Shown here one piece after another: positions 1 to 64,000 of a stretch of DNA of 64,000 nucleotides; within the stretch, counting starts at the first letter, position 1; every line of letters begins with the position of its first letter. The position numbers and the translations under genes are program-made. Under the pieces are notes generated by a model. It had not been told where the DNA came from and did not search any database. It saw only the letters and a program-made list of their open reading frames with translations. This DNA is from Lytechinus pictus (taxonomy: Eukaryota). The stretch is taken from assembly GCF_037042905.1 (NCBI RefSeq), contig NC_087262.1, forward strand, positions 22,506,001 through 22,570,000. Reading direction: 5' to 3'.

Positions 1-838
1 GAATCCATTAAGAGTACACATATCTCACCATACTAATGCGAGTGCCAAGCGCTTGCTGAAGTTTGTTAGAATAACATCTAAACACATGCATGAAGCACTT
101 TCTTGTAGTCATTGTAATGATTATCATACGCATCTCACTAATCAAATATTGCAAGCGCGAAGCGCGAGCTGAAAATTTAGATAATTCAGACCAGAAGTGG
201 GGGCATTCTAAGGCTTGCTTGTAGGAATTCAGACCATACGTATTTCACTAACCAATTGATGCGAGCGTGAAGCGCGAGCCGAAAAATTTTGATATTCAGA
301 TGAGAAAAAGAGACATTTTAAGGACTGATTTTAGGAATTCATGGAGGGCAGACATATTTCACCAATCCACTAATGCGAACGTAATCACGGACAGGAAATG
401 TTTTTTTATTAAGACCTTAACATGGGGCAATCACTTTAAGTAGTCATGAAAAAGAAGCATATGTCACTACATAAAACAATAACTCGAAGTGCGAGGAAAT
501 ATATTTGGTGTATATAGTTGACTTGAAAACGGGAGGTTTTAGTACAACAGGATTATATATCTCGTTAAGCAGACAATGCGAGCACCAGGAACAATGAAGA
601 CATAGGCCCTGGGCAAATTATGTTTCATAAAGTTATGATGAAAAATGTCTGTTATGTAATGTAACATAACATAATTATAATATAATATAACATTATAATG
701 AATGATAATGTCTTCTTTCCTACTACGTTTCTCTTCTTTTCTCCCTCTTTTTCTCCTTTTCCCCGTTTTTTTTTTTTTTTTGGTCAGCCGATTGGGGGGG
801 CACGTGCCCCCCCATGCCCCCCCGTAGTTACGCCACTG
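1..838. mobile_element. Right part of a non-autonomous DNA transposon/MITE of the CAGTGGCGTA-terminus type (probably hAT-like), cut by the window edge
   Basis: Ends in GGGGGGCACGTGCCCCCC...CCCGTAGTTACGCCACTG. Internal repeated GCGAAGCGCGAGC(T/C)GAAAA motifs. A matching left-end terminus CAGTGGCGTAAC...GGGGGGG occurs at 55848. Confidence 0.6.
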
Positions 839-2073
839 TTTGGGGTCACACCTAACCTATATTCGCGGGTCATTTTCTGATCAGTACAATGACCCCATAT
901 CTGGACCCGTCAAGCGGGCCTCGCCCCGTCCCCCGCCCCTCACCTACCAACTCATCCACCCCCTTTTCCGTTGCATATCAATATTTTGATTAACGAAAAT
1001 GGGTCTATATTTTTTGCTTGTCAGACAGTTTTATCGGAAAAATGTTCACCATAAATGACTTTTCTTTGCAAGTCATTTCTTAAAACAAATCTTTCCTGCT
1101 TATAGCCTACATCAAAGTGTGTTCTTAATTACAGCGCGTCCCAGAAAAAAATGTCCAGTCAGAGCGCCACGCGTATGCTAATGAGCACGATCGCTGAAAT
1201 TTATTCAGAATCCCATCCGCCCGAAAATCATCTAGCGGGACTCTCGTAGATCGCGAGATATCACGAGAGTCATGCAGGTCTCGTTCTAATGACGTCATAC
1301 TCTTCACCCTAAAAGCCAAGATGGAAGAATGCAACCGTAAGTAAATCTTGAAATCTTTAGCTTTATTTTGATATGAAATATGTGGTAATCCAGAAAAAAA
1401 TTGAACCTGAAATAATGCTTTAGATCTAGGCAATATTTTAGCCGGATCGGAGATCGAATTTTTCATTAGAATGTTGTTTTTTACGTCCTGACCCTCCTCA
1501 GAATTTTTGGCTTTCGTGAAGCCTCCGATGTTGTAGAATATATTTCAGTGATGAACATGTGTAAATATCTCTGGGACGCAAAATCTCCTTCGTACTCGTA
1601 TTTTACGATGAAACTACCTCAAATTTTCCATTTTGTCAACTGCACTGACGCTGATTCTTCTTTTGTACTTGTTTATTTTATTGAGTGATGACGTCAGCCA
1701 TGGTCTCGCGCGGAGTAACCAACTGGTGGGTCAGTTCCATTAGTGTATTTTTGTGTCTTGTTTAAAAAGCTTGGTGCCCAATTCTCTCACATTGATTGTG
1801 CGAGGGCCAAATCATTGCCATGCGAACTTGAAATAAAGATTAGATCTAGTTTGAAATTATTTTGTAATTATTCCATGAGGTTGCAATCTAATTTTGTGCC
1901 TTATATTCTGATGCATTTCATCCAAATCAGACTATTATTTGAGACTGAGAGTGAGATGAGATAGAGCTCGAGAGCTGTGAGTGCCTGTGACACTAGTGTC
2001 AGTGACATGACACTGTCAACAGTTGTCTAAAAAAAAAGGGAATTGACAGATTGAGATTGACTGACTTCTTGAC

Positions 2074-2492
2074 TAGCCATGAGGCTCCTTGAGAGTAAAT
2101 ATCATTCATTAACGTGTGCTTACCTTCCTTGGAGCCAGGGATTGCATCCCATACATTTGCGTGTACCGCGAAAAAAAAACCAGAAATTTTACGCTCTCGA
2201 GATTTCTACTTTCCATATAAGAGAGGTAGATCTAGTCCTAAATCATGTGAATGGGATATACAACTTCATCTCTGACATTTTTACATTTAAACAAGAATTC
2301 ATTAAAAAGACAGAAAACTTTCAACGATGTTCATGTCACCATCATGTTTTTTTTTTTTTTTGCCAAGGCTACAAAACGCCTATTGAGGAAATGAAGTTGT
2401 ATCCCATTTACATGATTTAGGTATAGATCTTTTAGAAGGAAAGTAGAAATCTTGGGGAGAGTATGCATTCTGGGTCAGGAGCCTCCTGGCTA
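2074..2492. mobile_element. Palindromic MITE with TAGCCA(T/G)GAGGCTCCT termini (Academ-like TAG..CTA ends), nested in the large element
   Basis: TIR TAGCCATGAGGCTCCT / AGGAGCCTCCTGGCTA. Long internal inverted arms (GAGATTTCTACTTTCC...CTAAATCATGT...GGGAT). Same family as 56241-56862. Confidence 0.75.
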
Positions 2493-3728
2493 CAGGTATT
2501 CTCTCTAGTTGTCACTTGTCAGTACTAATAGATCTCTATTGTAATTGATTATTGAATTAAAGTTATTAAGTAAATTGAAAATGAATTATGGAAACCTCAA
2601 TAATAAACCTTGGTTAACAAAGGTGTCATTATAGATTTTTTTTAGAATTCAATTTAATCGTAGAATCTAATGTTAGATCTAAGCTTGATCTACTTTCTTT
2701 GAAAATTTAAATTCAAGACTCGGGCAATATACTAATCAAGAAGTTAACGTCCATGGGAACTAATTCATTTACTCATATTTTGTGGACTTTGAATTTTGAT
2801 GAGACAAAAATACATTTTAGCCCAAGATTTATTCAAGAAAGTTTGCATTTTTCAGGTGACAATCTGACATAGACTCAGATTTGAATTTTATTGCATTTTT
2901 AAAAACATGTATCATTACATGATTAATTGTGCAGATGGGTGAGGCCTGAGGGGCCCTGATATGGTGGGGGGGGGGGGGCTTTCATTATCATAACTGCACT
3001 TTTTGCTATAAATTTTATTACAAACAGCTAAAACTTACCATCCAATTATGATTTTTTGCATGATCCCAGGCTATGTTCTGCTCAGTCCTCCCCCTTCCCA
3101 CTCCAAAAAAAAAAAGAAGAAACATTCTGCGGCCTTTGGGTATCCACACAGACAATGTCATTGTACAGATATTTTTAAGAAGTGCCATACTGATACAGCA
3201 ACGCTTTGATAATTGAATTGTCACACTGCTGATTTTATTTTCTGGGGGAGCAGCAAAATTATTTTTTGATGGAGATGTGTCCCTCAAACCCTGAAATGGG
3301 AGTTCAAGAGGGAAACATACATGAACATGTATTTGTTTTTAATATAGTTAGGAAATATGAGCAATATTTTGATAAACTAAAGTATGAATCTATGCATTTT
3401 ATTTATTGTAAATTACTGAGCCTGCAAATTCTTTTTGCTTTGGGCAAAAATATTACTTGGATGGGCGCTTCTATTGCTATTTCAATAGATTTGTTTGCTA
3501 TTTTTTCCACCGTGTCCTTCTTCATTAAGTGCTGACAAATTTTTATATGTGAACATTGTAATTTTGCTCTGAGTAAATAAATGATAGGAAGTTAAATGTT
3601 ATGTTATTACATATTGCAATTATTTTCTTTGTAATGACATTTAACTCTCTGTCCTTTTGTTTTATTGCTTTCCTAGTTTGGAATTTATTTTGTTGTAAAA
3701 GCAATCTTTTCTTTTTTTTTCTTTACAG

Positions 3729-4026
3729 ATCACCTTCACATCTGTCTGGATGCCAAGTTCTTTTGATAGGAGACTCAATTGTGCGACACGCTGTTTTTAA
3801 TGGACCCTTTTCTTCTGAAACTTTGTGCTTTCCAGGGGCTAATGTTACATCGTTAAGATCATCATTCGTCAAATCTTTCAGAATTACTTCGACTTTTCTA
3901 CAAAGGCTGTTTTCATCCATATAGGAACAAACAATTTAGAACATAGTGTTTGGGAAAAGGATTCCAAAGCATTTCATAATTTGTATATTAGTGTTAGAGA
4001 GCAATTTCGGTGTGCAAAGATTATTA
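3729..4026 (+). pseudogene. SGNH/GDSL esterase-domain fragment (frameshifted), transposon cargo
   Basis: After the acceptor ctttacag: VLLIGDSIVRH (block I) and CFPGA (block II). After a frameshift near 3855: KAVFIHIGTNNLE (block III-like GxN). Truncated at ~4026. Confidence 0.7.
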
Positions 4027-4488
4027 ACTGTTTGGGATAAAGTACAGATTCCCATATACTATTATCCAGACATTGAATTATATGGCTTTGTTGTATCCAG
4101 GGATGATGGGGAAGTACATGTAGCATGCCAGTGGGACACAGATGAAAGTATTGAAAAGATTAAATCAAATGTTTTATATCTCACAAGGGGTTGTTCTTGT
4201 GCCAAGAGCAAATGTCATAACCGTTTATGTAAATGTAGAAAAGAGGGTAGATTTTGTGGGCCAGGTTGCCGCTGTAGACAGTGCCAAAATCTTACTGCTG
4301 TAGAGAAACTGGCAAGTGATAGCGACTCCAGTGAAGAAGATTCTGATATTGATCATTTTGATTATGATTCTGATTTTGATGAAGTTCCTTGTGATAAAAC
4401 AAATATCGAAGGTACCATTGAAATCGACATTGATGGTGATTTATCTCTGTTTGAAGATTTGCAGGAAGACTGTTCAGATTATGAGTAG
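4027..4488 (+). pseudogene. C-terminal fragment of an Academ-type transposase (Cys8/CXC-like zinc finger plus acidic tail)
   Basis: W..VQIP..YPDIELYGF...W...LTRGCSCAKSKCHNRLCKCRKEGRFCGPGCRCRQCQN, then a D/E-rich tail and TAG at 4486-4488. Confidence 0.7.
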
Positions 4489-4960
4489 GCATTCTCTGTG
4501 TCATGTTCTTGTAGCCCTTTAAAATCATTCATCAGTCATTTAATCAGTCTATTATATGCCAGTATTCATTGGCTGCTGTGAGGGTGAAGTTTGTTACATT
4601 GAATCAATTCATGATAGCTATTACTTTTATATTATGTACATGTTTTTTTTAATGGTTATAATTTTTGTTTAAAGAACATTTATAAGAAGGCATGACAGGC
4701 AATGTGGAAATGTTGGTGAGCATTTACACATGTTTTTTATGCATGTGATACCTTTTTATTTGTATATCATTAAGTGTCTGCAACATTACACTATTTCCAC
4801 ATTATGCATAACAGAAGAAGTTGAACTATTTTTTTTTTCCACAAGTATGCACATTTTTCATATATTTAACGTACCTTGCCATGTTATGTTTATTCTTGCT
4901 TTTTACTGCAATACATATGAGTCAGTGTATGTATACGTTTCTTGCCAGTTCCATTGAGGT

Positions 4961-5936
4961 CTTGCAGGTCAATCATTTTGGTAGCTGAAATAATAGTTGT
5001 CGTAGTTGTATGAAACAAATGTGAAGTTTCTTACGACAATTGTGAGGCTTAAGCAGAATACATGATGGTTACATGTATTTTGTTAGATTGGCTAATTATT
5101 TCATTAGCAATATATAGAGGTGCAGTACATGTATTTCCTCTTGAACTTTGACGCAGCTTTTTTCAATATGTGTGTGATTTACAATATCCTATAAAACAGT
5201 TGTGTATATTATTATTATTATTTTGCCCTGTTGTTGCTTTGCTTTTGCTACTTATGATTATGATTATGTAAATGTGTAACTTTTTTTGCTTACATACATG
5301 TATTGAACCTTTTGTACAAGTTGTCATGATGGTGAGCATTGAACTACCCTTGTTCCTACTTTTACATGTACATTATATATATTTTCATGATCACCTCTTT
5401 ATAAATTGTTTTTCCTTGTCATTTAGATAGTGCATTGTGGCAGTTTCTTGCAGGTCAATCATTTTGGCAACTCAGATAATAGTTTTTGTAGTTACATGTA
5501 TATGAAACAAATGATAAGTTTCTTACAGCAATTGTGAGGCTTAAGCTAAATACATGATGGTTACATGTATTTTGTTAGATTGGCTAATTATTTCATTAGC
5601 AATATATAGAGGTGCAGTACATGTATTTCCTCTTGAACTTTGACGCAGCTTTTTCAATATGTTTGTGATTTACAATATCCTATAAAACAGTTGTGTATAT
5701 TATTTTACCCTGCTGTTGCTGTTCCTACTTATGATTATGTAAATGTGTAAATTTTTTGTTTATGTAAATGTGTAAATTTTTTGTTTATATGTTGAAGCAC
5801 TTGTACAAGTTGTCATGATGGTGAGCATTGAACTACCCTTGTTCCTACTTTTACATGTACATTATGTATATTTTCATGATCACCTTTTTATAAATTGTTT
5901 TTTCCTTGCCATTTAGAGAGTGCATAGTGGCAGTTT
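4961..5936. repeat. Direct tandem duplication, 2 x ~486 bp
   Basis: CTTGCAGGTCAATCATTTTGG starts at 4961 and 5447. The copies are collinear to ...AGTGCAT(T/A)GTGGCAGTTT. Confidence 0.9.
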
Positions 5937-7014
5937 TAACATCTCATACACATGTTAACAATGGGGACATTATTACAGTTGGTGATACGTATATTGACCC
6001 CAGTAATTCCATATATTGTAATATGTATTACCTAGATATACATGTATGTAAACGTATGGCTGAATTATTTCTTTTATGAGGCAGTTTTGATGGCACTGAC
6101 TTCTGTATACAAAGATTATTTCACTTGTTTCCTGTCATGACTACCAAAGTAATTTCACTGATGACGGGCTTTCCTAAACAATACATTCCTTGTTTATAAA
6201 ATTGTTTTAACTCATATTTACCTCAACTACTGTCTGCTTGCCAAAGACATTCAGGGAGCATTAGATGTAAAACTGCCTTTATCTTTATTAACATGTTTGA
6301 TTGTAAAACAAAAACAGTATTCACTTATACTCTCTTCATGTACTTGCCTTGAATGATATTAGGTGCCAAAGTTTTTTGCTTGTATTTATATGTTTTGTAA
6401 ACATGAGTTTCAAGAGTTTGATGTTGGAAATAAACTCTTTTTTTCTTGTTAAAATTGATCAGATATTGAACATGCTTTCAATTTTTTTTCTTTAGGAATA
6501 TCCATTTACTATGAGCTAGATTTTGAATTCATGCATTGTATTGCACTGAAGATCTGAATATGAGAATATAGAAGAATAAATGAAGAAAGAAATAGAAAAA
6601 AAATCAAGATTTAAAGAAAAAGAAGAGAATATGTGTATGAACTTAAGTTACAGTTACACAACTGTTTAAACACGTTTCTGTGCATGACAAAAAGAAAAGA
6701 TATGTTCGATTAGAAAGTCGGCTGGATGTGTGAGGAAAATATTACATGTAATATCAAGAGAGAGAGAGACAGACAGAGCAACACTAATAGAGAGGGAGAG
6801 AGATGGGTGTTTCCCACGGAGAAAGGTGTTTGAAAATGAATAAAAAAACACAGTAGTGGGACAAGATTTGTGAATATGAGGAATTGAAAATTGAGGAGGA
6901 AGACGAGATCTGTTGAACAAATGATATCCAAGTATCCCACTGCACGATGGAATGTAATTGTTCAGAGAAAAGGGTGGATAATGAATCGTGATAAATAGAA
7001 ATGTACATCGCACC

Positions 7015-7336
7015 CAGGTGTGGAACCAGGGGGGGGGGACACGTGCTCCCCCCCCCTTGAGAGTATTGAGAGCAACTTGTCTATTTTTTTAAATGTAAAC
7101 ATACCGTAAATACACAAGTGTCCCCCCCCCTTAGAGTGGCAGCAAATATTTTAAATGGGATTATGTGGTTCCTTTACAAGTGAGCCCCCCCCCCCTTTTT
7201 TTTTGGGGGGGGGGGGGTTGTTAATTTCAAATGTGGCAAAATGTCAGTCATTTTTGGAGGGAAAACTTTTGCTTGTCAATATTTCCTACGAAATATTTGC
7301 CCCCTCCCCTTTTGGAAAATCCTGGATCTGGCCCTG
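7015..7336. mobile_element. hAT-type MITE
   Basis: Imperfect TIR CAGGTGTGGAACCAGG / CCTGGATCTGGCCCTG. 8-bp TSD ATCGCACC / ATCACACC (1 mismatch). Confidence 0.7.
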
Positions 7337-8635
7337 ATCACACCCCCCCCCCAAATAAATAAATAAATAAACAGAAATACTAGTGAATAAAACAAAATCA
7401 ACTAATGGGAGAAAGAAAATTGATAAAATGGATTGATAATGATTTAGAACAGTAAAACAAAACACATGAATTATGGAGGGTGTCTTTGCATTTTTGTATT
7501 TTTTATGCTTTTCTAAACTTCCAAGCATGTTGACATTTATTAATTGTTCTATCCATTCTTGTTTGTTTCTGAAAACGGGATGTGTGCATGTATGTAATTC
7601 TTTTCAACAAATCTTGGCAACAAAACCGGCCGGGGGGGGGGGGGCAGCATCAATAAGTTAACTAAGTACATACCGGTACATGTAATTCAGAAAACGCAGA
7701 ATTGCATACATGGGACTGAGTTTATTGATAAAACACAAATACGACTCTACTCACTTAGAATGGCTATAATAATGAATGCAGAGATATAAGGAAATATCCC
7801 ATAAAATTTCTTGCATTCTTGTCAGTCTTCTATATTGAAAAATCTATCAAAAACAATTTTACGTCTATAAACTTTGTATAAAAGAACAAATACTCTATGA
7901 AAGTAGACGACGTTGTTGTTCGGGGTTTCGCTTCGAAAGTCGATGTGTAGAAAGGTCATGACGTACCTGCGATCATGCATTGAATCCATGGAATGCGTTG
8001 ACCAATCAGATTGCTCTATTTACGTAACTCGTTTGAAGCTCGTTTTGGACAGGCCCTCATAATGACTTGGCGGTATGTTTCCCTGGTTCCTGACTCTCCT
8101 CATTAATGAAAAACCATGAGTTATGTCTCATTTTAAAGAGTGATAATTCAGCTTTACAACTGTTATTAAATTTGAAGGACGCAAGAATTATGAAATGGTA
8201 TTATACGTCGTTAAAGCTGAATGATTTGAATTTTTCCGGGGGCAAAGTTCTAGGGCAGTTTACCTTACTAAGTTAATGAAATATGTCGATAATTATGGTA
8301 TATATCGAATCCTTGATTCTTCCCCTTTCTATCGATATAATGTTTATGGTTTAAAACAGTAAATTAACCCGGTAAAACGCAGAGAAACTAGACCCTTGCG
8401 TTCCTCATTACGTATTCATGAACCGAGCGGTCACGAATACGAGCTGAATAAATACGTGCGAATTAGCTCGCGCGGCGGAGTGACTGTGTCCCTCGAGCAT
8501 AAGGCTGAATTAATTCCAAAATGTAGTGATAGTATTCTAAATTAAATGTACAGGTTTAGAAAGGTCATTTCATGTTCTAAATTCTATGAAAATTTCATTG
8601 GTCTCGCTTCAGCGGTTTTGAACGCATTCTCTGTT

Positions 8636-9950
8636 TTACGTAACAGTGATGCAGTCCATTCCAAGTTTGCAGCACTGATGTATATCTGCATTGTACTTAG
8701 TATGTTAACCCCCATTTTTACATCCAGGATCTGAGCAGGGACAGTTCCCTGATCTATCCAGGCTCATCAAATCATAAGTTGATAATGTTCTGAAGGGCAA
8801 GAAACATCCAGAATGAAGTTTGTTTGGGATTGACAGGGAAATCAGCGCAAAAACCTGAAAGAAAATTTGAATGATGGATGAGTACTAAACCTTTTTAAAA
8901 GCTGTACAATGAAGGCAAACCACAAGAGTATCGCAATTTGCGATAGCGAACATAACCAGTGGAAATTGATTTTTTTTAAAGAAATACATTTTCAGGGAAT
9001 TAAGTGTAACTTGACCCCAGTAACTAAATAACAAAAAATAATAATGAAAACGATGCAATTGTTGGAATTAGGCATGAAACAGTCATGACCTGTTGTCTCC
9101 ATCAGTGTGCATTTCTCATTATCAAATTTGAATTGGACTGCTTTTGCCCGTCTGAACCTATATACGGTTGAGATTTGATGAGCCTTGTTAGATCGTGGAT
9201 ACTTTGGGGGACGCGCTGAATTTTTTTCTGAAGTCTAACTCTCAAGAAATATTTAAAATTTTACGCTTTGATAAAGTCAAATAACTTCTAGTTGTGTTTT
9301 ACTTGTCGGAAGAAATACATTAAGCTATATACATGAATGTATATCTGATTTTACTTTATTGCGATTGCTTTTGAATAAAAACACCACAAAATAGTCAACG
9401 CGATGAAACGAAAGAGCAATGCCAACAGCGATTTGAAAACTGACATATCATTTTGTGCACCACGTGTGATAGACTTGACGCACAATTAAGAATTGTATAC
9501 AGAAAAAATATTATTAAAAAGAAATGGCAATAATTACGAGTATCTACATATTTATCTCAATATTATAGTTGTCGATGCAATCGATGAATATAGTTGATTT
9601 AGAATAAATTGGTTTTTTATAATTATGCTTATTTATTTTTCACACAGGGATCCGTAAAACATATACAATTTCTTGTTAAAGAAGAAAATGCCAATTTAAC
9701 ATTACTGCTCACACATAGATCTTATCTTCTAATTTTTGATCCAGTATAAATGATTTTTTCTCTGGCTGAAAATAAATAGGATCAATAATTGAATATCCAA
9801 ATCACTAAAATTGATTGAAATCATGGTAAAAATCATGAGAACAATACTTACCATCGCGCCAACTTCATCATCAATCAAATCAGCAGACCACCCGTTTCCA
9901 ATAAAAGAAGTGATAAAGAAAATCACTCCTAAATTCAGTGTCAAAGTCAT
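8636..9950 (-). pseudogene. Candidate 3-exon gene (likely disrupted) for a secreted Cys-rich prepropeptide; exons 9950-9852, 9234-9090 and 8854-8636
   Basis: Exon 1 MTLTLNLGVIFFITSFIGNGWSADLIDDEVGAM|gtaagt is signal-peptide-like, phase 0. Exon 2 TSEKNSARPPKYPRSNKAHQISTVYRFRRAKAVQFKFDNEKCTLMETT G|gtcatg is phase 0->1. Exon 3 follows ttctttcag and reads GFCADFPVNP..., stopping at 8772. A shifted frame is Cys-rich to 8636 with one internal TAA. Confidence 0.5.
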
Positions 9951-10185
9951 TGCCTGTTTAATTTCTACACGTAGTATACTTAGATTTCTATTCAATAGGA
10001 ACAAAATAGTAGTTGTTCTTTTTTCAAAATCAAATGAAAAGAATTAAAACAATTATTTAGAACATGCACAATTAACACTCTCAAATTATAGTCTCGTCCA
10101 ATAAGTTATAAACAAGATATATTATTCTTCGATGGGCTCATCAAAACATATCACTAGAGATTGAGAGCCACTGCACTTCTCGCGA

Positions 10186-10196
10186 CTTTTATATAG
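10186..10196 (-). promoter_or_regulatory. TATA box for the candidate secreted-peptide gene
   Basis: Minus-strand CTATATAAAAG, about 235 bp upstream of the ATG at 9950. Confidence 0.5.
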
Positions 10197-11842
10197 TTTT
10201 TGGAAATATGTATTTTGTCATAGTATAATTAAAATTACAGGCATTCATGACACCTTTTACAAGAACCCACATATCTGCCTTGTTATGACGACGCGTGCAA
10301 GTAATCAGGAATAATTAGCTTAAAACAAATAAAGATTTCACTGAGTATTATCTAAAATATGTTTGTAATTGATGGATTAATTATACTACATGGAATGGGC
10401 AATGGCAAATGTCCTTTCCGGAAAATCATCTTCGGAAATAGGGTTAAATATGCCATTAATTATGCTCCTTATGTGTAGTGTTAGCAATATTGGAATGTGC
10501 AACTTATTGCACCATTTGGGAGATTACACATTCACGCCTTGTAGTTATAGTATGATGATACCATAATTGTACAATTTTGCAGAAATTGTAAGTTGGCAGT
10601 CTTGGTGATCACAAGATGATATAGTGGGCCTACCAATTAATATATGTGGTTTAATTCTTTCAGCATAAGTTTGTTGAAGCCTGTCTAAAATTTGGTAAAG
10701 GTTTGATGATGTAAATTATATTTGGAGTACATGTTTATCTAGCACTAAAATCTAACAACAGAGGAATCGTCCTCTTTTTGTAACACAAAATTGAAATCAC
10801 ATTTGAGGATAAACTGCCCCCTTATTCGGCAATGCTTTTCTTTTCTTTAAATAGACCCTTTGAATAATGATTTTACACAGAAGCGTCGAGCCTGGAGGGC
10901 AGATGGCGATCGCCCCACCGATGAAAATATTGGGGTGGCATATCTTTTTGCCCCCCATAATTCCGGAAGTGCAAAAATATAATAATATTGTAATGCTACA
11001 CAGAAATCGGCTAATTAACCAAACACAATATAAAATTCGGTTTTTAAATCAATATTACAGTAAAAAATTATGATTCCTTCGCGCGCTCCGCGCGGGAAAT
11101 GATTCCATTTATCATTGGAACTTTTGTTAAGGTTAATTTACACAGGAAGTTCAATATATAGGCATACAATTATTTCTGCCAATGAATAAACAAGAAAATG
11201 GCAAACCCTTTAATGTTTTAATTCCATTTCATCTTGAAATATATAGTATTATTACCTATTTTATATTTTCATTTGTCAATAATGCGCAGGAGAAATGGTA
11301 GGTTGGGCAGAACATCAGTAAGTAACTATATGGATGATTTTACGAAATAATGTTTGGATAACTACGTTGTGCAGGCAATCTGAGAATCATCTTGATCGTG
11401 AAGTAAAATTGAATCCAACATTTACAATATAATTACATTTTTCCTTTGCATGAACCAAAACCAGTGTCGTAGCCAGGGGGTTCCCTGAGTTCCGCGGAAC
11501 ACTGCCGCTTGCCAACAGCAACAAAAAAGATGGGGGGGGGGGGGGACAAAAAGGAAAAGATTATTATGCCCGCGATTCGAATTTCGTTTTTTTGTTTCAG
11601 CGAGATACGCGATTACGTATCCTGATCATGATTACAAAAAGTGCTGAATAAAAAAAATGTTCAGTTCGCGAATTGATAATTTGATTAGCGATTCTTGCAA
11701 AGTTAATGGTTTAATTCAAGATGTTGTTAATAGATGATGTACTCTAGCATTATCAGCCATTTCATGCTGTATGGAAAAAAATACTGTTTGGGTTATTACA
11801 ATATAGAAATACGCAGTTGATATATTGATGACGATCCCCCCA

Positions 11843-11848
<6 letters not shown>

Positions 11849-11878
<30 letters not shown>

Positions 11879-11904
11879 AGAGAGAGAGAGAGAGGGAGGG
11901 GGAG
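11849..11904. repeat. (GA)n microsatellite, interrupted
   Basis: Direct reading. Confidence 0.9.
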
Positions 11905-12059
11905 AAAATAATAATAAAAATCTTATAATTAAATCGATTAAAATATTGCTGATGTAATATCGCACAATTCACTCCAACACGTTCTATTTTGTTCCTGGTA
12001 TATAAAAAATAGAATATGTAGGCTCAGCACCATGGCAAGATGGAATAGAATGTGTGCCA

Positions 12060-12245
12060 GGAAGTGACGTCACACAAGCCCACCCACTGAATGGTCGCAC
12101 CTGGATCTTTATGCAAATTCTGACGGTCCCCAGAAAACTGGTATGCATTTGACGATTTACTGTATAGTAAATACATGAGAAATAATCTTAAATAAAACAA
12201 GTACCGTATGGTTGTCAACCAGCCGCAGTCTTCATATTCGTGAGT
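12060..12245 (+). promoter_or_regulatory. Candidate Pol II promoter and short first exon upstream of the minisatellite
   Basis: GGAAGTGACGTCAC (ETS+CRE) at 12060-12073, octamer ATGCAAAT at ~12111, TAAATAAAA at 12189-12197, donor GTGAGT at 12240. Confidence 0.35.
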
Positions 12246-12408
12246 GTGTGTTGAATATGTCGTGAATGTTTTACTTTGTAATTAGTAATTACTTTTTAAT
12301 TAGTGACAACATTCACACTGTCATTCTTTCAAATTGCACTTTATCATTCTGAAATTTGTTATAAAAAGATTGTAATTTATTCCATATTGTTAAGCTAATT
12401 ATCAAAAT

Positions 12409-15400
12409 GAAGAGGGTTGAAGTGGATGTGTGTATTTAGAAGAGGGTTGAAGGTGGGTGTGGATGTGTGTATTTAGAAGAGGGTTGAAGTGGATGTGTGT
12501 ATTTAGAAAAGGGTTGAAGGTGGGTGTGTGGATTTAGAAGAGGGTTGAAGGTGGGTGTGAATGTGTGTATTTAGAAGAGGGTTGAAGTGGGTGTGTGTAT
12601 TTAGAAGAGGGTTTAAGGTGGGTGTGGATGTGTGTATTTAGACGAGTTTTGAAGTTGGGTGTGGGTGTATGTTTTTAGAAGATGGTTGAAGGTGGGTGTG
12701 GATGTTTGTATTTAGACGAGTTTTGAAGGTGGGTGTGGGTGTGTGTATTTAGAGGAGGGTTGAAGGTATGTGTGGATGTGTGTATTTAGAAGAGGGTTTA
12801 AGGTGGGTGTGTGTATTCAGAAGAGGGTTGAAGGTGGGTGTGGATGTGTGTATTGAGAAGAGGGTTAAAGGTTGGTGTGTGATGTGTGTATTTAGAAGAG
12901 GGTTGAAGATGGATGTGGATGTGTGTATTTAAAAGAGGGCTGGAGGTGGGTGTGGATGTGTGTATTTAGAAGAGGGTTGAAGGTGGGTGTGGATGTATGT
13001 ATTTAGAAGAGGGTTGAAGTGGATGTGTGTATTTAGAAGAGGGTGGGTGTGGGTGTGTGTATTCAGAAGAGGGTTGAAGGTGTGTGTGAATGTGTGTATT
13101 TAGAAGAGGGTTGAAGTGGATGTGTGTATTTAGAAGAGGGTTGAAGGTGGGTGTGGATGTGTGTATTTAGAAAAGGGTTGAAGATGGGTGTGAGTATTTA
13201 GAAGAGGGTTGAAGGTGTGTGTGGGTGTGTGGATTTAGAAGAGGGTTGAAGTGGATGTGTGTATTTAGAAGAGGGTTGAAGGTGGATGTGTGTATTTAGA
13301 AGAGGGTTGAAGGTGTGTGTGGGTGTGTGGATTTAGAAGAGGGTTGAAGGTATGTGCGAGTATTTAGAAGAGGGTTGAAATGGATGTGTGTATTTAGAAG
13401 AGGGTTGAAGGTGGGTGTGTGTATTTAGAAGAGGGTTGAAGGTGGGTGTGGGTGTGTGGATTTAAGAAGAGGGTTGAAGATGGATGTGGATGTGTGTATT
13501 TAAAAGAAGGTTTAAGGTGGGTGTGGATGTGTGTATTTAAAAGAGGGCTGTAGGTGGGTGTGGATGTGTGTATTTAGAAGAAGGTTGAAGGTGTGTGTGT
13601 GGATGTGTGTGTTTAGAAGAGGGTTGAAGGTGGGTGTGTGTATTTAGAAGAGGGTTGAAGTGGGTGTGTGTATTTAGAAGAGGGTTGAAGGTGGGTGTGG
13701 ATGTGTGTATTTAGAAGAGGGTTGAAGGTTGAAGTGGGTGTGTGTATTCAGAAGAGGGTTGAAGGTGGGTGTGGATGTGTGTATTTAGACGAGTTTTGAA
13801 GGTGGGTGTGTGGATTTAGGTGAGGGTTGAAGGTGGGTGTGGATGTGTGTATTTAGAAGAGGGTTGAAGTGGATGTGTGTATTTAGAAGAGGGTTTAAGG
13901 TGGGTGTGGATTTAGAAGAGGGTTGAAGTGGGTGTGTGTATTTAGAAGAGGGTTTAAGGTGGGTGTGGATGTGTGTATTTAAAAGAGGGCTGGAGGTGGG
14001 TGTGGATGTGTGTATTTAGAAGAAGGTTGAAGGTGGGTGTGTGGATTTAGAAGAGGGTTGAAGGTGGGTGTGGATGTGTGTATTTAGACGAGTTTTTAAG
14101 GTGGGTGTGGGTATGTGGATTTAGAAGAGGGTTGAAGGTGGGTGTGGATGTGTGTATTTAGAAGAGGGTTGAAGGTTGAAGTGGGTGTGTGTATTCAGAA
14201 GAGGGTTGAAGGTGGGTGTGGATGTGTGTATTTAGAAGAGGGTGGGTGTGTGGATTAAGAAGAGGGTTGGTGTGGGTTGTGTATTTAGACGAGTTTTGAA
14301 GGTGGGTGTGTGGATTTAGGTGAGGGTTGAAGGTGGGTGTGGATGTGTGTATTTAGAAGAGGGTTGAAGTGGATGTGTGTATTTAGAAGAGGGTTGAAGG
14401 TGGGTGTGTGGATTTAGAAGAGGGTTGAAGTGGGTGTGTGTATTTAGAAGAGGGTTTAAGGTGGGTGTCGATGTGTGTATTTAGACGAGTTTTGAAGGTG
14501 GGTGTGTGGATTTAGGTGAGGGTTGAAGGTGGGTGTGGATGTGTGTATTTAGAAGAGGGTTGAAGGTGGGTGTGGATGTATGTATTAAGAAGAGGGTTGA
14601 AGTGGATGTGTGTATTTAGAAGAGGGTGGGTGTGTGTATTTAGAAGAGGGTTGAAGTGGGTGTGTGTATTTAGAAGAGGGTTTAAGGTGGGTGTCGATGT
14701 GTGTATTTAGACGAGTTTTGAAGGTGGGTGTGTGGATTTAGGTGAGGGTTGAAGGTGGGTGTGGATGTGTGTATTTAGAAGAGGGTTGAAGGTGGGTGTG
14801 GATGTATGTATTTAGAAGAGGGTTGAAGTGGATGTGTGTATTTAGAAGAGGGTGGGTGTGTGTATTTAGAAGAGGGTTGAAGGTGGATGTGGGTGTGTGG
14901 ATTTAGAAGAGGGTTGAAGGTGGGTGTGGATGTGTGTATTTAGAAGAGGGTTGAAGGTGGGTGTGGGTGTGTGGATTTAGAACAGGGTTGAAGGTGGGTG
15001 TGGATGTGTGTATTTAGAAGAGGGTTGAAGGTTGAAGTGGGTGTGTGTATTCAGAAGAGGGTTGAAGGTGGGTGTGGATGTGTGTATTTAGAAGAGGGTG
15101 GGTGTGGGTGTGTGGATTAAGAAGAGGGTTGGTGTGGGTTGTGTATTTAGACGAGTTTTGAAGGTGGGTGTGTGGATTTAGGTGAGGGTTGAAGGTGGGT
15201 GTGGATGTGTGTATTTAGAAGAGGGTTGAAGTGGATGTGTGTATTTAGAAGAGGGTTGAAGGTGGGTGTGTGGATTTAGAAGAGGGTTGAAGTGGGTGTG
15301 TGTATTTAGAAGAGGGTTTAAGGTGGGTGTCGATGTGTGTATTTAGACGAGTTTTGAAGGTGGGTGTGTGGATTTAGGTGAGGGTTGAAGGTGGGTGTGG

Positions 15401-18400
15401 ATGTGTGTATTTAGAAGAGGGTTGAAGGTGGGTGTGGATGTATGTATTTAGAAGAGGGTTGAAGTGGGTGTGTGTATTCAGAAGAGGGTTGAAGGTGGGT
15501 GTGGATGTGTGTATTTAGAAGAGGGTGGGTGTGGGTGTGTGGATTAAGAAGAGGGTTGGTGTGGGTTGTGTATTTAGACGAGTTTTGAAGGTGGGTGTGT
15601 GGATTTAGGTGAGGGTTGAAGGTGGGTGTGGATGTGTGTATTTAGAAGAGGGTTGAAGTGGATGTGTGTATTTAGAAGAGGGTTGAAGGTGGGTGTGGAT
15701 TTAGAAGAGGGTTGAAGGTGGGTGTGGATGTGTGTATTTAGAAGAGGGTTGAAGATGGATGTGGATGTGTGTATTTAAAAGAGGGCTGGAGGTGGGTGTG
15801 GATGTGTGTATTTAGAAGAGGGTTGAAGGTGGGTGTGGATGTATGTATTTAGAAGAGGGTTGAAGTGGATGTGTGTATTTAGAAGAGGGTGGGTGTGTGT
15901 ATTTAGAAGAGGGTTGAAGGTGTGTGTGGGTGTGTGGATTTAGAAGAGGGTTGAAGGTATATGCGAGTATTTAGAAGAGGGTTGAAGTGGATGTGTGTAT
16001 TTAGAAGAGGGATGAAGGTGGGTGTGTGTATTTAGAAGAGGGTTGAAGGTGGGTGTGTGGATTTAAGAAGAGGGTTGAAGATGGATGTGGATGTGTGTAT
16101 TTAAAAGAAGGTTTAAGGTGGGTGTGGATGTGTGTATTTAAAAGAGGGCTGGAGGTGGGTGTGGATGTGTGTATTTAGAAGAAGGTTGAAGGTGTGTGTG
16201 TGGATGTGTGTGTTTAGAAGAGGGTTGAAGGTGGGTGTGTGTATTTAGAAGAGGGTTGAAGTGGGTGCGTGTATTTAGAAGAGGGTTGAAGGTGGGTGTG
16301 TGGATTTAGAAGAGGGTTGAAGTGGGTGTGTGTATTTAGAAGAGGGTTTAAGGTGGGTGTCGATGTGTGTATTTAGACGAGTTTTGAAGGTGGGTGTGTG
16401 GATTTAGGTGAGGGTTGAAGGTGGGTGTGGATGTGTGTATTTAGAAGAGGGTTGAAGTGGATGTGTGTATTTAGAAGAGGGTTTAAGGTGGGTGTGGATT
16501 TAGAAGAGGGTTGAAGGTGGGTGTGGGTGTGTGGATTTAGAAGAGGGTTGAAGATGGATGTGGATGTGTGTATTTAAAAGAAGGTTTAAGGTGGGTGTGG
16601 ATGTGTGTATTTAAAAGAGGGCTGGAGGTGGGTGTGGATGTGTGTATTTAGAAGAAGGTTGAAGGTGTGTGTGTGGATGTGTGTGTTTAGAAGAGGGTTG
16701 AAGGTGGGTGTGTGGATTTAGAAGAGGGTTGAAGTGGGTGTGTGTATTTAGAAGAGGGTTTAAGGTGGGTGTCGATGTGTGTATTTAGACGAGTTTTGAA
16801 GGTGGGTGTGTGGATTTAGGTGAGGGTTGAAGGTGGGTGTGGATGTGTGTATTTAGAAGAGGGTTGAAGGTGGGTGTGGATGTATGTATTTAGAAGAGGG
16901 TTGAAGTGGATGTGTGTATTTAGAAGAGGGTGGGTGTGTGTATTTAGAAGAGGGTTGAAGGTGGGTGTGGGTGTGTGGATTTAGAAGAGGGTTGAAGGTG
17001 GGTGTGGATGTGTGTATTTAGAAGAGGGTTGAAGGTGGGTGTGGGTGTGTGGATTTAGAAGAGGGTTGAAGGTGGGTGTGGATGTGTGTATTTAGAAGAG
17101 GGTTGAAGGTTGAAGTGGGTGTGTGTATTCAGAAGAGGGTTGAAGGTGGGTGTGGATGTGTGTATTTAGAAGAGGGTGGGTGTGGGTGTGTGGATTAAGA
17201 AGAGGGTTGGTGTGGGTTGTGTATTTAGACGAGTTTTGAAGGTGGGTGTGTGGATTTAGGTGAGGGTTGAAGGTGGGTGTGGATGTGTGTATTTAGAAGA
17301 GGGTTGAAGTGGATGTGTGTATTTAGAAGAGGGTTGAAGGTGGGTGTGGATTTAGAAGAGGGTTGAAGGTGGGTGTGGATGTGTGTATTTAGAAGAGGGT
17401 TGAAGATGGATGTGGATGTGTGTATTTAAAAGAGGGCTGGAGGTGGGTGTGGATGTGTGTATTTAGAAGAGGGTTGAAGGTGGGTGTGGATGTATGTATT
17501 TAGAAGAGGGTTGAAGTGGATGTGTGTATTTAGAAGAGGGTGGGTGTGTGTATTTAGAAGAGGGTTGAAGGTGTGTGTGGGTGTGTGGATTTAGAAGAGG
17601 GTTGAAGGTATATGCGAGTATTTAGAAGAGGGTTGAAGTGGATGTGTGTATTTAGAAGAGGGTTGAAGGTGGGTGTGTGTATTTAGAAGAGGGTTGAAGG
17701 TGGGTGTGTGGATTTAAGAAGAGGGTTGAAGATGGATGTGGATGTGTGTATTTAAAAGAAGGTTTAAGGTGGGTGTGGATGTGTGTATTTAAAAGAGGGC
17801 TGGAGGTGGGTGTGGATGTGTGTATTTAGAAGAAGGTTGAAGGTGTGTGTGTGGATGTGTGTGTTTAGAAGAGGGTTGAAGGTGGGTGTGTGTATTTAGA
17901 AGAGGGTTGAAGTGGGTGCGTGTATTTAGAAGAGGGTTGAAGGTGGGTGTGTGGATTTAGAAGAGGGTTGAAGTGGGTGTGTGTATTTAGAAGAGGGTTT
18001 AAGGTGGGTGTCGATGTGTGTATTTAGACGAGTTTTGAAGGTGGGTGTGTGGATTTAGGTGAGGGTTGAAGGTGGGTGTGGATGTGTGTATTTAGAAGAG
18101 GGTTGAAGTGGATGTGTGTATTTAGAAGAGGGTTTAAGGTGGGTGTGGATTTAGAAGAGGGTTGAAGGTGGGTGTGGGTGTGTGGATTTAGAAGAGGGTT
18201 GAAGATGGATGTGGATGTGTGTATTTAAAAGAAGGTTTAAGGTGGGTGTGGATGTGTGTATTTAAAAGAGGGCTGGAGGTGGGTGTGGATGTGTGTATTT
18301 AGAAGAAGGTTGAAGGTGTGTGTGTGGATGTGTGTGTTTAGAAGAGGGTTGAAGGTGGGTGTGTGGATTTAGAAGAGGGTTGAAGTGGGTGTGTGTATTT

Positions 18401-19545
18401 AGAAGAGGGTTTAAGGTGGGTGTGGATGTGTGTATCTAGACGAGTTTTGAAGGTGGGTGTGTGGATTTAGGTGAGGGTTGAAGGTGGGTGTGGATGTGTG
18501 TATTTAGAAGAGGGTTTAAGGTGGGTGTGGATTTAGAAGAGGGTTGAAGTGGGTGTGTGTATTTAGAAGAGGGTTTAAGGTGGGTGTGGATGTGTGTATT
18601 TAAAAGAGGGCTGGAGGTGGGTGTGGATGTGTGTATTTAGAAGAAGGTTGAAGGTGGGTGTGTGGATTTAGAAGAGGGTTGAAGGTGTGTGTGGATGTGT
18701 GTATTTAGACGAGTTTTTAAGGTGGGTGTGGGTGTGTGGATTTAGAAGAGGGTTGAAGGTGGGTGTGGATGTGTGTATTTAGAAGAGGGTTGAAGGTTGA
18801 AGTGGGTGTGTGTATTCAGAAGAGGGTTGAAGGTGGGTGTGGATGTGTGTATTTAGAAGAGGGTGGGTGTGGGTGTGTGGATTAAGAAGAGGGTTGGTGT
18901 GGGTTGTGTATTTAGAAGAGGGTGGGTGTGGGTGTGTGTATTTAGAAGAGGGTTGAAGGTGGGTGTGAGTATTTAGAAGAGGGTTGAAGGTGTGTGTGGG
19001 TGTGTGGATTTAGAAGAGGGTTGAAGTGGATGTGTGTATTTAGAAGAGGGTTGAAGGTGGGTGTGTGTATTTAGAAGAGGGTTGAAGGTGTGTGTGGGTG
19101 TGTGGATTTAGAAGAGGGTTGAATGTATGTGCGAGTATTTCGAAGAGGGTTGAAGTGGATGTGTGTATTTAGAAGAGGGTTGAAGGTGGGTGTGTGGATT
19201 TAGAAGAGGGTTTAAGGTGGGTGTGTGTATTCAGAAGAGGGTTGAAGGTGTGTGTGGGTGTGTGGATTTAGAAGAGGGTTGAAGGTTAGTGTGTGATGTG
19301 TGTATTTAGAAGAGGGTTGAAGAAGGATGTGGATGTGTGTATTTAAAAGAAGGTTTAAGGTGGGTGTGGATGTGTGTATTTAAAAGAGGGCTGGAGGTGG
19401 GTGTGGATGTGTGTATTTAGAAGAAGGTTGAAGGTGTGTGTGTGGATGTGTGTGTTTAGAAGAGGGTTGAAGGTGGGTGTGGATGAGTGTATTTAGAAAA
19501 AGGTTGAAGGTGTGTGCGTGCGCATGTTCAGAACATGGTTGAAGG
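12409..19545. repeat. ~7.1-kb G/T-rich minisatellite (unit ~28-35 bp, TTTAGAAGAGGGTTGAAGGTGGGTGTGGATGTGTGTA and variants) with higher-order block duplications
   Basis: Direct reading. Rare variants recur at a 1651-bp period (GGTATATGCGAG; GTGGGTGCGT at 16261 and 17912). Confidence 0.97.
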
Positions 19546-20160
19546 GTTGTGTGATTGTTAATTATTGAATGTGGACGGATATGTGTGTTTTGATAAAGTC
19601 AGCAAATATGAAATTGAGCAAGAAACAAGGAAAAGGAGTGAACCATGATCAGATTGAGGACTTAATCGGCAAAGAATGCCCCCACTTTCCTGAAAATTGT
19701 CCCCCTTTTGATTTTCATCAACATTTGCATGTTTTTCAGTATCATAATGGTGAACTATTGAGAGTTTTTAGCAGGGAGAGGCGCTCTAAGAAGAAATAAC
19801 ATTACATGTATGTAGTTGATGGGACTTAACCCTAAAAGGACTGGGCTAATTGAGATGTATTGAGGACTGGGGGGTGGGGGGGGGGGGGACATGATGCCCC
19901 CTTTTGATCTCGGCCGTCGTTCGCGCGATCGTGCCGAAATTTGGCACGCACATTCTCTACCACATAAACTATAAGCCTGTATAAAAAAAATCTGAAAATG
20001 ATTTTTTGTTTAATTTGAATAAAATATGCAAATTTATTCGTGAAAAACATTATTTTCATATTTAACACCAAATTTCAATTCAATTTTTTTTTTTCCAGAT
20101 GTCATATAATCTAATTTAAAGGTTTCTACAAAGAAAGATTGCAAAAACCAATTATTTCCT

Positions 20161-21735
20161 TGAAACATACATCGTGATTTACTCATAATAAAAGTTTGTG
20201 AAAACTATCACTAGTAGAATGTTTGTGTTCTGCATCAAATTCGTCCATGTTAACGCGTTAATCGAATAAACACATACAAATTGTCGCCATGTCACATATA
20301 GCCAAAACATTCTGAAATAATATGTAAGATATATCACTTTATTTTATCCGAAAGATAACAACGTACATTTACCGGATGCGCATTTTTGATAAAAACAAAC
20401 TGCGCATGATATTACACCTAGATTGCACATAATTATACATGCAATAGATCAGTGCGATACTCGTCATGATTTGAGGATTAGGTTTGCGTTTGTAGAGTTT
20501 GATCTCCTTGCTATTTCCGTGAATTATTAGGGTGCTGAACGCAAATCTACCTGTGGCGATATTCATAAATATACAGTAGGTCTGATGTTTCATGTGCCGT
20601 TACCATTTTAAGAATATCTACATGTATATCCCAAAACACAGAAAATGTATGAATAAGACGGTTGAATTGTGGGCGCGTCGTGGTCTAGTGGTTCTGACTC
20701 TCACCTTTCAACCAGAGGGTCGTGGGTTCGAATCATGGCCGTGGCGTGTTTTCCTTTAGCAAGAAATGTATCCACACTGTGCTGCACTCAACCCAGGTGA
20801 GGTAAATAGGTACCGTCAGAAAATTATTCCTCAAAAAGCTGGATGTGTGCACCCGAATCGGTAGCCTAGCTAGCTTAGCCGGGTAATAATAGCAGGGCCC
20901 GCTGGTAGAACAGTTTTCGGAACTGAAGTTGCTACCCTGGGTAAATATACCATTATTATTATTATTACCTGAATCGGTAGCCTAGCTTAGTGTCACAAAT
21001 ATTTAAAAAATTCAGGTAAGATGGAAGATATATCATTGTACGTTATCCGAAAAGGGACATGCATAATTTATCGGGTGGGTATTTTGAATGTAAAATTGAA
21101 TATATACCGTACATGATAAACATAATCACATGTATATTACATACTTAACACGAGTTACAAAATTGCTGGCCGCAAAAGTCCCTGCCCCCCCCCCAAAGTC
21201 ACGTGTAGTGCCCGAAAGGATTACATGTGGCTGAAAATAACTCGTTTTAAGTATGTACTTATACATGTTCTGTGTTTTGGGATGTAGATATTCTGATGAA
21301 ATAACGGCAAATGAAACATCAGACCTACTGTATTCATGAATATCGCCCCTGGTAGATTCGCGTTCAGCACCCTTAATTCACGGAAATAGCAAGGAGATCA
21401 AACTCTACAAACGCAAACCTAATCCTCAAATCATGAGTATCGCACTGATCTATTGTATGTATAATTATGTGCAATCTAGGTGTAATATCATGCGCAGTTT
21501 GTTTTTATCAAAAATGCGCATCCGCTAAATGTACTTTGTTATCTTTCGGATAACATAAAATGATATATCTTACATCTTATTTCAGAATTTTTTGGCTATA
21601 TGTGACATGACAATTTGTATGTGTTTATTCGATTAACGCATTAACATGGACGAATTTAATGCAGAACACAAACATTCTACTAGTGATAGTTTTCACAAAC
21701 TTTTATTTTGAGTAAATCACGATTTTCTGTTTCAA
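20161..21735. repeat. Fold-back: ~490-bp inverted arms (20161-20655 and ~21258-21735)
   Basis: For example GATTTGAGGATTAGGTTTGCGTTTGTAGAGTTTGATCTCC in the left arm has its exact reverse complement in the right arm. The loop contains a SINE. Confidence 0.9.
20671..20967 (+). mobile_element. tRNA-derived SINE, full length (tail type A)
   Basis: Box A TGGTCTAGTGG, box B GGTTCGAATC, central TGCTGCACTCAACCCAGGTGAGGTAAAT, (ATT)n tail. Confidence 0.9.
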
Positions 21736-22621
21736 AGTGCCATATATGTGAGTGTAATATTCCAATTTGAAATGTATATTTATTAGACTTATAATTTTTG
21801 AAACTCCAAATAAAAATTATCGTATATCAAAGGCAATCAAAAACTTAAACACATTCCGTCAAAATATCAAAATGCGTGATTTTCGAAATTCTTTCAGATT
21901 TTACGCTAAACATTATACTTTCACGCAAAAGTGCACTTGGCATCGACCCGTATGTTATTCCTCAGTACCTCCGCACAACTTTAAGCTGGGATGCCAAGAA
22001 TTGACAAATTTTGCTATCCAATTAAAGTATGAAAACTCGTTTAAGTATGTACTTATATACATGTAATTATGTACATAATGTACGGTATGTTCAATTTTTC
22101 ATTCAAAATGCGCACCTTGTATAACATACATTTACCACTTTCGGATAACATAAAATGAGATATCTTCCATCTTACTTGAAAATTCTTTTAATATTTGTGG
22201 CATTAGGACATTTACTATACATTCGAGAAAAAAAAAAAATTCAAACAATTTAAAGTTTTCACAAACTTTTATTTTGAGAAAATTGCGGTTTTATGTTTCA
22301 CTGTGCCATATATGCGTGTGTAGTATTCAAATTTGAAATGTGTATTTATGGGACTTATAATTTGAAACTCCAAATAAAAAGAATCGTATATCAAAGGTAA
22401 TAATTTTTTTTTTACATATCCCGTCAAAATATCAAAATGCGTGATTTTCGACATTCAGATTTTACGCTAAAATTGACACTTTCAGGCAAGTGCGCTTGGC
22501 ATCCGGCTGTACGCTTTTCCTGGGTATTTCTGCAAGACTTTTAGCTGGGATGCCAAGCATTAGCAAGCATTAACAAATTTAGCCGTCCAAAGTATAAAAA
22601 ATCGTTTTGGCCGGTCTACTA
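21690..22621. repeat. Diverged direct repeat (~350 bp shared; 21690-22040 and 22255-22600) within a nested element
   Basis: GTTTTCACAAACTTTTATTTTGAG and CCGTCAAAATATCAAAATGCGTGATTTTCGA each occur twice, ~565 bp apart. Confidence 0.8.
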
Positions 22622-24643
22622 CTATGTATTTCTTTGTTTTTAGAATTTATCTATTTCTGTGTTTTTTCATCTTTTGTTTTTCACTGTTTTTTAAATGGAA
22701 ATTACTACAGACCATTTAACAACTAAATTAAACCCTAAATTAATTCAGCAGACCAATTAGATAAAAAAATAATCACCCTTTTATTAATTTCATCTCCCTT
22801 AGACTTTGTACACAAAGTATAAAAATGAGCCATTTTTGGCATGACATTGTCTTGTAAAAAGACACGTGGCGTCGTGATGCGATACCAGTATGTCGCGAAT
22901 TTAGTCTCAAAAATTGCACGAGACTTCAAAGAAAAAAGTCATACAATTTTGCGGCGCCATCTTTTTGCGTTCCGGAAATATCGCGCGAAGCGTTGAGGGG
23001 GGCCCATGGTGGCCTTCTCTCTTTTTCCAGTCCTTTTAGGGTTGATAGACTTGCTTTGTTGTGTCCCTCACTATTTCATACACTATGCAATGTCTCTATC
23101 CACATTACTGTGATCACACAATTCACTGTAACCTAACGTTTTATCTCATTACATGCACTACATGTGTAATAAGGTATTATGTTCTAAATTTGTGTTTAAA
23201 TAAATGATTGCTGAATTCAATCAGATGAACCCATGCATCATGTTCATCAGGTTATTTACAGATCATACATGACAATAAATAAATACAAAAAATACCAATA
23301 TCACATCATCAACTTCATCATCCCAGCAATCCTCACACCTACACAATATAACATTACTATATTTTGCAATTAAGTAGACATTCCTTGTTTAATAGAATAC
23401 AAATTCCAAAATAAGTACTTTGTTTAGCCATCCATGACATGGAAATTAAACAGACAAATCAATAATTCATATTCTCCAAAATAAAAGGTTACAATTAAAC
23501 AATGATAGTTAATCAAAATCAGTATGGCTCACAGAAATGATTATGTCTACAATTCAAATATGGATAGTACTGGAAAGAAAAGAAAGCATAAAAATCTAAC
23601 ATAAATTAATTTATTCTTATTCTGAAACAAAGAGAAAATTAACCAATTTGAAAATTGGAGAAAAATTACCAATTCAAGGTATATGAAAAGGTTAAGTACA
23701 TAGTACTGAAACTTTACCATGATACAAAAGAAGGTAAATAATACCATGATATTCTCCATTAAAGTACAAAATAAAATACATCCAAATTGGAATGCAACTA
23801 TCAGATCTAAATATTATAAGAAATTAACAGAGTAATGACTGAAGAAATATTTTTCAAAAAAAAAATTTATGTCTATAAAATACAGAAAAATACAAAGCAT
23901 GGCACGCATGGTATGAAATATGAATTTAGCACCATGATGGATAAATATAAGTTCTATCTCTCTTCATATAAAAAAATGCTTAAGATATACCTTACCATTT
24001 AACCTATAAAATGATTTGAATTCTTATTACTCTTGATGGGTTAAAGATTTGTATAATTCTTCTGTGAAAAAATATAGGATATAAAGCAATTCAGAATTTC
24101 TACTTCATGCTTGAAGTGCAAACTTCAAATATTTCTTTTTATGACATGCAATATTAAACAGAAATAACAACTTCTAATCATCCGGTGCAATACCAAATAA
24201 CTGTAAGACCTTTGCACATGAACACACAAGGCTAGAGAAAATGGTTTAACAAACATGCTAATCATATGTGCAAATAACCAATGGTTTTAAAACTTGATGT
24301 TTTATTTCTGAATTACTAATATTGATAATTACTCTGGTGTCACTCAATAACATTGCCTGGATAATTATTATTTATTATCATTATTATTACTTATGTACTG
24401 TGCTTTTCCGAAAATGGCCCAAAGTGCTCACAACAACTAAAGAACACATAAAGTATAGAATGAAATTTGTAATGATGGATACAAATAAATACAAAAGTAC
24501 ATTGCCCTTTAATTGCTATAAACTGATCTAGATATTATAGGAATTATGTTTGCAAGAGAAAGTATAGATGCAGTTTAATCACTGGGCTTCCATAGCTGAG
24601 ATCGAATTGGATCATTCATTATTTTATAAAAAAAACTGTTTAA

Positions 24644-24869
24644 AGGCCCTGTCACATCGTTCTGTGCAAGCCTTGCGCGCAACTATTTTTGCTACACGCA
24701 GACTGCCTGCAAGTTGTCCGCAGTGACAGTGTCTCACACACAAGAGCACACGCAAGTCTGATTTGTACACAGAAAAGTTTTTAACATGCTAAAAACTGTT
24801 GTGGGTGAATTGCGGGTGATTGCCAGCAACTCACCTGCAAGGCTTGCATGGAACCATGTGACAGGGTCT
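24644..24869. mobile_element. PIF/Harbinger-type MITE
   Basis: TIR AGGCCCTGTCACA / TGTGACAGGGTCT, flanked by TAA/TTA. Confidence 0.7.
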
Positions 24870-26662
24870 TTAGATTTGGCCCAACAAGGCACACATTCTT
24901 GTTTTAAACACAGCTCAGCTACTCATTCATACATATGGTACAAATAACCCCCAAATAACATCTATTATACAGTATTTTGTGAAAACAACCTTCGCTAAAA
25001 GACATAAATGAAAATATTTAAGTAAGTGTTCCATTTCTTCTATGCACACATTATCAGATATGTAATAAGAGATTTTTCTGACCAGAACGAGAGCCATCAT
25101 GACATAATCAAATTGCAATTCACAGTATGTGGTCTGAAGCCATGCACTTTGCAGATTTCAAGATATAATTACGCTTTATCAAGTATGTATATTGAGAAAG
25201 AGTCCAATAATAAATTATGTGTAATTACAAGTTTTGTCACAATGGCACTATAAATTCAACAATAGATTATTTTCAGTGCAAGAAAAAATCAATACAAATT
25301 GATTCTGATTTTCTGTCTTAAACAGTGTAAAACCACTATTTTAACACAAAACATAAACTGAAGAATTATGACCTGTACATACTACATGTATATCACATAT
25401 TCATGTCAACAGGTGGGGAATATTCACAGTTATGTACAAACAAAATCATAACTAATAACATAACATCAAATTTCTCACCACTGAATCCATTTTATTACAT
25501 TAACATGTATTAAAAGGAAGAAATAAAAAGAGACTTGATCGTTGACAACCGAATTGTGTAATTCACATAGGCTTTGCATAGGGACCTCCAAGAGTGGCGC
25601 TATGGGGGTGGGGATGGGACAAGGGTCCCTTGAAGGAATTTAGAAATAGGAGGGGAAATTAGAGAGAAAAGGGATAGAAAAACAAAATCAGAATGAAAGC
25701 AGAGAAAACAAGGGGGGGGGGGCAGAGATCTGGGTTGTTTGACTCGACATAAATTCAATGCAAATTTTTTTTTCAATTTTCAGTCACCCCCCCAAAAAAA
25801 ATACCCTGGTGCCAACCCTGGGGATCACCATGATGCATTAGACAATAAGTTAACACTACTAATGTGGTTACAGGAAGTAAAACCTTCTCCTTGTCTGTTA
25901 GTTACAAGGCATACTCTTTACTCATATTACCACCACACCATTATCCAAAATCACAACTTTTAGTCAACCCCTTAATATCATAACAATACTATAATTTCTT
26001 TACATACCACTAGTACTACCAATGCTTTTTGACATGTATACTACAAAAACATTACAAAATACACACTTTTGTCTTTTTCAAAAATAGTACACTCTCTATC
26101 TCTTCATCAGTCAATATCAATCAAGTTTATTAATGTTGCTAGTACTGATAAGGTCAAGGCAACATATCTGTTTGATTGCTATTATGTATGATCTTGAATA
26201 CATGGTTATAGAATGCTCAACTTTAAGTTTCATAATTACAAAAGCTCCAAAACCAGCTTGGCATTTAACGTGATGGTTCAGAGTATTAAGTTAATTCATC
26301 CTTGATCAAACATATATTAATATGATTCATTGGATACTTCTATCATGGCTTTGGCATCTCCATCGCAAACACTGTTTTCTGGGCGCTTGTCACCTTTTCC
26401 TCGAGACACACACTGTGCTGGTGTACATTATAAACAATTCCTTGTTTCACCAGGAAAATGAAATGTCATATATTCAAAATTCAACAAATTCAATAAAGTG
26501 TGGATAAAATGAAGATACAATTTTTATATACATAATTTAAAAGAATACAAATGGTGAGGGGATATAACGAGGATATCAGAATGTGGAAGAGTTCAAATAT
26601 TTCCTGTCTCTTTCTCTCAAAAGTAGAAACACAATGACTACCATATAAAGCATCCTTCTCAT

Positions 26663-26921
26663 ATAATAATAATAATAACAATAACGGTATATTTACCCAG
26701 GGTAGCCACTTCAGTTCCAAAAACTGTTCTCCCAGCGGGCCCTGCTATTGTTATTACCCGGCTAAGCTAGGCTACCTATTCAGGTGCACACAGCTTTTTC
26801 AGGAATTACTTCCTGCCGGTACCCATTTACCTCACCTGGGAAACTACGCCATGGCTGGGATTCGAACCCACGACCCTCTGTTTCAAAGTCCGCAGACTAA
26901 TCCACTGGGCCATGACGCTCC
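26663..26921 (-). mobile_element. tRNA-derived SINE (tail type A, internal deletion)
   Basis: Reverse complement has GGTTCGAATCCC and CAGGTGAGGTAAATGGGTACC, plus the same GGAACTGAAGTGGCTACCCTGGGTAAATATACC(ATT)n tail as 20671. Confidence 0.9.
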
Positions 26922-26939
26922 ACCATCACTTGCCATGTA

Positions 26940-27459
26940 AAGTGCGTCCCACAAAATAGGAGACTGGGATTCCCATTTTTTTCTTCCATTTATGGTCTTC
27001 CATTTACACCATAATAAAAATTCAACTCGTCTTCTTCATTTCGATACCAAATGTGATATGAATAGTTTACACATAGATGAGCAAGAAGAGTTTAAAAAAA
27101 TTAATGTCAAAACCAAGTTGTGCAGAAAAATGGGTCAAGATCTGTTCAGGATGCTAGGACATTGCGCAAGGAAGGGATAGGTCATTAGTGAATCTTTTGT
27201 TTTCTTTGTTACGTTTCTTTCACTAGTCCCGAAATGAGAGTGGGTGCTGATTCACACGTGACTTTCTGCGAAACTTGTTTCTGACATGCCTCAGACTTTA
27301 TTGTTTTTACTCTGCAATGCGTAAAATATTCAGTATGTAGTCACACTTAAGAAGAGATTCCATTCTTATGAATGATTAATGTTAATTTCATGATCAAATA
27401 ATCCAATTATTGAGACATATTACACGAAATATGGGTTTCCTTTTTTGTGGGACGCACTG
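26940..27459. mobile_element. Tc1/mariner-type MITE
   Basis: TA|aAGTGCGTCCCACAAAA ... TTTTGTGGGACGCACTG|TA. Confidence 0.8.
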
Positions 27460-28384
27460 TATATTCTCCCATCTACACAATTCATGACTTGGAAAAAAGT
27501 GAGTTTTCATTGATTTTTCTGGTACAGGATGGGCAGTATCCACCTCCCTTTTATACCAAAATAATGACAATGAACATTTAAATGATTCCTAACAAAATGC
27601 CACAAGAAGAAAGAAAAAAGTTCATTTACCAAAAATCAATGATTCATGTAAATGGGAAAATATATATATATGGCAGTTGAGGGTATGTTAATGCTATAAA
27701 ATAGACATCAATATATTTGGCACATTTCTTAACAATTAGCAGGGACATTCCACAAATAACCTCCATCATACATGATAACAACTGTATCTCTAAGTATATG
27801 AGTTAATGAATTGAATGGTTTACTGAATATTAATAAGATTTGAAATTTCTAAGAAAATAGAAACTATTGGGAATAGAATATAAATGCAAGGATGTACAAA
27901 AATGTATATAGGGGTATCATATATTCACAAAGGACGGGATAAGAAAATATTTCTTTATCTCTTTGTTTAAAATATTACAATAAATAGATTTCTACATGCT
28001 CTTTCCGGAAAATAAGGCTAATCCTAATTCCTAGAATATCCTGGATTTTCTAGTCATACAACGCACTTATTTAGAGTTGAATTTTCATTCTGATAACTTA
28101 CTATCTTCTTATAATTTAGTGCTGCTCATATTTTTTCTGTATTCCTCCTACGTTCCTATTCAATAATCTACTAAACCCTATGACAGTATTGTATGTATTT
28201 TTTTGCGATCATTTACCTTGTCGTATCAATACAACCCAAACTCATTGCAACATTGATATAGTTCACAGATATACACACATCAGTCATTGACAAAATGACT
28301 TTTTCATCTCTTTTTTTTGCAGACACTCTGTTTTTATAATTCAAGTTGGTAATACAGTTAAACAAACTTAAAGACATTAATTTT

Positions 28385-28712
28385 GTGGATCTGATTCTCA
28401 TTTTGTAATCAGAGAGTCACTTGTTAGAATCCCACCATGGCTTAGTGTCCTTTGGTCAGGCATCAATCTACAATTTGCCACTCTTCACCCAGGTGCTATA
28501 TGGGTACCCCACAGGATGCAAAAGCCACTGTAGTATGCCTTGCATCTGAATTTTGAAATTCTAACTGATATAGTCCCCAGGGAGTGGAGAAAGTGCATAC
28601 ATTGTGTGCAGGCATGCCAGAATGCAATGACCAGAGTGAAAAGGTGCATACGCAGCTCTTAGTAAAATCCTTGTTATATACAAAGCGCTATATAAAGCTT
28701 GATATTATCATT
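28385..28712 (+). mobile_element. Diverged tRNA-derived SINE (family of 40263-40614)
   Basis: GAATCCCACCATGGC, TTTGCCACTCTTCACCCAGGTG, GGGAGTGGAGAAAGTGCATACATTGT, AAGCGCTATATAAA tail. Confidence 0.8.
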
Positions 28713-29059
28713 TTTTCATCAAGACCATAGAACAGGTGACTTTGTAGCAATAAGACCATTATACTCGTCGCATGCAAATACGAAAAGCAACGTCAACATC
28801 TTCGCAGGTATACATGAGCGATTTCAGCTTCAATTCCAAACAGAGTAAGAGGCACTTTAGAACATGCACCATATAATGCCAAAGTCGGCAACTCCCAACA
28901 ACCTGCATCCCGTAACCTATCACTCGATCTGTGTACTACAGAAACAAGTATGATCTCTGGTTACCAAGGCTGTAGATACTAATCCATGGTAGTATCTCAT
29001 TAAGGCACATATTTATTAGGTTATTGTTGTCTATGAGATGCTAAAGAGTTTATTACGGC

Positions 29060-29469
29060 TCTCTAAATGCTGTTATCAAAGCACTGTAATATGAGTGTGA
29101 CAGTAAATATGTCCCAACTGGAGCTATATGCATTCCACGTTGTTGGATAAATTTCCCTTTGAACGCTAGTACTGTAATATGATTGGCTAAAACAATGCCT
29201 TTATGTTCCAAATACATGTACTGCTACTAAAGTACTGCATTCCAATTTGTTTGGTTAATGTCTTTTTGAATGCTGCTTTCAAAACAGTGCAATATAATTC
29301 ACTGTTCTGATGTTCAAATGTCCCAATTATTGCTACTACATTCCAATTCATTTGATAAACACCTCTTGAAATGGTCCTACAAAAATATGTTTGGATTACT
29401 GTCCCAACTACTGCTTAGGAAGTGCTGCATTCTAAATGGTTAGATATAAAGCCCTTGTGAATACTGTTA

Positions 29470-29495
<26 letters not shown>
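29060..29495. repeat. Decayed ~100-bp tandem repeat (4-5 units) overlapping the SH2D4 stop codon and proximal 3' UTR
   Basis: Recurring AAT(G/A)CTGTTATCAAAGC...TGATTGGCT and TGTCCCAACT...TGCATTC motifs. Confidence 0.65.
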
Positions 29496-48694
<19,199 letters not shown>

Positions 48695-49846
48695 TTATAG
48701 GTGGGACTATCTATAAAAAAGGAAAAATCCGGGGAAAAATCTGTAAACAAAACAAGAAAGGACATCATAATTTACAGTTTATAATTATGGTTTTAATACA
48801 AGCCTTAAATTATGTATAAAAAATGTAAACATGTGGCAAAGATCAAATTTCTGGGGATTTGTCTGCATACCTGTACTACATTTAGTTCAAATTACCATGT
48901 AAAATACACTTGTAAACATTACATACAGTACCATTGGTGGGCTGCATGGAAGGATGCATCTACTCAGTGTTGTTTTACAGTAACGGCTGATTAGCTGATT
49001 TTTCTCAAACAAGCCAATACATATTTCCTCAGACGATTTGTTGTAAAAGAAATGTTTCTGCAGGTCTCAGAGAAAAACCCATATGTACATGTATGAGGTA
49101 GTACTAGTACCTAAACCTATCTACATGTATCCTAAGTTTGATCAGTGCTCTTTGTTTACTTAAAATCTTTTAGGTATGTTGAGAATTCAACCAGTATCTA
49201 GGGACTTTGATCAGGGCAAACAAATTATTTTGAAGACTTCCTTTTATTCAGATGATTAATTTGAAATTGTTACATTTATTATATTTTTGGAAGTAATAGA
49301 ATTTAGTATTCAAGTGTCTCATGTTTGAATTCAGAGGCACAATGAATAGAATATTATTTGGAAGGACCACATAGAAAAATAAATAGTCCTCAGACAATTC
49401 AAAATACAAGGCTCTGTCCAAAACCTTGACAGCAAGAGTGACTTCATTTTCAAAATATACAAAACACAATCTGACGATCATTTCTTTTTTCTTTCATAAT
49501 ATTGACTAGGATTAATAAATAAATCCTTAAATGGGAGCTTCTAGGAAAATACCTAAATATTAATCCTGTGATTGTTACTAGTAATGTTCATTGATGGTAT
49601 CAAACCAACTGAACCGTTTTTATTTTGAATATAGCATCATAAAATAGTTTTTAATCAAGGGGCCTCATTTGCCCCATTTTGATGAGGCAAATACACTGTA
49701 CTGGTAAGGCACCCTGACAATAATGTTTAATGCTTTAATACTAATATGCAAATGAGATTGATTTGTTCTTATATTTCTATTGGATAACGTAGGTCTACTG
49801 TAGACCTAGTATTAGACACCTACTCATGTTTCTACTGCTGCATTAA

Positions 49847-50241
49847 AGGTAAATGCTAGTTTTGGTAACGATATAAAAATGAGTTCGTACAGAATCCAAT
49901 GAAATGACCACCAAAGTGTCTGTTTGTATAAATAAAACGCATGTGCCAAAGGATTCTGGAAGAAATTGTGTAATTGCTGAGAAATCAGCAAATAAGCACA
50001 GGATTCGGGTAGAGCGTCGGGCCCGACGCTCAAAGCAATAATTATACACTGTCCCACGTGCGCTTATCTGTGTTGGGGAAGTTCAGTCTGAACATTTTTC
50101 AGCGTAGATTTCAAGATTTCACAAAGTTCAGTTTATGTAACTGTACCAGATCTAGATCCTCGATGATATACTGATAATTAAGCCTGGTTTTACAGACTTT
50201 CTCATGAAATCAGTGTTTACTGCAACTACTGGAATTTCTCT
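49847..50241. mobile_element. Kolobok-type MITE
   Basis: TTAA|AGGTAAATGCTAGT ... ACTGGAATTTCTCT|TTAA (AG termini, TTAA TSD, imperfect TIR). Confidence 0.75.
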
Positions 50242-50724
50242 TTAAAAAGATGTGATTAGAATTATGAAAAAGGGGGCCTTATTTACCCACACTCTCCCCT
50301 AATTCTATGTACTATCATTCACAATATTCTGCATGATATAAGATTTTTAACTGAGTAAACAATTTTTAACAATTAGCCAAGGGAATTGCTGTGTGCACAG
50401 GCCAGTCAAATAAAAGGGGGTGATCAAAACTCTACATTAACAGGAACTTTTTAAAGAAAGAAAATAATACAGTTTTTTGCTTAAAATCATATAGTTGATT
50501 TCTCTTAAAATTTTACATTACATGGCCAAGGAAGGCATTCCTGAAATCTGGGTTGCATGAAGTGAGGTGTTCATAAAATTTGTTAAAAGATAAATAGGTT
50601 GTAAAATGCAAAATTTTCACATTTTCACAAGTAGTCAGAACATTGGGAGGATTTCAGTACTTTGCGATAAGTTTTATCACAATGTTGACAAATTATTTAC
50701 TTTTATGAAAAACCAAACAGAACC

Positions 50725-51930
50725 CACTCATTCAATGAACAAGGTTATGATATAACCTTGTTCTCAGTTATATCTCCATGTGTGGCAAAATAAGGATAGC
50801 AATGTTTGGCTTATTTTCTCTTTTTCTTTGGGACAAATGCTTGATTTTTTTACACTGACAGTTTCCATTACACCTATTTGTCATACAACTTGGCCCTTAA
50901 GTAAATTTGATTCTTTAAATTATTTTTTTCTTAATTAAAAATAGAGATAAAAAAATGAAAAGTTTCTTGCCATATTATTTTCCACCAATAGAGGGCGTAC
51001 ACAAAAATATGCCCAAAATTCAAGTTTTTTAGCGCTCTAGTGAATACAAAAAATTGTTCCCAAGTTACTTATGAAAAATAAATTGCAACTGTATAGAAAT
51101 TAGTAATTTTGGTGACAAAAGTGATATTTTAATGATTTTTAAAGTGTGTGCTCTGTACAGCATTGGCATGCCATAGTCTTACCTGTAGATTCCCCACAGG
51201 CAGGGTGGTTGCAGTGAACAAGTGACAGGACCCTGGTTTACAGGTCCACCTACTTGCTAACAATTGAGTTTTCCCTTAAGTTGGTTTTTTATACAAACAT
51301 TTTCTATCAAGTTCACATTTCCAACCCCCCAAAAAAATATTGATTAAAATCAATAAGGTCAGGAAAATTCAAACAAACATAATGCTCAAATTTTCATCAA
51401 AATCAGATGTACAATAAGACCACTTGTTCACTGCAACCATCCTGCCTGTGGAGAATCTACAGGTAGGACTATATGGTATGCCAATGCTGTACACAGCACA
51501 CACTTTAAAAAATCATTAAAATGTCACTTTTGTGACCAAAATTACTCATTTCCATACAGTTGCAATTTATTTTTCAGTAGTAACCAGGAAATAATTTTGT
51601 ATTCACCTCAGCGCTCAAAAACTTGAATTTTGGGCATATTTTTGTGTACGCCTTCCATTGGTGGAAAGTAATATGGTAAGAAAATTTTCATTTTTCAATC
51701 TCTATTTTTAATTAAGAAAAAAATAATTCAAAGAATCAAATTTACTTAAGAGCCAAGTTATATGATGAATAGCTGTAATAAAGGAAACAGACAGTGTAAA
51801 AAATCAAGCATTTGTCCAAAAGAAAAAGAGAAAATAAGCCAAACATTGCTACCCATATTTTGCAACAGTCATGGAGATGTAACTGAGAACAAGGTTATAA
51901 TATATCATAACCTTGTTCATTGAATGAGTG
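50725..51930. repeat. Fold-back: ~500-bp inverted arms (50725-51224 and 51421-51930) with a 196-bp spacer, derived from a DNA transposon starting at ~50398
   Basis: CACTCATTCAATGAACAAGG...GGTTGCAGTGAACAAGTG versus CACTTGTTCACTGCAACC...CCTTGTTCATTGAATGAGTG. Confidence 0.92.
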
Positions 51931-52369
51931 AAGAAGACAAAGTTTTGCTTTTTTCACATAACAGATACATGTATATAAAGAACTTAGCAGTTATTAATTA
52001 TATGTAGAAATGGTGACAAAATGATATGTGAAAAAAATGTATAGATCTATTACAAATTTACAATTAAAATCAAGTACCATAAATAAAGAGAAGGGGAGAG
52101 GAAATGAGCACATTTAAAAGGATAACAAAATTAGTGCAATGAGAAAGAGCAGTGACAGTTTAATCATAATAATGTTCATGAAAACATGTCCATTCTAATG
52201 GACACTTCACCTTAACATTCAAATCATATCAATGATCATGTTCAAATTTAAAGTAAGAACTATGAATTGCTTCTACCAAAACATCAACACCACATCAACA
52301 GACAACTAGACCGATGTCAACACCCTACCACTGCACTGCTCAGACCAGTCCAACTCAGCGTGCTCTCAC

Positions 52370-52740
52370 ATGTGCCTCCCCCGGAAGTCTCGGGTACGGT
52401 GTTTCGAAATCGCGCTAAGCTCCCAAGCAATCCAGTAAACAGCGACTCCCGTCAACATTGAATCAAAACAACACCCAAAGAAACACGCTCAATTAATTAA
52501 CATTCCGGAAATCCAACTTATAATCACCTATTTATAATATTTCCAAGAATGAAGTCGTCGTGTTCAGCATCATCCGTTGAAATTGCTGTGTAATTTACGA
52601 TGAGTAATGACCTTCTAATTCATAGACAGCCCAGAAAGAAAATGACCTCAATATTATTTCAATGCACTTCCGCATTTTTGTTTTTCAATAGCTTATAGAG
52701 AGGGGTCCGCTCCCGCGCCACCGGAGGTGCTAGCTAGGGA
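52370..52740 (-). promoter_or_regulatory. Probable SH2D4 promoter and non-coding first exon
   Basis: Local CpG enrichment, ETS-type CGGAAG motifs, candidate minus-strand donors AG|gtgatt (52527) and AT|gtgaga (52369). Exact TSS unknown. Confidence 0.4.
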
Positions 52741-54899
52741 AGGGGGGAGGGCTTGGGGATGATCATTCTGAGATAGAATAAGGATGTTGGATGTCATCAC
52801 CCAGTGATAGAGAAGATGGATTGATATAGCTGTGAGGTTATTTTATTTAACAAAACAAAGAGCCTTTTTTATTAGATTTTGATTTATTTGACCGTCCATC
52901 ACTATGGAGGAGAGAGGACACGAGAGAGACAGAGAAATAATATATGAAGAAACTCTCCTTGACCCACCATCATGTGTACTCTAAGTCTCTAACAGCAAAT
53001 CTTGAAGTAAAAATATTAGCTTAAAATAATTTATGGACCAATTTTTAAAAGCCTCTACCTCTTCAGAATATTTTACTCTACAGTGCTGCGAAGTATGACG
53101 AATGTGACCTCGAGTTTGATTAAATCGGATAGTGGTGTAGAACTTTTCTTTATCAACAAACACTGACGCATTTTTTTCTGTTTTTAAAAGCACATTTGCT
53201 CCAACAAAAGTGTTGATAGTTTAAAAACAGGCACATGATGAACCCCCACTTTTTAATCTTCAGTATACCTTTCTCTACAACCATGCAAAATTTTGTGAAA
53301 ATGACATGGGTTTTGAACTTTGGATAAAGTGCAGCATTTTTACTTCTTACCTCTATATAAACATATAATTTCAATAGGGGGTACATGTAGGACCTGGTTA
53401 TCAGGAAATTGTGTTGTTACTCTCTCCAGGCGGATTTTTTAAGAGTGATATTCTTAAAATTTAGAGACTTTGAACGTAAATAAAAAAATAAAAAAATAAA
53501 AAAATAAAAATAAAAAAGGTACATGACGGGAGATTTGGTTTTAATGTCAATGCCACAATACGGGGGAACATAGTGACCAGGGAGAAATTTTTTGAAATTA
53601 AATCTTGCATTTGGAACACTTTATAAACAAAATTAATGTACATCTCAACATTATCGTTAAATTGATGAATGGAATACTCAACATGCATATAGGCTGCATA
53701 AAGAATACGACCCAATGAATACTGCCTAGTATTGTACAGAATAGAGTCAAATAATTCAAACATGTTGCTTCTATCATGGGGCGTGAGCAGGGGGTGATCG
53801 CCATGATGAAACTATTGGGAATGCGGCAAACATATAATTTTATCGATTTGCCCCGCCCAATGATTTCTGTATCCATTGCAAAAATGTGTTTGAAAAAAAA
53901 AACATTAGAAAGCGCTATAAAACCATCAAACATACTTGACATAAAATACTATTAAACATACAAAATTGAATAATCTTTTCGGCGTGCTTCACATGCAAAA
54001 TTCTCCATGTCTGCAACAAACATATTTTTCGATTTCATAAATCTTATAGGGCCTTCTAATTTTGATGGTTGCATTGATCAGCTCTTTGAATGTTTTTTCT
54101 TTTAGTGCAATCTTCAATTTCATTTTGATTTGCATAAAAGTAATCAATTGCAATAAGTGCATTTTTCATTATCATACATAAATAATTGAGCATTTTCACC
54201 ACTGACCTATGCCCCTATGTAACTGTGCCTTTTGTTCATATTCATAAATTACGAAAATAATTGTGTTGGTTGGTTGGTTGAGTTTAGTGTAAAGGTGGCG
54301 CTATCCATCGATATCCGATGATTTCCGCCAGGCTAAGCGAGAGGGATTCCACCCTCCCCTGTACAGCTCTAGTCATTCGATTTTGCTATTAATTGCACTG
54401 TGTGTGAGATATATATTCACCGAGGAAAGGCGTTATGGAATATTCAAATCTTATGAGTATTTTGTTTAAACATCATTTGTTAGATTGAACAGTTGGTACT
54501 CGTGCTTGTGTTTCCTTTCATGGATGTGGGTGTTAGTTTATTGGTTTTAATAATGTGTCTTTCAAAAGCATTTATAAGCGCTCCTTACTCCATATCTTCG
54601 GTTTATTAAAAAACCGAGTAAAATATAGAAACAGAAGTAGAAAGAAAACTTGTATCTATATGGAATTCCCAATAGAATCTCCAGATATAAATGTTATGTT
54701 GTCTTTTTTTTTTTTAATTCTCTTTTTTTTCCTCCCTATTTACATATATATACATTATAATGCGACATACTACTACAAAATCGCCTAAAAATAAGCCTGA
54801 ATATATACACACAACAACAAAATAGTAACCAGCCTCATATATAGGCATTCACATGTATTAGTACATGCACATATATGTATGTTCATATATTCTCTACAG

Positions 54900-55400
54900 T
54901 TGGTTATAGTTTTCCGCTGCCTTTTATAGGCTAAAATGGCCGGAAAATTTTCTTCTTTGGCGAATAATGTCTTTAGGTTCGGGTTCGTAACTTTCAATTT
55001 GCGATAAAGTCGATCCCTTTGTCTGGCATATAAAGGACAAAATAACATGAAATGCTCAATGGTTTCATGTGTTTGACAATTATTACAAAGTCCTGTATCG
55101 TGTTTTTTCATTATATAATTATAATAATTTAATCTGCATTTACCAAGACGGAATTGATGCAATATTCGTTCATCTTTCCTGCAAAAACCTTTTATAATAC
55201 ATTTATATTTCACCTCTGGTTGACTGGTTGTATGTTAAAAAGGTGCCTGCCTTTTTCCGTGTTTTGCCATGAACTCTGCCATTCATTTTTATAAAAATCT
55301 CACCTTTCACTCAAGTATTCTTGTTTATTTTTGTTAATGTAAACATCAATGACAAAATGTTATTTTTTGAAGCCGCATGTTTTGCTAAAGCGTCTGCTGT
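54900..55400 (-). mobile_element. 5'-truncated non-LTR retrotransposon (I/Nimb-like): end of RNase H plus C-terminal CCHC finger, frameshifted
   Basis: ADALAKHAA (RNase H end); RILHQFRLGKCRLN...CNNCQTHETIEHFMLFCPLY (Cx2Cx7Hx4C). Confidence 0.85.
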
Positions 55401-55604
55401 GTACGTACATGGGTTTGACTTATTGATTATTGATTGATTATTGATTCTCTTTCTCTCTTTCTTTTTTTTTTTGCAATTGGACGTTTCGGCGATACGCGAT
55501 ATACAATCGAGATAACGCAAAAAAAACGCGTACAAAATACAATTTCGGGTACCGGTACTCGCTGAACTTAATTCCAAAGTCGTTTTTTGTGTAAAAGATA
55601 AACA

Positions 55605-55621
55605 ATGCCCAGAGAAAGCCG
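55605..55621 (+). CDS. DDX46: DDX46 first coding exon (MPRESR, 17 nt)
   Basis: aacaATGCCCAGAGAAAGCCG|gtaaga, in a CpG-rich region. Confidence 0.8.
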
Positions 55622-58600
55622 GTAAGAAAAATTCACTCTTAAAACATATTAAATAATGATTTAATTTTGTCCATCAATATTTGTCAAAATGTTGAGAGCA
55701 AGACATCCACTGTCGTTAGGAAGTCCCGATTTCACTGCTGAATACTTGAACAGGCTTCGGTCCCACATACCGTATTTAATGTCACGTTTTGGGTCATGTG
55801 GGTCGCCTAATCGGCGCCAATGCACTTACGACCCGGCTGACTATGAGCAGTGGCGTAACAGGCGGGGGGGAAAGCTGCCCCCCCTGGCGGAGCTCACCGG
55901 GAAAATTAAAAAAACGGGAAAAAGACAAAAAAGGGGGAGGGAAGGGAAAGGGAAAGGAAAGAAAAAAGGGGAAAGGAAAACCGAAAAGGGAAAAGAAAAC
56001 TAAGTAAGAAAAAACATAAAAAAGGGAAAACGGAAAGATAACGGGAAAAGCCAAAAGGAAGGAAAAAAGAACAAGTGAGAAAGAACAATTCGCCCCGATA
56101 TACAAATACATTAGCATGATTAGTAAGACAGGGAAATAAATTAAAGATGACAAAAAGGCAAACAAAAGCGGGAAATAAAGGCAGAATGGAATTAGGCCTA
56201 GCCAAAATCTAAATTGGAAAATAAAGAATAGGGACAAGATTAGCCAGGCGGCTTCTACTTCTAGAGAGTAAAAATCATTTACTAACGTAAGGTTAGGCCT
56301 ACTCTCAATCTCATACGAAGCCAGGCCTTCTATCTCATAGACCCACACAGAGCCAGCCAAAACCTGAAACTTTCACCCCCGAGATTTCTACTTTCCTTCT
56401 AAAAGATCTAGCTCTAATTCTAAATCATGTACATGGGATAAAACTTCATTTCCGACATTTCTACGCTCTCGTTGTTATTTTTAAAACCAGAATTCATCCA
56501 AAAAATGAAAAAATATTGTGAAAAGACGGAAGAGACTTGCCTGATGTTTACGCCGCCATCTTGTTTCTTATTGTACTTTCCCAACGTTATGCGACGCTCG
56601 CGTTGTTGAAAAAAAAATTCTCATTTTTTTGATGAATTCTTGTTTAAAAATAACAACGAGAGCGCAGAAATGTCGGAAATGAAGTTTTATCCCATGTACA
56701 TGATTTAGGGCTAGATCTTTTAGAAGGAAAGTAGGAATCTTGGGGGTGAAAGTTTCAGGTTTTGGGGTCCTTCGTGTAGGTGAATGAGAAGGAAGACCTG
56801 GCTTCATTGAGAGTAAGCCTACGTTAGTAAATGATTTTTACTCTCTAGAAGCCTCCTGGCTACCCTCGCCTCGCTAATTTATGTACTTGAAAAGATCGAT
56901 GACCAAAAAAAATCTTGTAAGGGGGTAACCCAGGGAGCTCCGGCCTGCGAAGCGGGATGGAGCTCCCTGGGTTAGTAAGGGGGAAGTTTTTTCCGCCAGA
57001 AATATCACCGCCGAGATCGCACATGATTGATCTATTGCAAGATGCACTCTACAGGGTACCTCGAGCGATGTTCGTGCAGGCTCCACTCCACTTCACTACC
57101 GCTACACTACGCTCCACCTACCCGTACATCGAGACGGTGAACCAGTTGGGATATACCGAGTCACATAGGTGGGATGGAAATCATGTTTATCGTAAAAATT
57201 AAAGAAAAAAAATATAACCAGAAAGATGAATAACTTAATATCTTACTTAGACAGGAATAACCGACGTTTCTGGGGATTTATTCAACGATTTCTGACATTT
57301 TACTATCATTTCCCATTCACCGACGGTAGTGTGTTAGTGTGAGCTTGTGTTATCACATCCTCCCTTTTGCCGATTAACTGTCCACACTTCGATATGCTTT
57401 TTTACATTGAATTTACACTCTAAGGATTTATAAACTACAATATATCAATCTTTCATACATGTATATAATCAATGAATAACTGTCAACGAAATAGATTAAA
57501 AGGTATGAAAATGGAACTTTACCGATGTTTACTTGCGACTTGGACACCAGAATCACTCCCAAAATGGCAGCCAAAATATGAGATATATACAAACGAACAG
57601 AGAGTGCATCAACAATTTACGAATGTGATATCGATATTGCTTTCGATATTGATTATTATGCGATCTGCTCCACATGCGAGCTAAACCGCTACGATCACAG
57701 GTAGCAGACGACATTTGATATATCGAGACATTAACAAGTTAGTAACGATAATGACGTCATTCAAGATGGCAACTTGCAAGAAAAACCGTCAGCTCAGGTG
57801 AAAATGTCTTAGATGAAAGATTTCTCGATCATCCAGAGGATTTTTATCAATAACTCCAGTCCAAGGTACGCAATTACTTAAAGTGATTTATATTTCCCCG
57901 ATAATGGAAACCATGAAACTGCGATCGGTCGCAGGTCAAACCGATCGCGATCGCATGCGATGTTTTGAAATCGGCCGTGAATAATACGTGTGAGGAAAAA
58001 GATACTGGCCCAAAATCACCAATTTTGAGGATAACTGGAGGATGGAAACGGAGTGAAGTACGGGTATAGAGTAAGATATTAAGTTATTCATCTTTCTGGT
58101 TATATTTTTTTTCTTTAAGTTTTACGATAAACATGATTTCCATCCCACCTTTGTGACTCGGTATATCCAAACTGGTTCACCGTCTCGATGTTCGGGTAGG
58201 TGGAGCGTAGTGTAGCGGTAGTGAAGTGGAGTGGAGCCTGCACGAACATCGCTCGAGGTATCTACAGGGGTACAATCACAGAGAGGGAAATAGAGTATTC
58301 TTCTGCCCCGCATAGAACTAGACTTGAACGTTAGCAATACAGGGATTGCTTTACAAATTTGAATAGCATTTTTGGTCATAAGAGAAAAGCTCTCAACTAA
58401 GTAATGTACAGTCCTTTGTAAAAATATGCTATACAAAGACTTTATGCATAGCAGTCTTTCAAAAATGTGGAGCAAATTGCGATGCGATACCAGGAAAATT
58501 AATCCCTGCGATATGCCGCGATGTTGGCTTCAATGCATTATTAACATAACAAGAGAACCAACGTGCCTATACAAATTTTGTGCACATCCACGAGAGCGCT

Positions 58601-61600
58601 TGTGCGCTTGGTTGGTTGGTTTTAGAGATGATGGCGCTATCCCATCGATATCAATGGAATAGCGGCTATGGCCATGCCTATCTTAGTCAGACATTGCTTC
58701 ACTGCCTTAGCTTTGCCATAATTATTTTGATATGAACTGAAGTTAGTGACCAAAATTATGCGAACATGCGGCGGACAAATGGATGTGCTGCTGGAGGCAT
58801 ATCTTTTGGTCACTAACTTCAGCTTCCAGACAAAACTACGGCAAAGGCCGAAGTCAATCATGCCAAGTGAAGCGATGTCTGAATGAAAATTATTTGACAA
58901 TGACGTCAAGAGCTAGCCAAAATACAGCTGTTCCTGATCGGGATATTCTAGAAAGCGATTTGCATTTTGATCTTGAATTGTGATTAAGGGAGACTTGCTA
59001 TGACATTTTCAAATTTTCTAGAAATTGGCCGACTGCATAAGCGCCCACTAGATCTAATCAGTGTAAATAAAAATAGACTTTCTTAGCTGGAAAATATTTT
59101 TCTTTGCTCATTTCAGCAAACTGATTTTAAATAAATATTTCATCTGCGGTCATCCGAACCGTCGTATCACACATACGACGGTGCATACCCATTTCAGAGA
59201 AAATCAACTTCAAAGTTTACTATAATTTTCAGACTTAGTTCCCCAGCCTTACAACATATTCATTGCTAGAAAAATGCATGGTTGGAAAGACCAAGACAAT
59301 TGCTTGACATTGGTATCCTTATTTTTACACAAAACTAAGGATTGGAGAAAATATCGCAAAAGAGCTACATGCTTGTAATTTCTGTTTTAGCGGCTCAGAT
59401 TTTCCCTGTATAAAAACGCCATAGGGAAAAAGCAATACCTTTTGACTGACCGCGATTTCAATGCGCGTGATCAGTCAAAATGTATCGCTTTTCACGTGCA
59501 GAGTCAATGCAGTGCCAGTGGTGATACGACGGTTTGGCTGACCGCACGTATTAAAATAGCGGTCAGTCAAAACGTCGTATCGCTATGCTACAGTACACGT
59601 TTTCAATTGGATTTGCACATTTTATTACAAATTTGTATGGCATCACCATGAAAATCCCCTCATATCTCAAAAACTAAAATAAATTGCTGCAAAGAAATTT
59701 AGTTATGAATAGAATAGGACTTGTACTTTCATTTTCTGCAAAAATCTCAAAATCAATACAACGGTTCGGATGAATGCCGCCGATTTGTTCTCCGATATCT
59801 AAAGTAATTGATCTCCTGTAGTTTAGCCACATCAGACAAGTCAGTTGTCATATCTCTCAGTCTCTTTTTTACGTATTGCTGTCGTTCAAACTTTATTTAT
59901 ATTTTGGTTTGAACTTAACCTCTATGAAAACAATGTTTCTCAATTTAAATGACGTTTAATGAAATGCTATTATCTTTCTTGCAGGCAATATCGCAAGAGG
60001 TCACAATCCAAATCCCCCGAAGCTGATGATGACAGCTCCAAGAAGAAACGATCTCCAGAGAGATCAAAGGATAAGGACAAGGAGAAAGAAAGGAGGAGGT
60101 CACGTTCCAGGTCTAAGAGCAAAGAAAGGTCACGAAAGTCGCGCAGCAGAGAGAGAGATCGTAGGTCTCGCAGCAAAGAGAGGGAGCGTAGATCGCGCAG
60201 CAGAGAGAGAGAACGTGATAGGTCGAGAAGGTCAAGATCCAGAGAAAGAGAAAGAGACAGAAGAAGGTATGAATCCACCTGACATTTGCTCAGTACTGCA
60301 AAAAAGTACTCCTGGGGCCCGTTTCGTAAAGCACTTGCAACTGTTGTAACTTTGCCATCATGGCAACTACATGTACCATGGTAATCTTGATTTTGATTGG
60401 CTGCTGAGCCCTGTTGCCATGGTAGTTGCCATTATGGCAAAGTTTCAACAGGTGCATGTCCTTTATGAAACGGGTCCCTGATCCTTTCTTTGTTATTAGC
60501 CAGAAGACTTATGGTTATTGTTAGGATTATGATTGGGTTGTTGGTACAGAATTGTGTGTGGAATAGGATTGGGGTTCAGGTTAAGATTTATAATTGGTCT
60601 GATGTTCCTATTTTATCAAAGGAGCAATTTCCTGACTCAGCAAAGTGTGATTTTCTGTGCAGACTAACACTGCTTCTTGGGATAAAGCAAGAGGGTTATC
60701 AATATCTTTGTCATATATTGAGATTACAAGAACATGTTTTTTTTTAATTTTTCGAAATCAAATATAAATTAGTTCAGGAGGTGTTTATGATGTATGCAAT
60801 TGGTCTTTTGTTCCTATTTCATCATCTGAGCGTTTGATAACAGAGCAATAAATATAATAATTGTTAACAAAAGTGATTCTCTTGGCCGAACAAGGTTGCA
60901 TCTTTGGAATAGAGAGCTACAATGCAGAGATATAGGGTTCTGTAATATGCTTTTCTCATATTATATTGATGGAATAAGAACAATTACTCCCATATTTTTT
61001 AATTGGTTAGTAAATGGTTGTTTCATGATATGTAGTGCAGAGATGCCAACCGTTACGTGTTTGCCGTATTTGTTACGTTTTTTCACCCAAAATACGGCGT
61101 TACTTTTTTTCTTTGTAAAATACGTTTTCTTAAAATTTCGATCGTGTACAATATGCATTGTGTTTACTCTAGCTGGGTGTTTAAGGTGAGTGTGCATTAC
61201 AATACATGTAGGTAGTGCGGTAATGAATTACGCATAAAAATCCCCAATGTGGTGGTGCTTTGTGCAGGGCATAAATTAAGGTATACCATAAAATTAATCG
61301 ATGGCCAGGCCGTCGATGCCCCTATAACTGGCCGTGATGCCTTTACAAAAAGTGATCAATTCACAGCCAAAAAGGCCGTGCCCTTTTTTTCTACCTGGCC
61401 GACGTGCCCTTTTTCAAAACTGGTCATGCCCTTTCTCAGTCAGTGTAAGATTAAAGTTTACAAAGTTCTCCCATATTTCACAAGCAAAAATACAGAAGAG
61501 AGAGAGAAAAAAACAAAGTTAAAAACTAACTCTGATCAATTCAAACTGCAAGCCATTTTCCGTGATTTTCTGGGATCTACACACAGACACACACACACAC

Positions 61601-63885
61601 GCAAAGTTAGCATACAGTGTACATGTACCAGCTGCCGCACGTGGCTTGGCCTGCCTGCCTGTGTGGTGTGTGGCAGGCTTGCATGATCGGAGGAGATTTG
61701 CAAACTCTGAATCAAAGTGAACAATCTCACATGATTAACAGTTTTTCCAACAAAATAATCACAAAATCGGCAGGACATTTTTATAATTACATATATATGG
61801 ATCCTCAGATTAATGATTTGGTGATGTAGTCGTAGGAGCAAGTTATCGAGTTTTCATTACTAGATCGGTCTAGTTGTTTCAGCTTTTGTTTTGAGTGAAA
61901 TCTCGTGTTCGCACCAATAACAAGAAGACAAGACAATGGGAAGAGGGGGGAAGAGAGATGGCGTAATGCCGCGATGTTCATTTTATTAAAGTTTGACAAT
62001 GTTTCACTTTGAAATTTTATTCGTTTCTAAAACATTTTAGTTTTCTAACAATTTTTAAATATATTATAAAAAAGACAAATATCAGTAAAATTTTTGTTAG
62101 ATGATTACATTTGTTTTGTTTGCTTGAAGCTTGAATTTTTTTCCTCTTTAATTCTTTCTTCCTTTCTTTATTGCTTTCTTTCGTTCATTTTCTTTCTTTT
62201 TTTCTTCATCCTTTCTTCTATCCTTCCTGCTTGCTTTTTTTGTTCTATCTTATTTCAAATCTTTCCTAGCTTTCTTTCCTGATCCTTTCTCTCTCTCTGT
62301 TCATTTTTTGTTCTTCCCTTCCTTTTCTTTCCTTTCCTTTTATTTCCTTTCTTCTTTCTTTCCTTATTTTTTTTTTGTGCCCTTCCTCTCCTCTTCTCTT
62401 TTCATTCTTTCTGTCATTCCCTCTTTCTTCTTTTCTTTCATTCTTTTCTTGCTTTCACTCTCTTTCGCTTCATTCTTTCCTTCCTTTTCTTTTCCTTTCC
62501 CTTATTCTTTCTTATCTTCCTTCCTGATTTTTTCTCTTTCTTTTTCTTTTTCCATTCCTTCTTTCTCCATCTTATCTTTTCTAAATTCCCTTTTCTATTC
62601 CATCTATATTTATTTCTTATTATTTCCTAGCTTTCCTTCCTTTTTTCTGTGTTCATTTATTTTCTTCATTCTTTCCTTCTTTACATGTCCCTCATTGTTT
62701 TTTTTCTTTCTTTCTTTCTCTTACTTTCCTTCCTTTTTTTGTAATTTTATTTTTTCTTTCATTCTTTCATTTCTTAAAATTGTCTTTGCATCCTTTTCCC
62801 TTCCTCTCCCTTTCCTTTTCTTTCTCTCCTATTATTTTCTTTCTTTTTTATTCTTTCCTTCCTCTCTTTCATCCTTTATTTCATTCTTTTTCCTTTTTGC
62901 TATTCCCTTTTGCTATTCCCTTCCTTCCTTTCTCCCTCCCTTTCTGTTTTCTTCTTTCTTTTTCTCAAGGAATGAAAGAAAAAAATTATTTCCTTCATTC
63001 CTTCATTCATCCTCCATGTTTTTTCTTTTCCTTTTTTCGTTCAAACATTCATTCATCATCCCTTCCTTTCTTTTTCTTTCCTTTTTTTTGTTTTATTTAT
63101 TTCAAAGAATGAAGAAAACCTTTCTTCTTTCCTTTATTATTTCTTTAATTCATTTTTTCTTTCTTCTTTTATAATTATTTTCAGTGATTCCCTTTTTTAT
63201 TTTGTGGTACGGTTCGGTCGTTTTGCTTCGTTATATTTTACAAAATACTTTAAAAAAAATCAAAATACTGTTTTTTTCCTCTCAGAATACTGTTTTTGCT
63301 TTTTGGAGGTTGGCATCTCTGGTAGTGACAATTGCCCTTTGAAAAATCTGGATTTAATTTAAAACCGGGCTTAAAACTTTACCCTTATCTGATCCTCACA
63401 TTATTTAAATCCCCAATTTTACTGTTTCCTTCTTCATATATTTTTTTTTCATTTTAGAAAGCTTTAATGGAAATGCAAATTTAGCCAAAACAGATTTCCC
63501 ATCTCTTGGAAAATTTTTAGTTTTGCATTTTTTTCTATTTCACTAATGTGGAAAATGATCATCCCAAATTCTCTATTGCTTTTACACACTGACTTCTTAT
63601 ATCTGTAATTCCAATAGCCTTTATACAGGGATCACTTAGTTCCAGTAGGCAGAGATTTAATAGTCTTTTATCACATTTCAGAGATAGAAGAAGTCCCCCT
63701 CGAAGAGACAGGGATAGAGATCGAGATAGAGACCGCGATAGGGACCGAGACAGGAGATCCAGGCGCTCAAGGAGCAGGGACAGGACCAGGAGACGGAGGT
63801 CCAGGTCTCGCACCAGGAGTCCCAAGCGAAACAAGAGAAGTCGGAGCAGGGGTCGGAGGTCACCGTCTGCCGATCGAGCATCTAG
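55605..63885 (+). CDS. DDX46: Probable ATP-dependent RNA helicase DDX46 (Prp5), 5' part: exons 55605-55621, 59985-60266 and 63682-63885; continues beyond the window
   Basis: Spliced N-terminus MPRESRQYRKRSQSKSP resembles the vertebrate DDX46 start MGRESRHYRKRS and is followed by a long RS/RD domain. All junctions are GT-AG, phase 2. The helicase core is not in the window, so identity rests on the N-terminus. Confidence 0.8.
55848..56240. mobile_element. Left part of a CAGTGGCGTA-terminus MITE with an A/G-rich interior
   Basis: CAGTGGCGTAACAGGCGGGGGGG...CCCCCC terminus; right end not found. Confidence 0.55.
56241..56862. mobile_element. Palindromic MITE with TAGCCAGG(C/A)GGCTTCTA termini (Academ-like)
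   Basis: ~270-bp inverted arms; same family as 2074-2492; no TSD seen. Confidence 0.85.
57057..58260. mobile_element. Young 1204-bp non-autonomous DNA transposon with ~190-bp TIRs and a 9-bp TSD (AcademH-like; MULE is the alternative)
   Basis: TCTACAGGG|TACCTCGAGCGATG...CATCGCTCGAGGTA|TCTACAGGG; TIRs nearly identical. Confidence 0.92.
59150..59773. mobile_element. Unclassified MITE
   Basis: TIR TCATCCGAACCGT(C/T)GTAT / ATACAACGGTTCGGATGA; TSD not evident. Confidence 0.7.
59985..60266 (+). CDS. DDX46: DDX46 coding exon 2 (RS domain)
   Basis: ttcttgcag|G CAA TAT CGC AAG...AGA AG|gtatga; 282 nt. Confidence 0.9.
60314..60478. mobile_element. Harbinger-type palindromic MITE
   Basis: GGGGCCCCGTTTCGTAAAG ... 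CTTTATGAAACGGGTCCC. Confidence 0.8.
61038..63321. mobile_element. Non-autonomous hAT-type element with a 6-bp TSD, containing a ~1-kb pyrimidine tract
   Basis: GTAGTG|CAGAGATGCCAACC ... GGTTGGCATCTCTG|GTAGTG (perfect 14-bp TIR). Confidence 0.88.
62140..63170. repeat. CT-rich low-complexity tract
   Basis: Degenerate (TTTC/TTCC)n; the source of spurious F/S/L ORFs. Confidence 0.9.
63682..63885 (+). CDS. DDX46: DDX46 coding exon 3 (RD/RS repeats)
   Basis: catttcag|A GAT AGA AGA AGT CCC CCT...GCA TCT AG|gtgggt; 204 nt; phase 2-2; stop-free. Confidence 0.88.
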
Positions 63886-64000
63886 GTGGGTTCCTGTCTG
63901 GCTTTCCTATCTTTTGAATAGTATACAAATAATGCACGTAAGAGCATGCATGCAGGGCCAAATAATGAATGACGTGCGAGAAGAGCCAATAGATATACCG

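Follow-up and report, generated by a model that had tools for sequence, protein, structure and literature searches.

Structure of the element in the window

The window (the whole 64,000-nucleotide stretch of Lytechinus pictus DNA that was analyzed) contains the remnants of two genes, one for an SGNH esterase and one for a transposase, lying on the same strand between short inverted termini. We are highly confident that the segment at 1156-8486 is a recently transposed, nonautonomous, internally deleted cut-and-paste DNA transposon of the AcademX type. Its features, in window positions, are as follows.

1152-1155, no strand: left copy (TGTC) of the target site duplication (TSD), the same 4 bases at both ends
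1156-8486, + strand: whole element, 7.3 kb, a deletion derivative of a 13.2-kb transposon; boundaries from copy alignment
1156-1208, + strand: 5′ terminal inverted repeat (TIR), starting with CAGTCAGAGCGCC and including the subterminal ATTTATTCAG motif; pairs with the reverse complement of 8444-8486
1329-1336, + strand: end of ORF1 exon 1, ATG at 1329-1331 and then CAACC (gene model P0033, RNA contig)
1337-1338, + strand: splice donor GT of ORF1 intron 1 (gene model P0033, RNA contig)
1337-3728, + strand: ORF1 intron 1, 2.4 kb, acceptor at 3727-3728 (gene model and RNA contig)
3729-4025, + strand: first 99 codons of ORF1 exon 2, with SGNH blocks I to III
3769-3777, + strand: SGNH block I, GDS
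3832-3840, + strand: SGNH block II, PGA
3924-3935, + strand: SGNH block III, GTNN
4025-4026, + strand: deletion junction, where the copy lacks 6.4 kb present in the master
4026-4488, + strand: last 153 codons of transposase ORF2 and its stop; CXC domain, then acidic tail
4186-4290, + strand: CXC (Tesmin/TSO1-like) Cys9 domain, Pfam TCR match
4489-8443, + strand: 3′ noncoding region of the element
8444-8486, + strand: 3′ TIR, final letters GGCGGAGTGACTG; pairs with 1156-1208
8487-8490, no strand: right TSD copy TGTC, the same 4 bases at both ends

An earlier note made from the window's letters had set the ends at 1108 and 8525, with degenerate inverted termini of ~120 bp. These ends were wrong: the similarity between copies stops exactly at 1156 and 8486 (11 copies agree), flanked by the 4-bp TSD, and the outer 40 to 48 bp on each side of the earlier call is flanking DNA that is absent from all other copies. 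The TIRs are imperfect, with a close match of ~33 bp inside a gapped alignment of 43 to 53 bp, and the 5′ end starts with CAGTCA. Perfect 4-bp TSDs, of a different sequence for each copy, were present in 11 of 11 copies checked, in line with the 3 to 4 bp that the same note had expected. The window element is collinear with 10 other deleted copies (96 to 98.8% identity) and with the full copy at G000:C3:42730021-42743221 (93 to 99% identity). Altogether, the L. pictus genome holds one 13.2-kb full copy and ~13 copies sharing a common 6.4-kb deletion, near-identical and dispersed over many chromosomes; the terminal 300 bp are 98 to 100% identical among 14 to 15 copies (94% for one 5′ end), one of which is of full length.

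In several echinoderms, the NCBI annotation treats both large ORFs as ordinary genes ("uncharacterized protein LOC..."), which would make them host genes and the window piece a pseudogene fragment. We regard this as extremely improbable, given the TIRs, the perfect TSDs, the near-identical copies on many chromosomes, and the several diverged paralogous families found per genome. The Cys-rich peptide, for which a match to a nontransposon gene had been considered, matches transposase C termini only.

The proposal that an internal deletion had fused the ends of two genes of an ancestral autonomous element was borne out by the 13.2-kb copy, which has the same termini and an intron-containing SGNH gene upstream of the transposase. 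The deletion joins full-copy position 4976 to 11358, a junction common to all deleted copies, and removes the remainder of ORF1 plus 1,629 codons of ORF2. The SGNH fragment with its GDS, PGA, and GTNN blocks was recovered at 3729-4025, as was the predicted splice acceptor: gene model P0033 begins MQP/SPSHL across the joint of exons 1 and 2 (marked by the slash), and an RNA contig links exon 1, ending in GAATGCAACC, to the start of ORF1 exon 2. The blocks are real, but the loss of one T in the run at 3876-3878 puts them in two frames; the window copy retains blocks I to III only, frame-shifted, and its ORF1-ORF2 fusion is out of frame, as calculated from the coordinates of the ORFs and of the junction. 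The fragment does adjoin a same-strand transposase C terminus with an acidic tail, but the finger described as Cys8 has nine cysteines and matches Pfam TCR (PF03638; E value of 3.5e-7, 30.8 bits, cut-off of 23.5). This C-terminal peptide shares 98% identity with the last part of the 1,782-aa ORF2 of the full copy.

RNA contigs confirm both introns of the ORF1-ORF2 mRNA, with a GT..AG joint at 5649->5898 seen in two runs. Contigs across the deletion junction reach depths of 105 to 360 (with a loose end at full-copy position 4976), which indicates that deleted copies are transcribed. Within the noncoding parts of the window copy, intron 1 of ORF1 holds a small inverted repeat (31 to 35 nt, at 2200-2452), and the 3′ region contains a segment of ~490 bp that is duplicated in tandem (4960-5446 and 5446-5936) as well as runs of G or C near 7020-7360.

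Esterase ORF1 and transposase-nuclease ORF2

In the full copy, ORF1 is spliced and encodes 529 aa: an SGNH esterase domain with intact predicted catalytic blocks, followed by a basic stretch and then a Pro/Ser-rich tail. It matches Pfam Lipase_GDSL_2 (E value of 9.7e-8, 33.1 bits, cut-off of 32.9), and the nearest solved relative of the SGNH domain is PDB 4C1B (E value of 1.2e-12), deposited as "ORF1-encoded protein," which we take to be the zebrafish L2 LINE ORF1p esterase (ZfL2-1). GDS, PGA, and GTNN are intact in all four L. pictus families, and the Asp-x-x-His of block V reads DGLH in three families and DFVH in the fourth. Judged by these motifs, ORF1 is an SGNH esterase of the LINE ORF1 protein type, predicted to be catalytically intact, and, by analogy with the LINE ORF1p esterases, may act on lipids or membranes. 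Esterase ORF1 proteins are a long-standing puzzle of CR1/L2-type LINEs. The likeness to these LINEs covers the SGNH family with its blocks I, II, III, and V and also the bicistronic layout, in which an esterase ORF1 lies upstream of an enzyme ORF. However, the partner ORF is an endonuclease/reverse transcriptase (RT) in LINEs and a DNA transposase-nuclease here, and ORF1 differs from the LINE esterases in having introns and a long Pro/Ser-rich tail.

The full-copy ORF2 product comprises a Cys-rich N terminus, a DDE region, an XPG/FEN-fold nuclease, the CXC domain, and the acidic tail. Its Pfam matches are DUF6589 (over the DDE region) and TCR; none of the full-copy ORFs gave a Pfam helicase match, and a phmmer search of ORF2 against the PDB found no relative. 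The AF2 model of the DDE region (pLDDT of 80) has β1 with SIDNID, β4 with AGDGAT, and a helix with LDEAHE, and the predicted catalytic residues D547 (β1), D758 (β4), and E1012 (helix) are invariant in 24 homologs. Structural comparison with VIA gave the P element a Z score of 9.4, slightly over the typical best background score of 7 to 8, followed by Hermes (8.6), Tn5 (8.0), and RAG1/BbRAGL (7.5); the top of the list consisted of DDE transposases, RAG recombinases, and retroviral integrases, with Argonautes and UvrC (RNase H-like) lower down. The Foldseek match for this region was weak (E value of 0.08). For the nuclease region (pLDDT of 89.6), the top Foldseek matches were XRN1/2, EXO1, Rad2/XPG, FEN1, and T5 FEN, all with a probability of 1.0, and the acidic positions FDQ, EE.D, D.D, and GCD are invariant in 28 homologs. 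The Pfam XPG models do not match the region, and the XPG/FEN-fold nuclease assignment is made on structural grounds alone, from the predicted model.

The Academ superfamily and its AcademX lineage were reportedly described by Kapitonov and Jurka in 2010 and by Kojima in 2020, the latter being said to have given a DDE domain and an XPG-type nuclease in one protein, with 3- to 4-bp TSDs, as the AcademX signature. As in the element described here, AcademX encodes one very large DDE plus XPG-type nuclease protein and has short, imperfect TIRs and 3- to 4-bp TSDs. Two things set the present element apart from AcademX as described in the accessible literature: a separate, spliced upstream ORF1 for a LINE-type SGNH esterase and the overlap of the ORF1 stop with an ORF2 in the −1 frame. 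The AcademX label (the earlier note had said Academ) fits because DDE and XPG folds occur in one protein with 4-bp TSDs, and it fits the taxonomic range of DUF6589, whose clusters occur in Basidiomycota, Mucoromycota, and Mollusca. Academ has been reported to be abundant in these three groups, its reported hosts including animals (bivalves among them) and fungi. AcademX is known to have 3- to 4-bp TSDs and to encode a nuclease (PMC10045372).

It is nevertheless conceivable, if unlikely, that another or unnamed DDE superfamily gained an XPG/FEN-fold nuclease independently, in which case the label would be wrong and the anatomy right. The label was drawn from domain architecture, TSD length, and the taxonomic range of DUF6589, Pfam names the transposase core DUF6589 only, and the closest folds are those of the P element and hAT. 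The latter two share with the DDE region an RNase H-like core and a large all-α insertion ahead of the catalytic Glu, but they have no detectable sequence similarity to ORF2, produce 8-bp rather than 4-bp TSDs, and carry neither an XPG nuclease nor an esterase. Against independent gain stand the combined signature of DDE, XPG-type nuclease, and 3- to 4-bp TSDs and the coincidence of the DUF6589 range with the groups where Academ is reported to be abundant.

Conservation of the esterase-transposase pairing

Three further L. pictus families, whose transposases are only 51 to 53% identical, have the same ORF1-ORF2 layout, and the esterases of the four families are only 33 to 40% identical. The SGNH-then-transposase order was found in at least 10 same-strand pairs, 6.5 to 8.4 kb apart, and also in Diadema, Acanthaster, and Amphiura. 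Together with the intact copy, the three families supply the multiple copies with SGNH and transposase that had been anticipated. No RT or endonuclease Pfam match occurs downstream of the esterase in any of the four L. pictus families, which have DUF6589 and TCR there instead.

We also considered whether the SGNH piece might be a LINE ORF1 fragment acquired just once, by insertion into or capture by one transposon family, and without a role in the element. The nearest solved relative of the esterase is indeed a LINE ORF1p esterase, and weak genomic SGNH matches (24 to 26% identity) might be LINE ORF1s. Yet a complete, catalytically intact SGNH ORF occupies the same position, on the same strand, in the four diverged families and is also present in three echinoderm classes, the downstream ORF is always DDE-XPG and never RT/APE (which the earlier note had named among the refuting findings), and the ORF1 stop overlaps ORF2 at a conserved motif. 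One-off capture was rejected on this conserved synteny of the SGNH ORF and the transposase, and we give it next to no credence. As read from these sequences, the pairing of esterase ORF1 and transposase has been kept across echinoderm classes, making the esterase a conserved core gene of the lineage; "cargo," the term used for it earlier, is the wrong word. The description of the lineage as possibly undescribed holds within the accessible literature only, where we found no description of an esterase ORF1 ahead of an Academ-type transposase.

In sea urchins, starfish, and brittle stars, a cut-and-paste DNA transposon has as its first gene, conserved and intact, the same type of esterase that occurs in LINEs. 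Its retention in a DNA transposon speaks for a function that mobile DNA needs generally in these hosts and not for one in reverse transcription itself. The family is young and transcribed, has one intact master and ~13 deletion derivatives, and belongs to a sea urchin kept as a laboratory animal, so that the role of the esterase can be tested in it.

The ORF1/ORF2 junction and translation of ORF2

In seven of seven echinoderm families (the four from L. pictus plus those from Diadema, Acanthaster, and Amphiura), the ORF1 stop lies inside GGGGUGA or GGGGUAA, with ORF2 open in the −1 frame. There is no conserved AUG for ORF2, and in five of the six families read, the first AUG comes only after a conserved Cys motif. 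Hairpins downstream of the junction were significant in four of six families (z values of −2.3 to −5.5), with no consensus fold. The candidate slippery run consists of only four G's, G_GGG beside the stop, and is not an X_XXY_YYZ heptamer. An RNA contig spans the ORF1 stop unspliced, at a thin local coverage (depth of 5 to 9).

The conserved junction suggests frameshifting or coupled translation of ORF2. Since a conserved AUG is lacking and G_GGG_UGA is conserved, we infer that −1 ribosomal slippage is the likeliest route to ORF2, which would then be produced fused to ORF1; termination-coupled reinitiation at the overlapping GUG seems less likely. Programmed −1 frameshifting yields fusion enzymes in IS3/IS1-type insertion sequences and in retroviral Gag-Pol, where, as seems to be the case here, the frames overlap over a short distance ending at the upstream stop and the downstream enzyme ORF has no start codon of its own. 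Unlike in those systems, the frameshift proposed here would occur at a G_GGG next to the stop, with neither a classical heptamer nor a conserved stimulatory structure seen.

Separate translation of ORF2, by reinitiation at the GUG of GUGA, from some other non-AUG codon, or from a spliced mRNA of low abundance, is a less probable reading that nonetheless deserves weight. Of the seven junctions read at the DNA level, six have a GUGA stop-start overlap, four further ORF2 homologs begin at the same VK position (implying GUGAA), the junction motif resembles the splice donor G/GURAG and could be a weak donor, and in the starfish family an AUG follows seven codons further down. However, the four-G run, which reinitiation does not need, is kept in all seven families, GUA replaces GUG in one of them, and the RNA contigs cross the junction unspliced, with no joint beginning there.

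The boldest reading, held tentatively and at somewhat less than even chances, is that of an echinoderm-wide AcademX lineage with a LINE-like plan, in which an SGNH ORF1 is coupled to ORF2 by a −1 frameshift at G_GGG_UGA. If this is true, the active enzyme would be an esterase-transposase-XPG fusion of ~2,300 aa, and the element would be, to our knowledge, the first eukaryotic DNA transposon reported to use programmed frameshifting as well as the first with an esterase as an obligatory component. Because the GGGGUGA overlap is conserved, recoding in a eukaryotic DNA transposon can be tested directly.

In the overall picture, the autonomous master (13.2 kb, one copy) is transcribed from within its own 5′ end into an mRNA with two introns and two overlapping reading frames. 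The transposase presumably recognizes the CAGTCA... TIRs, cuts the element out, and integrates it at a target cleaved with a 4-bp stagger. In the window copy, the 6.4 kb that separated the esterase from the C terminus of the transposase are gone; its two ends, its promoter region, and exon 1 remain, and this deleted form would have been copied ~13 times in trans. It is still transcribed, with a coding capacity for a short truncated peptide only.

Starfish, brittle star, and annelid relatives carry an OTU protease insert. These OTU-protease variants show that Academ transposases acquire accessory enzymes more readily than the record so far indicates.

Limits, copy number and origin of the window element

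In a six-frame search, the C-terminal transposase peptide matched 29 places in the L. pictus genome, 13 of them 97 to 100% identical across its entire or almost entire length, and one of these 13 runs on into an open frame of 1,782 aa (the full copy, 13.2 kb, G000:C3:42730021-42743221). To set the limits of the element, we aligned the window with ten near-identical loci and the full copy; for each of these, similarity started at 1156 and stopped at 8486. At single-base comparison, all 11 elements begin with CAGTCAGAGCGCC... and finish with ...GGCGGAGTGACTG, and all are flanked by perfect 4-bp direct repeats whose sequence is different each time (TGTC for the window copy; TGAC, CAAA, TGTA, ATAA, TAGG, GTAT, TATA and TCTA for other copies). 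The probability of eleven perfect 4-mers arising by chance is negligible. The inverted repeat formed by the two ends is imperfect, consisting of a close match of ∼33 bp and a common ATTTATTCAG motif further inside. The earlier note had placed the termini at 1108 and 8525, that is, 40 to 48 bp outside the element, in flanking DNA not common to the copies; we rejected these positions, as their direct end-to-end alignment was patchy and the copy comparison gave 1156 and 8486. A 21-nt inverted match (81%; 1127-1147 versus 9203-9223) is found just beyond each end of the element. It may reflect insertion inside another TIR-bearing element or into a target with dyad symmetry, and it may be the source of the misplaced termini.

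Using the terminal 300 bp as the query, we found 14 to 15 copies. These ends are 98 to 100% identical between copies, with the single exception of a 5′ end at 94%, and the transposon family is therefore small and young.

The window is collinear with the full copy except for positions 4977-11357 of the latter, which are absent. The deletion junction falls at window position 4025/4026 and is identical in ten of ten other short copies, so one deletion product was amplified by transposition, necessarily in trans. The proposal that a deletion had fused the ends of an esterase gene and a transposase gene is thereby confirmed, and the predicted ancestor encoding both exists as the full copy. The coordinates put the junction out of frame, and an esterase-transposase fusion was never encoded by the short copies. 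Three-frame translation of 3700-4500 recovered the SGNH blocks that had been named from the window.

Coding remnants in the window copy (window positions, forward strand)
3769-3777: SGNH block GDS
3832-3840: SGNH block PGA, same frame as GDS
3924-3935: SGNH block GTNN, in a frame other than that of GDS and PGA
4026-4488: transposase C-terminal open frame, 153 codons, with CXC domain and acidic tail

Relative to the intact copy, the frame change between PGA and GTNN comes from one T missing from the run at 3876-3878. The cysteine domain of the 153-codon frame, described earlier as a Cys8 finger, holds nine cysteines and is a CXC domain of the Tesmin/TSO1 type (Pfam TCR, E = 3.5e-7, above threshold).

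The 3′ noncoding part contains a tandem duplication of ∼490 bp (4960-5446 and 5446-5936; ∼87% identity). There is a single unit in the full copy and apparently also in two short copies, so family members are polymorphic for the duplication. Runs of G and C of 10 to 13 nt, common to all copies, cluster at 7020-7360 in the same noncoding part.

Genes of the full copy

Three open frames lie on one strand of the full copy: a 362-codon SGNH frame, a 202-codon Pro/Ser-rich frame and a 1,782-codon frame. In a database search, the SGNH frame was 100% identical to the NCBI model LOC129268148 isoform X2 (L. pictus, uncharacterized protein, 529 aa), and we took the spliced ORF1 from the corresponding database protein (P0033).

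Structure of ORF1 (window positions where given)
1329-1336: end of exon 1, ATGCAACC followed by a GT donor
3729: start of exon 2 (NCBI gene model)
∼250 nt, after a Lys/Arg-rich stretch: intron 2 (NCBI gene model)
Pro/Ser-rich frame: last exon, ending ...SNSLG-stop (NCBI gene model)

Evidence from RNA agrees with this structure and comes from Logan contigs; two raw RNA-seq runs, X21 and X22, yielded too few reads to be informative. A GT..AG joint (5649→5898) was seen in two runs, one contig joins the start of exon 2 to “...GAATGCAACC”, and a contig collinear with the genome crosses the ORF1 stop. Contig depth was 105 to 360 at the deletion junction versus 5 to 13 in the part specific to the full-length element; the short copies are therefore transcribed. 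An ATG at 1321-1323, out of frame and with a good Kozak context, lies eight nucleotides 5′ of the gene-model start codon of ORF1; once the transcript is spliced, it would open a 17-codon upstream ORF. Intron 1 harbors an inverted repeat of 31 to 35 nt (2200-2258 and 2400-2452; 80 to 90% complementary), and contig depth spikes to 72 to 87 at the corresponding position in the full copy. This repeat could represent a small hairpin element or MITE nested in the intron, with additional expression from other sites.

By sequence comparison, ORF1 is a putative LINE-type esterase. It narrowly reaches Pfam Lipase_GDSL_2 (33.1 bits versus a cutoff of 32.9), and the closest solved structure by sequence is 4C1B (“ORF1-encoded protein”; E = 1.2e-12), which we take to be the ORF1p esterase of the L2 LINE from zebrafish, followed by PAF acetylhydrolases. 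Each of the four L. pictus families has intact GDS, PGA and GTNN blocks, and block V reads DGLH in three of them and DFVH in the fourth.

In ORF2, the only Pfam domains detected are DUF6589 (aa 707-1019) and the CXC domain at the C terminus. We assembled 32 homologs (sea urchins, Acanthaster, Amphiura, Owenia, Mytilus and Halichondria), aligned two regions and predicted the structures of both, on which ORF2 is modeled as a transposase-nuclease. For residues 1225-1640 (pLDDT, 89.6), the significant Foldseek matches are all FEN/XPG/XRN 5′ nucleases (XRN1/2, EXO1, Rad2/XPG, FEN1 and T5 FEN) with a probability of 1.0. The alignment shows complete or almost complete conservation of the acidic residues of IIEGM, FDQ, HEE.D, S.D.D and GCDF, which presumably correspond to the metal-binding carboxylates of FEN1. 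Pfam, NCBIfam and phmmer against the PDB detected no relation to XPG; this fold was revealed only by structure prediction.

Residues 430-1120 (pLDDT, 80) are predicted to form an RNase H-like sheet into which a large helical segment is inserted, and the candidate catalytic residues D547 (SIDNID), D758 (AGDGAT) and E1012 (LDEAHE) are all invariant. Foldseek returned nothing under an E value of 0.001 for this 691-aa DDE model, with a weak match to the P element (E = 0.08). An exhaustive structural search with VIA ranked the P element (Z = 9.4), Hermes (8.6), Tn5 (8.0) and RAG1/BbRAGL (7.5) at the top, followed by retroviral integrases and other DDE enzymes and, lower, by the RNase H-like Argonautes and UvrC. 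Relatives from starfish, brittle star and annelid carry an OTU cysteine protease domain (Pfam OTU, 24.5 bits, above the cutoff) within the DDE region, at the site of a disordered loop in the sea urchin protein (residues 560-860 of the Acanthaster planci homolog P0015; also homologs P0018, P0023 [Owenia] and P0028 [Amphiura]).

Superfamily and association of esterase with transposase

The AcademX signature, as Kojima reportedly gave it in 2020, is a single giant protein with DDE and an XPG-type nuclease. The element studied here has both in one giant protein, lacks a helicase and makes 4-bp TSDs; at the sponge (Halichondria) locus, too, there is no real helicase ORF. For AcademX, PMC10045372 gives both the TSD rule and the nuclease/helicase split. 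Judged by its architecture and TSDs, the element probably belongs to AcademX. Indirect support for Academ membership comes from the taxonomic range of DUF6589, whose clusters occur most often in Basidiomycota, Mucoromycota and Mollusca, groups in which Academ is reported to be abundant.

The order of SGNH, Pro-rich and large frames recurs in three further L. pictus families, whose transposases are 51 to 53% and esterases 33 to 38% identical to those of the full copy. When SGNH and transposase divergence were correlated to look for coevolution, the L. pictus families were about equidistant. Genome-wide, at least 10 SGNH matches pair with a same-strand transposase C terminus 6.5 to 8.4 kb downstream. 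We also searched transposase loci of other species with an esterase HMM and found the esterase upstream of the transposase in Diadema antillarum, Acanthaster planci (the C-terminal half only, adjoining an unfilled assembly gap) and the brittle star Amphiura filiformis. Within 6 to 8 kb, the HMM had no match at the Owenia, Halichondria and Mytilus loci. The association is echinoderm-wide so far, and the esterase is a core gene rather than cargo, present in the same order in four L. pictus families and three other echinoderms. A literature search of incomplete coverage, with Repbase annotations outside it, found no link between esterases and Academ. We read the element as a likely AcademX transposon whose ORF1 encodes a LINE-type esterase and whose two frames overlap at a conserved junction.

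In Mytilus edulis, the transposase homolog is followed after 2.5 kb, on the same strand, by a GDSL_2 lipase gene (L045:15936-16568; Pfam, 37.1 bits) with only 16% identity to the esterase of the urchin.

The ORF1/ORF2 junction

Across the seven echinoderm families examined, ORF1 ends in (L/Q)G-stop, with the nucleotides GGGGUGA in six and GGGGUAA in one. In all seven, the open −1 frame of ORF2 reaches back only 3 to 13 codons upstream and reads GV(K/R) over these bases. Conservation of the ORF2 protein begins exactly at this overlap and includes a Cys motif (PPCxKxxCGPCxLC). In five of the six families read, this motif comes ahead of the first AUG. No splice joint starts at the junction, and RNA contigs cross it unspliced. 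Four of six families have hairpins, starting within ∼15 nt downstream, that exceed shuffled controls in strength; RNAalifold gave no consensus hairpin 3′ of the junction. The simplest reading of this arrangement is −1 slippage on G_GGG, in which tRNA-Gly would slip while the stop codon occupies the A site and thereby produce an ORF1-ORF2 fusion. The main alternative is that ORF2 is translated by termination-reinitiation at the GUG that overlaps the ORF1 stop. In four further ORF2 homologs, a prokaryote-style gene finder placed the start at the same VK position, which implies that GUGAA is present there too.
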